Shown here: piece after piece, positions 1 through 64,000 of the stretch
Layout: every line of letters starts with the position of its first letter
Numbering within the stretch: the stretch's first letter is position 1
Origin: an uncultured virus (IMG/VR IMGVR_UViG_3300024269_000049)
Lineage: Duplodnaviria > Heunggongvirae > Uroviricota > Caudoviricetes
Direction: 5' to 3' (one strand)
IMG/VR virus record: IMGVR_UViG_3300024269_000049
Location: 1-64,000 of that record
Length of the DNA stretch: 64,000 nucleotides
Notes under the pieces: generated by a model
The model's input: only the letters and a program-made list of their open reading frames with translations
Databases searched by the model: none
Told to the model about the DNA's origin: nothing
Position numbers and translations under genes: made by a program

Positions 1-1264
1 CTGCACCAGCACATGAAGAACCTGGTGATAATATTATTCCTTTAGCTCTTGAACTTGCAAATGAAGGACAGTTTATAGTTGATGCTAATTGATCTGCTAC
101 ATCTTTAACATCTACACCTGCTCTTAACGTTATAGATATCATTCTAGATAAAGCATTTAGATTACTATTACATCCACCTGTTCCTCCTTTATTTATAAAT
201 ACTTCTGTCATTTTACCTGTGTTTCTATCGAAATATACTTGTAGATGTAAAGATCCACATCCACCTGATAATTTTTTCTTTAACCCTATAACATCATCAC
301 TTGTAGGTACTACTACACCTCTAGGTATTTCATTTTTATTTTCTTCAACTTCTACAGATTTTTCTTCTTCTTTAGGTTTACTTGTTGTTAATATTGCAGC
401 TCTATCACAACCATCTCTAAATATTGTCATTCCTTTTAATCCTTCATTCCATGCATGTATATATAGGTTTTCAACTTCTTCTACAGTTGTTTCGTTTGGA
501 AGATTTAATGTTGAAGATATACTTGCATCTATATGTTTTTGCCATACGCCTTGCATTTCAACACGTTTATAAGGATTTATATTTTGTGCAGTTACAAAGA
601 ATTCTGGTAATTGTTCCTCTTCTGTTAAACCGAATTTCTTCATAAACTCATCGGCTATTGGTGTGAATACTTTATAATATCTATCTTCACCATGTAACGA
701 TTCTGTTTTTCTTGTATACGATAAACTGAATATCGGTTCTATACCACCACTTATACCTAACATTGTAGATAATGTTCCACATGGTGCTATTGTTAATAAT
801 TGACTATTTCTTAAACCATATTCTTCAACTAATCTATACGTATCTGTAGTTGTATTCATTGTTAAGAATGAAGATTTTAATACAGCATCATCATTATATT
901 TAGGATAAGGTCCGAATTCTTTAGCTAATAACGCACTTGCATATATTACTTCATTAGCCATTATAAATCCTAAATGATCACAGAATCTTTGAGCTTCAAT
1001 TGTGTCATATTTTAATCCTAATTTAATTAACATATCTGCTATACCCATTACACCTATTCCTATTTGTCTCCAATCTCTTACAGAATCTCTTTGAACTTGT
1101 AAAGGATGTAATGGTAATCCTTGATCTAAAACATCATTCATACCTTTAACTATTACATGTATATCATTTAAAAATTCTTCTGAATCAAACTCATTATTTT
1201 TAACGTATGCAGCTAAGTTTATTGAACCTAATAAACAACTTCCACCTGCAGGAAGAGGTTCCTC
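1..1264 (-). CDS. nrdJ: Class II (adenosylcobalamin-dependent) ribonucleotide reductase, exon 2 (runs off window start; includes C-terminal TSCPD-like region)
   Basis: Hand translation from 1264 reads EEPLPAGGSCLLGSINLA...WRQIGIGVMGIADML...RNSQLLTIAPCGTLS...SGGIEPIF...GCGSLH...GGTGGC...NCPSF; it continues the NPCA motif of exon 1. Confidence 0.93.
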
Positions 1265-1973
1265 CACTTTGTTATCCTAAGGGCTTTTTATCCCCTAGCT
1301 CTTACAGTTTCCTGTAAGGTCGGCATATATTTTCACTCTTAAAGAGTGTCGGGAGCTCGTGGGAGAATTATTGCTTTCATAATAACGCTCATCTCCTATG
1401 CTCTACGGACAATATTAGATATTACTGCCCTCGGTATTACCATATCTTTTATTTATTATTTATATCTGGCTTCGTATGGAGTGCTAATCCATCCACCTCT
1501 ATCCTTTACTAAATTATTATCGTAAGCATGTTGTGTGTTTATACTACCATTACACCATTCCAAATTTGTATAATTATTATTAAGCTTATCACCGTCTTTA
1601 TGATTGACTTGATCATAAATATCTGGATATGGATTTGTAACATAATACATAGCAACAAGCCTATGAACTCTAAGATATCTTCGTGTATTCGTATCTATGT
1701 CTGTAACTCTAATTCTTTTGTAACCATGAGCTATATGGTAATAACATTCTGTCGTTTTACCATTTCTCATATCTACTTTGTATACTTCTCCATTTTCAGT
1801 TACATAATATTCATATCTATCTGAAACATTAAAATCAAAAGTTATTCTTTTCATAGTTATACTTAGCACTTTATACGAATCATAAATAAAAGACTTAGGC
1901 TCTCTTACCACTTTAACCTTACGGTTTAGTTGACCGATACATCCCGATTTTTTACTTGAGCCAATTAAGGTCT
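1265..1973 (-). mobile_element. Group I self-splicing intron in nrdJ (709 nt) carrying an HNH endonuclease ORF
   Basis: Removing it restores NPCA|EEPLP. Exon ends in U and intron ends in G. P1 CUUGUGCU/GGCUCAAG has a U.G pair at the splice site; P3 UCGGGA/UCCCGA; P4 UCGGU/ACCGA; P7 GCAUA/UAUGC. Confidence 0.92.
1456..1911 (-). CDS. Intron-encoded NUMOD4/HNH-type homing endonuclease (true start may be ATG at 1854)
   Basis: YYVTENGEV, VHRLVA, QVNHKDGDKLNN...NLEWC...N..HA motifs. Confidence 0.9.
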   Translation of the reverse strand: MVREPKSFIYDSYKVLSITMKRITFDFNVSDRYEYYVTENGEVYKVDMRNGKTTECYYHIAHGYKRIRVTDIDTNTRRYLRVHRLVAMYYVTNPYPDIYDQVNHKDGDKLNNNYTNLEWCNGSINTQHAYDNNLVKDRGGWISTPYEARYK

Positions 1974-2765
1974 AGCACAAGGATTAACTCCAGCATATTC
2001 GAATTCTGGATCTTCACTTAATAAATTATATTTTTCTATTCTATCCCAGAATAATATACCTGGCTCTGCCATAGACCAGTTATTTTTACTTAATAATCTA
2101 AATAACTTTTTAGCATTAACCATTTTACTCATTTTATCCCCATGTTCTGTTTCAAAAGATAATTCCCATTCTTCATCATTTATAACAGCAAACATAAAAG
2201 CATCGTTTACTCTTACAGATATATTTGCTTTTGTTACTCTAGTTAGATCATTTTTGATTTCTATAAATTCTTCTAAATCTGGATGATCACAACTTATTGA
2301 AAGCATTAAAGCTCCACGGCGACCATTCTGCCCTATAGTTCCTGTAACTTGACTAAATGTATCCATAAATGATACTGCACCTGTAGTTGTATTAGAAGCA
2401 TTATTTACTTTCATTCCTCTAGGTCTTAATTTACTTATATCTACTCCACAACCTCCAGAATAACTATAAGTTCTAGCTAAATCCGAACATGTTTTATATA
2501 TAGATTCTATCGAATCTTCTACTGCTGGTATAACATAGCAGTTTGAATATGTTATTTTCTTACCTAATTTATCCATTCCTCTATTTGCTAATATACGTCC
2601 AGCAAATAAGAATTTTTTATCTTTAATTAATTGAGCGATTTCTTTATCCCCGTCACTTACTCTATCTAACCATTCTTCAAATGTTTCATTCCCTTGTTTA
2701 TATTTCTTTTCCCATATATCTATACCTAATTGGTTTTCATTTCCTAACCATTCATTTACTCTCAT
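1974..2765 (-). CDS. nrdJ: Class II ribonucleotide reductase, exon 1
   Basis: FAGRIL, SNCYV, GGCGVDISKLRP, GRRGALM, HPDLEEFI, ANISV, AEPGILF, GVNPCA motifs; RBS GGAGG. Confidence 0.95.
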
Positions 2766-2804
2766 AATCTATACCTCCTAAATATTATATTTTAATTTTA
2801 TTCG

Positions 2805-2816
2805 TATCTAATTGTT
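2805..2816 (-). promoter_or_regulatory. AACA-N6-TA phage promoter upstream of nrdJ
   Basis: AACA ATTAGA TA on the minus strand. Confidence 0.6.
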
Positions 2817-2826
2817 ATATAACTAT

Positions 2827-2970
2827 TCAAATTTTATATTTTTCTTTTTCATTAGACTTCGTTTTATATTTATGACAATTTATTGATACAAAATCTGTTA
2901 CGAATACAAATATAAACATTAATAAAAAGAATATGCTCATTATTCTGATAAATGTTAGATGAACACACAT
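2827..2970 (-). CDS. Small membrane protein (47 aa, not in ORF track)
   Basis: MCVHLTFIRIMSIFFLLMFIFVFVTDFV...; RBS GGGGTGGTG; hydrophobic segment followed by a basic tail. Confidence 0.5.
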   Translation of the reverse strand: MCVHLTFIRIMSIFFLLMFIFVFVTDFVSINCHKYKTKSNEKEKYKI

Positions 2971-2983
2971 TTCACCACCCCTA

Positions 2984-3715
2984 TCATTTTAAAAATCCTT
3001 TAGCAGTTTTCATTTTATATTCACATTTAATTTGATTAGCTATTTCTGAGAATATAGTTACTAATAATAATGAACTACCTATATTAAATCCAATATAGTT
3101 TATAACTAGCAGGATCATAATATTTAATATAATTTTATCAATTTCCATTTGTCTTAAGATTCTTTTTGTATCACTCATTTTTTTACCAGCAAATGCCATA
3201 GAATGTGTACTCATCATATTAAATTCTTTATTAATATCAGAATCAATTAAATCTAATATTAAACTGATTATAGGTATTGATAACTCTTTTGGTATATTTA
3301 AATGAGATAATAGTTCAGACATAGCTAATGTCTGAACAGCATTGGTTAATACTTTTTTACGTAATATATTTTTACCATTAACACATATAACGTCTTTATT
3401 TATTGTAACTTTACTAAGCATATAAGCTAATGGTATAGTTATTGTACCATATATATCTATGTCAGTTATTATATCTAAACCTAATAAAAGAGAGACGAAA
3501 TCTGCATCGTCTCTCTTTCTTTTTATTATTTTATTTATTTGGTTTATAGTTACTGACATAATTATTATTTTCCCATCTCTGAATATTAACCCTGGTATAA
3601 GAACTGCTAACACTGCCTTAGATCTCTCACTCATTCTAATATCATACTTTAATAGGAAATTTTCTATTGCTCTTATTGTTATATTGCTATTTATAGCTGG
3701 TCTTAACATACTCAA
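2984..3715 (-). CDS. Hypothetical protein with hydrophobic segments
   Basis: 243-aa ORF, GGGGGGA RBS, C-terminal TM-like stretch. Confidence 0.7.
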   Translation of the reverse strand: MSMLRPAINSNITIRAIENFLLKYDIRMSERSKAVLAVLIPGLIFRDGKIIIMSVTINQINKIIKRKRDDADFVSLLLGLDIITDIDIYGTITIPLAYMLSKVTINKDVICVNGKNILRKKVLTNAVQTLAMSELLSHLNIPKELSIPIISLILDLIDSDINKEFNMMSTHSMAFAGKKMSDTKRILRQMEIDKIILNIMILLVINYIGFNIGSSLLLVTIFSEIANQIKCEYKMKTAKGFLK

Positions 3716-3731
3716 TCATCCCCCCTACTTA

Positions 3732-4100
3732 TTAATAAAAATCGTAATATGAATTTACATAATAATGTTCTATATAATATTCTGGTATTTCAGTTGGTTC
3801 ATCGTTAACTTTAATTTCTACTTGTGTATCAAAAGTTCCATATCTTGAGAAGTTATTAACTATCTCTTCGGCAGTTTCTATTATATCATAGGTACAATCA
3901 AAATTGTTTATTATAATATTAATATGATAGGTTTCAGTTGTTTCTTCATATCCTATACCTATTCCATGTTCAACTCCATGATAATCTATTGAATATAAAT
4001 CTCCACTGAATGCTACTACATTACTTAAAACTTTTGCCATCGTTAATTCATCAAATTCTCCATTTCCTTTTGTACTAATATCTAATAAATAATTTTTCAT
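3732..4100 (-). CDS. Acidic hypothetical protein
   Basis: ORF with AGGAGG RBS. Confidence 0.75.
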   Translation of the reverse strand: MKNYLLDISTKGNGEFDELTMAKVLSNVVAFSGDLYSIDYHGVEHGIGIGYEETTETYHINIIINNFDCTYDIIETAEEIVNNFSRYGTFDTQVEIKVNDEPTEIPEYYIEHYYVNSYYDFY

Positions 4101-4130
4101 AATATATCCTCCTATTTTTTTAAATAAAAT

Positions 4131-4155
4131 AAGGTATAGGGAAATCCCTATACCT
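4131..4155. terminator. Intrinsic terminator hairpin
   Basis: aggtataggg-aaat-ccctatacct inverted repeat with A/T tract. Confidence 0.65.
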
Positions 4156-4156
4156 C

Positions 4157-4372
4157 CTAATTATTTTTATATATTCCTGGGAATATTTTTATTAATGTCT
4201 CTGCACTATCATATTCATATTCATCAGTTTCGCAACCATTTTCTGTTACTATTATTGTATCGTTTTTAAGTTTCATTATAAATTTGCCGTCTTTTTTATA
4301 AGACGAAAAAGGTACGTTCATCATCATTAGCATAGTATATACTGTCAAATATTCACTATCTAAACTTTTCAT
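4157..4372 (-). CDS. Hypothetical protein
   Basis: ORF with GGAGGT RBS. Confidence 0.7.
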   Translation of the reverse strand: MKSLDSEYLTVYTMLMMMNVPFSSYKKDGKFIMKLKNDTIIVTENGCETDEYEYDSAETLIKIFPGIYKNN

Positions 4373-4385
4373 AAATCATTACCTC

Positions 4386-4700
4386 CTATTTATTATATTT
4401 ATAATATATTTCTCCACCTGAACAATCAGGATAAACTGTAAATCCTTTACAACCATAATTTTCTGATTCATTTATAAATTTTTGTATTATTTTATAATAA
4501 TATTGTTTTTCTATTATATAATGATTTTCTGTTTCCATATTCATAAAATAAATTAATTTCTTAGATTTATCTATCATTACTAAAGATTTCTTTAATTTGA
4601 AATCATATACTGGTTCATCATTTGTAAAATCATATAACATATAACACTCTAAATTTGAATAATTTGATTCTACTGCGTCATATAAAAATATAATATCCAA
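4386..4700 (-). CDS. Hypothetical protein
   Basis: TTG start, GGAGGT RBS, AACA-N6-TA motif at 4726-4737. Confidence 0.7.
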   Translation of the reverse strand: MDIIFLYDAVESNYSNLECYMLYDFTNDEPVYDFKLKKSLVMIDKSKKLIYFMNMETENHYIIEKQYYYKIIQKFINESENYGCKGFTVYPDCSGGEIYYKYNK

Positions 4701-4782
4701 TCCAATTACCTCCCAATTTTTTTATTACTAATTTGTTATCTGGAACATAAAAAATAATAAGGAGATTTCTCTCCTTATTAAT

Positions 4783-5316
4783 CTATTTCACAACACTTCT
4801 TAACCAAGCTGGACATGTTGATTCAACTTTACATTTACGATGTTTCTTATATAATACTTCTTTTGCTTCTGAATCATCTGCTCCAGGTCTCTTTGTCATT
4901 TTAACTTCTTCTTCATAATCGTCTATTATTAAACTACATTGTAGGTCAGGCTTAGCAATGAAGTTAAATTTCTTTCCTGTACCTGCATAGTTTAGAATTG
5001 TCTCACTAGCTATTTCATATATTGCTGATACATCTTTGAATTGATAATCGTTTGTTAATATTCTTTCGGCTTCTTGTTTATCTACGCCGAAATCAAGAAG
5101 AATTTTCATTACCATTTTTCTGAAATCTAATGGAACATTTATTTCTTCTTCAACTAGTTCACCATTTCTTGTTTTAGCTATTGTTGTTTTATTGTTTTCT
5201 ACATCATTTAAATATGCAGATGTAAGTTCATTGAATAATTCACGGCTGAATGATCTTTTACCACCATTAGATATTTCTTCTCTTACTTCATTTACTAATT
5301 CCATATAAGTTTTCAT
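4783..5316 (-). CDS. Conserved-looking phage protein, possibly a divergent HU/IHF-like DNA-binding protein
   Basis: C-terminal half ILNYAGTGKKFNF...KRPG...KKHRKCKV resembles HU helix/beta-arm topology by eye; preceded by both promoter types. Confidence 0.45.
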   Translation of the reverse strand: MKTYMELVNEVREEISNGGKRSFSRELFNELTSAYLNDVENNKTTIAKTRNGELVEEEINVPLDFRKMVMKILLDFGVDKQEAERILTNDYQFKDVSAIYEIASETILNYAGTGKKFNFIAKPDLQCSLIIDDYEEEVKMTKRPGADDSEAKEVLYKKHRKCKVESTCPAWLRSVVK

Positions 5317-5364
5317 AAATCATTACCTCCAATATTTTTTATATTATTTTTGTATTACACTTAT

Positions 5365-5394
5365 ATAATATAGTATCGAAATTTTATGTTTTAC
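5365..5394 (-). promoter_or_regulatory. Early promoter motif GTAAAA..TAAAATTTC-N5-TATATTAT
   Basis: Motif recurs at 34923, 37345, 38447, 55142 and 62869. Confidence 0.7.
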
Positions 5395-5426
5395 GGATAT
5401 AATTATTTGTTAGAATTTGTATAAAA

Positions 5427-5438
5427 AACAATACTCTA
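5427..5438 (+). promoter_or_regulatory. Late promoter AACA-N6-TA for the giant tail gene
   Basis: AACA ATACTC TA about 35 nt before the ATG. Confidence 0.7.
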
Positions 5439-5473
5439 AGGACTAGTGAAACTTTATAGAAAGGAGAGTAAAT

Positions 5474-8400
5474 ATGGCAAAAAATTCGAAAAGAAATATT
5501 AACGATAGAATTAAAAAATCCGTTCCCGATAACGAATGGTTGCGTAATGCTGCCAAGAGTTTCGGATTTACTTCTTTAGATGTTGTTAAATCTTTATTAC
5601 CAGATACATCAGATACAGTAGAATGGAATGCTAAAGTGATTATAGATAGCATGGATATGATTAACAATATTCGTGATAATAATGGGATCAGAAATGCTTT
5701 CAATAAACAGTTCCAAAATATACCACAAATAAAAGCATCCAAAATGATTGTTAAAAATGCTTTTGATGATATTAAGACTGGTAACTTTTATAATAAAGGT
5801 CGTCTTGAAGGTACTGATGATGCTTTCGATGATTTTGGTGATATGTTTGGTGATGATAGTGGACCTCAATTTATAGACGAAGGTGACGACTTTTCATCTG
5901 AACCACAATTTTCAGAAGACGACTCATCGAATTCTAGTAGTAGACCACCTGTTGCTGTAATAAATACAATGCCATTAGCAAAATCAATAGCTGCTAGTAC
6001 TGAGGCTACAGTTAATACAATGGTAGCTATATCTGATCAACAGATGGCTGTAGAAACAGAAAAAGCAATGTTCACTCAAAGAGCTAACGGTGTTTTCCTT
6101 AATGCATTAACATCTATTAATGATAATTTAGCATTATTGGTTCAATTTAATTCCGACTCTACTGCTAAATTTCATGCAGCTGCTACAGAATATTACAGTC
6201 AATCAATAGATTTATTAAAAAATATAGAGAACGCTGGTAAAAGTGAAGGAAAAGAACGAAAAAGAAAACGTGTTCTTGATATGTTCACATCAAGTGGTGG
6301 AATTAAAGGAGATGAATACTTAAAACAATTAAAACAAAATTTAATTGATATTAAAGATGAAAACCCTATTATAGGTAACATAGTCGATCAAGTTTTAAAT
6401 ATGGATGTTTTAACAGGTATAGCACAAAATCCTATAGGTACATTAGTTCCTATGGTTGTACAAGGTGTCTTATCTGAAACATTTAAATCTACACTTGGGG
6501 CATTAGATAAAAGAGTTAATTCTGTAATGCCTGCATTATTAGCTAGGATTAATTCTTTTGAAGATAATGATAATACATTATTAAATGGTATAAATAAATT
6601 ATTAGGCACAAACCCAAAAGTATCAAAATATGTTAAGTTAGGTGATTATGAAAAAGGTACTATAACTTGGGATGGTGAAAGTAAAAAAGCTTTAGTAGAA
6701 GTTATACCTACATATTTAAGAAGAATTGAAAGTGCACTAACTGGTAGGGAAGAAAGAATATATGATTATGACAGTGGTGAATTCGTTCCATATAAGAAAC
6801 TAAAAGAAAATTATGAAAAACGTCTAACTTCACAATATACATCAGGATATGTAAATTTAGAAACTGAAATGATGGATATTGTTAGAAAGATGAATCTTAA
6901 TACTAAGGATTTAGATCAGTTTAAAAAAGATATGGAAGAATACTTTACCGTTATGACTAAACAAGGTCATCGTATAAATCACAGAAAATATAAAAATCTT
7001 GCAGGTGATGAAATCGATGAATTTGAAGATTTACAATTATTCGAAGGTGACCCTATAAGAACTGAATTTATGCGTAAAGTTCTTGAAGGTGTTAATCCGA
7101 CTACACTTGTTGAAAGTGCAGCTATGGGTATTCAAGATAGTATAAATGCAGTAAATAAATTTTATGATGATATACGTTTTAATACTAATAAATATGGATA
7201 TTCATCTTTAAATAATGAAGTTGATGAAAATGGTAAAGTTAAATTCCAGGGATTAAAACCTGGTGGAATGCGTGATGAATTTGGATTAAGTCAGCTCGAC
7301 TATTTACGTGATATAAGATCTGCACTTATAAATGGTATACGTGTATTCCCAGACAATACTAAAAAAGGTAGAAGTGGAATACCTAATGCAGAACTTTTAC
7401 AAAAAGAAAAAGATGAAAATACTACAGTAGCAAAAAGAAAACAACGTGAAAAAGACAAAAAAGACAAAAACGATGATATAATAAATAAAGATAAAAACCG
7501 TATGAATTCTATAGTCGCTGGAAGTGAAAGTGAATGGGCGAAATATTACAATGAGCATGAAAAAATAGAATTTAATACAGATACTAAACGTGGTAAATTC
7601 TTACAATCTGTATCAGATTTTAATGATAAAGTAGATGGACATTTATTTGAAATACTATATGGTGATGAAGATATAGCTAAAAAATATGCAAACAAAGTAA
7701 TCGACTATGGTAGATCTGGAAAACCTTTAGTTACATTAATGACAGGTATGTTTGGAGATACTATAAAAGCATTTAAATCTTATTTTACAGGTCAAGGATA
7801 CGTTACATCAGATGGTGTTAAAGTTGAAGGTAGACCTGATAATATGATAGATAAAGTATTTGGATTCTTTACTGGATTAAAAGATAAACTTACTAAAGGT
7901 AAAGATGGTGAAGATGGACTCATTCAAAAAATGACAAAAGATTTCATGGCAGGATTTGAAAAATTCAAAGTAAATTTATTCGGTGAAAAATTCTTATCAG
8001 AAAATGATGCTAAAGAAACATTCCAAGATCTTGCTCAAAAAGTAAAAGAAAGATTACCTAAAGCTTTAGGTTATGGATTAGCTGGTGGAATGGTTAAAAC
8101 ATTCTTCTCCTCTAGATTAGGATTATTAGGTAATTTCTTATTACCTGGTGGACCAATGGGTGCTGTTTTAGCAGGTACTGCATACGGATTCTTAAGACAA
8201 TCGGAAACTTTTAACCGTGTTGTATTTGGTGAACAAGGTGAAGATGGAGAAAGACTTGGAGGAATAATATCTAAGGAACTTCAAGATAAATATGCCGAAT
8301 ATAAAGGTAGTATTAAGAGTGGAATAGGACTTGGAGTATTAGGTTCATTATTTTTACCTGGTGGACCAATTTTAAGTTCTGTATTAGGTATCGGTGCAGT

Positions 8401-11400
8401 AATGACTGCAAAAAGTGATGCTTTCCAAGAATTCTTATACGGTAAAGATTTCGCAAATAAAGACAATAAATCATTAATGGATGGTGCTTTTGGTAATATG
8501 TTCAAAAGACTATCTGGAAATGAAAATCCTGAATTAGCTACATTCTTAGGAACTGCTGGATTAGGTGTAGGTATAGCACAAGGTGTAGGTTTACTTCCTG
8601 CTTTCTTATTACCTGGAGGTCCTATAGTAGGAGCATTAATGGGATTAGCTGGTGGTATAGCAGCTTCTTCAGAAAAATTCCAAAAATTCTTACTTGGTGA
8701 AAAAGATATAGATGGTCAAAGATATGGTGGTTTATTAACTAAATTTAAAAACTGGTTCGATGTATCTTTTACACAACCATTAAAAATAAGAGTTCAAGAA
8801 ATGCAAGATGATATGTATGGATTCTTAAAAGGAAAACTATTTGATCCTATAGCAAGATCATTCGAACCTGTAGCACAAGCACTTAAATTTATGGCTAGTG
8901 ATGCATTTGATCTTATGAAAAATATAGGTACATCTATAGTTGAAAGTTTTAAAGAATCTATAATAAATCCTATAAGTGAAAAATTAAAATGGATACTTAG
9001 TCCTATTGGTTGGGTTGTTAAATCTATGGGTAAACTTTTAACAGGTGTTGTTACATCACCATTAAAACTTATAGGGGCTATTGGTACAGTATCTGAAAAA
9101 TATAATGAACATTACGTAATAAAAAAAGAAAAAAGACGTAGAGCAGAAGAATTTGATGCTTCATATACTGGTGATGAAGGGCTTAGATATTTTGAACGTA
9201 GAAAAGCTGCTCATATGTCTAAAGAGGAAAAAGAAGCACTGATAAATGAAAAACTTGCATATAGACATGGTAAATCTAGAAAAGAAAGAAAAAAAGAACA
9301 AGAAGAAAAACTTAATGCAGAAATGCAAAAACGTAAAGCAAAAACTGAAGAAATGAGACAACAGTACGAAGATGATAAAGAATTTGCTAAAAAACATGGA
9401 TTTAAATATGCTAGTAAAAAACAAAAAGAAAAAAGAGAACAAGAACTAAAAGTTAAATCTGCTTGGATACAAGAACAATCTTTAGTTCAAGCTCAAGAGA
9501 CTGATGAAAAAGTTAGTAAAATAGCAGATAATGTTGTTCATTTATCAGATTATAGAGATTCAGTTGTAGATAAACTAGATGAAGTTAATAATACTTTAAA
9601 AGACGGTTTAAATAAGCTAAATAATCAAGGGCAAAATTCTGATATTAGTAAAAATATAAACAACGATCCTGATATGGACCCTGCTAATTATGGAAAAGTT
9701 ACAGATGAACATTTAGCACCTATTTACGATTTTATTGCTAAGCATGAAGCTAAATATGGTAAAAACACATCTGTTCCTGATACTCGTGATGAAAGTGATT
9801 ATGGTAAAGTTACGGATGAACATTTAGCAACTATACATAATTTCATTGATAAGTATGAAGAAAAACATGGTACTACTTTACAAGAATCTTTAGATAATTT
9901 AAATGAAAAAATAGTATCTAATAAAGAACCTAAAGCTGAAGAAGAAAAAGTCGAAGAACCTAAAGTTGAACAACCAAAATCACAAGCTAAGATTGTTATA
10001 GAAAACGAAGAGACTTTAGGAACTAAAATGAAAAAAGGTATATCTAAGTTACTTAAAAATCTTAGAAAAAAAGGTAGATCACATGCAGAAGGATTAGATG
10101 AAGTTCCAGGAGATGGATATATAGCAGAACTACATAAAGGGGAAATGGTTGTTCCTGAAAAACCAGCAGGACTACTTAGAGGTATGATGGATAAAGCTGG
10201 TAAAGGATTTAAGGGATTAACTGATAAACTTTTAGGTGGTAATGAAGAAGAAAAAGTTGAAAAAGAAGGTGGAATCGACATCGATGGCGATGGTGATACA
10301 GATGGTGAACCATCTATGCTTAGTGGAATATTAAAAGGACTTTCTAGTGTAGTTGGAGGTATGGGTGGATTACTAGGTAAAGTTGCCGGAATGGGTGATG
10401 GTGAAGCTAGAGATAGAAATGATAATGCCTTAGGAATGACTGATGAAGAAGCAGAAAGAATGAAAGAACTTGAAGACAGAGCAAGATATGCACAAGCATC
10501 TAGAAAAGATGTTGACTTTGTACAAAATCAAATAGCTGCTAGAGATAAAGAAAAAGCTGATAGACAATGGAAAGAAGACTTACTAACTGCAATTAGAGGA
10601 ATAGGTAGTTTAGGTGCTGCTAGTTTAGATAGTGGTATGTCATTATTTGATTTAATTGGTGCAGGATTTGATTCTTTAGGTAGTTCATTAGGTTCTATAT
10701 TAAAATCATTAGCTATACCATTAGGTGTGTTTTCATTATTAAAAACTTGGAAAGATCATAAAAATTCTGAAGAATACATAGAATCTAGAACTGATGTTGA
10801 TGGTAGTATGATATATGATAATACTGATCATGTTGTTAAAAAGAATTTATGGTCTGCTAGAAAAGCAATTAAAAACCCTATTAAAAAGGTTATTAAGAAA
10901 TTCACTGAACCATATGTAGAAGGAGCTAAAGCTATTTACAATAGCGAATGGGGTAAAAAGAACCTTCAACCATTTGGTAATAGAGTAAAAGAACATATTC
11001 AAAATGCTAAAAATAAATTTAATTTCTTTGGTAAACCTAAAGCTGCTGATAATGTAGTAGATTTTGCTTCTGCAAAAGCTGCTAAAGAAGGTGCTGAATC
11101 AGCTGCTAAAAATGCAACTACAAAAGGTGGAGCAAAAGTTATTAATTTTGCTGATGCTAAATTAGCTAAAGAAGCTACTGAAAAAGGATCTGGTAAAGTA
11201 CTTAAAAAAATTGCAGGTGAAGGTGTTGAAAATTTAGGCGATAATAAATCAGTAATGAGTAAACTTATAAAAATGACTAAAACTGCATTAACTGAAATAG
11301 GTCAAAAAGTTGCTGAAAAATTCCCTAAAATGGGTAAATTCTTATCTAAAGCTGATGGTATATTTGCAGCATTATTAAAAAATGCTGATATGTTAGTACC

Positions 11401-14400
11401 TAAATTTGCTAAGAAAATAGGTGCTGTAATCGGTAAAGTTACAGCTGGTGCTAGTACTGCGTTTATAACAGACTTAGTATTTGCAGCTGGAGATTTAATA
11501 TCTGGATTTACTGCAGGTAATGCTGGTAACTTATTTGGTGTTTCACCAGAAAACGTTGACTTTAAAATGAGAACTATAAGTTCAGTATTACAAACTGTCA
11601 CTAACTTTAATGTATTAGCATTAATATCATTAGTAAATGAAATTTGTAGTGCTGTATGGAACTTTAACTTCTTAAGAAATATTGCTATATGGATTTATAA
11701 TGCAATACCTGGTGGAAATAATTTAGGATCTAGAATAACTGCTAAAGAAATAGATGCATGTACTTCTATAGACCAAGCATTAATGATAATGGGTGTAACT
11801 GATGCTGAAGACATTGCATATTTAAAAGACGGTAATGGTTGGAAAGATTTTAGTAAAGTTCCAAATGAAGAATTACATGGTGTTATATCAGCTACTGAAC
11901 AAATGGAGCTAGCTAGATTACAATATAACTTAGAAAATGAAACTAAACTAAGTAGTCAAGCATTTATAGATAAAGAATCTAAAACATTAGGTTCTAAAAT
12001 ATGGGGTGCTATTACAAAACCTTTCCAAAAGAAAACAGATAAACAAAAACTAATGAAATATCAAAATAAAGTCAATATATATGAAGAAAAACTTGCTAAC
12101 TCTAATAACTGGTTTACTAGAACATGGAATGGATGGAGATTAAATAGTAATAAAAAGAAAATGGCTAAATATCAAGATAAATTAAACGCTCCTTCTAATA
12201 ACTATGAAGTTGGAGAAGTTGTAAATCCTGATGATTATGCTAGTATGACAACTCCTATATTAAATGGTAGAGCTGCTGATCCAGCCGAAGTTCAAGCAAT
12301 ACTAGACGCACATAATTTAAGTGGACCTGAAATGGGAGACCAAATAATAACAGATGCTTATGGTAATAGCTACGATGCTAATGGTAATTTCTTAGGCAAT
12401 GCTGGTTATGGTGATGGACCAGAAATGGGAGACCAAATAATAACAGATGCTTATGGTAATAGCTACGATGCTAATGGTAATTTCTTAGGCAATGCTGGTT
12501 ATGGTGATGGACCAGAAATGGGAGATATTGAATATGCTAGTACACCAGCTAAGAAACCTTCTTTACTTAAAAAAGTAGGTAAAACTATGATAGAACTTAT
12601 GCCTGGTGGTAAAGCTTTAACTACAGGTATAACAGCATTTTCAACTTTATTTGGTAAAGATAATAAACCAGAAGATTATAGAATGGTACCTATACTAGAT
12701 GAATATGGTAACATAGTTTCTTATCAGTCTCAATTAATAGATGATACTACAGAACTTGAAGGTTTAAACTATGAAGAAAATATACAAATGAAACCATTAG
12801 ATAGTAATACACAAATAATACCACAAACAGATGAAAACGGAAATATTGTATCATATACTACAGTAAATAAAAATAAACCGACTGGATTATTTGGTCGTAT
12901 TAAAAATGCATTCTCTAATATGTTTGGAATTGGTCAAACTACAACAACAACTGGTTCTAGTGTAGATAACTCAAGCTCAGTTACAAATAATACTGGAGAC
13001 ACGTATACTACAAATAACACAACTGAAGTTGATACATCTATGTTTGGTGCATTAACAGAAGCTATTAATAATTTAGCTGGTGGTGATTCATCACATCTTA
13101 CTAAAGAGGGTAAAGTTGAAACTAGTGTTCTTGGTGCAATACTAAATCCAATAAATTATGTTACTAAAAAATTAACTGAAGCCGGAGTAAATGTTTCTGA
13201 AGCTGTTACTGGTAAAGAAATGAGCCCTGAGAAAAAGAACGCTATGGTTGCTGTTATGGATATGATAACTAACCCTATTGGATTTATGATGAATAAGATG
13301 AACTTAAATGAAAAAGGTGAAAGTAAAAAAGAAGCTAATGAACCAGGGTTTTTAACTAAGACTAAGGATAAAGCTGGAAATTTATGGGCTGGATTTAAAA
13401 ACCAAGTATTCAATGAAAAACCGTTATTAGCACAAGGTCTTGATAGTTTAGCTGGTGGATTTGATAATGCTACTAATTGGATCAATAATACAGATGAAGC
13501 TATAAAAGGTAAATATAAAGGTGCTAAAAAATGGGTTGGTGATAAATGGCAAGAGTTTAATGATTTAACAGCTCCATTATATGAAGAAGGAGATAGAGCT
13601 GGTACTAAAACTGCTAAATTAGTTAAAGCAGGAGCAGTTGCTGTACCATATTTTGGTTATAAAAAATTCATTGAAGGTACTGCAGTAGACAAAGCTGCCA
13701 AAAAAGGTATAAAAGCAGTTAAAGATACTTATGCTTGGGGTAAAGGTAAATGGGACGACCAAAAAGCTTGGATATCTTCTGATTGGGAAGAAGGAGATAG
13801 TGCAGGTGTTAAATTTGGTAAATCTTATTTAAAAATAGAAAAAACTATTAAGAAAAAACTTAGTGACATAGCTGATTCTTTAAGCAATTGGTTTAAAAAT
13901 ACAATTCAAGGTATAAAAGATTTCTATAATGAAACTAAGACTAAAATTAAAAATTGGTGGAATGATACTATTGACAGTATTGGAGATTGGTTTAAGAAAA
14001 AGAAAGAAGATTTAGTTAATTGGTATGAAATGAAAACTGAAGAATTATCTAAATCTTGGGATGGATTTGTCGATTCATTTAAAAACTTCTTTGGTACAAT
14101 AGGTGAGAAATTGAATGGCACTTGGGAAGCTATTAAAAACTTTAAAATGCCAAAAATAACTTGGGAAGGTATAACATTAGCAGCTAAAGATGTTTGGTAT
14201 TTCCTTGAAGATTTTGCTAGAGAGATGGTTGGTTTAGAACCTAAAAAAAGAGGGGAAGAAGATACAACTACTACTAATAATACAAATACTAAAAATTCAA
14301 CTAAAAAAACAGAAGAGAAAAAAGATGATAAAAACATAATACAAAAAGGTATATCCTTTGTTTCAGATACTTATAATACATTTAAACAAGGTCATGAAGC

Positions 14401-17400
14401 TGGAGGATCTGGTATAGATTCAACAGCAAGAAAATTCAGACCTAAAAAATACGTTGCATCTGATACAGATTTTATAAAATCAACAACTACTAACAATGAT
14501 AATTCTAATAGTAATAATACAACTAATACTAGTAATAAATTCGTATTCTACAGTCAAAGTGATAATCGTTGGGCTAATACAAAATTAGGTAATAAGAATA
14601 TGAAAGATGCTGGTTGTGGTCCTACTTCATTAGCTATGGCTGTATCACAATTAACAGGAGAACAAATTACTCCAGATACAATAGCTGAATTAGGTAAAGA
14701 GCATTTACCAGGTTATTCTAAATATTCATTATTCCCTTCTGTTGCTAATAAGCTTAACATGAACTATAGTGAAGGATATGATGGTAATTTCATAACTAGT
14801 AACTTACAAAGAGGAGTTCCTGTTGTATTATCTGGTAGAACAAACGCTTCTGGTACACCATATACATCAGAAGGTCATGTTGTTACTGCTACACATATGA
14901 TGGGTAATAAAGTATTTATAAACGACCCACGAGGAAAAGAATATAGTGGTTATTATCCAATAAATGCTTTATTGACTGGATTAAATAAAGGTATGATAGT
15001 ATCTCCACATAATGCTTCTAATGTTACTAAATTCTCATCTGGGCAATTAGCAAATGGATGGGATGCTGAGCCTTATAAAGATATTTATGCTGAAGAATTA
15101 GGTATGTATGGAGATGTTGGGGAATATAATGCAATTGATGATGACAAAAATTTAGGTAAAACTGGTGCTGGTCAAATAACAATGGCTGATAGGGTTTTAT
15201 CTTATGCTAGAGCATTCTTAAATAATACAAGTAAATTTAGTTATTCTCAACCAAGACGTTTACAAATTGATACTAATAAAAGTAGCTCAAAAGGATGTGG
15301 TGCAGACTGTTCTTCATTCGTAAGCCACGTATTATCTAGAGCAGGGGATGTTAATATATACGGTACTACTTCTCAAACATTCTGGGATAGTGTTGGTACT
15401 AAAGTATCTGAACCTCAAATAGGTGACGTTGTTTGTCAACAAAATCATGTTGGTTTATATAGTGGTGATGGTAATTATATCCATATGTCTGGTAGAAAAG
15501 CAGGTATAAAAGAGTCTAAAGCTATTCAAAAAGGTAATAATAAACATAGAGGTTATAAACGTGTATTAAAAAATCCTTCACAAATGGTTGACCCTACAGT
15601 ACCAAACCCTAACTCATTTTTAGGTACAGTTGTTGGTACATCTAGTGGTAATCCAGTAGGTGGAGGATCTGGTGGACCTCAAGCTTCATTAGATAAAGCA
15701 TTATTAATAGGTGACTCTTTAACAGTTGGAATGAAATCTGTACTAGAAGGTAAATATTCTGGTGCTAAAGCTATGGGTAAAGGTGGTAAATGGGCTAAAC
15801 ATTGGTTAGAAAGTTTAGACGAATTACCAGATGCAGAATCAGTATCTACAGTAATACAATGGTTAGGTATAAATGGAGTGCATGATAATAAGAGAAACAT
15901 ATCTGATTCACAAACATTATTAGGTAAACTTAAAGAAAAATATGCAGGTAAACCAATATTCAATATGAGAATATTCCCAACAACTAAAGATTATTCTTAT
16001 GGAAATTATACAGGTGAATGGTGGAGAGGTTTATCAAAAGAATTTAACGATGCTATGGGAACATGGGCAGGATCTAATGGAGTTACTCAAATAGATGCTA
16101 CTAATGGATTTATACAAGAAGATGGATTCTTAGATCCTTCTAAAGCAGTTGATGGAATACATTTTACAACTGACGGTTATAAAGCAGTATTATCAAATAT
16201 AGAAACAGCTATAAATAGTTACAATAGTAATAATTCTGGTTCTACTGCAACTGGTGGAGGTGCTGCTCCACAAGTTGATATATTAGGACAATTCTCAGAA
16301 TTAGAAAAAATAGGTACTAGTATGGTTGGTGCTATATTCAATAATAAATCGGTAAAAGAAATGTATGATAATTTTTATGGTAACCAAGTTGTTACAGATG
16401 CGACTACAACTGGAAGTACACCAACAGATGGTTCTAATCCTGATATAAGTGGTATAAGTGATACAGCACAAGCAGTATGGCAATTCTTTACAGGTAAAGG
16501 ATACTCACCTGCAGCTACAGCTGGTATAATGGGTAATATGGAACAAGAATCAGGAATGCGTCCTGATATAATCCAAGGTAATGGTAGAGGACCTGCAGCT
16601 GGTATATGTCAATGGGAAAACTATAACACTAAATCTGCTAGATGGAAAGACATGAATGCTCATGCTCAATCTAAAGGTAAAGACTGGAAAGATTTACAAT
16701 CTCAATTAGAATTTATCGATATAGAATTACAAGGTAAATCTCCAGGAGATAACTATACATCAACATTATTAAAGAAAAACTGGGGTGGATACGAAGGATT
16801 TAAAGCTATAACTGATTATAAAAAAGCAACTGAAGCTTTCGAAAAATCATTTGAAAGAGCACGTAAAATAAATTGGAATAATAGATATGCTGGAGCTAAA
16901 AAATATTACGATAAATTTGCTGGTGGGGCTGGTACAGGACCTGCTACAGCAACTGCTGCTGAAACAGCTCCTTCTGATGGAAGCATACCAGATTCTATGA
17001 ATGGATGGAAATACTATCAACAAAGTGACCCTAAATGGGCAGGTGATGTTGGTGGAAGTAGTGTAAGTAGAGGTGGATGTGGACCTACATCTCATGCTAT
17101 GATGCTTTCTACTATATTTGGAAAACAAATAACACCACTTACAATGACTAGATGGGGACGTAAAAATGGTACATGGACTGGTGCAATGCAATGGACAATG
17201 CCTGAAAAAGTTGCTTCTGCGTTTGGATTAAACATGACTACTCTTGGAGCTGATTATAACGGTGTTGATAAATCAGTTCTAGAGAAAGTTAAAGAGTCAC
17301 TAAAAGCTGGTAAACCTGTAGTAATGACAGGTAAAGGAACTGGACCTTCTGGAGCTGCAGCTAGACAAGATACACCATTTACACCTGGTGGACACGTTGT

Positions 17401-18796
17401 TCTTGCTGTTGGTGTTGATGGGCAAGGAAACGTAATAATAAATGACCCTAGAGGTGCTGGAAGAACTAAAGCCTATACTGATAAAGGTATATTAGATGTC
17501 GGAGTAGGTTTAAGAGGTGCTTGGGCGTTTGATACTAACGGAGGATCAATACCAGATGGATTCCAAGTTGATGGAGATTATACTCCTACAGGTGGAACAA
17601 CTGGTGGAACAACTGAAGGTGGAGGAGCTGCTACTGTAGCTGCACCACAATTAGATATAATGGGTAAATTCGGCGAATTAGAAAAAATAGGAACTAGTAT
17701 GGTTGCAGGTATATTTAATAATAAATCTACAAAAACAATGTATGATATGTTGTATAATAACGTTGCAGATACTAGTGGAACAACAACAACTCCTGCTGAT
17801 GGATCTAATCCATCTCAAACAGTTACAGGAAAAGGAAACTTCCCTAAATATGCTTTAAATGATCAACAAATTAAAGGTATAGCTAATATATTACAACATG
17901 AACAACCTGGAATTGAAGGTCGTATGGCAGAAGCTTCTTTAATGGCTAACTTAGTTGATAAAACTGGAGATGATAAAGCAACAGTAGATAACTTAATTAA
18001 AAAAGCAACTGGCGGATGGTTTGCTAAAGGTAAAGATAGATTCAATAATCCTGGTAATCCTGAACAAATATCAATTGATGCAGCTAAAACTGTTTTAGTT
18101 GAAGGTAAGAGAACATTACCAAGATATGTTGATGAGCATGATTGTTTCTCAGACTTAACATCAGTAACTAATGATGGTAAATCATTCAAAGCTTCAGATA
18201 GAAGTCAATATAAACCATTTGTAACTAAGATAAAAAATAGATATGGAGCATCAGGAACATTCCATTCATTCCCTAATGCTAAATCTGACCCATTCTATTA
18301 TACTAGTGAAGAATTAAGACAAAAATGGGGAGACGATTGTTATTCTCCTACACTATCAGGAGATGCTGGTAAAGGTGATGGTAACACTTATATGGTCTCA
18401 CCAAGACAAAGAACTACACCAACAAGTAAAGTAACTTATACTAAACCTGTTTCTAATAGACCGTCTCCTAACATCAATGTTGATGCACAAAGAAAACTTG
18501 ATGATATAAATAGAAAAATGAATTTATCTATAAACAATATAAATGCTACTGACCCTAAAGCATATGCAGAAATTTTAAAACTTATGATGAGAGAATTACA
18601 AGCAATTAATAATAATACTGCAGAAACAGCTTCTAAAGTTGGTAATATAGAAATAGTTGGTGCTAATGAACCAATTAGACATGATCAAGCTGGAATTACA
18701 ACTGCAGATATTTATCAACCTGCTAATTCACCTAGACAAAAAAATAATTCTAAAGGTTATAATGTAGCTAGACAAATAGCAGGATATCAAAAATAA
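5474..18796 (+). CDS. Giant tape-measure / virion-associated multi-domain peptidoglycan hydrolase (4440 aa)
   Basis: TMP features: LLPGGP Gly-rich repeats, HAEGLDEVPGDGYIAELHKGE motif, Trp-periodic helix. C-terminal domains: C39-like x2 (GCGPTS..H), NlpC/P60 (DCSSFV..HVG..H), SGNH (GDSL..GIN..DGIH), phage tail lysozyme (GIMGNMEQESG..GICQW), SleB-like. Confidence 0.9.
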   Translation: MAKNSKRNINDRIKKSVPDNEWLRNAAKSFGFTSLDVVKSLLPDTSDTVEWNAKVIIDSMDMINNIRDNNGIRNAFNKQFQNIPQIKASKMIVKNAFDDIKTGNFYNKGRLEGTDDAFDDFGDMFGDDSGPQFIDEGDDFSSEPQFSEDDSSNSSSRPPVAVINTMPLAKSIAASTEATVNTMVAISDQQMAVETEKAMFTQRANGVFLNALTSINDNLALLVQFNSDSTAKFHAAATEYYSQSIDLLKNIENAGKSEGKERKRKRVLDMFTSSGGIKGDEYLKQLKQNLIDIKDENPIIGNIVDQVLNMDVLTGIAQNPIGTLVPMVVQGVLSETFKSTLGALDKRVNSVMPALLARINSFEDNDNTLLNGINKLLGTNPKVSKYVKLGDYEKGTITWDGESKKALVEVIPTYLRRIESALTGREERIYDYDSGEFVPYKKLKENYEKRLTSQYTSGYVNLETEMMDIVRKMNLNTKDLDQFKKDMEEYFTVMTKQGHRINHRKYKNLAGDEIDEFEDLQLFEGDPIRTEFMRKVLEGVNPTTLVESAAMGIQDSINAVNKFYDDIRFNTNKYGYSSLNNEVDENGKVKFQGLKPGGMRDEFGLSQLDYLRDIRSALINGIRVFPDNTKKGRSGIPNAELLQKEKDENTTVAKRKQREKDKKDKNDDIINKDKNRMNSIVAGSESEWAKYYNEHEKIEFNTDTKRGKFLQSVSDFNDKVDGHLFEILYGDEDIAKKYANKVIDYGRSGKPLVTLMTGMFGDTIKAFKSYFTGQGYVTSDGVKVEGRPDNMIDKVFGFFTGLKDKLTKGKDGEDGLIQKMTKDFMAGFEKFKVNLFGEKFLSENDAKETFQDLAQKVKERLPKALGYGLAGGMVKTFFSSRLGLLGNFLLPGGPMGAVLAGTAYGFLRQSETFNRVVFGEQGEDGERLGGIISKELQDKYAEYKGSIKSGIGLGVLGSLFLPGGPILSSVLGIGAVMTAKSDAFQEFLYGKDFANKDNKSLMDGAFGNMFKRLSGNENPELATFLGTAGLGVGIAQGVGLLPAFLLPGGPIVGALMGLAGGIAASSEKFQKFLLGEKDIDGQRYGGLLTKFKNWFDVSFTQPLKIRVQEMQDDMYGFLKGKLFDPIARSFEPVAQALKFMASDAFDLMKNIGTSIVESFKESIINPISEKLKWILSPIGWVVKSMGKLLTGVVTSPLKLIGAIGTVSEKYNEHYVIKKEKRRRAEEFDASYTGDEGLRYFERRKAAHMSKEEKEALINEKLAYRHGKSRKERKKEQEEKLNAEMQKRKAKTEEMRQQYEDDKEFAKKHGFKYASKKQKEKREQELKVKSAWIQEQSLVQAQETDEKVSKIADNVVHLSDYRDSVVDKLDEVNNTLKDGLNKLNNQGQNSDISKNINNDPDMDPANYGKVTDEHLAPIYDFIAKHEAKYGKNTSVPDTRDESDYGKVTDEHLATIHNFIDKYEEKHGTTLQESLDNLNEKIVSNKEPKAEEEKVEEPKVEQPKSQAKIVIENEETLGTKMKKGISKLLKNLRKKGRSHAEGLDEVPGDGYIAELHKGEMVVPEKPAGLLRGMMDKAGKGFKGLTDKLLGGNEEEKVEKEGGIDIDGDGDTDGEPSMLSGILKGLSSVVGGMGGLLGKVAGMGDGEARDRNDNALGMTDEEAERMKELEDRARYAQASRKDVDFVQNQIAARDKEKADRQWKEDLLTAIRGIGSLGAASLDSGMSLFDLIGAGFDSLGSSLGSILKSLAIPLGVFSLLKTWKDHKNSEEYIESRTDVDGSMIYDNTDHVVKKNLWSARKAIKNPIKKVIKKFTEPYVEGAKAIYNSEWGKKNLQPFGNRVKEHIQNAKNKFNFFGKPKAADNVVDFASAKAAKEGAESAAKNATTKGGAKVINFADAKLAKEATEKGSGKVLKKIAGEGVENLGDNKSVMSKLIKMTKTALTEIGQKVAEKFPKMGKFLSKADGIFAALLKNADMLVPKFAKKIGAVIGKVTAGASTAFITDLVFAAGDLISGFTAGNAGNLFGVSPENVDFKMRTISSVLQTVTNFNVLALISLVNEICSAVWNFNFLRNIAIWIYNAIPGGNNLGSRITAKEIDACTSIDQALMIMGVTDAEDIAYLKDGNGWKDFSKVPNEELHGVISATEQMELARLQYNLENETKLSSQAFIDKESKTLGSKIWGAITKPFQKKTDKQKLMKYQNKVNIYEEKLANSNNWFTRTWNGWRLNSNKKKMAKYQDKLNAPSNNYEVGEVVNPDDYASMTTPILNGRAADPAEVQAILDAHNLSGPEMGDQIITDAYGNSYDANGNFLGNAGYGDGPEMGDQIITDAYGNSYDANGNFLGNAGYGDGPEMGDIEYASTPAKKPSLLKKVGKTMIELMPGGKALTTGITAFSTLFGKDNKPEDYRMVPILDEYGNIVSYQSQLIDDTTELEGLNYEENIQMKPLDSNTQIIPQTDENGNIVSYTTVNKNKPTGLFGRIKNAFSNMFGIGQTTTTTGSSVDNSSSVTNNTGDTYTTNNTTEVDTSMFGALTEAINNLAGGDSSHLTKEGKVETSVLGAILNPINYVTKKLTEAGVNVSEAVTGKEMSPEKKNAMVAVMDMITNPIGFMMNKMNLNEKGESKKEANEPGFLTKTKDKAGNLWAGFKNQVFNEKPLLAQGLDSLAGGFDNATNWINNTDEAIKGKYKGAKKWVGDKWQEFNDLTAPLYEEGDRAGTKTAKLVKAGAVAVPYFGYKKFIEGTAVDKAAKKGIKAVKDTYAWGKGKWDDQKAWISSDWEEGDSAGVKFGKSYLKIEKTIKKKLSDIADSLSNWFKNTIQGIKDFYNETKTKIKNWWNDTIDSIGDWFKKKKEDLVNWYEMKTEELSKSWDGFVDSFKNFFGTIGEKLNGTWEAIKNFKMPKITWEGITLAAKDVWYFLEDFAREMVGLEPKKRGEEDTTTTNNTNTKNSTKKTEEKKDDKNIIQKGISFVSDTYNTFKQGHEAGGSGIDSTARKFRPKKYVASDTDFIKSTTTNNDNSNSNNTTNTSNKFVFYSQSDNRWANTKLGNKNMKDAGCGPTSLAMAVSQLTGEQITPDTIAELGKEHLPGYSKYSLFPSVANKLNMNYSEGYDGNFITSNLQRGVPVVLSGRTNASGTPYTSEGHVVTATHMMGNKVFINDPRGKEYSGYYPINALLTGLNKGMIVSPHNASNVTKFSSGQLANGWDAEPYKDIYAEELGMYGDVGEYNAIDDDKNLGKTGAGQITMADRVLSYARAFLNNTSKFSYSQPRRLQIDTNKSSSKGCGADCSSFVSHVLSRAGDVNIYGTTSQTFWDSVGTKVSEPQIGDVVCQQNHVGLYSGDGNYIHMSGRKAGIKESKAIQKGNNKHRGYKRVLKNPSQMVDPTVPNPNSFLGTVVGTSSGNPVGGGSGGPQASLDKALLIGDSLTVGMKSVLEGKYSGAKAMGKGGKWAKHWLESLDELPDAESVSTVIQWLGINGVHDNKRNISDSQTLLGKLKEKYAGKPIFNMRIFPTTKDYSYGNYTGEWWRGLSKEFNDAMGTWAGSNGVTQIDATNGFIQEDGFLDPSKAVDGIHFTTDGYKAVLSNIETAINSYNSNNSGSTATGGGAAPQVDILGQFSELEKIGTSMVGAIFNNKSVKEMYDNFYGNQVVTDATTTGSTPTDGSNPDISGISDTAQAVWQFFTGKGYSPAATAGIMGNMEQESGMRPDIIQGNGRGPAAGICQWENYNTKSARWKDMNAHAQSKGKDWKDLQSQLEFIDIELQGKSPGDNYTSTLLKKNWGGYEGFKAITDYKKATEAFEKSFERARKINWNNRYAGAKKYYDKFAGGAGTGPATATAAETAPSDGSIPDSMNGWKYYQQSDPKWAGDVGGSSVSRGGCGPTSHAMMLSTIFGKQITPLTMTRWGRKNGTWTGAMQWTMPEKVASAFGLNMTTLGADYNGVDKSVLEKVKESLKAGKPVVMTGKGTGPSGAAARQDTPFTPGGHVVLAVGVDGQGNVIINDPRGAGRTKAYTDKGILDVGVGLRGAWAFDTNGGSIPDGFQVDGDYTPTGGTTGGTTEGGGAATVAAPQLDIMGKFGELEKIGTSMVAGIFNNKSTKTMYDMLYNNVADTSGTTTTPADGSNPSQTVTGKGNFPKYALNDQQIKGIANILQHEQPGIEGRMAEASLMANLVDKTGDDKATVDNLIKKATGGWFAKGKDRFNNPGNPEQISIDAAKTVLVEGKRTLPRYVDEHDCFSDLTSVTNDGKSFKASDRSQYKPFVTKIKNRYGASGTFHSFPNAKSDPFYYTSEELRQKWGDDCYSPTLSGDAGKGDGNTYMVSPRQRTTPTSKVTYTKPVSNRPSPNINVDAQRKLDDINRKMNLSINNINATDPKAYAEILKLMMRELQAINNNTAETASKVGNIEIVGANEPIRHDQAGITTADIYQPANSPRQKNNSKGYNVARQIAGYQK
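12323..12526 (+). repeat. 93-nt in-frame tandem repeat (2 full copies plus partial)
   Basis: Units start at 12323, 12416 and 12509; they encode GPEMGDQIITDAYGNSYDANGNFLGNAGYGD and differ by one synonymous base. Confidence 0.95.
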
Positions 18797-18846
18797 TCAT
18801 AACTTTATTTAGAGGAGATTAATTTCTCCTCTGAAAGGAGGTAATT

Positions 18847-20400
18847 ATGGACAGTAGATTAAAGAAAAGAATTTATAATATTTTGACTGGAAAACAACCT
18901 AGAGATCCTGATCCAGAAACTGGTAGTGATCCAGCTACTGAAGGAGATTTGACAAATATATATGGTGTAGAAGATCCTTCAGAATATATGACAAATCTTA
19001 ATAAAAATGTGTCGCAAAATATGTCTATAGGAAGTTTAACAACACAAATTTTTGGCATGCCACATCAATTTTTACCAGATACTGACCCTAGAATAGATGT
19101 TAACAATAGATTTGGTTTTGGTTTTTTTAATCATATTTATATGGAAAAACCAGTAGCAACATTAATGCCAGGTAAAATGTTATTTTTACCAGGGTATAGT
19201 AAAGATAATAAAGCCTTATTTGGAGCTTTAATGGGTCAAACAGATTCAGATAATTCTGCTAGAGCATTAGAGGATTTAATAAATGAAAACTCAGGAAGTA
19301 GATATTATGATTTTACTAGTGATTATACTGCTTATATGACATATGTAAATTTAATGTGTAGAGTTGCTGCAGTTTACTTAGGTATAGAAGATTTACCTGC
19401 ACCCAACAATGAGGGTACATATAAAACTTATGATTGGAAGAAGTATCAAAGCGTTAATGGTGCAAATAAAATGTCATCAGTTAAAGATGATAGTATATTA
19501 TCATTAAATAAAGAATTCTTTAGTCAAGTAAAAGATGATATTACAGCAGGACAACGTTGTTATGTTAATTTCTATATAGATCCAAACACATCAGTAAGTG
19601 AAAGTATTTCAAATTCAACACAACAATCTATGTTGGAAGGTGCTTTTGATAAAGCTGAAGGATTAATGAAAGAAGCACAAATGCTAGTAGGTACTATAGG
19701 TGGTAATAAACTACAAGGATTTGTAGATGATGCTACTAGTATGGTTAAAGACGTTGTAAATGCAGCATCATTCGGATTCTTTAAAAACTTACTAGGTTTA
19801 GGAGAAGAAGTATTACATGGTTCTAACCTTATATATCCTGAAATATGGACTGATAGTGAATATAATAAATCTTTCTCTATTCAAATAAACTTAGCAAGTC
19901 CATATGGTACTAAAGAAGCTATATATTTAAATGTGTTAGTCCCAATGTTCCATGCTCTTTGTTTAGCATTACCAAAACAATCTACGGAAAATAGTTTCAA
20001 TGCACCTTTTTTAATAAGAGGTTATGCACAAGGGTGGTTCTCTATTGATATGGGTATAGTTGAATCAATATCTATAGATAGAGGTCCTGAACAAACTTGG
20101 AGTGTTGAAGGGTTGCCTACACAAGCTAAAATAACTTTAAATATAAAAGAATTATATAGTAATCTAATGATGTCACCATCTACTAAACCATCATACTTTT
20201 TTTCTAATCAAGGGTTAATAGATTACTTAGGAGTTACGTGTGGTGTAGATATGACAATACCTAATATATATTTTAACTTTAGACTTGCTTATGCATTATT
20301 AACAAATAAATTTAAAGATATACCTAATAACTTTTATTATAATGTAACACAATCTGTTAGACAGTATATTAGTAATCACTTTAGTCATTTCAATAAATAA
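18847..20400 (+). CDS. Virion structural (tail/baseplate) protein
   Basis: Directly downstream of the TMP; YPEIWTDS..., PFLIRG...GIVESISIDRG resemble tail-tube-initiator-like jumbo phage proteins. Confidence 0.6.
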   Translation: MDSRLKKRIYNILTGKQPRDPDPETGSDPATEGDLTNIYGVEDPSEYMTNLNKNVSQNMSIGSLTTQIFGMPHQFLPDTDPRIDVNNRFGFGFFNHIYMEKPVATLMPGKMLFLPGYSKDNKALFGALMGQTDSDNSARALEDLINENSGSRYYDFTSDYTAYMTYVNLMCRVAAVYLGIEDLPAPNNEGTYKTYDWKKYQSVNGANKMSSVKDDSILSLNKEFFSQVKDDITAGQRCYVNFYIDPNTSVSESISNSTQQSMLEGAFDKAEGLMKEAQMLVGTIGGNKLQGFVDDATSMVKDVVNAASFGFFKNLLGLGEEVLHGSNLIYPEIWTDSEYNKSFSIQINLASPYGTKEAIYLNVLVPMFHALCLALPKQSTENSFNAPFLIRGYAQGWFSIDMGIVESISIDRGPEQTWSVEGLPTQAKITLNIKELYSNLMMSPSTKPSYFFSNQGLIDYLGVTCGVDMTIPNIYFNFRLAYALLTNKFKDIPNNFYYNVTQSVRQYISNHFSHFNK

Positions 20401-20418
20401 AATAAGGGGGTATTTTAT

Positions 20419-21075
20419 ATGCCAAGTAAAAAAGAATTAATTGAATATGATGAGAAGTATGGAGAAGTTTCGAACGATTGTTTGGAAAGGATTTATAATT
20501 TTCTGGATGGAATATCCGATAAGCAATTAGAAGGAGTAAGAAATGATATAGAAAATAATCTAAATACTAAATGGAAAACAATTAGCTTTATTTTCTATTT
20601 TATACCAAAAGCAACTCCTAGAGCTAGATTAGCAGGATTTGGTAAACATTTTTATGTTTCTGACGCTATGAATAATAGAAAGCTCATGGAGAAGTTTGTT
20701 AAAGAACAATTAAGTGATTTTGAATTAATAACTACAGCATGTAAATTATATTGCGATTGTTATTTTCCAACACCTAAATCAATGAATAAGTCGGAACAAC
20801 TAAGAGCTGAATTAGGATTAGTAAATAACTTAACTAAACCTGATTGGGATAATTTAGGAAAAACATACTCAGATATGATTCAAAATACAATTATTATGGA
20901 TGATAGTTTAATTATAGAAGGACATGTAAGAAAGTTTTATTCTAGTAAACCTAGGATAGAATTAACTATAGAGTATGCTGATAGATATGATTCAAAATAC
21001 AACATGAAAAACATAACCAAGAGAAAACAATATCTTGATAACATAGATAAAATAAATAAAGATATAACCTTTTAA
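20419..21075 (+). CDS. rusA: RusA-like Holliday junction resolvase
   Basis: PKATPRAR and KPDWDNLGK..SD....DDS motifs. Confidence 0.88.
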   Translation: MPSKKELIEYDEKYGEVSNDCLERIYNFLDGISDKQLEGVRNDIENNLNTKWKTISFIFYFIPKATPRARLAGFGKHFYVSDAMNNRKLMEKFVKEQLSDFELITTACKLYCDCYFPTPKSMNKSEQLRAELGLVNNLTKPDWDNLGKTYSDMIQNTIIMDDSLIIEGHVRKFYSSKPRIELTIEYADRYDSKYNMKNITKRKQYLDNIDKINKDITF

Positions 21076-21093
21076 GGTTATATCTTTATTTAT
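21052..21093. terminator. Bidirectional terminator (long near-perfect palindrome between convergent genes)
   Basis: ataaataaagatataacc-tttta-aggttatatctttatttat. Confidence 0.8.
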
Positions 21094-22986
21094 TTATTTA
21101 CTTATATTTTTTCTAACCATCTGTCTTACATTGTCTTTATTATAATTTAATAATCTTAAAGTATTAAATGTTTCTAATATAGTATATTCAACTATAGCTT
21201 CAGCCATAACTAATTCCATTAAATCGTGGTTTGTTGATTCTATTACACAATATTCTTTAACATGATTAAATATTCTTTCAACATCATCAGTATTATTATA
21301 AACTGACTCTTCGATATATTCATTAGATTCGTAATTATATTGTTCTAATACTGAATGTGCTTTTTCTAAATATTTTTTACATTGTTTTAATACTTTACCT
21401 TTATATTCATAGTTAGCATTTTCTTTAATTGCTTCTAAAACCTCATCTATTGATTCTAAATTCATTTTTATAGCTTTTTCAACTACAACAGCTTCTTCAA
21501 GATATTCAGCTTTAAGAACATTTTTCTTCATATTTTCACAAACCATTTTAGCTTTATACATGAATTCTAGATTATTTAGATTAACATCCTTAGGTTGTAA
21601 ATATGGAACAAATACATTTTGACCATTTATTTCATAAGATAAAGACTCCATAACATTAGATCTAGCTTCTTCATGAGCATATATTATAACATCTAATTTC
21701 TCACAAATATCATCCATTTTATCAATATATTCTTTAACTACTTTACAAGAACATTCTTCTTTACCACATTTAGGGCAAAGTATAACTTCTTCAGTAGCTT
21801 TTTTACCTTCTTTGTTTATTTGTTTTAGATCTTTTTCTACTTCTTTACTCATATCTTTTTCAGCATTTTTATCATGAACAGCATCATCTGATTCAAGAAT
21901 AGTTTGAACTTTTCTAACTATTCCTTTATAATGTTTAGCTTGTGATTTAGAATATATGTATTCAGAACCTTCATTAACTACATTATATAAATTTTCTAAA
22001 GCTTCTTCATACTCATATTCAGGAACGTTTTCGATTTTATGAGCTTCATCTAAGAACATATCTACTAATTCATCATTGTCTATTTCTTCATCTATTAATT
22101 CTATATCAGCCATAACGAATTCATGTTCTTCGAATGTAGGGTTCATGTCTTTATAATCAAAAGATTCAAATATTGCAGATGATTTATTTTCTAATATATT
22201 TTTATAATTCTTTCTCATTATTGAATTAAATAAAGTATCTACTTCTATACCAGTACTTTCGAATATAAAAGACATAGCTTCTTCTATAGGAGCATCAAGT
22301 TCACTAACTTTAGCCTCTATATCAGACATAACCATCTGTTTGTCACTACTTAATTTTTGTTCATCTTGAACAACATTAAATACTTTATCTTTTATATTGC
22401 CTACTATAGCATCTACTCCTATAGATTTCTTTTTATAATCATACTCTTCAAGTTCTATTTTTTCTAACCCGTAGTTAACATCTTTAGCACAACCTTTAGA
22501 TTCTCTTACGTTACGTTGCCCTACTTTTTTACAAGTATCTTCACATAAACGTACCATGCTTAATAGTATAGGGTTATTAGTAGATTCAGCTATATGTTTT
22601 ATACCTTCAAATCCCCCTATATCATCAACTTTCATTTCAACCATTTCTACTATATTTTTAAGGTTTTCATTTACAACGTCTTCATCAACTAATAAAGATT
22701 CCACACATATATCAGATATAATGTCTCTTATCAGTTCTTCTTTTAAACTTTCATAACCCTCTTTTATAGCTTTATCATAAGCTTTTTGATTTTTTAAATC
22801 ATTTAATCTACGATTATCAACCTGCTTATTTAATTCACTATATTTAGTTGCAGCTTCTAATAATGTATCATCGTCTTTTTTTCTATCTCTAACAGGTATA
22901 ACCCCTTCTCTTTTGAATTCTTTATCTACTTTAGAACCAAAACTTTTACGAGTTACATTAGTATTTGCATTATCAAAATAAGACAT
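21094..22986 (-). CDS. Internal head/scaffold-like protein rich in hydrophobic-x-E-(S/A) motifs
   Basis: Repeated LLEA, CVES, IAES, IFES, ILES, VMES, IEES, VIES; late promoter at 23027-23038. Confidence 0.6.
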   Translation of the reverse strand: MSYFDNANTNVTRKSFGSKVDKEFKREGVIPVRDRKKDDDTLLEAATKYSELNKQVDNRRLNDLKNQKAYDKAIKEGYESLKEELIRDIISDICVESLLVDEDVVNENLKNIVEMVEMKVDDIGGFEGIKHIAESTNNPILLSMVRLCEDTCKKVGQRNVRESKGCAKDVNYGLEKIELEEYDYKKKSIGVDAIVGNIKDKVFNVVQDEQKLSSDKQMVMSDIEAKVSELDAPIEEAMSFIFESTGIEVDTLFNSIMRKNYKNILENKSSAIFESFDYKDMNPTFEEHEFVMADIELIDEEIDNDELVDMFLDEAHKIENVPEYEYEEALENLYNVVNEGSEYIYSKSQAKHYKGIVRKVQTILESDDAVHDKNAEKDMSKEVEKDLKQINKEGKKATEEVILCPKCGKEECSCKVVKEYIDKMDDICEKLDVIIYAHEEARSNVMESLSYEINGQNVFVPYLQPKDVNLNNLEFMYKAKMVCENMKKNVLKAEYLEEAVVVEKAIKMNLESIDEVLEAIKENANYEYKGKVLKQCKKYLEKAHSVLEQYNYESNEYIEESVYNNTDDVERIFNHVKEYCVIESTNHDLMELVMAEAIVEYTILETFNTLRLLNYNKDNVRQMVRKNISK

Positions 22987-23053
22987 AAACGTAGTCTCCT
23001 TTCATATTGTATTTTTTATTGACTATTAAGATATTGTTTTATCTACGGTTTTT

Positions 23054-25699
23054 TTAGTTTAATAATTCTATTATAATATCTTCTAGTTCTATATTTAGAT
23101 ATTCTGGAACAAATTCTATTCTCTCAGCTTTATCTAGTGTAGTTACATCTACTGCAGTGTTTTCTATACTTTGACAACTATAACCATAATTATTAACCGA
23201 TTCAAATTTTAAATATCTTATACCTGGGAAAGTATTTTCCAATTCTTGTGTTAAATTAGAAATAAATATACCTTCATTTTGTTCTTTATTTATATTCTCA
23301 AAATATTCTTTTATGAACATTTTCATATCTCTAACTAAAGTAGGACCTTCAGATCTAACATACGGATATACTTTTAATTCTAATGTACAATTTACATGGT
23401 TTAAAAGTTCTTGATCTTCACCTACAACAAAATTATTTGATCTTCCATACGTATTATAAAACTTCATATCTATGGAGTAGTTGTTAGTTTTCTTACTCAT
23501 TATTTCGTCCATGTAATCATATTGTGATTTTAATATTTGTACAAATCTATCAAATTCTTCTATATCGGATTCGTATATAGTATCTTTCCATTTAATAACT
23601 GGGACATCTTTAATTAATAAATAATTAGCATCTAGTTCATCTTTTTCCCATACCATATGTGATTTAAGCATATTCAATGGAGTTATAAGCTCAACTCTTG
23701 TTTCCTCAGTAGTATATTTATTAGTTAAAGTAGTATTTTCAAATCCTGGAATATGTGAAAAAATATGACGTTTATTATCATTTTCATATTCAAATAATGT
23801 ATACACATTCATTTTAAGATTAGTCATAGGTATCATTTGAACTAAATCTTCTCCATCATTCATATTTTGTAAATCATATATTCTCACAGATTCTGTATCA
23901 GATATAAAGTCGTCTGTAGAGATTTCCCCTTCATATGTATATCTCATATTATCTAGATTAAACTCAGTTTGTTTACATTCTATAAATGCTGCTTCAGTAC
24001 CATTTTTATGCATGAATGTTAATATTACTTTTATCCTTCCAGTATCGTTTCCAGCTTCATCTATCATAGGTGATTCTATGTCAATATCAGTTGCAGTTAA
24101 ATATAATTTAAATTTATACGTATTTTCATTGTTTATAGATGAACGATACACGTATAAGTTATTGCATATAAATTGAACCATAGAACTATCATTAACATAC
24201 TCATAATCTAAAGGTATTTTATCATTTATATTATTCAGATAATATCCAACCATACCATTTTTAGACACAGTCATTAAAAATGGATTTTGATATATGAACT
24301 TATTATTAAAACCTAAATCTAATATTTCGTCCTTATCAATCTTAACAATACGTTTAGTTGATGGACCGTCATATATAAAAGTATTTGTTGGTTTTAATAA
24401 CATTCTTTCAGATTGTTCAAATTCATGATCGAATTGATCTCGATATATTTTTAATTGAACAGTGTTAGTTTTATAATAAGAGCCAAAACTATCTTTACTT
24501 ATAGAATATGCGGTATACAGTCTATCGAAAATATCGTCTCTTTTTTTAATAAAAGATACTCTAACATCATTCAATATATCAAATGAATTGAAATGTCTTT
24601 GTAAATCTGATTCTGTTGTATATGAGTTAACTGTTGCAAAACAATCAGCTACTCTATCCCTAAGTTCTAATAAATTTGGAATATCCTTACCAGATGTTGA
24701 TGCCGATTCAGTTATTGCTATAACTGGAACTCTAGCATTATTTTCGTATCTTTCACTATTCCTATAAACTTCTACATTATAACCAGTATATAATTCAAAG
24801 TTTGATGCTGATCCATCAGTAGTATAATACTCAACTCTTATCTCTGAATTAAATTTAGGTTTGAAATAATTTTCTCTAGTAGTAAACGTTAATTCCAACA
24901 TTTGGTCATTCTTAAGTTTATAATAACAAAACGGTTCTTTTATAACTTTAGAATTAACCAATCTTTTTTGCAATTGTGTAAATTTTTTATCAGTTGATTC
25001 TCTATAAAATACTTCAAAATTTGCTAACTGATCTGTAAACGGAACTTTAATAGTATTAACATTAATTCTATCATTATCTATTACTCTAGTTTCAAATACA
25101 TGTTTATCACAACGTCTCATTTTAACTAATAATGCTATATATTGGGTTCCATTATAGTTATATTTTTGATATTTTATATACGGATTTTTTATATTACTTA
25201 AAGAATTATTATATTCTCTCACATAACTACAAGTTATTATATGAGTTTTTCTATAAGGTCTCATAGTTATCATTATATCATAGTCTAACATAAATCTATG
25301 TTCCTCAACATGTACGACAGTTCTTTGATCCAATATAAATTTTTTATATGTACCATCAGAACCATATTCTGAATATGCTAATAATGCATCTAATGGTAAT
25401 AATAAAATACATTCCATAACCGCAGGTGTTGCTAATAAGGTATGTTCTTGGAATAAAGACGCATAATTATAAATAGTATTTGGCATTTGTGCTAAATTAG
25501 GGAACATTTCATTTGCTACCACAGGAACTGTATTAAAAACGTCTTCTGTGGTTGTAGTCATAAAATCTAAGCTATATCCTAATAAACCAATATTATATCC
25601 TTCAATAACATCTTCTGGAAAATATTTAGGTCCCAATACGTTTAATGCAAAATCTTTTATATCGTACAATGAGGTATATTTTTTAACATCATCTGACAT
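23054..25699 (-). CDS. Baseplate wedge-like structural protein (881 aa)
   Basis: GLLGY...NE.F...AQ....IY.YA N-terminus and YYTTDGSASNF resemble T4 gp6/baseplate J-like proteins; structural module context. Confidence 0.6.
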   Translation of the reverse strand: MSDDVKKYTSLYDIKDFALNVLGPKYFPEDVIEGYNIGLLGYSLDFMTTTTEDVFNTVPVVANEMFPNLAQMPNTIYNYASLFQEHTLLATPAVMECILLLPLDALLAYSEYGSDGTYKKFILDQRTVVHVEEHRFMLDYDIMITMRPYRKTHIITCSYVREYNNSLSNIKNPYIKYQKYNYNGTQYIALLVKMRRCDKHVFETRVIDNDRINVNTIKVPFTDQLANFEVFYRESTDKKFTQLQKRLVNSKVIKEPFCYYKLKNDQMLELTFTTRENYFKPKFNSEIRVEYYTTDGSASNFELYTGYNVEVYRNSERYENNARVPVIAITESASTSGKDIPNLLELRDRVADCFATVNSYTTESDLQRHFNSFDILNDVRVSFIKKRDDIFDRLYTAYSISKDSFGSYYKTNTVQLKIYRDQFDHEFEQSERMLLKPTNTFIYDGPSTKRIVKIDKDEILDLGFNNKFIYQNPFLMTVSKNGMVGYYLNNINDKIPLDYEYVNDSSMVQFICNNLYVYRSSINNENTYKFKLYLTATDIDIESPMIDEAGNDTGRIKVILTFMHKNGTEAAFIECKQTEFNLDNMRYTYEGEISTDDFISDTESVRIYDLQNMNDGEDLVQMIPMTNLKMNVYTLFEYENDNKRHIFSHIPGFENTTLTNKYTTEETRVELITPLNMLKSHMVWEKDELDANYLLIKDVPVIKWKDTIYESDIEEFDRFVQILKSQYDYMDEIMSKKTNNYSIDMKFYNTYGRSNNFVVGEDQELLNHVNCTLELKVYPYVRSEGPTLVRDMKMFIKEYFENINKEQNEGIFISNLTQELENTFPGIRYLKFESVNNYGYSCQSIENTAVDVTTLDKAERIEFVPEYLNIELEDIIIELLN

Positions 25700-25714
25700 T
25701 GTCTCACCCTCTCT

Positions 25715-27184
25715 CTATATTTCTTTCCAAACTAGTTGAAACATTCTATGACCAAAATCATCTTCAGTTTCTGCTATCCATGGTGCATGTGTTAATGTTG
25801 ATCCTGTTTGAAATCCAAAGTCCGTACCAGCATCAGAATGTTTTGTTTCATAACCACCATGTCCATCTAATAATTTTTTATATTTACCACTTTGTTCTGT
25901 TAAGCTATTAAACTCAGCTATTATCATTGGATCCATAGTTGATTTAAAAGAATACATATATTTTATATTTATTTCAGGTTTAGCTAATAATGTACCTGAA
26001 TCCCAAGAAAATGCATTTTCTCCAGTATTAACTGGAAATACACCTGTTAATTTTTGCCAATATAAAATAGTAGACCCGTCAGGTCCACATAAAAAATAAT
26101 AACATGATGAAGCATAATCTACTATTCTATCGGTAATATATTTTTGCTTAGGTGCATAAATACCCCTAGAAACTTTATTTATATAATCAGTCCACGCTAA
26201 ATGTAATTTGAATATATCTAAATTTACAGTATCTGTATATCGTATACTCATTTCATTTGCAGCGTTTGATTCTTGGTCTGACAGACCATAAACAATTTTA
26301 TTACCATTGTAGGTTTCTCCATGTTCTACAGTTTTTAAAACAACATCTCCAACTTCAAAAGATTTAGCTTCGTTTGATAATAAAACCATAAACTTATGCT
26401 TTGGATTACCATTAGAAACTAATGATTTTAAACACCATTGATTATTATTCCAAAGATAACTATATTTAGCATCAAGAGCCGTTTGTGGTACTAGTGTAAA
26501 GTTATTAGTTCCACCAGCCTGTGTTATTATATTTAAATCTGGTCTAGTAAAAAATACATAAGCAAACGTTTTAGTTAATTCTTTATCAGGAAATGCTGTC
26601 TTATGTCTGTTAAAAGAGTTAAACAACTTTTTCTGTAAAGATGAAAAATATCCTGTAGGAATGTCTTCATTATATATTTCGCTTTTAGTTATATATTCAA
26701 TATCCATTTGATATTTAACTTGTCTTATTTTCTTTAAAAGTTCTGCTTCAGTACATTGGTCGTTATACGGGTACTTCATATCAAAAGCAACTTTAGACGT
26801 CCAATCATATCCTGAAGTTGGTTTTGTTGAACCATGTGTTGTAACACCACCAGTATCTGGATTTATCGTACCAAAATCAACTTGTTTAGGTGGTATAGTT
26901 TCATCTACTGGTTCAGGAGGTGTTGGTTCGGGAACCTTTGGTTCTTCCTTAGGTGGATCAGGCTTAACTTCTAAATCTCTAACTAACCTTAGATATGTAC
27001 CACAAGACCAACCACCATCTTCCCATTTATACCATGTAGCACCACCAACAGTTTTAGATTCTACAACGATACCAGTATAGCCTGGATTTAAATGGGTTAT
27101 TATTCTATATGAAGTACTAGGTCCTGTTCTTTTTCTAAGACGACCACTATTAGTAGTAACCTTCATTTCTTTACGCATACTCAA
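25715..27184 (-). CDS. Tail/baseplate protein with N-terminal SH3b cell-wall-binding domain and Pro-rich linker
   Basis: LRKRTGPSTSY...WYK...GW SH3b; YVFFTRPDLN...LTGVFP tail-tube-like region; late promoter at 27218-27229. Confidence 0.65.
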   Translation of the reverse strand: MSMRKEMKVTTNSGRLRKRTGPSTSYRIITHLNPGYTGIVVESKTVGGATWYKWEDGGWSCGTYLRLVRDLEVKPDPPKEEPKVPEPTPPEPVDETIPPKQVDFGTINPDTGGVTTHGSTKPTSGYDWTSKVAFDMKYPYNDQCTEAELLKKIRQVKYQMDIEYITKSEIYNEDIPTGYFSSLQKKLFNSFNRHKTAFPDKELTKTFAYVFFTRPDLNIITQAGGTNNFTLVPQTALDAKYSYLWNNNQWCLKSLVSNGNPKHKFMVLLSNEAKSFEVGDVVLKTVEHGETYNGNKIVYGLSDQESNAANEMSIRYTDTVNLDIFKLHLAWTDYINKVSRGIYAPKQKYITDRIVDYASSCYYFLCGPDGSTILYWQKLTGVFPVNTGENAFSWDSGTLLAKPEINIKYMYSFKSTMDPMIIAEFNSLTEQSGKYKKLLDGHGGYETKHSDAGTDFGFQTGSTLTHAPWIAETEDDFGHRMFQLVWKEI

Positions 27185-27217
27185 TTCTCCTTTCTTTAGT
27201 ATTTCAGTAAGTTCTCT

Positions 27218-27265
27218 TACTTAGTTGTTTTCCCGCTAACTATCTATGGGTAAAACAATTATGTA
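27218..27265. promoter_or_regulatory. Divergent pair of AACA-N6-TA late promoters
   Basis: Minus 27218-27229 AACA ACTAAG TA; plus 27254-27265 AACA ATTATG TA. Confidence 0.7.
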
Positions 27266-27306
27266 AAAGTGAAATTGAAATTTTAAAAATAAAGGAGTTG
27301 TTATAA

Positions 27307-29043
27307 ATGACTGTATTTGGAGAATTAGGAGAATTCTTAAAAGATGCCAAAGGATCTATACAAGATGTAAAATGGGCTCTAGATGATATTAAAGGGAGAT
27401 CTATAGCTAAACAAAGTGCGGCTGCAACATTACAATTTCCAGTTATAATATCAAGATCTATAAATGTTGATACTGCATCTAATGTAGTAAAAGCATTAGA
27501 ACGCCAATATGCCACATTTGTACAGATGGTTATATCATTAAACCCTATTCTTGATTTAAAAGAAGACGATATTCCTAGTTTTATAAATAAATTACATCAA
27601 AATAATCCTACAGTTTTAGATCTTGTAGAAAGTTGTATAAACGTTTATAGTGATGAAGCAATAGGTATACGTATGTTCACTTCTATAAATGAAGGTTGTA
27701 ATGGACCGGTTCTACGTTCTAATAAAGAACAAATGTTCTGTATCGAAGATTATTTAAATCCAGTTAAATTAAATGATATATTTAAACCTGAACAGATAAC
27801 ATTAGAAAAAGCTAATGCAGCATTAGATTATTATGTGTTATCTGAAGCCAAAAATAGAGCTAAAACTGGAGGAAGAAAAACATATAAAGGAATGGATGGT
27901 CTTGCTCAAGCTTATGATGATTTACAAGCTGGTAAAAATCCACAACCAAATCCAAATGGACCTAGTATTAATGTATCTTCAGGTGGAGGAGGGGTAGTTA
28001 ATAACCCTGTTGCAAACCATCAACCAAATCAAAATGGTGCTACAGCTGCAGGTGATGGAAAAACTACTGCTAAAGTTGGAAATCATAGTATAGAACCTAA
28101 ATTTGATAAAAGTGTTGATACTATCAAATATACAGATGCTATTGAACCTAAATTTGGTAAAGGTATTAGACCTAAAATAACAAAAAAAGATGCAGATGCT
28201 ATTGAACCTAAATTTGGTGCTGACGTTAACACAAAAAATACCAAAGATGTAAATGCTTCAGTAAAACAAAAATTAGATGATTCGCAAAAATCTGAAGAAG
28301 AAAGAAGAGCTGAGGCTGACAGAGTTGCATTCCAAAGAGAATTAGATAGAGCTAATGCTGATTATAGATCTAGAGCTATAGTTAGATTACATGATAATGA
28401 TATTAAAAAATGTAATGAATTAGTACCTACTACACTATCAGTAACATTACAACAAATAAAAGGTGATAATTTTGGTGGAAATGTTAACTTTATATTAGGT
28501 ATTAAAGGATTAATGCATCCAGTTAATTCTGATGAAATGGTAAGTAATTTATTAGATGGTTATAAATCAGGAAATAGATTCTTTAATTTCTTAAGATGGA
28601 CATCTGGAGAAATAGCTTTCTTAAGAGACCTTGTTATGAATGTCGATGGAATTAAAGAAGATGCTCTTAAAAAACATAGAAAAGGTAGTTCACATTGGTG
28701 GACAACATTAAAAAGAAATAGAACATTATCTAGAGTTAAAAATACATTCGGTAAAAATAAAATATTACCAAATGCAACTATAGCATGTTCTATGGAAGAA
28801 GTTATGGAAATAAAAGATACATATAATGTAGATTTAATGGATCCTAAAGCTGTTATGAAATTAATGGATAGATATTTCTTATTAGGTTTCGTTGTAGTTG
28901 ACGAATCTCAAGAATTATGCTATTTCATGTTTGATGGAGAAAGAGAATTCCAAGCTTTATCATTTAAAGGATTAGAAAGAGAAAATAATAATAAAAACGA
29001 TTTTAAAGATATCTACAAAATGATAAACAGTGGAAGACTATAG
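27307..29043 (+). CDS. Virion structural protein with low-complexity insert (IEPKF repeats)
   Basis: Late promoter; LVES and LSEA motifs; three IEPKF repeats at about 28087-28220. Confidence 0.65.
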   Translation: MTVFGELGEFLKDAKGSIQDVKWALDDIKGRSIAKQSAAATLQFPVIISRSINVDTASNVVKALERQYATFVQMVISLNPILDLKEDDIPSFINKLHQNNPTVLDLVESCINVYSDEAIGIRMFTSINEGCNGPVLRSNKEQMFCIEDYLNPVKLNDIFKPEQITLEKANAALDYYVLSEAKNRAKTGGRKTYKGMDGLAQAYDDLQAGKNPQPNPNGPSINVSSGGGGVVNNPVANHQPNQNGATAAGDGKTTAKVGNHSIEPKFDKSVDTIKYTDAIEPKFGKGIRPKITKKDADAIEPKFGADVNTKNTKDVNASVKQKLDDSQKSEEERRAEADRVAFQRELDRANADYRSRAIVRLHDNDIKKCNELVPTTLSVTLQQIKGDNFGGNVNFILGIKGLMHPVNSDEMVSNLLDGYKSGNRFFNFLRWTSGEIAFLRDLVMNVDGIKEDALKKHRKGSSHWWTTLKRNRTLSRVKNTFGKNKILPNATIACSMEEVMEIKDTYNVDLMDPKAVMKLMDRYFLLGFVVVDESQELCYFMFDGEREFQALSFKGLERENNNKNDFKDIYKMINSGRL

Positions 29044-29061
29044 GAAGGAGGTTGTATAATA

Positions 29062-30048
29062 ATGTTAAAAAGAAATTATTGTATAGACATACTACTTGAA
29101 AACGTTTCAGAATATGGCGAAAAACAAAAAATATATGCATTAACAGAAGAACAACAAGCTATAGTAAATGATAAAATGGTAGGTAACTTATATCAATCAG
29201 CGTTAAGAAGAAAAGATATTGATTTTGGTGATATACCTAACAGTAAAGGGGATATACAAAAATTTAGTGGTTATCAAACTATGGTGGATTGCGTAGCTAT
29301 GTTAAAAGCTCTAGCTAAAAAATTTGGTATTAAAATGCAAGAAATAGATATAGTTGAAGATGCTATAGATAATATAAGAATACAAAAGAAAACATTTGAA
29401 AAAGGATATGCGTTAGACGTAGACTTCATCAAAATGTATTATCAAGCTTTAGTGTTAGCTTGTATAGATGCTACTACATTACTTTTAGCGTCATATGTAG
29501 AATATACTAGAACATTAAATAATGTAGAATTTCAGATTAAAAAAGGAAAAGGAGTTTCTGGAAATATATGTATAGATAGTCTAGCTAAATTCAACCAATC
29601 TGTAAAAGATGGTTCATTTAATAAATTTGCTGATGGATTATTAAGTAAAAGACAAGAAAATTTTTTAGGTGGAGCTAGTGCTGCAGCTGTTGCAGGTAAA
29701 ACACTTATAGCAGTTGGTATAGGTGTTAATATAGTTCCAGTATTAAGATTATTATTATTCTATTTCTACGATTTAAGAATATCTGTTGCAGAAATGCTAG
29801 ATTATCAAAAAGAATTATTAGAAATGAATAAGTTCAGTTTAAAATCATCATCAATGGAAGCTCAAAAAAGAAACAAAATATTAGCTAAACAGAAAGGTTA
29901 CATGGATAAATTAGATAAAGTTGCTGATAAAATAAGAGTACAAGACCAATTAGCAACTAAATCAAGTTCCAATAGTATAAAACAAGATAATAAGCAATGG
30001 AATTTATCTAATGTTACTAACGACGGCAACGATTTTATGTTCATTTAA
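29062..30048 (+). CDS. Virion structural protein with a hydrophobic segment
   Basis: Co-transcribed with the upstream gene; strong RBS. Confidence 0.65.
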   Translation: MLKRNYCIDILLENVSEYGEKQKIYALTEEQQAIVNDKMVGNLYQSALRRKDIDFGDIPNSKGDIQKFSGYQTMVDCVAMLKALAKKFGIKMQEIDIVEDAIDNIRIQKKTFEKGYALDVDFIKMYYQALVLACIDATTLLLASYVEYTRTLNNVEFQIKKGKGVSGNICIDSLAKFNQSVKDGSFNKFADGLLSKRQENFLGGASAAAVAGKTLIAVGIGVNIVPVLRLLLFYFYDLRISVAEMLDYQKELLEMNKFSLKSSSMEAQKRNKILAKQKGYMDKLDKVADKIRVQDQLATKSSSNSIKQDNKQWNLSNVTNDGNDFMFI

Positions 30049-30113
30049 ATCTTATAAAAATAGAACAATAATGTAAGAATAAAATTATTATAATTTAAGG
30101 AGGAAACTTAAAA

Positions 30114-31154
30114 ATGGCTAAAAATATATACGATTTATTTAATGAAAGAAAATACGGAGTAGATTACTTAGTTGAAGGTTATGAGTATGATGAAAACTCT
30201 GTAGAAGCTTACGAAAGTTTAGAAGCATCTATAGAAGCTATAGAAGCTATAACTCAAGAATCAATGAACGAAACTATTGAACTTCAATCTGCTTTCTATT
30301 TAGAAAATTTAGTTATAGAAAACATGATGTTTAATGATTTCAACGAAGAAAAATTACAATCTGTAATGGAAGGATCTGTAAGAGATAAAATACAAGCTGC
30401 AAAAGATAAAGTTCAACACTGGTGGAAAAAAATGAAAGAATGGTTCGTTGGAACATTCAAAGCTATAGCTAACCATTTTAAATCTGGTGAAACTTTAGTT
30501 AGACAAAATGGTAAAAAAATAGATGAAGGTATGAGAAGATCTAATCTAAAAGTTAAAATGAACAAATATAGAAACTTAGATGCTGCAATGGATGCTGTTA
30601 ATAAAATGATAGAAGATCTTAAAGTTGACAGTATAACAGATGCTAAAAAAGAAGATGCTAGAGAAGAAATATTAGGTGCTGTTGGAGCAGACGATAGAAA
30701 AGATGTTGCTGAAGTTGTTAAAAAATTATTCATAGAAGAAGAAAATGAAGAACAAGCTATAAGTTCTATACCTGTAGATGTTGCTAAAAACTATGCAGGA
30801 AATAAATCTAAAATAATAGATAAACTTAAAAAACAACAAAAATCAGTTGATGATGCATTCAGAAAAACTTTACAAGGATTCCAAGAATTAGAAAGAACTA
30901 CATCAGGTGAAACTAACGAATTAGCTGGAAGATTATTAGCTAACTTCAACTTTGCTTTAGGTATAAAAAATACTATATTAAGTACTCAAATGGCTATAGT
31001 TAAAAAAGCTTGTAACGACTATACTGTAGTTATAAGAAGAGCTTTAAATGCTCCAGCTAATAAGAGAGCTGATAAAAAAGCTTTAAAAGATAAATCTTTA
31101 GAAGCTTTCATACCTAATTTTGATGGTGAAGAATTAGATTTCTATGAAGATTAA
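30114..31154 (+). CDS. Internal head protein (phiKZ-like internal head family) with Glu-rich propeptide
   Basis: VEG/YES/LEA/QES/VMEG motifs followed by KDKVQHWWKKMKEWF helix; late promoter at 30064-30075. Confidence 0.65.
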   Translation: MAKNIYDLFNERKYGVDYLVEGYEYDENSVEAYESLEASIEAIEAITQESMNETIELQSAFYLENLVIENMMFNDFNEEKLQSVMEGSVRDKIQAAKDKVQHWWKKMKEWFVGTFKAIANHFKSGETLVRQNGKKIDEGMRRSNLKVKMNKYRNLDAAMDAVNKMIEDLKVDSITDAKKEDAREEILGAVGADDRKDVAEVVKKLFIEEENEEQAISSIPVDVAKNYAGNKSKIIDKLKKQQKSVDDAFRKTLQGFQELERTTSGETNELAGRLLANFNFALGIKNTILSTQMAIVKKACNDYTVVIRRALNAPANKRADKKALKDKSLEAFIPNFDGEELDFYED

Positions 31155-31161
31155 TATACAT

Positions 31162-31199
31162 ATAAATAGATATAGGATTAATTTCCTATATCTATTTAT
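31162..31199. terminator. Intrinsic terminator
   Basis: ataaatagatatagga...tcctatatctatttat; near copy at 32246-32282. Confidence 0.75.
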
Positions 31200-31228
31200 T
31201 TTGTCATTCAACAATCCCATAATATAAC

Positions 31229-32245
31229 ATGAAGAGAAGGAGGTTACACATGGAATATAATATGATAAAACATATACGAAAATATAAGGAATTGATTGAG
31301 AATGAACCTTATGATTTTATCGTAGAAGAAATGTTAGTTGATTTAAAAGGAATATTATTAGAAGAATCTAAAAATGATATAGTGAATAGCACTTGGGTTA
31401 TAGAAACATTTTTTAATATAAACCATTCATACGATGTAATGGATGAACTGAACAGTCTAGAAACTAAGTTATTAGAAAATTCTGATCCAGATATAACCAA
31501 TACTATATCTAATATCAAAGCTAACTTTAATAATAAACATCAAAAAATTATGAACCGTGATGATAAATGGCTTAAGAAAAATAAAAAGAAAATATTAAGT
31601 TTAGACTATACTGAAATAGAATTAGAAGTATTAAGTGATTATAAAGTAACATTCGAGCAATTACTTAATAGGCATAATATATTCGATAAGTTGTTCGTCA
31701 ATTCTGCTGATAGTGAGAATTTAGATAATAAATTAAGAAGATTTGAAGATAAGAACGAAAATTTAAAAAATGGATTGGATAATTATTTTAGAACAGGTAC
31801 ATCTAGAAGAGAAATAGGATTAAGAAAAGTTGCTGGTGATGAAGCTAAACTGGCAGTAGAAAACATGGTAGCATATTGTGAAAGTTTCTTAGCTGGTAAG
31901 AAATTTTTAGAAGAAAAATTAAATAATATAATAATTGCTGCTAGTGATGAAGTTAAAGAATCGTTAAGTCCTATAGAAATTCTTAGAGAAGCTTTAGAGG
32001 ATGATAAAAATAAAAAAGATGAAGAAGTGCCAGAAGAAAAACCTAAAAAAGAAAAACAACCTAAAGAGGAAGACGTATCTGATGAAGAAGTAGATGCTGA
32101 AGTAGAAAAAGAACCTGTAGAAGATAAAACAGCTGTTAAAAGAGGATCTAAAGATAGACAAGTCGGTATAGCTGTATTATTAACTGTAGCTGAAGAAAGA
32201 TACTTCGATTATATTAATATATTAAAAGGATTGCTTGAAGAATAG
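31229..32245 (+). CDS. Internal head-like virion protein (probable start 31250)
   Basis: Late promoter at 31210-31221; LLEES, LLEN, VKES motifs. Confidence 0.6.
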   Translation: MKRRRLHMEYNMIKHIRKYKELIENEPYDFIVEEMLVDLKGILLEESKNDIVNSTWVIETFFNINHSYDVMDELNSLETKLLENSDPDITNTISNIKANFNNKHQKIMNRDDKWLKKNKKKILSLDYTEIELEVLSDYKVTFEQLLNRHNIFDKLFVNSADSENLDNKLRRFEDKNENLKNGLDNYFRTGTSRREIGLRKVAGDEAKLAVENMVAYCESFLAGKKFLEEKLNNIIIAASDEVKESLSPIEILREALEDDKNKKDEEVPEEKPKKEKQPKEEDVSDEEVDAEVEKEPVEDKTAVKRGSKDRQVGIAVLLTVAEERYFDYINILKGLLEE

Positions 32246-32274
32246 AAAAATAGATATAGGATAATTTCCTATAT

Positions 32275-33519
32275 CTATTTTTGTTTTTTTAATACAACTT
32301 GTACTTCTGCTACTAATTCACCAGCATCTTTAGCCATAACTATAGTTGTTTTGGATACTCTATAATTACCACCATATAATTTATTAAGTTTTTGATCTTC
32401 GTATGTTATTAGTATTTCTTTATTAGGTGATACAACTTCCATATCAACTCCTATTAAACTAACTAAGCATATACATTCATTTTCTTCTATTCTAGTTTGT
32501 AAATCACTTATAGCATTTGATTCATTCTCTTTAGTCATTAATATTTGTTCATTAGTAGAATTAACTTTAGTTGTATTTGGGTTTATTTGTGAATTTGAAT
32601 TCGATTTTGCATTTATAATTCTTATTTTATTTCCATTTATTTGATTACTCATTATATTAGTATTTTTAATATCAACCCTTTCTGTATTACAGAAAACATG
32701 GGTTTGTTTTCTATCTTTATCTATAAATTGTCCATTCATTTGGCTGTCACTAGATTCTTGATCTGATATATGTAAATGTGTTATACACACTTCATTTTTT
32801 CTCCATGCAGTACATTTATAGTTTTTATCTATTAAATATGCTGTATCTACATCATAAAAAAGAAGCATACCTTTTTGATAAAAAGGTTTCTGATTATTTA
32901 AATATAATATAGTATCAACAGTATTCCCTGATGGTACTGTAAAATTGGATAATGAAGGATTGCTATCTAACTTAGACATCAGCAACTGAGATATACCTGA
33001 TTCTTGCATTATATAAATTAATAAATCTGACATAAGTGCTGATTGTATTGATAAATTAAAATACTTTTTACATTTAGTTACTTCATCAGTAAATAAATAA
33101 AAATCTCTTACGTTAGTACCTAAAGTAACAGCTTCATCCCCTTCTCCACCTTTTTTAGTTTCAACATTTCTATTATCCTCTATAACATTTTCTTTATCTT
33201 TAAAGCATACAAACATTTCGTTGAATGCCATTTCATATTTAAGAAAATTCATATCCCTGTCATAAATATTTCTTACTAATCTAAGTCTAAACTTAACAGT
33301 ATCATTCTCTTGTTTAATTTTATGATATAATTCATCCTTTATAGTTAGTGATATATTTACTATAGGAAAATATAACTCATCATAATCTTTTTCCATATAA
33401 ATGGATGTAACCATATCGCCATTTAATTTTTCTATACCACCATCTTGAAATATAATATCAAAGTTATCAACCTTATATTTAATAAGATTTTTATTTTCTC
33501 TCATCTCTTTAGTAATCAT
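32275..33519 (-). CDS. Baseplate hub/tail protein-like structural protein
   Basis: SIYMEKDY..YFP N-terminus and GGNYRVSK C-terminus resemble gp27/GpD-type hubs. Confidence 0.5.
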   Translation of the reverse strand: MITKEMRENKNLIKYKVDNFDIIFQDGGIEKLNGDMVTSIYMEKDYDELYFPIVNISLTIKDELYHKIKQENDTVKFRLRLVRNIYDRDMNFLKYEMAFNEMFVCFKDKENVIEDNRNVETKKGGEGDEAVTLGTNVRDFYLFTDEVTKCKKYFNLSIQSALMSDLLIYIMQESGISQLLMSKLDSNPSLSNFTVPSGNTVDTILYLNNQKPFYQKGMLLFYDVDTAYLIDKNYKCTAWRKNEVCITHLHISDQESSDSQMNGQFIDKDRKQTHVFCNTERVDIKNTNIMSNQINGNKIRIINAKSNSNSQINPNTTKVNSTNEQILMTKENESNAISDLQTRIEENECICLVSLIGVDMEVVSPNKEILITYEDQKLNKLYGGNYRVSKTTIVMAKDAGELVAEVQVVLKKQK

Positions 33520-33589
33520 AAAACCAACCTCCTTATATAAAATTGTATTTTTAGTAAAAAAATAATAAGGACGAAATCGTCCTTATTAT

Positions 33590-34024
33590 TTATTCTGATA
33601 AAACAAATCTAACATCTATTTTTGTCTTAGCATTTAATTCTGCTAATATATCTTCTAATAAATCTCCATTTACGAATAGACCTGAATTATCTCCTAAAGA
33701 TAATACTATTGTATTTATATCTGTATTCTTTATAGATTCTAAATATACGTATACTTGATTTATATCTTGTGCATTTTTAGGATATAATGCTATAGGATTA
33801 TAATCTCCTAATAATATTATTTTATCAATATCGTATAAGAATTCTTTATTTGTTTTTACAAAATCTATAAAGTTATTTATATAATGTCTATCTGTTATTC
33901 TAGCTTGAACTCTATCAAGTTTCCATCCATAGCAGATTACTTCTCCTTGTTTATAATTATTCCATTTAGTTATATTCATCATAATTATTACCTCCAAAAT
34001 TATTTTATAATATCTCTTATCCAA
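33590..34024 (-). CDS. Hypothetical protein (probable start about 33980)
   Basis: GGAGG RBS at about 33990. Confidence 0.65.
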   Translation of the reverse strand: MDKRYYKIILEVIIMMNITKWNNYKQGEVICYGWKLDRVQARITDRHYINNFIDFVKTNKEFLYDIDKIILLGDYNPIALYPKNAQDINQVYVYLESIKNTDINTIVLSLGDNSGLFVNGDLLEDILAELNAKTKIDVRFVLSE

Positions 34025-34671
34025 TTAGGACATGTGGATACTTCATTACATTTAGGATGTCTTTTATACACTTTATTTACTTCTTCATTATCTATTGGTT
34101 TCATATTCCAACTTATTTCTTCATAATCATCATATGAATAAACATCTTCACGGAACTTAGAAATTATTTCTTCTTTTACAGGGTTACTGTAATATATTTG
34201 TTGTATAAGTTCAGCTTCTAATATTTCTTTAGAAACGTTATATAATCTATCATAATCATAATCTGGATTATTTATACACTCATCTAATATACCTAAATTT
34301 ACTTTCAATCTTTGATTCTTATCATCAGTTTCATTTAGGTATCCTCTTTCTCGTTCTATTTTACAGACATGTTTTCTTAATTTACCCACAACACTGTCAT
34401 ATCTGTCTAATAATTTGTATAAAGCTTTTGTATTTATATATCTACATTCATAGGTATATGTGTTTCCTCTAAAATCTTCAGTTTCTTCTTCAAATATACA
34501 TTTATCTCTATCATCAATTTGATCTAACCATGTATTTTTTATCAAACTTTCATTATAACCAAATGCTGAAGCTATACAATACATCTTATACCATATGTCA
34601 CCCTTTTCTTCATACCATTGTATAAGCACATCATCAAATTCATCATAATAATTATTTGGAACTATTACCAT
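34000..34671 (-). CDS. Bro-N-like DNA-binding protein
   Basis: GDIWY.MYCIASAFGY...YINTKALYKLL matches the Bro-N pattern; AAGGAG RBS before ATG 34671. Confidence 0.65.
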   Translation of the reverse strand: MVIVPNNYYDEFDDVLIQWYEEKGDIWYKMYCIASAFGYNESLIKNTWLDQIDDRDKCIFEEETEDFRGNTYTYECRYINTKALYKLLDRYDSVVGKLRKHVCKIERERGYLNETDDKNQRLKVNLGILDECINNPDYDYDRLYNVSKEILEAELIQQIYYSNPVKEEIISKFREDVYSYDDYEEISWNMKPIDNEEVNKVYKRHPKCNEVSTCPNWIRDIIK

Positions 34672-34697
34672 ATAAATCACTCCTTTATTTTTTATTT

Positions 34698-34907
34698 GAA
34701 TAATTATCATCAGATGTAAGCTTATAATTTTTTATAAGATATTTATAGTTTACCCTGAAACGCAGCTGGTATATATACCACTCCGTAGGTCCCTTATTAG
34801 ACCACCGCACTTTTGAGCGTAAACCAATGTGGTTAGTCTCCCACATCTGTATATACATTTATATCTTTTATTTGTAATTATAAGCTTAAACCTGATGATA
34901 ATTATTC
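34698..34907 (-). ncRNA. Candidate structured non-coding RNA closed by a 32-nt inverted repeat
   Basis: Arms 34698-34729 and 34876-34907 match at 30/32; GC-rich multi-hairpin core; early promoter at 34923-34930. Confidence 0.6.
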
Positions 34908-34922
34908 TTATATTACATTTTT

Positions 34923-34955
34923 ATAATATATAATCGAAATTTTACCTTTTTACAC
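34923..34955 (-). promoter_or_regulatory. Early promoter motif
   Basis: GTAAAAAGGTAAAATTTC-GATTA-TATATTAT. Confidence 0.7.
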
Positions 34956-34956
34956 T

Positions 34957-35307
34957 TTATCTAAAGGTATGATCTTTTTTAAGTTCTGCTTCTAAAGCAT
35001 CTAGCTTTAATTGGATAGCATCGTGTTGACTTAATAGTTTTAGATATTCACCATATATAGTTTCTGTATTTTGTAATAATATTATTAAAGCAGCTTTAGT
35101 TATAAATAAAACTTCACTATCACCTTCTACTACATTTTTAAATGTAAATAGATGTTTATACCATTCCATATTAACAGGTATAACTCTTTTAATATCATCC
35201 ACTTTATACCACCAAACATTACTTTCATCCATAAAGTTTTCTATCATATGTTTTTCCACAAATACTTCTAATATATTATTAAATGATTTCATAATTATTA
35301 CCTCCAA
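34957..35307 (-). CDS. Small Bro-N-like protein
   Basis: NVWWYKVDDI...LFITKAALIILL pattern followed by coiled coil. Confidence 0.55.
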   Translation of the reverse strand: MEVIIMKSFNNILEVFVEKHMIENFMDESNVWWYKVDDIKRVIPVNMEWYKHLFTFKNVVEGDSEVLFITKAALIILLQNTETIYGEYLKLLSQHDAIQLKLDALEAELKKDHTFR

Positions 35308-36371
35308 TTTATTTTTAATTTTCTTTTCTTTATTCCTGTATTTATTTCTATTATGTTTAAAGGATATTCATTAAAGTAATCGTTATTAATTACTTTCATA
35401 TACCCTCCATCATGCTTATCAATTATTTGATTTAAAATATATTTTTCTTCAACATCTGATATCTTTTTATACTGTTCATATATACTAGTTGTCATATAAT
35501 TAATCAGAAAATCATTCTGAAAATTTTCATTAATTAAACAGATTAAACTATTTACATTTTCAATATCAATTGTAATTATATTATTCATTAATCCTTTATT
35601 TATTTCATTATATATTCTTGATATTCCCATTCCTTTTATTTTATCGATATTTCTATATTTGTCTCCTAGCACTGAAATTATAAAAGGTAAAAAGTTTTTA
35701 TCAGGATTAGGAATATTATTACATTTAGTTTTAGATTTCAAAATATCCATAACATTTACTGAATCTATTAATGTAGATTTATCCATTTTAGGTTTAAGGA
35801 TTATAAACCCATCTTTAATATATTGGTAATCATACCTGTCATCAGTTATTATGAAATTCTTATTTTCATCAGTTTTAAAATGTTTACTTATTACTAGAGG
35901 AACTACACTGGGTTCAATTATTCCACTTGTAATAAAGTTCACTCCTTCAACATATTTAAGCAACGTTTTAATCATCTTAATACTGTCTTCATATGTTTTT
36001 CCTATAGAAGTTGTTTCTTTTGTATTTATTAACATTAATTTAGTTCTATAATCTTTATTATATTCTCTATTAAGATAATCTACATCAATAGATTCAGGAC
36101 CATATACAAATATTCTACTACATACAGATTTCTTATGGAAATAATATCTGTAGTGAGCAATTAAATTAAATACACACGAAGTTAATATGATATTTCTTTT
36201 CGAAGATTGAATTATATTTTCTTTATCTGTTATAGAAGAAGTTAATTTCTTTAATATTGATTCTAGATTTATATAGATAAATACTTCTTCTCCTTTAATA
36301 AATGTAAATTCTTCTAATAACTCATCTAATTTTAGATATTTTATTTTAAACATATTGAAGTATAATTCCAT
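35298..36371 (-). CDS. FEN/T4 RNase H-like 5'-3' exonuclease (divergent)
   Basis: IITDDRYDYQY and LGDKYRNIDKIKGMG (H3TH) motifs; AGGAGG RBS before ATG 36371. Confidence 0.7.
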   Translation of the reverse strand: MELYFNMFKIKYLKLDELLEEFTFIKGEEVFIYINLESILKKLTSSITDKENIIQSSKRNIILTSCVFNLIAHYRYYFHKKSVCSRIFVYGPESIDVDYLNREYNKDYRTKLMLINTKETTSIGKTYEDSIKMIKTLLKYVEGVNFITSGIIEPSVVPLVISKHFKTDENKNFIITDDRYDYQYIKDGFIILKPKMDKSTLIDSVNVMDILKSKTKCNNIPNPDKNFLPFIISVLGDKYRNIDKIKGMGISRIYNEINKGLMNNIITIDIENVNSLICLINENFQNDFLINYMTTSIYEQYKKISDVEEKYILNQIIDKHDGGYMKVINNDYFNEYPLNIIEINTGIKKRKLKINWR

Positions 36372-36420
36372 ATAATTAAAGACCTCCTTTCTGAATATTC
36401 TACATTTTCTAAACATTCAA

Positions 36421-36645
36421 TCATTCCTTTTCTCCATATAAAGCTGGATAGATTAAATATATTCCTTTAGATTTATTCTCTATACAATATCCTTCTCTAT
36501 TTAACTTATCTGTTAAAGGAACTATTATAATTGCACTACAAATTATATACGTAGTTAATATATTAAATCTAGAATTAAAGAATAATAATAATTGAATTAT
36601 AAAGAATAATAAATTTGAAATAATCTGCCTACCATCCGTATCCAA
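36421..36645 (-). CDS. Small membrane protein
   Basis: Two hydrophobic segments, GGAGGTG RBS, TTG start. Confidence 0.6.
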   Translation of the reverse strand: MDTDGRQIISNLLFFIIQLLLFFNSRFNILTTYIICSAIIIVPLTDKLNREGYCIENKSKGIYLIYPALYGEKE

Positions 36646-36662
36646 GATATAATCACCTCCTT

Positions 36663-37037
36663 CTAATCATACATTGGAATATCTACTACTGTATATCCTT
36701 CATCGTCTATATAAACGCAATCTATATGATCTTCACAATCTTCAAATGATTTTATTTCCGTATCAGTTCTTCTCATATTTTTAACTAACACTTCTTTTAT
36801 TTTATCTATACTACCATATCCCCTATCTAATAGAATATCTACTAGCATATCACATTCATCATCCGATAAAGATATTCCTTTACCAACAAAATTTGTATTT
36901 TTATCTACTATTCTTATATCCATAGTTACTGGATTGTCTCCCCAAATCATTCTCATAACTGATTTAGTTTTATTTGTATAATCTTTTAAATCTGCTACAT
37001 GTTCAATTACTTCACTTTTAAATTCTTTTTTAGCCAT
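36663..37037 (-). CDS. PC4/YdbC-like ssDNA-binding protein
   Basis: W......MDIR......GKGISL...E motif. Confidence 0.8.
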   Translation of the reverse strand: MAKKEFKSEVIEHVADLKDYTNKTKSVMRMIWGDNPVTMDIRIVDKNTNFVGKGISLSDDECDMLVDILLDRGYGSIDKIKEVLVKNMRRTDTEIKSFEDCEDHIDCVYIDDEGYTVVDIPMYD

Positions 37038-37090
37038 AACATTACCTCCTAATTTTCAAATTAATAATTTGTTAATATTTAAATTAAAAT

Positions 37091-37335
37091 ATATGTGAAT
37101 AACCTTTAAAGGTTATTCACATATCAAAAATATATTTAAATAAGGAGATGATTTTATATAATACAATATAGGTTAATTGATTGTTATTATGATTATTTTT
37201 CAGAAGGTTTTAAGTTGTCCATAAAATGGACGTACCTTCCTAACCATAATTAAATTATAACAACTTCTTCACTCACCCTTTTAAGAGGGTTCGTTTTGTT
37301 TCTTAATGCTTTGCTTTAAGAAGTTGTTGGTGTGT
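37091..37335 (-). ncRNA. Candidate small RNA with two structured domains, anti-SD tail and terminator
   Basis: Early promoter at 37345-37352, no ORF, nested stems, AUCAUCUCCUU near the 3' end, hairpin at 37091-37124. Confidence 0.5.
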
Positions 37336-37425
37336 TGATAAATTATAATATATTTTTTATGAAATTTAATTTACTGTAACAATTATTATTCTCGAGGAAC
37401 GTAAAAAAATAATAAGTAGCCTAGG

Positions 37426-37626
37426 CTACTTATTATATCTTAGTAGGTGTTTACCGTCTACCCAATAAGCACCATATTTTTCAAACTTAACTAGATAATA
37501 ATCTGGAACTGTTTTATCCATTACTACACCCATTGTACCTACTTCTATAAATAATGCTGGAACTACTTCAGTTGTTTCTATTAATGTTACTATATCAAAT
37601 TCGTTGAAAGGTTTATAAGTTGTCAT
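37426..37626 (-). CDS. Small SH3-barrel-like hypothetical protein (DUF4926-like)
   Basis: EFDIVTL...VGTMGVV......YLVKF pattern. Confidence 0.55.
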   Translation of the reverse strand: MTTYKPFNEFDIVTLIETTEVVPALFIEVGTMGVVMDKTVPDYYLVKFEKYGAYWVDGKHLLRYNK

Positions 37627-37712
37627 AATATACCGTCTCCTTGATTATTGATTATTTTTATTTTGGAACATATAAAATGGAGTATAGTCTATGACTATAC
37701 TCCATTAATTAT

Positions 37713-38363
37713 CTATCTTCTACCACCATTATATCTTTGTGGTTGATTTTGATTTTGTGGTCTATTATTAAATTTACTTCCTTGAGATTGTAATATCTTT
37801 GTCATTCTATTTACATTGTTAACATTTTTAGATTTGTATACAGATACTAATATTGTTATATCACTTGTTCCATGCATTTTAACATCATCTATAGACACTG
37901 CGTAACCCTTAGCAGGGTTCATCATCTCAGCGACTATTGCAGCTAAATCAACTCTGAATAATATCGCATCTTCTTTGTTTAATACTGATGGACCATATCC
38001 AGGCATCTTAATTCTATCTATAGATTTAAGAACTGCTTCGTTGATCTTACCTCCTCTTGAACTGTTGATACCTGGTATAGGTATCATACCGTTCATGTTT
38101 TGTTGTTGTCTTCCTTGACTATTAGCTTTGTATCCTATTGCTAACATACCTTGTATTTCACCCGTTTCAGAATCTTTTGAATATATCATACCGACCTCCC
38201 CTTTAAGGTCTTTTATGAATCCTTGTAGGAAATCTAATATATCTGCACCTGTAACTTTAGCTAAAGATCCTAAATAACATCTGTGCATAAAACTATTATC
38301 TGAAACACCTTGTATAACGTTAACTCCATTATTGTTTCTTTCTACATTATTATTCATACTCAT
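37713..38363 (-). CDS. Hypothetical early protein with N/Q-rich tail
   Basis: Strong RBS, early promoter at 38447-38454, terminator at 37677-37705. Confidence 0.75.
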   Translation of the reverse strand: MSMNNNVERNNNGVNVIQGVSDNSFMHRCYLGSLAKVTGADILDFLQGFIKDLKGEVGMIYSKDSETGEIQGMLAIGYKANSQGRQQQNMNGMIPIPGINSSRGGKINEAVLKSIDRIKMPGYGPSVLNKEDAILFRVDLAAIVAEMMNPAKGYAVSIDDVKMHGTSDITILVSVYKSKNVNNVNRMTKILQSQGSKFNNRPQNQNQPQRYNGGRR

Positions 38364-38500
38364 AATTTGTTTCCTCCTTAAATTTTAAATATATTTTTTA
38401 TTTGGAACATAGAAATGTATTATAATTATTTTCTATATTCACTATTATAATATAGTACTGAAATTTTACGTTTTACACTTACGATATTGTATACTGATTT

Positions 38501-38929
38501 TTAAATTTTAATAGCGTACTCTTTATACACATATCCTTGTTCTATTCTATACCACTGTTCAGATTCTTCTAAAATTTTAACTTCTTCTCCGTAATATAAT
38601 ACACCGATCCTTTCCGATTCTATATTTGGTTCTTGTCTTATATTAAGACCTTGTTCACTAGTGACTTTAATATACATTTCTTCAACCTCGTCAGGTTCAT
38701 CATTTGTTATAGCAATTTCTTCTTTACCTTCAACAACTACTTTTATTTTATTACCATCTTCTTTAACATCTACTGCAACATCTACGTTGTTTATTTCTAC
38801 AAATACTTCAGGTTTCATTTCTTCTATATATGAATCTATTTCTTTATTTATAGCTATTATTGAAAATATCATTCCTGTTAAACATAACACAAATAATATT
38901 AGTAACGGTCTTAAACTTAATTTATACAT
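38501..38929 (-). CDS. Membrane-anchored SH3b domain protein
   Basis: N-terminal TM; GLNIRQEP...IGVL..GEEV......WYRI..GYV..EY. Confidence 0.85.
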   Translation of the reverse strand: MYKLSLRPLLILFVLCLTGMIFSIIAINKEIDSYIEEMKPEVFVEINNVDVAVDVKEDGNKIKVVVEGKEEIAITNDEPDEVEEMYIKVTSEQGLNIRQEPNIESERIGVLYYGEEVKILEESEQWYRIEQGYVYKEYAIKI

Positions 38930-38999
38930 ATAAATTACCTCCTAATTTTCGATATTAAATATACTGATTTGTTATAAAGTTAAAAAAATAAAGAAGGGA

Positions 39000-39947
39000 T
39001 TATTTCCCTTCTTTATTTTCTGGTTTTTCTTTAGCATCTAATTCACCATCATCTATTTTTCTACCTGTAGCAGCAGAAACTAACGCTTTAGCAACACCAT
39101 ATTCTTCGTTAAATAATATTGTCATGACTTTAGCATAACCTCTAATCTGTTCATTTATTTTTCTCATGTTACTATTTATCATTTTTAATTCATTATTAGC
39201 TCTATTAGATTTTTTCTCTTTATCAGTATCACCTTTTTGTCTAATATTGTTTATTGCATGGTTGTAAACATTTTGTACTTTAGCCTTCAATCCCTCTAAT
39301 TTTTTATTAGCATCAGGTAATTCCGTTAAAATATTATGAACTGCTATAACGTTAACTTGAGATAGTTTTATTTCTTTTTTATGTTTATCACTTAATCTAA
39401 ATGTTTCAAGTAATACGTTTAAATATTTTTCATCTTCATCTTCTTGGTTTACATCTCCATCATCATAATCTTCAGGTCTTAATTTTATAGAATGTGCTCT
39501 AGTATCATTTATCAATCTATGAATATTATTAAGACATTTACTTTGTATACTAGGGAAAGCCATTTTATTAGGATGATATTCTATCATCTTATCATTTTCA
39601 CCATTTCTTATTTTTACTACACATTTATTCAAATCATATTTTTTAACAAATCTAGCTCCTGCTTCAAACTTTTCTCTATATATACCAACCATATGTAAAA
39701 TCCATTTAATAACACGTTTCATTTGCTCAGTTAATTTTTTGATTATACCATTTTTACTAGTTTCTACAGATTCTTCAGCCTCTTCTTTTATGATTCGTAA
39801 TTTATTACTATCATAACTCACATATAATAAATTTTCAAACATTTCTTCTTCAGTTATATAAAATTCTTGAATTTCTTGATACTCACTTTCAACCATTTCT
39901 TCTCGTCTAGCATCAAAAATATCATATATGTTTTTCACTATTATCAC
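39000..39947 (-). CDS. Internal head-like virion protein
   Basis: MVES, ITEE, IKEEA motifs followed by an amphipathic KRVIKWI helix, like 30114-31154. Confidence 0.55.
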   Translation of the reverse strand: MIIVKNIYDIFDARREEMVESEYQEIQEFYITEEEMFENLLYVSYDSNKLRIIKEEAEESVETSKNGIIKKLTEQMKRVIKWILHMVGIYREKFEAGARFVKKYDLNKCVVKIRNGENDKMIEYHPNKMAFPSIQSKCLNNIHRLINDTRAHSIKLRPEDYDDGDVNQEDEDEKYLNVLLETFRLSDKHKKEIKLSQVNVIAVHNILTELPDANKKLEGLKAKVQNVYNHAINNIRQKGDTDKEKKSNRANNELKMINSNMRKINEQIRGYAKVMTILFNEEYGVAKALVSAATGRKIDDGELDAKEKPENKEGK

Positions 39948-40752
39948 ATCCCTTTACAGTTAGTCTAATTGATTTAGATTCTGTCATAAGATAGTATTCA
40001 TTTTTCTTTTTAGTATTTCTATATATATTAAACTGAGTACCGTTTTTATGGTGTATTAATTGTAATTTACCATTATTAAATACTTGTGTAATGGACTCTA
40101 TTCCATGTTGTTCTAATATAAATCTATCTATTATATTTGCTGCTTCTAAACAATTATATTTTTCTGCAATTTTGTTTATTTTATTAATAATGTCACCATT
40201 TATATCATAATCAACACTCTCAGTAACATAATCACCATTAATAGGCATATCGATCAATTCTTCTTCATAACCAACTTTATTATATCTTAAATACGATTCA
40301 AGTTGTTGATAATTAAAAGAAGATTTAGCTTTATCTTCATCATAATTAATATTATATCTACTGGACTCACAGTTATATAAATTACATATTCTTTGATTTA
40401 CATTTTCAAGTTTTTTCTTATATATAGGAAAATCTTGTAATGTCATCACGCTTAATAATAATCTTTGTACATGTGATTCCATTAAGACATTCTGACCCAT
40501 GATAAATTCAATATCATTTAAAGCATTTTCAATAGCATATTCATTATAAGTCCCTATAATATTATTTTCAACTATAGATACAGCACTTTCAAATATATTA
40601 AGTAAATCTTTATGTGTAGGATAATCTCTTAAATATTCTTTATTTGCGATAGCATTTCCTTCTTTACAATATTTACACACTTCATATACACTTTTTATCT
40701 GTTTAACTTCTTTCTGCATAGTTTCTAAAATGTTTTTATTAAATTCTTGCAT
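39922..40752 (-). CDS. Putative head protein
   Basis: IFES, LMES, QLES, VTES, GIES, MTES motifs. Confidence 0.5.
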   Translation of the reverse strand: MQEFNKNILETMQKEVKQIKSVYEVCKYCKEGNAIANKEYLRDYPTHKDLLNIFESAVSIVENNIIGTYNEYAIENALNDIEFIMGQNVLMESHVQRLLLSVMTLQDFPIYKKKLENVNQRICNLYNCESSRYNINYDEDKAKSSFNYQQLESYLRYNKVGYEEELIDMPINGDYVTESVDYDINGDIINKINKIAEKYNCLEAANIIDRFILEQHGIESITQVFNNGKLQLIHHKNGTQFNIYRNTKKKNEYYLMTESKSIRLTVKGCDNSEKHI

Positions 40753-40763
40753 ACAGACACCTC

Positions 40764-43700
40764 CTATTTAAAATTGATTTCTTTAGGATAAACACCAAAT
40801 AATCTTAAACAAGCTTCTCTAATAAATTCAAAATCATTGAATTTAAACATATTTGTGATAGTTATACCTTCAGTAAGCTTTTTATCTAAATCATAATCAT
40901 TAGATTCAATCGTTACTGTAAATTCTAATATATTTTCTTCATCAATATCTTTATAATAAGGTACCACTGAACAATGTGAACCTATTTTATCACGTTGTAT
41001 AACGTAACTATTTTCTATTATAAGTTTACTATTGATATCATTTAAAGAGAATAGCTTTTTATTATTAGGATTTTTATAAACTAATTTACATTCTATAACT
41101 TCATTAGATATACTAACATTATCTCCCTGAACTGTTATAGATTGTATATCGTCAGAGTCGTTTATATTAATCATGTCATCAACCATCGATTCAAATACTT
41201 TAACAGGTTTACCATGTTTAGATGCCTTTACTATCTCTCCTAAATCATCTTTAGCGAATTGAACTAAATTATTTTCAACACCTTCTTTTTTAGATAAATC
41301 ATCTATGACTATTAGACATTTTCTGATATCTTCGTTTATATGTTCAACTGCTGATGGTTGTTCTTTAAGCATTAAGTTATAATATTTTTTATAAGTATTT
41401 AGATAATTTCTCATTTCTTCTTCATATTGATTTTGAAGATAATAATTCATTTGAGGAATACTTATAGAAGATTCACTCATTACATCTGTAATATATGATT
41501 CCATGTTATAACTATCATTTTTATGATGGTGATTTATGGATTTTTTATAATCTGTTAAATTATCTCCTATTTCAATATTACCATTTTTTAAGTCAGTTTT
41601 AATTATACCTCTATACATATCTCTATTTTTGTCTAGTATTTTATTTAAAATAGGACCTCTAAATAATGGACCGTTTATAAGCTTTTGATTATCTTTAACA
41701 TACTGAACATATTCTTTTTTAGTTTTAAATTCAATAAACCTTCTACAAAGTTCAGAATTTAATTTATAAGTATACATTTTTACAATGTCAACAGGTTTAC
41801 TTACAGTATATTCACGTATAACAGGACATGATCCTATTTCTAAGTCTTTTATGTCAATCTCAACTTCATAAACATAAAAAGCTTCAGTTTTTTCACATAA
41901 ATAGTTTTTAAATTCCTTTTCGCTCATTCCATCGGGTATAACTACTATATTTTTTCCTTTATTATTATGACCTACGAATTCCATATTTGAACCACCCACT
42001 ACATCAAATACTGCGTCTGATAATGCCCATGATATAGCATCTTCTTTATTATCCCAGAAATAAGTAGACCATCTTGGGTCACTATATTTAGTGGCTCCAA
42101 CATTTATCGACATTGGATCTATTTTATCTTTTATTATTCTAGACGAACCACGGTATAATTTGATTTTCCCACCTTTTAACTTTTGTATAGGTTTATCAAA
42201 CCAAACTAAGAATTTATCTGGTTCAAACTTTTCTTCAATATAACATTCACTTATAGTATCTATAAGTTCATTTATCTGCTTATCATTTTTAACGAATATA
42301 GGAATTCTTTTTAAAGTTTTTAAAAAGAATTTAAACGTTTTTATAATATCACCTTCACTACGTTTATAAGTTCTAGATACACTTCTAAACATAGATTTAG
42401 ATACAGATGTACCCATTATAACCATTGGTTTATTTATAAATCTTTCGGGTTCAAAGCATATAAATAATTGCATACCTTCTAGTATGTAAAGTTTATTATC
42501 ACCTTGTACTCTTTTTTCAAACCAATCTAAGAATTTAACTGATTCAGTATTAAAAGCTGGATCGCTAAATCCATTTAATCTATTAGGTTTTTGAGTATGA
42601 AGATATTCTAATATAATAGGGTGTATTTTATTAGTGTTTAAGTTTTCCAACCCTTTTATTAATGCTGATGTAACAGCATCAAACTCTAATGCTTCTGCAT
42701 TATATATTCTAGAGTATTCTTTTATAATAGTACTTTTACCAGAACCACCTAAACCAGTTATATATAAAACATTATTAGAAGTTCCGAATTTATCGATATT
42801 AACTTCAATATTTTCTTTAGAAATAAATAAGTTTTCTTCAATAATATTCCAATTTTCATATAACTTTAAATCACGCTTTCTTTCTTTTATAGCATTTTCC
42901 ATACCACCGTTATTTATCCAATCATAATAATAATCATATTCATATTTAAGTTTCGGATTTTTTCTTAATAATAACTTAGTTTGAGTATTAGATTTTCTTA
43001 CTAGTTTTTCAATATATCTAAAGTCATCTTCATACCTAGCACCGATTATCATTCGATTTATCAATGCCTGCAATTCAATAGGATTATTTTTAGCTAAATC
43101 ATAACTTAATGAGAAAAACAAATCGTTTTCAGAGTATTTACGTTCATTGAACTTTTTAAAGTTGTAGATAGTATTATCCATACCATCACGTAAACTTTCT
43201 TCTATTATTTCTTTTTTAAATCCATTGAATTTCTTTTCATCGGCAATATACCATTCAAATAAATCTGAAACTCTATATCTTTGCTTATCACGTTTTACTT
43301 TTCTAATCATAGAATTAATCATGGAAGTGTTTACAAATACAATAGGTAGTCCTTTTACCATATCAGGATTAATATCTGCAAAGATTTGTAATCCTTCAAT
43401 AACAAATTTTTTATCTGGGTGTTGATTACAGTAGTTAATTGCATATGATAATACGTTAGTCATTTCTAGAGATAATTCTTCATTGTTAAGTTCGTTATTA
43501 ATAAGTTTTTGTTTTAATAATGGTTTATTATTAAAATATTTATTAAATATTAGTTCGTTTGAATATGGACCAAAATCCATATCTGGATGTTCAAACATAT
43601 CCATCTCTATACATGTTGCATTATATTTCTTACATAGTTCATCACTTAGAGTAGATTTTCCACTACCTGATAATCCTGTAATTAAACAAATATTACTTTT

Positions 43701-44603
43701 ACCTGAATCGAATAATTCAAAGTTTACATACAAATCTTTTTTATTTCTCATATAAGCTTCTTCTATCACTTCAGTACTTTCTTTTATAGGTTGTTTACTA
43801 ACACCTTTAATATCTTCTATTTTAAATATTCTAGGTATTTTCTTTTCATCACCGTATTTTTCAAAACTCTGTTTAATTTCTTTTAAGAATCTAAAAAGAT
43901 TTTCGTAATTTTTATTTGTTATTTTTACATAATGAACTGCTTTTTGTGAACACATTACTTCATCTTTTAAACGTTCTTTTTCTTTATCTACATCTTGTAT
44001 TTTATGATGATTATTAGGATTATCTCCACCATCTTTTATTTCTATTTCTAATTCTAATGAATGTATATAAACATCTGGTATATAGAATTTATCCTCTCCA
44101 TTATACTTATAAGTATACGTATGTGGAGAAGGCATTGATATATCTTCAGGGTCCCAGTTAAAGAATCCATCTAATGTTTTTAAAAAGTCTAATTCATAGC
44201 TTCCAGTATATGTTGATTCATGTTTACCATCAGACCATTCATAAGTACCAGATATACTTCTATTAGCTAACATTTCTCTTTGTTTATTAGGGTCGTTTAA
44301 TAAATGTGTTTTACCGTACTTAGCAACCATTCTACCCTTCATTATTTTAACATATTCATCTTTACATTTAGGATCTCCACAGAATCTATTATATTTACCA
44401 GTATTCATATTCCATGTAGTAGGTTTTTTACACATTACACAATTCCCATGTGTTTTTCCAGTTTTCATATAATAGTAATATTGTTGAACACACATATCTT
44501 TCGGTATCATTGAAGAATGTTCTTTTTCTATATGACTATATAAACATGGAAGTTCAGTAAAATTCTTTCCACATATTTTACATTTGAACATAAATTTAAC
44601 CAC
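40764..44603 (-). CDS. Multidomain polyprotein: Zn fingers, PD-(D/E)XK nuclease, two P-loop kinase domains, ART-like domain
   Basis: CKIC..H...H, CVMC..C....C, YIPD...EIEIK; GLSGSGKST; GLGGSGKST; LYRGS..STYF..REY; late promoter at 44630-44641. Confidence 0.75.
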   Translation of the reverse strand: MVKFMFKCKICGKNFTELPCLYSHIEKEHSSMIPKDMCVQQYYYYMKTGKTHGNCVMCKKPTTWNMNTGKYNRFCGDPKCKDEYVKIMKGRMVAKYGKTHLLNDPNKQREMLANRSISGTYEWSDGKHESTYTGSYELDFLKTLDGFFNWDPEDISMPSPHTYTYKYNGEDKFYIPDVYIHSLELEIEIKDGGDNPNNHHKIQDVDKEKERLKDEVMCSQKAVHYVKITNKNYENLFRFLKEIKQSFEKYGDEKKIPRIFKIEDIKGVSKQPIKESTEVIEEAYMRNKKDLYVNFELFDSGKSNICLITGLSGSGKSTLSDELCKKYNATCIEMDMFEHPDMDFGPYSNELIFNKYFNNKPLLKQKLINNELNNEELSLEMTNVLSYAINYCNQHPDKKFVIEGLQIFADINPDMVKGLPIVFVNTSMINSMIRKVKRDKQRYRVSDLFEWYIADEKKFNGFKKEIIEESLRDGMDNTIYNFKKFNERKYSENDLFFSLSYDLAKNNPIELQALINRMIIGARYEDDFRYIEKLVRKSNTQTKLLLRKNPKLKYEYDYYYDWINNGGMENAIKERKRDLKLYENWNIIEENLFISKENIEVNIDKFGTSNNVLYITGLGGSGKSTIIKEYSRIYNAEALEFDAVTSALIKGLENLNTNKIHPIILEYLHTQKPNRLNGFSDPAFNTESVKFLDWFEKRVQGDNKLYILEGMQLFICFEPERFINKPMVIMGTSVSKSMFRSVSRTYKRSEGDIIKTFKFFLKTLKRIPIFVKNDKQINELIDTISECYIEEKFEPDKFLVWFDKPIQKLKGGKIKLYRGSSRIIKDKIDPMSINVGATKYSDPRWSTYFWDNKEDAISWALSDAVFDVVGGSNMEFVGHNNKGKNIVVIPDGMSEKEFKNYLCEKTEAFYVYEVEIDIKDLEIGSCPVIREYTVSKPVDIVKMYTYKLNSELCRRFIEFKTKKEYVQYVKDNQKLINGPLFRGPILNKILDKNRDMYRGIIKTDLKNGNIEIGDNLTDYKKSINHHHKNDSYNMESYITDVMSESSISIPQMNYYLQNQYEEEMRNYLNTYKKYYNLMLKEQPSAVEHINEDIRKCLIVIDDLSKKEGVENNLVQFAKDDLGEIVKASKHGKPVKVFESMVDDMININDSDDIQSITVQGDNVSISNEVIECKLVYKNPNNKKLFSLNDINSKLIIENSYVIQRDKIGSHCSVVPYYKDIDEENILEFTVTIESNDYDLDKKLTEGITITNMFKFNDFEFIREACLRLFGVYPKEINFK

Positions 44604-44734
44604 CTTTCTTCTTTATATTACAGTTAACTTAAGAGATTGTTTTTATCAACAATATTTACAAGAATTAATGAAAAATAAACTAAATTACAATATAATAATA
44701 CCAATGAATTAAACAGTAAAGGAGATGATGATAA

Positions 44735-45160
44735 TTGGCTTTACCAAGAGATGTTGGTCTGGATAAAGATTTTTACCAGAAAAGTAGAATATTTAAAGAA
44801 ACCGATTCATTAGTAAACTATATTTTAAATATCCTATTAATGCGACCTGGTAATATGCCAAGTATGCCACATATAGGCATTAATATAGGTCAATACGTTC
44901 AACCTACAATGCAACAACAGTTAGATGTTGAACTTATTAAGGGTCTGATTGTAAGTAATTGTGAGGATTTACTTCCTCAATTATCAACCGATGAATTACT
45001 GGTTACAGTAGTTATGGATGAATTTAATAAACCAGTATTATTAATTAAGATACCAATGTATGTTGATGAAGAAGAAATAAAATTTGACGCATACTATGCA
45101 TTCTATAGGAATACATTGAATGAATTAGAATTTAACTTCTTAGTTGACGATAATTTATAA
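44735..45160 (+). CDS. gp25-like baseplate wedge protein
   Basis: ILNILLMRPGNMPSMPHIG pattern; TTG start with AAGGAG RBS. Confidence 0.75.
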   Translation: MALPRDVGLDKDFYQKSRIFKETDSLVNYILNILLMRPGNMPSMPHIGINIGQYVQPTMQQQLDVELIKGLIVSNCEDLLPQLSTDELLVTVVMDEFNKPVLLIKIPMYVDEEEIKFDAYYAFYRNTLNELEFNFLVDDNL

Positions 45161-45187
45161 AAATATATTTTTTAGGAGGAAACCGTA

Positions 45188-46168
45188 ATGGATAACAATA
45201 ATAAAAAAGTAGATATCAAATCTTTATTAGAGCAAAATAACATTAAAGTAAATAATAATCAACAAGAAACAGATATTAAAAAAATAGCTAGTAATGTACC
45301 AGAAGGATTCGATCCTACAAATGCTGAAAATGCTAAAGCTGAAATGGGTCAAGTATTTGAAAATAATGAAATACTGAAACATTCAGGAATTAGAGGTGGA
45401 GGAGTCCCTGGTAATATAATTTCAGCGGAACAAATGGCTGCAATAGAAGATACGATCAGAGAGATTGAAGAAGAAACAGAATTAGCTAAAGCAGAATTTG
45501 AAGCTTTCCAAAAAATGAAAGAAGAGGAAGAAGCTAAAAGAAAAGAAGAAGAAATGAAAGAATCGTTAGCATATGAAGACGATGATTCTTTTGCAGTTGA
45601 CGAGCCTAAAAATGTAGTTGAAGAATCTATGGATGATGGAGTTGAAAGATCTGAGGATTTCTTAAAAAGATATAATGAGGCAGTTGTGATTATAGATAAA
45701 ACTGGTATGGGTCAAGTTATAAACTTTACAGATGAAGAAAGAGCTAAAATGAAAAAAGTTAAATCTATAAAATTAAAAGAAGTTGAAACTGTAGAATTAA
45801 AATCAATAAAAACTAAAAAGGCTAAAACTGGTATAGCTGATAGAATATTACAAAAACGTAATACTATTAGAAATACAACTATAGTTTTACCTATTTCAGG
45901 TTTAACTATGGTTATGAAAGGATGTTCTACATTTGAATTAATGGGATTAATAACTGGTCAAGAAGTTAATGTTATGACATTAGTTGCTAAATGGACATTA
46001 ATACATTCTAAAGTTGAATCAACTTCTATAGGTAAAATGGATTTCAACACATTCTTAAATAATGTGGCTTCATTAGAATATGATATATTAGTTTATGGTA
46101 TATTATGTGCTACATTCCCAGATGAAGACGTATTCCCATTAACTTGCCCAATGTGTAGAGTGCAATAG
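45188..46168 (+). CDS. Baseplate hub assembly chaperone-like protein, N-terminal part (frame break at about 46159)
   Basis: Ends just after TCPMC; continues in the -1 frame into 46183-46737. Confidence 0.65.
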   Translation: MDNNNKKVDIKSLLEQNNIKVNNNQQETDIKKIASNVPEGFDPTNAENAKAEMGQVFENNEILKHSGIRGGGVPGNIISAEQMAAIEDTIREIEEETELAKAEFEAFQKMKEEEEAKRKEEEMKESLAYEDDDSFAVDEPKNVVEESMDDGVERSEDFLKRYNEAVVIIDKTGMGQVINFTDEERAKMKKVKSIKLKEVETVELKSIKTKKAKTGIADRILQKRNTIRNTTIVLPISGLTMVMKGCSTFELMGLITGQEVNVMTLVAKWTLIHSKVESTSIGKMDFNTFLNNVASLEYDILVYGILCATFPDEDVFPLTCPMCRVQ

Positions 46169-46182
46169 AACATAAATATGAA

Positions 46183-46737
46183 ATGAGATCTTTATTAAGA
46201 GCTGAAGAAATGTCCGAAAAACTTGCAGCATTAGTAAAAGATGTTGCAGACCATTCTTTTACTGAAGAACAAGCTAAAGAATGTTTTGAAAATTCTGTAT
46301 TAAATACAGAAAAATCTATACAATTACCAGATTCTGAATTTATATGTACTATAGGTGTTCAAAATGCATATTCATTCATATATGATTCAGTAAATGCTAT
46401 AGATAAATTAGATGAAAAATATCAACAAGCAACAATAATATCATCTGCTGTTTCTAGAATTTACGTACCAAATCCAGATGATGATGGTGCTACATATCTT
46501 GAAATAGATGACACTGAAGATAAAATAAAATTAATATATAGTTTAAATGCTACTGATATAAGTATACTTAGTACTAAGATAGGTGAAATAACAGAAGGAT
46601 TAGAATTTAGATTTGGATTAATGGATATTACTTGCCCTAATATGAAATGTAAACACCATGTAAATTCTTTAGGAGTTGAATTAGATACAATCCTTTTTCA
46701 CAAATACCAACAAGCAATGAATACGACTATAGACTAG
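46183..46737 (+). CDS. Baseplate hub assembly chaperone-like protein, C-terminal part
   Basis: Second Zn motif TCPNMKC; no RBS before ATG 46183. Confidence 0.65.
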   Translation: MRSLLRAEEMSEKLAALVKDVADHSFTEEQAKECFENSVLNTEKSIQLPDSEFICTIGVQNAYSFIYDSVNAIDKLDEKYQQATIISSAVSRIYVPNPDDDGATYLEIDDTEDKIKLIYSLNATDISILSTKIGEITEGLEFRFGLMDITCPNMKCKHHVNSLGVELDTILFHKYQQAMNTTID

Positions 46738-46748
46738 AAAAAATATCT

Positions 46749-46952
46749 ATGTTTATGGACGAAATATTAGAGTTGTTTGGTGGTCCAAGTGCTTATTTTA
46801 TGTTAGAAGAAATGTCATACAAGGAACTTGTAGCGATAAGAGATGCTCGTATTAAACGTAAAAATAAAGAAATAGAGGATGAACAAAAATACCGAGAAGA
46901 GGAGTTAAAAGCCCAAGAACGAGCAATAGCTAATAGTAAAATTTATAGATAA
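46749..46952 (+). CDS. Tail assembly chaperone GT-like extension, probably reached by -1 frameshift
   Basis: LEEMSYKEL..IRDARI pattern; frame open from 46680 across CCTTTTT; no RBS. Confidence 0.55.
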   Translation: MFMDEILELFGGPSAYFMLEEMSYKELVAIRDARIKRKNKEIEDEQKYREEELKAQERAIANSKIYR

Positions 46953-47001
46953 TTTAATTGATTCCGAGAATCCCAAATAAGACGAAAGGAAAAGGATTCT
47001 T

Positions 47002-47376
47002 ATGATGCCAATAGATGAATTTATAAATCAGCTAATTCAATCAGGATTAGCTGACTCTTTTTTAGACGTAATAGAGTTACATTATTTAAAAGTAGTTGAA
47101 GTTTACAACATAATATCATTTATAGAGGAAAGTAATATTCTAAATATAGAGTACATAGATGACGAAGAACATGATTCACTTAAAGTGATTATATCGTTAA
47201 ATGAACCTGTTGAAATAGAGGAGGAATATTCTCAAACAACAGACTTTTCAATACAAATTATTAATGTCGGTACTACGTTGGAGATAACCGTTACTAATAA
47301 TTATGAAAGTGAGGCTGTTATTTATGAAAATAGATTTAATGGACGTAGAACGCCTTATACGCACAAATGGTCTTGA
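47002..47376 (+). CDS. Acidic hypothetical protein
   Basis: ORF overlapping the RNAP start. Confidence 0.65.
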   Translation: MMPIDEFINQLIQSGLADSFLDVIELHYLKVVEVYNIISFIEESNILNIEYIDDEEHDSLKVIISLNEPVEIEEEYSQTTDFSIQIINVGTTLEITVTNNYESEAVIYENRFNGRRTPYTHKWS

Positions 47377-48724
47377 AGGAAAAGAAGTTACAAATCCCAT
47401 ATTATTCGAAGCTGGGAATGTACCAACTGCTGATGGTATGCTATCATTAGAAATATTTGGAATGACATCTAAAGAAAGAAAAGAAAATTATGCTTATATA
47501 AGTTTACATGATTATTTTCTTCACCCATATGTTTATAAAATACTTTTAAGACTTGATAGACGTATTGAGGCTATAGTAAAAGGTACACGAAAGTTTATTA
47601 TAACTGAAGCTGGAGAATTAAAAGAAGACGAAGAAAATGGAAATAACGGATGTGCTTGGTTATATAAAAACTGGGATAAAATAAAATTTAAAAGAAATGA
47701 TTCTAACGTAAGAAATGAAAGAATTAATTTAATAGAAGCTTATAATAAAAATGTTTTATTTGTAAAAAGATGGATAGTTATACCAGCATTCTACAGGGAT
47801 GTTAATTTCCAAAAATCCGATTCTGGTAAATTATCTCATAATGAATTAACTGATTTATATTGTAAATTATTAAAATTTACAAATATGTTAGCTTCTATAA
47901 ACGAATTTGACTTTATGATAAATTCTAATAGAGGTAAAGTACAAGATACATTAGTAGAAATATACGATTATTTCAAACATAAATTAGAAAAGAAAAATGG
48001 ATTAATAAGAAAATCGCTATTAGGTAAAACAGTTGACTATGGGGTTCGTGCAGTTATAGCTGCACCTGAATTTAGATCTGATAGATATGATGATAATATA
48101 GTTGACTTTACACATTGTGCTATTCCTATAGCATTACTTTGTACTTTATTCTATCCATTTATGTTACATGAATTAAGAAATTTCTTTAATGAGCAATATG
48201 AAATGCTTAATTATAAAATAGAAGATTTATCAGAATATAATAAGAAGTTATCAGGGTCCGCTGATTTATTAGACTTTAACTTCTATTATAGTGATGATTA
48301 TTTTAAAAAGATGATGGATGGGTTTACTAGAACATACGATGATCGTTTTAAACGTGTTGAAATCCCTTTAAAACAAGAACAACCTTATCCAATATATTAT
48401 AAAATAAAATTACAAAAAGAAGATGGTACTGAAATAGTTCGTGATATGACTATAACAGATGTTCTATTTATAGTTGCAAATAGAGCTGCTGCAGATAAAC
48501 ATGTTTTCATAACACGTTATCCTATAACAAATCACTTAGGATCTATACCATCTAAATTAAATGTATCATCTACAGTAAAAACTGAACCGATGATATATAA
48601 TGGTGTTTTATATAAATTTTATCCTGTAGTTGATTTAAATATGTCACCTGTAGAAATTACAACTTATTTCTACGATGTTCTTAAATTATCAAATGTTTTA
48701 CTTAAACAGTTTGGTGGAGACTAT
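47324..48724 (+). CDS. rpoC: Phage multisubunit RNA polymerase beta' N-terminal subunit, exon 1 (probably virion RNAP)
   Basis: DGMLSLEIFG, AYISL...LHP, KKNGLIRKSLLGKTVDYGVRAVI, RYP and GGDY| motifs; lies in a late structural operon. Confidence 0.9.
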
Positions 48725-49610
48725 AAAATGGTCACGTTGTAGTCTTTAAACTACTTAAATTGTTCGGGAACACCCTTAGAGCTTAAACTACTAAGTTATA
48801 ATAGTAATATTATGATGGCTGAGATTAATTACCTCAGGTATAGTAAAAAGGTTTAAGATTGGGTAATCCGCAGCCAAGTTACCAATCATGAAAGGTGATG
48901 ATGAAATGGAAGAAAAACTTATTGTAATAGGCGATGTTAAACCGATGTATACAATATCTAATGACGGTAAAGTTAAAAATATTAAAACAGGAAAATACTT
49001 AAAATATGGAGTTACAACAGCAGGTTATTATACAGTTGGATTACAACATAATGATAATAGTAGACATATTTATTATATTCATAAATTAGTTGCAGAAATG
49101 TTTTTGGTAAAAAGTGAATTTGATGAACAGGTTAATCATAAAGATAAAAACCGTTCAAACAATAATGTTGATAATCTTGAATGGTGTACACAATTAGAAA
49201 ATTTAGAACATCAATTCACATGTACTAATAAAACTAAAAAAGCTGAAATGACTAATCATTGGGGTAAAATTTCTCCAGGATCTGAAAATGGTATGTCTAA
49301 AATAACTGATGAACAATGTCATTTTATTTGTAATTTATTAAGTAAAGGATATAGTAGACCTGAAGTTATTAAACTATGTAATTTTCCTGTAAGTTATACT
49401 ATAGTTAGATTTATCCATGAGAGAAAACGTTGGAAACATATTTCTAAAAATTACGATTGGTAGAAGGTTCAGAGACTAGGCATATGCCGTACCGGTTCAA
49501 GCGAATTGGGAAAAAGGTAGATAGGTTTTTGAATAACCTATATGATATAGTCCATGGTGGGGAAACTCACTGGTAGAGTAGCGTCTACAAAAAAAATATA
49601 GACATACTTG
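48725..49610 (+). mobile_element. Group I intron (886 nt) inside the RNAP catalytic motif, with HNH ORF
   Basis: P1 AGACUAU/GUAGUCU; P10 GGUCAC/GUGACC; Q AAUCCGCAGC; R UUCAGAGACUA; S GAUAUAGUCC; terminal G; splicing gives GGDY|DGDQ. Confidence 0.94.
48888..49463 (+). CDS. Intron-encoded NUMOD4/HNH-type homing endonuclease with C-terminal DNA-binding domain
   Basis: YTISNDGKV, IHKLVA, QVNHKDKNRSNN.VDNLEWC...N..H, GSENGMSKI. Confidence 0.92.
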   Translation: MKGDDEMEEKLIVIGDVKPMYTISNDGKVKNIKTGKYLKYGVTTAGYYTVGLQHNDNSRHIYYIHKLVAEMFLVKSEFDEQVNHKDKNRSNNNVDNLEWCTQLENLEHQFTCTNKTKKAEMTNHWGKISPGSENGMSKITDEQCHFICNLLSKGYSRPEVIKLCNFPVSYTIVRFIHERKRWKHISKNYDW

Positions 49611-49826
49611 GACGGTGACCAGATGTCTATAAAAGGAATATTCTCACAAGAAGCAAATGCTGAATGTGATCAAATAGTTCGTAGTAAAGCAAATATACTA
49701 GATATAAATGCTTCAAACGTAAGAAAGACTGAAAATGAAGCAATACAAACTTTATATACATTAACAAAACGACCTGCTAGGGGAGAGTTACATGATGATA
49801 TAACTGACCCTACACAATATGATTAA
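49611..49826 (+). CDS. rpoC: RNA polymerase beta' subunit, exon 2
   Basis: Begins DGDQMSIKGIFSQEANAEC, completing DxDGD. Confidence 0.9.
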   Translation, partial: DGDQMSIKGIFSQEANAECDQIVRSKANILDINASNVRKTENEAIQTLYTLTKRPARGELHDDITDPTQYD

Positions 49827-49827
49827 A

Positions 49828-49861
49828 GAATAGATATACTCCATAAGGAGTATATCTATTC
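49828..49861. terminator. Bidirectional terminator
   Basis: gaatagatatactcc-ataa-ggagtatatctattc. Confidence 0.8.
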
Positions 49862-50002
49862 TTCTTTTTCTGTAATAATAGCTTTTTCATCACCGTTTAG
49901 AACATCATCTGACCATTCTATAGGCTCAATATCCTCTAAAGATTCTTCAGTTGTTATTATTACACGTTTTTTATCTTTTATTATGTCTTTAAGTTTTTTC
50001 AT
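49856..50002 (-). CDS. Small hypothetical protein (48 aa, not in ORF track)
   Basis: MKKLKDIIKDKKRVIITTEESLEDIEPIEWSDDVLNG...; starts right after the upstream stop. Confidence 0.55.
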   Translation of the reverse strand: MKKLKDIIKDKKRVIITTEESLEDIEPIEWSDDVLNGDEKAIITEKEE

Positions 50003-50003
50003 T

Positions 50004-50453
50004 TTACTCAGGTCTTTCTAATTCATCTATGAATATTTCTATATTTCCATCAACCCCAACAACATCTTCTATAACTTCTTCTTTAGGTGGTTCAACAACT
50101 TTTGGTTCTACAACTTTTTTAGGAACTGGTTTTTGTTTACGTTGTGGTAGTCTTTCAGGTTTTAGTTTAGCATTTGCTCTTGAATCTATTGTACCTGGAT
50201 TATCTATTCTACGCTTTTTCCATTCCTCTCTTTTTTTAGTTTCTCTTTCTATCTTTTCATTTAATAATTCGATTAGTTTAGGATCGTTAGATTTAAGTTT
50301 TCTATGAGCACCGTTTTCCATGTATTCACGCACATCTATTCCAAGACTTATCCATCTTAAAACAAGATGTACATCATATTCAGCAGGAGATAGAATCGGT
50401 CCTTTAACATTATATCCTGGAATAACTTTATCCGATAATATAACAAATCTCAT
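50004..50453 (-). CDS. Hypothetical protein with P/K/E-rich tail
   Basis: ORF coupled to the upstream gene. Confidence 0.7.
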   Translation of the reverse strand: MRFVILSDKVIPGYNVKGPILSPAEYDVHLVLRWISLGIDVREYMENGAHRKLKSNDPKLIELLNEKIERETKKREEWKKRRIDNPGTIDSRANAKLKPERLPQRKQKPVPKKVVEPKVVEPPKEEVIEDVVGVDGNIEIFIDELERPE

Positions 50454-50908
50454 TATTTATCACCACCTTGTTTATTATTGTTGTTATTATTATGTCTTTG
50501 CTTTTTATTATTTTCATTTTGTTGTTTTGGTTGTTCTTTTTTAACTTCTTGAACTGGTTGTTGTTTAGGTTCTTCTTTAACAACCTCTTCTTTTACTTCG
50601 ACTTTAGGTTCAGGTTTCGGTGGTTCTTCTTTTTTAGGTTCAACGTAATCTATTGCTTTGTATTCTCTCTTTTTCATTATTTCTCGGAATCTAGCAAAGT
50701 TAATTTTAACGTATTCTTTACCATTATAAAGTTTAGCATTACAATTTCTAATAAGTAATTGCTCTACTACATCTTCTTCTAATAATAAACCTTCACCTTT
50801 ATAATATTTTTTACCTTTGTAATCAACAGGTACTCTAAGATTTAATAATACTTTAGCGTATAAAACTCCATTTTTTCTTATTAGCTCTATCATTCTAGTT
50901 ACCTCCAT
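50453..50908 (-). CDS. Hypothetical protein with P/K/E/N-rich tail
   Basis: ORF with GGAGG RBS (probable start MIELI). Confidence 0.7.
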   Translation of the reverse strand: MEVTRMIELIRKNGVLYAKVLLNLRVPVDYKGKKYYKGEGLLLEEDVVEQLLIRNCNAKLYNGKEYVKINFARFREIMKKREYKAIDYVEPKKEEPPKPEPKVEVKEEVVKEEPKQQPVQEVKKEQPKQQNENNKKQRHNNNNNNKQGGDK

Positions 50909-50916
50909 TTATTTTT

Positions 50917-51159
50917 TTATAATTCTTCTGGTATATAGTTTTCAGTTATTCTATCTATTTTTTTATTAAATTCGGCTTCTTCATCATATGCAGGTATTTT
51001 GTCTAATACTGACATTATTTCATCTTCAGCCATATCTATTTCTCCATCTTCTTCTATGAACATATCTGCTATAGAATTATTAACTGCTTCAAGCATTAAA
51101 TCTACTTGTAAGTCAGCTTCAGCTTCAGCATTGATTAATTTCTTTAAATTTCCTAACAT
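50917..51159 (-). CDS. Small acidic protein, possibly head-associated
   Basis: LMLEA and ITEN motifs; AAGGAG RBS. Confidence 0.65.
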   Translation of the reverse strand: MLGNLKKLINAEAEADLQVDLMLEAVNNSIADMFIEEDGEIDMAEDEIMSVLDKIPAYDEEAEFNKKIDRITENYIPEEL

Positions 51160-51194
51160 ATTAATTGTTCACTCCTTTATATAATATATTTACA

Positions 51195-52418
51195 TTAATT
51201 AATTGATTGTTTTCTAATAAATAATTTATAGTATCCCTTCATAACGTATAACAGTAATGGCACTTTTATCATATTAGTCCAATTTGGTACATAATATGTA
51301 AATTCTTCTAAAGCATCAAAATCTATATTATGAATACTTTCTATCTGATCATTCATATATTTCATTAATAATTTATCGGCTTCATCATATTCGAAATTAT
51401 CATTCAATTCGCCATTAACCATTATATCAATCACATGTTTAGGGAAATATTCTATATCCCCACCTTTAAAACGTATCGAATAAACCTTTGCACTATAATA
51501 TCTAAATACAGAGTATATATTTTTGATTTCTTGTACTTTGAATTTATTATATGGATAGCGTTTTAATTTCTTTCTAGTTTCAAATGTTCTAAATAAAGAG
51601 TTATCATACTCTAAAGGGAAACAGCATGTGTCATCTTCGTTATTTAAATAAATAGTTTTATGTGATTCTTTATCATATAACAATCCATGTTTTTGTATAA
51701 ATGCATTAACATATCTGTCATAAATTGCCAAAGAGTTATCTGCATCATAATACATCATAACATTATATCTTTTATGATAATAGAATAGTTTATATCTATT
51801 AGCTATATCTTCATATAGCGAACGCATTCTTTGTAACATTTCATAAACTTCATCTTCTATTATACATTTATCTTCTGTACCAATATTATCAACGATACAT
51901 GTATATTTATTGGTAACTTGATCTAATATTTTCATAGAATCTTCTTTAGTAACATATTTTATAGTAAAACCTATTTTATAAAAGTTATTAGACTTTATTG
52001 TATCATAGTTTACTGTAGTTACTCTAAATAACATATCATGACCTTTATGTTCTAATATAAAAAAGTCGTCTGGATAAGGTTTAATAGTATCAGGTAATAT
52101 TATCAATTCTCCACCATCAAACGAACCATTTAACCCTTCATCACCTTCATCAATATCTAATTGAATAGCTTCCATACCATATATAGGAAGGTTCTTAACT
52201 TCGGAATATCTTATAGGTGATTGAGCTCCTAATATCTTATCAACGTTTGCAAAACCTAAATCAACTGTAGATTCTATCGTATTGATATTATAATATGTTA
52301 CGTAGGTAGGTGTAGTTTCTAAGAATCTTGTGAATGCACTATTAAGCTTATCTTCATATTTAAATATATTATTATTAACTAAGAGTTTTTCATCAAACTT
52401 AAACCCCATTATCATCAC
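51195..52418 (-). CDS. Virion structural (neck/head-tail-like) protein
   Basis: Late promoter at 52444-52455; PTYVTYY...SPIRY...PDTIKPYPDDFF resembles conserved phiKZ-like structural proteins. Confidence 0.55.
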   Translation of the reverse strand: MMIMGFKFDEKLLVNNNIFKYEDKLNSAFTRFLETTPTYVTYYNINTIESTVDLGFANVDKILGAQSPIRYSEVKNLPIYGMEAIQLDIDEGDEGLNGSFDGGELIILPDTIKPYPDDFFILEHKGHDMLFRVTTVNYDTIKSNNFYKIGFTIKYVTKEDSMKILDQVTNKYTCIVDNIGTEDKCIIEDEVYEMLQRMRSLYEDIANRYKLFYYHKRYNVMMYYDADNSLAIYDRYVNAFIQKHGLLYDKESHKTIYLNNEDDTCCFPLEYDNSLFRTFETRKKLKRYPYNKFKVQEIKNIYSVFRYYSAKVYSIRFKGGDIEYFPKHVIDIMVNGELNDNFEYDEADKLLMKYMNDQIESIHNIDFDALEEFTYYVPNWTNMIKVPLLLYVMKGYYKLFIRKQSIN

Positions 52419-52532
52419 TCCTTTCTTCGAGTATTCTTATACTTAGTGGATTGTTTTATTTAATAAATCAGTGGAAATACAATTAAGTAAATAAAAAAAT
52501 CTCGGAATCAAATAAATTATGGTATAGATAGA

Positions 52533-53558
52533 TTAGAATCTATCTATACCAATTTCTTTAAGCTTTATTTCATTTTTCTTAACTCCATAATCTTTTCCTA
52601 TATCGTTATAAAATAATCTTATATCATTTACAAATGGTTGTATATTTTTAATCATACGTTTATAATAATCAGGTGGTCTATCAGCATCACTAAATATATT
52701 AACATTAACATCACAGAGTAATCCCTGTTCTAAAATATATTTTATTACATTAAGATACCCCGAACCGTTTATAGCTGCATACACTGTATTATATTCATAT
52801 CCATTCATTAAATGGTAATATATACCTAATATATCAAATACTCCTTCAGCAATATTTATAGTTTTAATATCATTATTAAAAGGATCTATTTTATTAGGCA
52901 TTATATAAAATTTACCAGTTGTATCTAAATCTCTTTTTATTTTATAGATATAATATCTCTGATGATTTCCTGTCATATCTCTAAAGTTTATAAAATCATT
53001 TCTTGCTGATAAGAATCCAACATGATCAGTTTGTAAAGCTTTAATATGTTCAGCACTTCCATATAATTTTTCTATGTGATTATATCTTAATAATCCTATA
53101 AAATCATAAACTATTTTCTTATGATGAAGTTCTTCAACATCAATTTTTATTCCTAATCTATTTTCAATATAATTATGTTTTTGCATTACTAAATCCGTTA
53201 TTTTTAACTCTGGGAATTTAATGTTTAATCCTTTCTTGTTAAATGTTAATCCATGTTTTTTACATGACAATCTATTATATCTTTCTATATTTACAGAATT
53301 AGAACCTGTATATATTCCTATCATTGTTAGCGTAGTTCCATTAAATAATCCTGTTGAATTACATCTAAGACATCTGAACACTAATGGTTGATCATCATCA
53401 GGATTTATTCTGATAGACAAATGTGCAGAGTTTGCATTTTTAATCGAATCCCCACAGAATGGACATCTAACATTTAATTCATAGTTCTTGTAATATGATG
53501 GTTTAATATTTAATAATATTTCATTTATTAATTCTTTCTTAAATTCTCTACTATCCAT
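52533..53558 (-). CDS. DNA primase (Zn ribbon plus TOPRIM)
   Basis: RCPFCGDS...CLRC; IAEGVFD; FSDAD; KDYG. Confidence 0.88.
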   Translation of the reverse strand: MDSREFKKELINEILLNIKPSYYKNYELNVRCPFCGDSIKNANSAHLSIRINPDDDQPLVFRCLRCNSTGLFNGTTLTMIGIYTGSNSVNIERYNRLSCKKHGLTFNKKGLNIKFPELKITDLVMQKHNYIENRLGIKIDVEELHHKKIVYDFIGLLRYNHIEKLYGSAEHIKALQTDHVGFLSARNDFINFRDMTGNHQRYYIYKIKRDLDTTGKFYIMPNKIDPFNNDIKTINIAEGVFDILGIYYHLMNGYEYNTVYAAINGSGYLNVIKYILEQGLLCDVNVNIFSDADRPPDYYKRMIKNIQPFVNDIRLFYNDIGKDYGVKKNEIKLKEIGIDRF

Positions 53559-53595
53559 ATAATCACCTCTTAAAAAATAAATAGTTCATGGGTAA

Positions 53596-55107
53596 TTAAA
53601 TATTACCCATGAACATTAAGAATTCATCACTTACTAAATCTTCATCTATAGATATTGTTTTTCCTTGTAGATCTTGATTATGATAATCTACAAATTCAAA
53701 TTTAGTTTTCAATAATGTTGATAAGACATCTAATATAACTCTAGGTCCTTTTAGTTTTAATAGTTTAGCATATTTCTTTTCTACTAAACGTTTGTATCTA
53801 TCAGACTGTTCTATCTTATCTACAAATTTAAGACTTCTCATTGCTTTGTTTGCATTTCTATCTAACATATTTCCAACTATCATATGTTGTAAATACTTAT
53901 AACCTTGTGACTGCATTTTATATTTCATCAGAATCACTAATCGTGCAAATTGTTCTGATGATAATGCTTCCATCTCACTAAAACCATTAAACTGTTTAGC
54001 GAAATATAGTTTAATTAATTGAAGTTGAAAATCTGTTGGTCTATAATTCTTTTTATAATATTTGATTTCTTCATCAGATATATCAACTTTTAAACTATCT
54101 TGTAAATTTTGTAATACGGTTTCTTTATTAACTGTACTAATAACTACATTTGATAAATCTTTTCTAAGCATAGACATTTCCATTTTATCTTGTTGAGACA
54201 ATGAATCATCATTATCTCTTTCATCTGAAATTTCTGTTGGAAATAATTTATACTTTTCCTTTGTAAAGTTTCTAAAATCTCTTGAAACTGTTGATCTTAT
54301 TAAGGCTATATTATGAGAATTTTCATTGTAATCTAATTTAGGAATTATATTACTTACAATGTTTTGTAATCTAGTTTCTGCAAATGATATAGGATCGAAA
54401 TCTCCTATAAGTTCTCTTTGATGCCATATCTGTGCATCTCTTTTCTCACTGTCTTTAGTTTCTTTTAATATGAATGCAAACAGTTTCTCTTTTAAATTTA
54501 TCCCCTTCCCACAGATTTCGAATAATGGATCATAATATTTGTTTATTATAAACATCTTATTCGTATGCATAAATCTATGAGAATAATGTAAAATTAATGG
54601 TATTAATAAATTTGTACACATAGACATTCTATAAAGAATTGCATTGTGTTCATCTGTAAATGATGATTCTTTACCATATTTAGCTGTCTTAACTTCACAT
54701 TCAATACTTCGTGTGTTGTTTAATTCTACTAAAGCATTTACTTGTTTTAATATCGGTTCGGTTATGATTGTATCATATAATAATTTTATGAATGAATCTT
54801 CACTTAGAGGACCAGATCTTGTATCTAATAATGTTTTGATTTTGAATAATGCAGTTATATATAATTTATCTGGATCATAATACTTAACAAAATAATTAAG
54901 ATGGTTACATATTAATGAAGTTTGTTTTCTATACTTGCTTTTAAATGTAAACATACTTATCATTTTATCAGGTAATTCAAAATGCAACATTCTATCAAAA
55001 GCCACCATTAAGATACCATTATCAAATATAAATAATTGATCATCCTCTGTTTGATCTTTAACCCAATTTTCATAAAGAACTTTATTATTGTTAACCATAC
55101 CGATCAA
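53596..55107 (-). CDS. Candidate promoter-specificity (sigma-like) subunit of non-virion RNAP, AR9 gp226-like
   Basis: 503-aa helical protein under an early promoter, two genes from the chaperonin as recalled for AR9 gp226/gp228; call rests on synteny. Confidence 0.55.
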   Translation of the reverse strand: MIGMVNNNKVLYENWVKDQTEDDQLFIFDNGILMVAFDRMLHFELPDKMISMFTFKSKYRKQTSLICNHLNYFVKYYDPDKLYITALFKIKTLLDTRSGPLSEDSFIKLLYDTIITEPILKQVNALVELNNTRSIECEVKTAKYGKESSFTDEHNAILYRMSMCTNLLIPLILHYSHRFMHTNKMFIINKYYDPLFEICGKGINLKEKLFAFILKETKDSEKRDAQIWHQRELIGDFDPISFAETRLQNIVSNIIPKLDYNENSHNIALIRSTVSRDFRNFTKEKYKLFPTEISDERDNDDSLSQQDKMEMSMLRKDLSNVVISTVNKETVLQNLQDSLKVDISDEEIKYYKKNYRPTDFQLQLIKLYFAKQFNGFSEMEALSSEQFARLVILMKYKMQSQGYKYLQHMIVGNMLDRNANKAMRSLKFVDKIEQSDRYKRLVEKKYAKLLKLKGPRVILDVLSTLLKTKFEFVDYHNQDLQGKTISIDEDLVSDEFLMFMGNI

Positions 55108-55141
55108 TCACCCCTTATTATTTTTTATTTGTTTCATTGTT

Positions 55142-55172
55142 ATAATATATAATTGAAAAATTACCTTTTTAC
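55142..55172 (-). promoter_or_regulatory. Early promoter motif
   Basis: GTAAAAAGGTAATTTTTC-AATTA-TATATTAT. Confidence 0.7.
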
Positions 55173-55178
55173 ATATAG

Positions 55179-55958
55179 TCATTTTTTCTTTCTTATTGGA
55201 GTAATTTTATTAGCACCTGTTTTCTTAGCTTTAGTTTTCTTAATTGTATTTACTCCTCCTGAACTAGGATTTTTATTCTGACGTTTTTCTAAATAATCAT
55301 CTTTTAACTTTTTAGTTTTTTTATCTAATTTAAGTTTCTCTGCTTTTCTTTTTTCTCTCATCACTTTATCTGCTCTTTTATATTCTTCTTCTATGATATT
55401 CATGTGTTTTATCTCTTTAAGGACGTTCTTAGTTAATTTCTCTCCATATGTTTTAACATATGATTTTTGAAGAACTTGTTTATCTTCCATTATATATTTA
55501 CAAGCAAAATAAATAGATTTTTCATAACTAAATATTAAGCCTGGGTTTTTGCTAACTGGAGGTCTTGTTAATACAACCTCTTCATATTTATTAGATAATT
55601 CTTTAATCAAATACCCGTTTAGATTTGCTACATATGCATATCCATACGTAAAACTAGGACAATTTGAAAAGAACTCTATCTGATATTGTCTATAAGATTG
55701 ATCGAATTTCTCATTCTTTTCAGTTTGTTTAAATTTAATAATCACGTCATATGTTACATCCCTATCAACATTTTCTGATGGAATCATGACGTGATAATAA
55801 ACATCTTTTTCTGTTGTATAAATCTTCATAGTTATGTTTTGTTTTTCTTTTAATAATTTTAATCTATAATCTAAAACCATTAACAATTGATCTTTTCCGG
55901 GTATAACTGCTCCTTTACCCATAGGGTTTTTTAAAAACTCATCAATTTTCATACTCAT
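55179..55958 (-). CDS. Conserved jumbo-phage hypothetical protein with Lys-rich tail
   Basis: IPSE....YDV..F, FFSNCPSF.YGYAY, PP..KNP motifs. Confidence 0.65.
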   Translation of the reverse strand: MSMKIDEFLKNPMGKGAVIPGKDQLLMVLDYRLKLLKEKQNITMKIYTTEKDVYYHVMIPSENVDRDVTYDVIIKFKQTEKNEKFDQSYRQYQIEFFSNCPSFTYGYAYVANLNGYLIKELSNKYEEVVLTRPPVSKNPGLIFSYEKSIYFACKYIMEDKQVLQKSYVKTYGEKLTKNVLKEIKHMNIIEEEYKRADKVMREKRKAEKLKLDKKTKKLKDDYLEKRQNKNPSSGGVNTIKKTKAKKTGANKITPIRKKK

Positions 55959-56046
55959 CCTCCTCTCTTAAACAAACCTTAAAAATATGTTGTTGTTAAT
56001 ATAAAAAATAATTTAGAGGATAACAAATATGTTATCCTCTTTTTTA

Positions 56047-57873
56047 TTAGAATCTTACTGCAACGTATTGATTACTACTTAATAATAATCCTATTATACC
56101 TGCTGTAGCTCTTAATACTTCTATATCAGTTTTACAACTATTTATTATCGTATTATCTAAAGCCATTTCTCTAACTATAGCTTCAGGTTTAAATACATCA
56201 TCTAAATCAGGAGTTTTAAATACTTTTTCAAACTTATGGAAGAATCTTTGTAACCAATTTCCATCTTCTAAGCTTATATTATCAGCTCCTACGATTTCAA
56301 CAAATTCTATTTCAGTTCTTTCTATATCTATAACAGCTTGTGCTTTTATAGATTCTTTTAATAACTTATTCATAATATAATGTGGTATATGTTCTTTAAA
56401 TTTATTTTCTAATAATATTCTAGTTACATCTTTATATGCATCACTTATTGCATCAAGATACATATTTCCTATTTTATTCTTTTTATATTTTTCATCATTT
56501 CTTAAATCTTGTATTGCTGTTTGTATACCTATAGTTTGACCTGGAGTTACACCGAATAAATAAGCAGACTCACATGCTTTAACAGCATCTTCAACTAAAT
56601 CAAAGTTTGCAAGTTTAGCTAATTCTGTACTTCCTCCAACGTTTATTATACCCATATTTCCTTTTAGTTTAGACATTCTTTGTTTAGCATTTACTAATGC
56701 TTCAGTTATCGTACTAGATTTTTCAGCAGCTTGATGTAAATCTTGATATTTAGATATAGCATCTTTTTCTAATATTTGTAACATACCTTCATCTTTTTTG
56801 ATGAATCCTGTTGCAAATGTAGATTGTTCTCCTATATCCATTTCTTCAACTTCACCAAGATATTCTTCTACTTTAAATTCTAAATCTCCTTTTAAAACGT
56901 CTAGTGCTATACTTTCATTTATTATTGTACATCCACATAAAGCAGCGAAATCATTAAATAAATCAGCTCTATGTTCATCCATTAAAGAACCTTTAGCATA
57001 TACTGCTGTAGATGTTTTAGTTGCTTTAAATTCTAAACTTAAATCTCTTGCAAATCTTTGTAATAAGAAAGAATCGTAATAAGGTGCAACTACAACTAAT
57101 CTTTGTCCTCTATCTATAGCAGCTCTTATTGCTGGTTGTATTAATGGTTCAAAATAATCTTGTTCTAATTTATGATTAAACATTAATATTATTGGTTTCT
57201 TAATATTACAAGTTCCATTATCATTATTTATGAATATTCTATCAATATATGTCATAAATTGTAATTTATAACCTTTTAATACTTCATAAGTTGTATTTGA
57301 TGATTTAGATTTATTAAATTCTATAGCTGGGTTTCCAGTTTCTTTATATATAGTTCTTATCATTTCAGCTATACTAGAATCACCATTAGTTGATACTAAC
57401 GCCAATTTATATATTTCGTCTAAATCACCTTCTTTATTTATAGGTACTGCTATTTCTTGTATTTTATCACATATATCTTCAACAACTTCTTCTAATGTAT
57501 CTAAAAGCTGTTTTGGTCTTAAATTAGTTTTCTTAGCTATATCATCCATTTGTTGTAATAATTGGTTGGCACCTACTACAGATGTAGTTGAACCGTCCCC
57601 AACTCTCATAACAACTTGATGTGCTATTTTAACTATTAATCCTAATAATGTATTTTGAACTTCGTCCATATAAGCTAATTTTTTTAACACTTGCCATCCA
57701 TCTTTAGATAACATAACGTCTCCAACTTTATCTAAAACTGAAGTTGCACCATAAGGTCCAAGAGTTTTACTTAATGTATTGGAAACATCATCAAATAAAA
57801 GATGAATTCTTTCCCTATATTCTTCTTCTGTAATAACATTATTATTCATATTTATTTTATATTTATTATCCAT
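56047..57873 (-). CDS. groEL: Phage GroEL-like chaperonin
   Basis: TLGPYG, SKDG, VGDGSTT, STNGD, VGG...EDAVKA...GVTPG motifs. Confidence 0.92.
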   Translation of the reverse strand: MDNKYKINMNNNVITEEEYRERIHLLFDDVSNTLSKTLGPYGATSVLDKVGDVMLSKDGWQVLKKLAYMDEVQNTLLGLIVKIAHQVVMRVGDGSTTSVVGANQLLQQMDDIAKKTNLRPKQLLDTLEEVVEDICDKIQEIAVPINKEGDLDEIYKLALVSTNGDSSIAEMIRTIYKETGNPAIEFNKSKSSNTTYEVLKGYKLQFMTYIDRIFINNDNGTCNIKKPIILMFNHKLEQDYFEPLIQPAIRAAIDRGQRLVVVAPYYDSFLLQRFARDLSLEFKATKTSTAVYAKGSLMDEHRADLFNDFAALCGCTIINESIALDVLKGDLEFKVEEYLGEVEEMDIGEQSTFATGFIKKDEGMLQILEKDAISKYQDLHQAAEKSSTITEALVNAKQRMSKLKGNMGIINVGGSTELAKLANFDLVEDAVKACESAYLFGVTPGQTIGIQTAIQDLRNDEKYKKNKIGNMYLDAISDAYKDVTRILLENKFKEHIPHYIMNKLLKESIKAQAVIDIERTEIEFVEIVGADNISLEDGNWLQRFFHKFEKVFKTPDLDDVFKPEAIVREMALDNTIINSCKTDIEVLRATAGIIGLLLSSNQYVAVRF

Positions 57874-57920
57874 ATCTAATTACCTCCAAGTTTTTAAATA
57901 TTATAAATTTGTTATGGGGT

Positions 57921-58685
57921 TTATTTATTATCATCCAGCTCACTCATGTCAAACTGAGTAAAATGCTCTTTCTCTAGTTTTAATACTGGTGTAACCCCTA
58001 ATTTAAATACTTCATTCTTAATTACTTCTTCATCTAATCCTTTAACCTTTAATCCAAATTCTTCATCTAATTCATAATTACATCCTAACTCTCCTAATAA
58101 TATTTCTGTATAAGGAATAAGTTTATGTTCGATTAATTGATGTACATACTTAACATCATTAAGCACATAGCATGTTGGTTTATTAGGTAAAAACTTAACT
58201 GCTTCAATGAAATCTCCAGTAAGGAATTTTATCTTATCTCTATACTTTTCAAAATATACATTACAATCTATAATTGCTTGATGTGCTAATTCTTCTATAT
58301 AAATATAAAATTCTTTTATTCTATCCTGTTCAAATATGTTATACATTTTAGCACCAAACTCACTAAATTTAGATTGTGTGTAAATTGAAGTTAATTCTTC
58401 ATTAAATGTTTTTAATAGTAAATCACAAGTTTCATCTGGACAATCTGGTTTCTTTATATATTTAAGAGGATTTATATCTAATCTCTCTGCACATATTCTT
58501 TCCAAATTATAAATGTCAAAATCTTTTATCTTATCTAATTCTAAATAATCTTTTAAATCATCATAATAGTTGTTACATATTTCATGTAATAATACAGGAT
58601 ATGTCATCTTTATCATATCTTTATAACATATAAACATATAATGGTCTCTTGTACCGAAATAATTCACATCACCCATTTTTATCAC
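57921..58685 (-). CDS. Hypothetical protein (possibly degenerate HAD-like)
   Basis: ORF in the replication cluster. Confidence 0.65.
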   Translation of the reverse strand: MIKMGDVNYFGTRDHYMFICYKDMIKMTYPVLLHEICNNYYDDLKDYLELDKIKDFDIYNLERICAERLDINPLKYIKKPDCPDETCDLLLKTFNEELTSIYTQSKFSEFGAKMYNIFEQDRIKEFYIYIEELAHQAIIDCNVYFEKYRDKIKFLTGDFIEAVKFLPNKPTCYVLNDVKYVHQLIEHKLIPYTEILLGELGCNYELDEEFGLKVKGLDEEVIKNEVFKLGVTPVLKLEKEHFTQFDMSELDDNK

Positions 58686-58734
58686 CTCGTATAATAATAA
58701 AAAAAGAATGACGAAGAATCGTCATTCTTTTATT

Positions 58735-59517
58735 TTAGAATATATCATTTAAATCATCTAAACTTGTTGTTTGTACCTGTTCAGGTTTATTATTATAATT
58801 TTGTGTTGCAAATGTTGCTTTATTATAACTTCCTGTAAAATTACCTGAATCTAAAGCACCAACTTTACTTCCTATCTTAGTTACTTTATCCATTAAGCTA
58901 TTTCTATAGAATTTATCATTATATCTATCAGAATGTACATTAGCCTGTAAAGATACTTTTATATATTCTCTTAAAGCCTCTTTAAATACTTCATATTCTG
59001 ATTGATAAACTTTAACATCATCTATTTCACCTGTTGCTGGATTATAACCTTCAATTACTTCTTCATCTCTTATAAATGTATAAGAGAATCTTTGATCTGG
59101 TAATTTAGTTTGTGGATTTAAATCTCTACAAACATGACATATTATATTTAAATTACCTTCTATTTTTCTAGCTTCTACAACTAACATATTTGTACTTGAA
59201 GCTAATGGTAATACTATCGCAACTGAAGCTTCTTTATCTTCAGCTATTGCTTTATCTATTATAAGATTTAAAGCTCTTAATAATGATTGTGCTTTATCAA
59301 CTCTTAATGTAACAGATATTTTTTGTTCATAATCATAAACTTGTTTTTCTGTAGGATTCTTTAATCTAGGATGTAGCATTATGTTTAATTTGTCATCCCA
59401 ATATTGAACCACTAATGTAGAAGCTTCTACACCAGTTTGGTTCTTCATTTGAATTCCTCTTGTATTTACTGATTCATTCTTTCCATTATTATCTTTATTA
59501 TAATTATTAAAAGCCAT
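58735..59517 (-). CDS. Putative single-stranded DNA-binding protein
   Basis: Beta-rich N-terminus, disordered linker, acidic-hydrophobic C-terminus SLDDLNDIF; near primase. Confidence 0.6.
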   Translation of the reverse strand: MAFNNYNKDNNGKNESVNTRGIQMKNQTGVEASTLVVQYWDDKLNIMLHPRLKNPTEKQVYDYEQKISVTLRVDKAQSLLRALNLIIDKAIAEDKEASVAIVLPLASSTNMLVVEARKIEGNLNIICHVCRDLNPQTKLPDQRFSYTFIRDEEVIEGYNPATGEIDDVKVYQSEYEVFKEALREYIKVSLQANVHSDRYNDKFYRNSLMDKVTKIGSKVGALDSGNFTGSYNKATFATQNYNNKPEQVQTTSLDDLNDIF

Positions 59518-59567
59518 ATAAATACCTCCTATATTTTTTTATTATAAATTCAAATTATTTAATTATT

Positions 59568-59795
59568 CTATTTCTTTTTACCTTTATTCGCAAGTTTATC
59601 TTTTTTAGACACTGGTTTTACAAATTCATATTTACATTGTTCTCTTTTAAATTCTACACCTTTTTCCATTTCTTCTTCAACCCAATTCATAACTTCTAAT
59701 ACTGCTGTAAATTTTAAAGTTTCAAGTTTTTGTTTAGTTTTCGGATCTCTATAAACTCCTAATACGTGTAATTGTTTTACTAATTCTGCTTTCAT
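59568..59795 (-). CDS. Small basic hypothetical protein
   Basis: AAGGAG RBS. Confidence 0.7.
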   Translation of the reverse strand: MKAELVKQLHVLGVYRDPKTKQKLETLKFTAVLEVMNWVEEEMEKGVEFKREQCKYEFVKPVSKKDKLANKGKKK

Positions 59796-59816
59796 AATTC
59801 AACACTCCTTTTTTAA

Positions 59817-60056
59817 TTATTTGTATAAACTTCTAAAAGATCTCATAAATATATTTAAAACCCATTTATCTTCTTCACTCATAGCTTCATATTCATCTAT
59901 TCCGTCTATATAAACAAGCCATTCTAATTCTTCGAATGCCCATAATCCATTACCATGTTTTTTAACTATATCTAAAAATTTCATCCTCAATTTAGCTTCT
60001 ATAGGATGCATATATATACATTCTAATTCATCCTTCAAATCTAATGGCTTATACAT
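59817..60056 (-). CDS. Hypothetical protein
   Basis: AAGGAGATGAT RBS, AACA-N6-TA at 60086-60097. Confidence 0.7.
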   Translation of the reverse strand: MYKPLDLKDELECIYMHPIEAKLRMKFLDIVKKHGNGLWAFEELEWLVYIDGIDEYEAMSEEDKWVLNIFMRSFRSLYK

Positions 60057-60100
60057 ATAATCATCTCCTTTAACTATTTTAATTCTAAATATTTGTTATA

Positions 60101-60370
60101 TCACTCATAAAATTTTGTAGAAATTATATACTCGTTTAATTCTTTTTTATTCTCTATTAGAAATGCATCCCAAATTTCAAAATATTTATTGAAATATTTA
60201 GGATCATACATACCTCTCCATTTGAAAGGAACCCAATTTTGTTTATTATCCATTACAGATATCATATTAACTCCATTAGATGATATTTTTGCTATATAGA
60301 ATTTATTTTCTTTAAATACACCTTCAACCACATTCGATTCAATGTTTTTTACTATATAACATTTTATCAT
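60101..60370 (-). CDS. Hypothetical protein
   Basis: AGGAGG RBS. Confidence 0.7.
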   Translation of the reverse strand: MIKCYIVKNIESNVVEGVFKENKFYIAKISSNGVNMISVMDNKQNWVPFKWRGMYDPKYFNKYFEIWDAFLIENKKELNEYIISTKFYE

Positions 60371-60509
60371 TTTTTATTCCTCCTTTTATTTTTTATAATT
60401 AATATTATATGTTTAACGGTATAACCTTTCTTTTTTAAATATAATAATAAAAGAATTTTTAGCGTATTTTTAATTACAAAATACGCTAAATAAATCTTTA
60501 AATAATTCT

Positions 60510-61178
60510 TCATAGTTTATACTCTGCAGATTCTATCTTAAGAGCATCAAGATACTCTTTGAATTTCTTTTTCTTTTGGATATATAATTCCTTTCCTGTT
60601 TTAGTTTTTACATATGCTAGTTCTCTTTCTATTTTAGCATACTTATTATCTAATAGTTTAATTAATTCTTGTATTGATAAATTCTTATTATGTGTTCTCA
60701 AACATACTCTACTTATTAATAATATTCCTATCTCATCTAAGATATCAGCATCCATTACAACTTTCATTTCAGGTGTTAAATCTAACGAATCTAAATCTTT
60801 AGCACTATGATATAATATACAATCTAGAATTTTCTTTTTCTTTTTATCTAAATATGGAAACTTCTCAAAGAATATTTCAGCTAATCTATGGCTTACTAGA
60901 TTATGAGAATTTTCACATACAGTTTTGCTTATATCATGTAATAATAACGTTACTATAACTATCTCTTTATCTGCAATTTCTTTATTCATTAATCTTTCAG
61001 CTATTTTAATAGTTCTCATCGTATGTTCATATACCCTTGTAGATATCTTATTATAAGGATCTGTCAACTTTAAGAACAACTCTGCAAACTCATGAACGTT
61101 TTGAATATTAGATTTTGTTTCGTCCCATTCAAATACTATTGAATCGAATGTTGATTTAATGTCTGCTAAATATTTCAT
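60510..61178 (-). CDS. HD-domain phosphohydrolase
   Basis: H(TMR)...LLHDI...YHS...DADILD. Confidence 0.88.
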   Translation of the reverse strand: MKYLADIKSTFDSIVFEWDETKSNIQNVHEFAELFLKLTDPYNKISTRVYEHTMRTIKIAERLMNKEIADKEIVIVTLLLHDISKTVCENSHNLVSHRLAEIFFEKFPYLDKKKKKILDCILYHSAKDLDSLDLTPEMKVVMDADILDEIGILLISRVCLRTHNKNLSIQELIKLLDNKYAKIERELAYVKTKTGKELYIQKKKKFKEYLDALKIESAEYKL

Positions 61179-61245
61179 TAATAATCACCCCTATAGAAAA
61201 ATTATAGGAGTAAGGATTTTCCTTACTCCGTTTATATTATTTGTT

Positions 61246-62031
61246 CTAATCATCGATACTTATATCATAATTAATTAAACTATCATAAAGGGCGTAAGGA
61301 ATATAATTAATATACTCATTAGCAACCTCTTTTATAACGTTTTCTTTATATTGTTTATAAACTAAAAATGCTTCTTCAGCGGTATTAAATAACCCTAAAT
61401 GGTTTTGTTTATGATCGATATGACATAAGGCTGCATATTTTCCACATTTATGTTTATGGACACCTATAGGCAATTCTCCTCTACAAGCCTTACTAGAACA
61501 AAACATATCATTTATTCTTTGAGGAACAAAAACACATGTTTCAGGACTGTATATTTTATTACCTTTACATAAAATATCTTTATCTAAATTCATTTGCTCA
61601 CCATCTATTTCATAATAATTATCATAATACCATTTTGCAAAATTTTGATAATTTAACCAATCTTCACAAACTTCACAATCTATATATGTTGGTTTTTTAT
61701 TGTGATAATTATTATCATAACAACGAGTTAACATCCCTCTCCATGTCTTATAACAATGCGTTTGTATACCGTCTATTACAGATTTATATTCACCCTCACC
61801 AATATACCCATGACCAACAACTCTTGGTTCATAAGGACATTTTATATTACCGTGTTTAAATTTGTTGTATTGCACATGATAAATGTACCAATCATATTCA
61901 GGAAAATAAATATCGATATCTGTGTTATTTCTATAACATGTTATTACTATTTTCGAACCAAAGTTATTATAACCTTCTTCACCTACTCTGTCTAATATTA
62001 AACTCATATTACACTTCCTTTCTATAAACAT
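61246..62031 (-). CDS. Free-standing HNH-like/AP2-domain homing endonuclease (probable start 62007)
   Basis: WRGMLTRC, CEDW..YQNF..W, LDKDIL...YSPETCVFV; AP2 LPIGV...HLGLF.TAEEAF; hairpins on both sides. Confidence 0.8.
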   Translation of the reverse strand: MFIERKCNMSLILDRVGEEGYNNFGSKIVITCYRNNTDIDIYFPEYDWYIYHVQYNKFKHGNIKCPYEPRVVGHGYIGEGEYKSVIDGIQTHCYKTWRGMLTRCYDNNYHNKKPTYIDCEVCEDWLNYQNFAKWYYDNYYEIDGEQMNLDKDILCKGNKIYSPETCVFVPQRINDMFCSSKACRGELPIGVHKHKCGKYAALCHIDHKQNHLGLFNTAEEAFLVYKQYKENVIKEVANEYINYIPYALYDSLINYDISIDD

Positions 62032-62065
62032 AACGGTAGAAATATTTCTACCGTTATCTAATAAT

Positions 62066-62827
62066 TTAATTATTATTTTGATCTAGGAGCCATTGAGAGA
62101 AAGAACCTTCAACAAAATCATCTTCTTCAACTTCAGCATTAGGATTTTCTCCTATTATAACACTTATATCTGCACCAAACATATCTTTGTCATCATCTAC
62201 CCAACTTGTATCATCATCTGGATTTGTTACATCTCCAAATAATCCTAAACTGTCACCTGCTTTTATATTCTCCATATGTTCTTTAGCTATAGATGTTGCT
62301 AATTTATCCATTGCTTCATCTCTCTCAATGTATTCAAATTCATCTTCTTCAATTTTATCGTTTGGTGAGAATTTAATTATACTTTGAACTTTGTCTACAT
62401 CTATTGCTAATGATTCTTCTTCATCGTCTAATAAACCATTTATGTCAAATACATAATTTTCAACATCTATTTTTTCTTCTGGTTCTTCTACAGGATCATA
62501 ATAAACTGATGGTTTATAATTTTGTGTTGTTAAATCTCCTTCACAATCATCTAATATATAATTCTCATCTATTACTATAAGTTCTTCTTGATATTCTTCT
62601 CCTGGATATAATTGTATAAATCCTTCACCTAAATCGTAATCCATATTTTCTTCTTCAGGTTCATCTAAGAATGTTATATCATCTGCCCAAGATAGTTCAT
62701 CATTCCAACCCCAATCGAATTCATTTTCTTCTACTGGGTCATCTAGATATTCAATACCTTGTTCATCATATTCAACCTCTGGTGCATTTAAAGCATCATA
62801 AATATTTTCCATATAATCTCTACTCAT
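62066..62827 (-). CDS. Extremely acidic early protein
   Basis: About 81 of 253 residues are D/E by hand count; early promoter at 62869-62876. Confidence 0.75.
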   Translation of the reverse strand: MSRDYMENIYDALNAPEVEYDEQGIEYLDDPVEENEFDWGWNDELSWADDITFLDEPEEENMDYDLGEGFIQLYPGEEYQEELIVIDENYILDDCEGDLTTQNYKPSVYYDPVEEPEEKIDVENYVFDINGLLDDEEESLAIDVDKVQSIIKFSPNDKIEEDEFEYIERDEAMDKLATSIAKEHMENIKAGDSLGLFGDVTNPDDDTSWVDDDKDMFGADISVIIGENPNAEVEEDDFVEGSFSQWLLDQNNN

Positions 62828-62888
62828 AATTAAAGACCTCCTAAATATTTTATTTGTACTTCACCTATATAATATAGTTTTGAAAATC

Positions 62889-63740
62889 TTATCTTTTACA
62901 ATAAGCCCAAACTGTATTATACATTAAAGATAATACGGTTGCCTTACCTGTACAATTAGTTCTTTGAGAAACAAATTTAACTTTACCTCTTTCTAAAACT
63001 TCATCAACATTAAAATCTAATTGTTGTTTTCCATTTTCATCATATGATAATCCAACACCTATTACAACAGAACCTTCTTTAAACCACTCTGCATCTAATA
63101 GATTTTGTTTACCTACACAAGATACAACTATATCTGCATGTCTAATATACCATTCCAAATCAACTCTACTAGTTCTTGCATTACAAATAGTTACTGTAGC
63201 ATCCATGTTTCTAAACATTGTTGCCATAGGAGCACCAGCAGTTTCTCCTTTACCAACTACAACAACATTCTTACCAGGAATAAATACCCCTTCTATAGTT
63301 AATAAATTCTTTACACCTAATGGTGTGCAAGGCATCAATTCTAACTTATTACATTCAAGCATTGCTTTAGAATACCATGTTAATCCATCCACATCTTTAT
63401 ATGGGCATATTTGATTTATTAGATGTTGAGAATCTAAATGATCGTATACTGGTAATTGTAATATAATACCATCAACCTTTGGATTATTATTTAAATCATC
63501 TATTAATGATTCAACCGCTTTATTTGTAGTATGTTCATATAATGTTATAATCTCAATATCTATTCCTAACTTATTTCCCATTTTCATTTTATTATTAACA
63601 TAAATTTGTGAAGCCTTATCATCACTTGCAACTATTATAACTAAACTAGGTTTTCTACCTTTATAGTTGTTGTGTATCATCATTTTAATTTGATTTTCCA
63701 TAAATATTTCTAAAGAATTAGCACTTAATAATTTACTCAT
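62889..63740 (-). CDS. folD: Methylenetetrahydrofolate dehydrogenase/cyclohydrolase (divergent)
   Basis: SQIYVNNK, GIILQLP, KDVDG, PCTP.G, ATVTIC, ADIVV motifs. Confidence 0.92.
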   Translation of the reverse strand: MSKLLSANSLEIFMENQIKMMIHNNYKGRKPSLVIIVASDDKASQIYVNNKMKMGNKLGIDIEIITLYEHTTNKAVESLIDDLNNNPKVDGIILQLPVYDHLDSQHLINQICPYKDVDGLTWYSKAMLECNKLELMPCTPLGVKNLLTIEGVFIPGKNVVVVGKGETAGAPMATMFRNMDATVTICNARTSRVDLEWYIRHADIVVSCVGKQNLLDAEWFKEGSVVIGVGLSYDENGKQQLDFNVDEVLERGKVKFVSQRTNCTGKATVLSLMYNTVWAYCKR

Positions 63741-63838
63741 TTTTGTTTACCTCCATTTTTATATTTATAATTTTTATTTCGTATATCTTTTGTTCTTTTA
63801 CATAATTCTCTTATAGCTTCTTTAACTTCTTTTCTCAT
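63737..63838 (-). CDS. Small basic peptide (33 aa) coupled to folD
   Basis: GGAG RBS; MRKEVKEAIRELCKRTK...; stop overlaps the folD ATG (ATGA). Confidence 0.45.
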   Translation of the reverse strand: MRKEVKEAIRELCKRTKDIRNKNYKYKNGGKQK

Positions 63839-63850
63839 GTTATTAATCTC

Positions 63851-64000
63851 CTAGAATTCTATTATATTTGAATATCTATCTGTAGTTGAATCAGTTTGTA
63901 TAGTTTGAACTCCTAATGATTCTAATATAGATCTCATTTTAGTTGTATTATCATTTACTATTTTATCGTAATTTATATAAGGTCTACACCATTCAGGTAT
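63851..64000 (-). CDS. C-terminus of family B DNA polymerase (partial)
   Basis: IPEWCRPYINYDKIVNDN...ILESLG...YSNIIEF* resembles the PolB thumb end of jumbo phages. Confidence 0.65.
   Translation of the reverse strand: MPEWCRPYINYDKIVNDNTTKMRSILESLGVQTIQTDSTTDRYSNIIEF

Follow-up and report, generated by a model that had tools for sequence, protein, structure and literature searches.

A candidate structured RNA, repeated in tandem and clamped by long arms, upstream of Bro-N family genes in gut jumbo phages

The RNA described here is very probably a genuine structured family, seen so far in one clade of gut jumbo phages. Its first representative lies on the minus strand at positions 34698-34907 of the window (the whole stretch of 64,000 nucleotides that was analysed, positions 1 to 64,000 of the uncultured virus record IMGVR_UViG_3300024269_000049), ahead of a gene of the Bro-N family. 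Five distinct versions of this combination of RNA and Bro-N gene, termed A (in the window) to E, are present in related gut phages, and in all five the closing arms are 27-33 bp long, differ in sequence and surround units of 120-145 nt. The window holds one unit, two near-identical records hold two, and the relatives hold two or three. The functional entity is probably this array of two or three copies together with its gene rather than a lone 210-nt RNA. Our preferred reading, which we advance tentatively and at somewhat less than an even chance, is that the RNA is excised by RNase III and bound by a dimer of its own Bro-N protein, the two parts forming a mobile cassette.

The arms of the element in the window (5' arm, 34876-34907; 3' arm, 34698-34729; minus strand) are complementary at 30 of 32 positions, as the preliminary description of this DNA had noted, and on the minus strand they form a closing duplex of 30 Watson-Crick pairs, one G-U and one U-C. 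This arm pair heads the inverted-repeat list of the window, and a census of the 73-kb record (arms of at least 25 nt, at most 600 nt apart) returned two matches, of which the 34698/34907 pair is the longer. The GC-rich core reported earlier is also evident, with 47% GC at 34750-34849 compared with 15-36% in most other bins and about 24% in the DNA overall. The minus strand is predicted to fold at -79 kcal/mol (z -9.9; equally stable shuffles, 0 of 200), and the plus strand folds more weakly at -64.7 kcal/mol. Two helices that had been proposed from the letters, the hairpin AUGUGG/CCACAU and the stem UGGUUUAC/GUAAACUA, return with pair probabilities of 0.91 and 0.81. However, the four-way junction proposed with them is disfavoured, because a constrained version of it reaches only -20.7 kcal/mol against -35.8 kcal/mol for a three-way junction, about 15 kcal/mol worse, and because the three-way form recurs in versions B, C and D.

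The preliminary description overlooked that the inner 133 nt (34734-34866, minus strand) constitute a repeat unit. From its 5' end this structured unit carries a self-complementary strand, Pd (UGUAUAUACA, 34848-34857), predicted to pair between adjacent units; a hairpin, P1 (34827-34846); and a long arm (34747-34825) that consists of P2, an internal loop and a three-way junction of P4, P5 and P6 (34758-34812) and recurs among the versions. At the inner end of the 5' arm (34876-34890, and the arms of B, C and D), the motif TTAA(G)...ATAAT is kept while the remainder of the arm is variable; its role may be to guide a nuclease, to bind a protein or to act as a -10-like box.

Evidence for the array comes from records compared through their identity over the neighbouring or the downstream gene, of which there are five others. 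Two of these (L007 and L010) carry the inner 133 nt as two identical tandem copies between the same arms, two (L008 and L009) break off within the unit and one (L016) stops where the gene starts. In an independent sequencing run (X8), contigs break exactly at 34733 and 34866, and the unit contig has a depth of 37.4, with 16.2 and 13.2 on its flanks; depth is a rough guide, and these values fit two to three copies of the unit. Against the array, no back-jumping joint is listed among the contigs of that run. The single copy in the window might be either an assembly collapse or a natural variant. The tandem form itself is not an assembler artefact, since the copies in versions D and E have diverged from each other. 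Short-read assemblies can thus conceal tandem arrays of such RNAs.

Versions B, C and D were reached by following the protein family through 26 representatives, and each occupies a different genomic site. Version B has two units of 143 nt (genome G002), C has two of 145 nt (G002 and G003), and D has two partly diverged copies of about 136 nt (G006). Version E, found in a repeat census, has three units of 123 nt, the first of them diverged (G003); its three units and its want of a three-way junction count against our preferred reading. Two genomes carry two different cassettes, B with C in G002 and C with E in G003. Across 808 kb of related genomes (G002 and G007 scanned in part), a tandem repeat of 90-200 nt inside long arms occurs at four cassette sites only.

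The association with the gene is strict. Every full-length family gene with upstream DNA is preceded by the RNA (7 of 7, in four versions: A in G000, G007 and G008, B in G002, C in G002 and G003, and D in G006); an eighth, in G001, stands outside this count because its record lacks the upstream DNA. RNA and gene are also missing together from the syntenic site in four of four relatives with 76-83% identity in the neighbouring protein; two of these relatives (L013 and L014) retain the promoter, and run X8 contains a contig that skips 33995-34957. The gene behind version E matches the protein family weakly (hhalign probability 2.7%, E 0.017). This gene (L326, 17427-18119) has neither a Pfam match nor the STCPxW tail of the family, and the alignment of its N-terminus with the Bro-N portion of the family is weak.

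Two further genes of the window resemble parts of the family. An early gene at 4783-5316 (minus strand) codes for 177 amino acids and carries the same C-terminal tail, KR...STCPxW, as the Bro-N family, but a Bro-N domain is lacking. It was found in eight of the records searched, no RNA lies upstream of it at the loci inspected, and cassette C sits directly behind it in G002 and G003. Such a tail might act as a common tag for targeting or interaction. The gene just upstream of the element (34957-35292, minus strand; 111 amino acids) resembles a short Bro-N-like protein, and its homologues of similar length in relatives give weak matches to the family profile (E 2e-5 to 0.003).

All versions follow one unit plan, in which a 5' strand is followed by hairpin P1 and by the long arm. 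The loop of P1 reads CAAAA in B, C and E. In A to D the long arm ends in the three-way junction, where GGU is paired with GCY and a U-G pair closes the junction, and P6 begins with W-GGUA and is stacked without a linker; in E a single hairpin takes the place of the junction. Where the closing arms of A to E depart from Watson-Crick pairing, the sense strand has G-U at five of six positions, and the sense strand is the better folder in five of five cassette forms tested. In D (L161, 1171-1436), P1 has a CUAAG/UAUG motif, which we take to be tetraloop-receptor-like, and P5 carries a GAAA loop; an internal loop AGUA/GAA in B (L019, 1590-1670) and in D is presumably loop-E-like.

The preliminary description had proposed looking for covariation in relatives, and B and C, which are 71% identical, permit this comparison. 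All 34 modelled pairs are kept and eight show compensatory double changes, among them changes in P1, an outcome drawn from two sequences and a structure derived from those same two. Shuffled controls did as well in 2 of 500 cases, and slid controls were 32-44% paired. A covariance model built from B and C ranks A at the top of 110 matches in the window, with a marginal E of 0.007 and the next match at 0.009; A and B also have an exact 15-mer in common at the same offset. The same model does not find D significantly (E 3.4 and 8.9), and we count D as a member of the family on the grounds of its topology, junction letters, arms and gene. The model is insensitive as a search tool, with matches in 2 of 32 records and A, D and E missed there. 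Sequence-only HMMs reached E2/E3 at E 0.15 (from B and C), and found neither A nor D (from B and C, or from B, C and E). Covariation, strand asymmetry and an architecture that recurs in relatives together support the original view of an unrecognised structured phage RNA.

The strand that precedes P1 is self-complementary in every version, at the same place but with different letters: UGUAUAUACA in A and B, UGGUAUAUCA in C, GAAUAUUC with GGAUAUUC in D, and GUAUGUAUAC in E2/E3. Random genome segments self-pair equally well in 1-5% of cases, and the palindromes of C, D and E need G-U pairs to be complete. In two-copy forms, the predicted probability of pairing between the palindromes of units 1 and 2 is about 0.98 in B (in two registers), 0.95 in C and 0.73 in D. 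In A, Pd pairing reaches only 0.18, and a different swap, through P6, prevails in the ensemble; in E, the first unit pairs poorly with the second. Pairing between units would create two equivalent four-way junctions in an RNA of about 340 nt with two-fold symmetry. With the local arms fixed, this symmetric fold lies at the minimum or within 0.6 kcal/mol of it in A, B and C, and is 10-14 kcal/mol better than independent units. Against a special role of the strand, shuffling the palindrome, a segment chosen after the folds had been viewed, left the two-copy fold no less stable in 28 of 40 trials for A, 26 of 40 for C and 4 of 40 for B. The models indicate that the palindromic strand can pair adjacent units into a symmetric RNA.

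The RNA of the window is predicted to be transcribed together with its gene. An AR9-type early promoter block, TGTAAAAAGG...TTTCGATTA-TATATTAT, occupies 34923-34955 on the minus strand, agrees with the AR9 consensus and is the promoter kept at the empty site. Its TATATTAT portion (34930-34923) stands 15 nt ahead of the arm. In AR9 the early promoter reads AAATATATATTAT-6N-G and the late one AACA-6N-TA (PMC5312081). All six early-type sites of the record that have an upstream TTTC motif likewise show a G seven bases on, and on this basis transcription would start at the G at 34916, which leaves 9 nt to the first arm. The early promoter that had been described about 15 nt upstream is thereby confirmed for this copy. 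Early timing holds for A and E but not as a family trait, since C and D start at a site of the AR9 late type; B is ambiguous. A conserved, extended family of early promoters, TGTAAAA..GTAA.TTTCAA..TATATTAT-6N-G, which is longer than the AR9 consensus, occurs at 5340-5396, 38422-38478, 55117-55173 and 62845-62885.

Downstream of the element, an A-rich spacer (34672-34697, minus strand) contains the Shine-Dalgarno sequence AAGGAG (34685-34680), in agreement with the earlier assignment of a ribosome binding site for the Bro-N gene. The spacer lies outside the fold and includes no terminator. It leads into the Bro-N family gene (34000-34671; 223 amino acids), which has the conserved STCPxW tail, and a resident gene for 130 amino acids with its terminator (33560-33982), both genes being on the minus strand, ends the transcription unit; the resident gene does not belong to the cassette. 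Two RNA-labelled runs (X19 and X20) cover small shares of the stretch, with their coverage outside the element.

The source record belongs to an AR9/PBS1-like jumbo phage, whose RNA polymerase beta-prime subunit shares about 35% identity with its counterparts in jumbo phages of Bacillus, Listeria and Staphylococcus. The DNA runs that contain the stretch are faecal or gut metagenomes, and an antiporter gene used for host assignment matches gut Bacillota only, at 45-61% identity. Its closest homologue (61%) lies on a 238-kb AT-rich contig (L347) in a faecal Bacilli MAG. This contig may be a binned phage, and a search of it did not find the cassette gene. Elsewhere in the window, a near-perfect in-frame tandem repeat of 93 nt lies within a gene for 4440 amino acids (12322-12507), and about 380 nt at 37040-37420 are poor in ORFs, with GC-rich, hairpin-like stretches in the L013 counterpart.

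The downstream protein passes the cut-off for Bro-N (26.1 versus 25.6 bits), and 17 of 27 family members match Bro-N, with none of the RNase toxin families (ToxN, CptN, HEPN) listed among the matches. Viral matches in a fold search are Bro-N and antirepressor proteins, and a PDB fold search gave nothing at E 0.001 or better. When modelled as a homodimer, residues 1-180 score 0.68, against 0.11 for the best of three controls; a score of 0.68 was attained by 20 of 30 solved homodimers and by 1 of 23 single chains. Contacts agree by at least 74% between runs and pLDDT is at least 77, so that modelling supports dimerisation of the family protein. All three segments of the protein for which charges were counted are acidic, which counts against our preferred reading, and the family has no conserved RX4-6H (RxxxxH) nuclease column. 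Wider searches returned no further members: a tblastn search with the B protein against 50,697 named phage records gave no match, the protein profile detected none among 22 more distant AR9-like records, in the faecal MAG with the 238-kb contig or in 399 scored Bacillota genomes, and a peptide scan of genome contigs did not find the family.

No catalogued family accounts for the RNA, in keeping with the original failure to recognise one. The covariance models of Rfam 15 gave no match in the window at the gathering score, and relaxing the threshold to E 10 over the element and to E 5 over B, C, D and E brought up none either. When the element was compared by BLASTN with the same 50,697 phage records, only short AT-rich or promoter matches appeared, in 14 records. 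None of the 116 stretches from one motif scan combines tandem units with arms, B and C alone are genuine among the 91 from a second, and six metagenome motif matches comprise two tail-only paralogues and four chance hits. A literature search, outside which lay subscription papers, bioRxiv supplements and supplementary motif tables, found no description of this RNA.

Several identities suggested in the preliminary description do not survive comparison. ARAGORN finds no tRNA gene, and the loops of P6 are variable and 3-4 nt long as opposed to the 7-nt T loop of tRNA-like RNAs. A Y RNA is disfavoured, as the TROVE domain of Ro60 is found in none of six related records (one of them more than 90% complete; phage side only). 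The RNA has no Rfam match to 6S RNA, and its fold is branched and repeated rather than a single rod with a central bubble. A MITE would not be expected from a single site in the record and arms that differ among cassettes. We also rejected a retron or DRT RNA, given that RVT_1 occurs in none of five related records (the control was positive in 3 of 14 genomes) and that the neighbouring genes are not reverse transcriptases.

Other known systems offer closer likenesses. C4 antisense RNA of phages P1 and P7 lies upstream of an antirepressor gene. Like it, the present RNA is structured, phage-borne and presumably cut from a longer transcript (PMC5320573 for C4). However, our RNA is larger and tandem, has no Rfam C4 match and no loop complementary to the ribosome site, and resides in an AR9-like lytic phage; its longest match to its own gene start is 5-9 nt, which does not exceed shuffles in four of five units, the duplex of B being borderline (0.04). 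Long near-perfect duplexes that bracket structured RNA are familiar from phage and rRNA transcripts, where RNase III processes them, and RNase III needs a duplex of about two helical turns or more. The closing duplexes are of suitable length in all five cassettes, which makes RNase III processing plausible for what is a predicted substrate with an uncatalogued repeat unit as its cargo. The self-complementary strand swap, two-fold symmetry and linked tandem copies recall the hatchet ribozyme dimer, the HIV DIS and the glycine riboswitch (PMC7357161), although neither sequence nor model matches these and the palindrome here is 8-10 nt long and lies in a junction strand.

The nearest parallel is with type III toxin-antitoxin (TA) systems and AbiF/RCd22. 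There, according to a recent preprint, an RNA of two to three repeats lies directly upstream of a single gene and is co-transcribed with it, and the two-repeat RNA RCd22 binds its downstream AbiF protein (10.1101/2025.04.15.648962). Although tandem repeats are found here too, the RNA is not a member of that group: its units are 120-145 nt rather than the 33-50 nt given there, a 27-33-bp clamp is present, an intrinsic terminator between RNA and gene is lacking, and the gene encodes a Bro-N protein without a conserved RxxxxH nuclease motif rather than an RNase toxin. The RNA thus fails every test of family membership, and its mechanism may nevertheless resemble that of type III TA.

A cognate RNA-protein module is the best single reading, on account of the strict pairing of RNA and dimer, a duplex suited to RNase III and the RCd22/AbiF precedent. 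The RNA array and the downstream Bro-N protein would be made as one transcript, in which the long arms would clamp two or three units into one domain and leave the ribosome site outside. Adjacent units would then pair through their palindromic strands into a two-fold symmetric RNA, and host RNase III may cut the duplex of about 30 bp, freeing the RNA from the mRNA. The symmetric RNA might bind the Bro-N homodimer and set the amount of protein free to act on DNA, in the manner of the repeat-RNA antitoxins of type III TA/AbiF but with a protein of DNA-binding type replacing the nuclease. A related proposal, that the RNase III-released RNA and the homodimer form a new class of phage ribonucleoprotein that acts on a host target in defence or transcription, seems rather unlikely to us.

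If the RNA instead acted in trans, it might serve as a decoy or sponge against some host factor, be it RNA polymerase, a nucleotide signal or a dimeric defence protein that has an RNA partner, with the Bro-N gene travelling along as a helper. A patchy, mobile distribution over varied sites, the paired cassettes of G002 and G003, tandem amplification, transcription probably driven by strong phage promoters and a duplex fit for release and stabilisation all accord with this; yet Rfam reveals no resemblance even when E is relaxed to 5-10, no counterpart in the host came to light (bacterial genomes lay outside the RNA-model search), and the tight link with one gene family is simpler as a cognate pair, so that we judge a decoy unlikely. 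Only slightly more doubtful is a cis-acting 5' leader (tandem aptamer, processing site or stabiliser) that controls the Bro-N mRNA alone, for example by autoregulation. In every case the RNA immediately precedes the gene in the same orientation, with no intervening terminator, and tandem aptamers are known, as in the glycine riboswitch. No expression platform is visible, however, the antisense matches described above are weak, and the Shine-Dalgarno sequence is predicted to be unpaired with probabilities of 0.5-0.99 in A, B and D and 0.2-0.99 in C. With the ribosome site outside the fold, no terminator and no convincing antisense match, neither a classic leader switch nor C4-type control is evident. 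The leader switch suggested earlier is thus weakly disfavoured, although ligand-driven refolding might still operate.

We consider it very unlikely that the element acts as DNA, be it a MITE, a cruciform or an array of Bro-N operators whose arms and repeats arose by template switching and unequal crossing-over. Long inverted arms with the inner motif TTAAG...ATAAT in common, identical tandem copies in A, B and C, the palindromes and a neighbouring protein of DNA-binding type would suit such an element, but it occupies one site in the record, the arm sequences differ among cassettes, the palindromes of C, D and E depend on G-U pairs, the inner helices covary and folding is strand-asymmetric. 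Less probable still is a new small ribozyme, or concatemers left by rolling-circle reverse transcription, for which one might cite exact tandem units with a junction microhomology of only 1 nt, the fixed junction nucleotides (GGU/GCY and W-GGUA), the receptor-like CUAAG/UAUG with a GAAA loop in D and the loop-E-like AGUA/GAA in B and D. Rfam searches matched no ribozyme family, the related records are devoid of RVT_1, and the diverged copies in D and E resemble ordinary genomic arrays.

Whichever partner it has, the RNA family is of unusual design, with a variable-copy array, one long stem as a clamp and predicted dimerisation through a conserved palindrome, and it moves between jumbo-phage sites with a Bro-N gene. 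The five natural variants provide ready constructs for structure probing and for RNase III and binding assays. If the RNA binds a Bro-N dimer or a host factor, it would represent a new kind of phage RNA-protein module; and if the ribonucleoprotein with a host target is real, Bro-N proteins, which are widespread and poorly understood, would gain an RNA partner.
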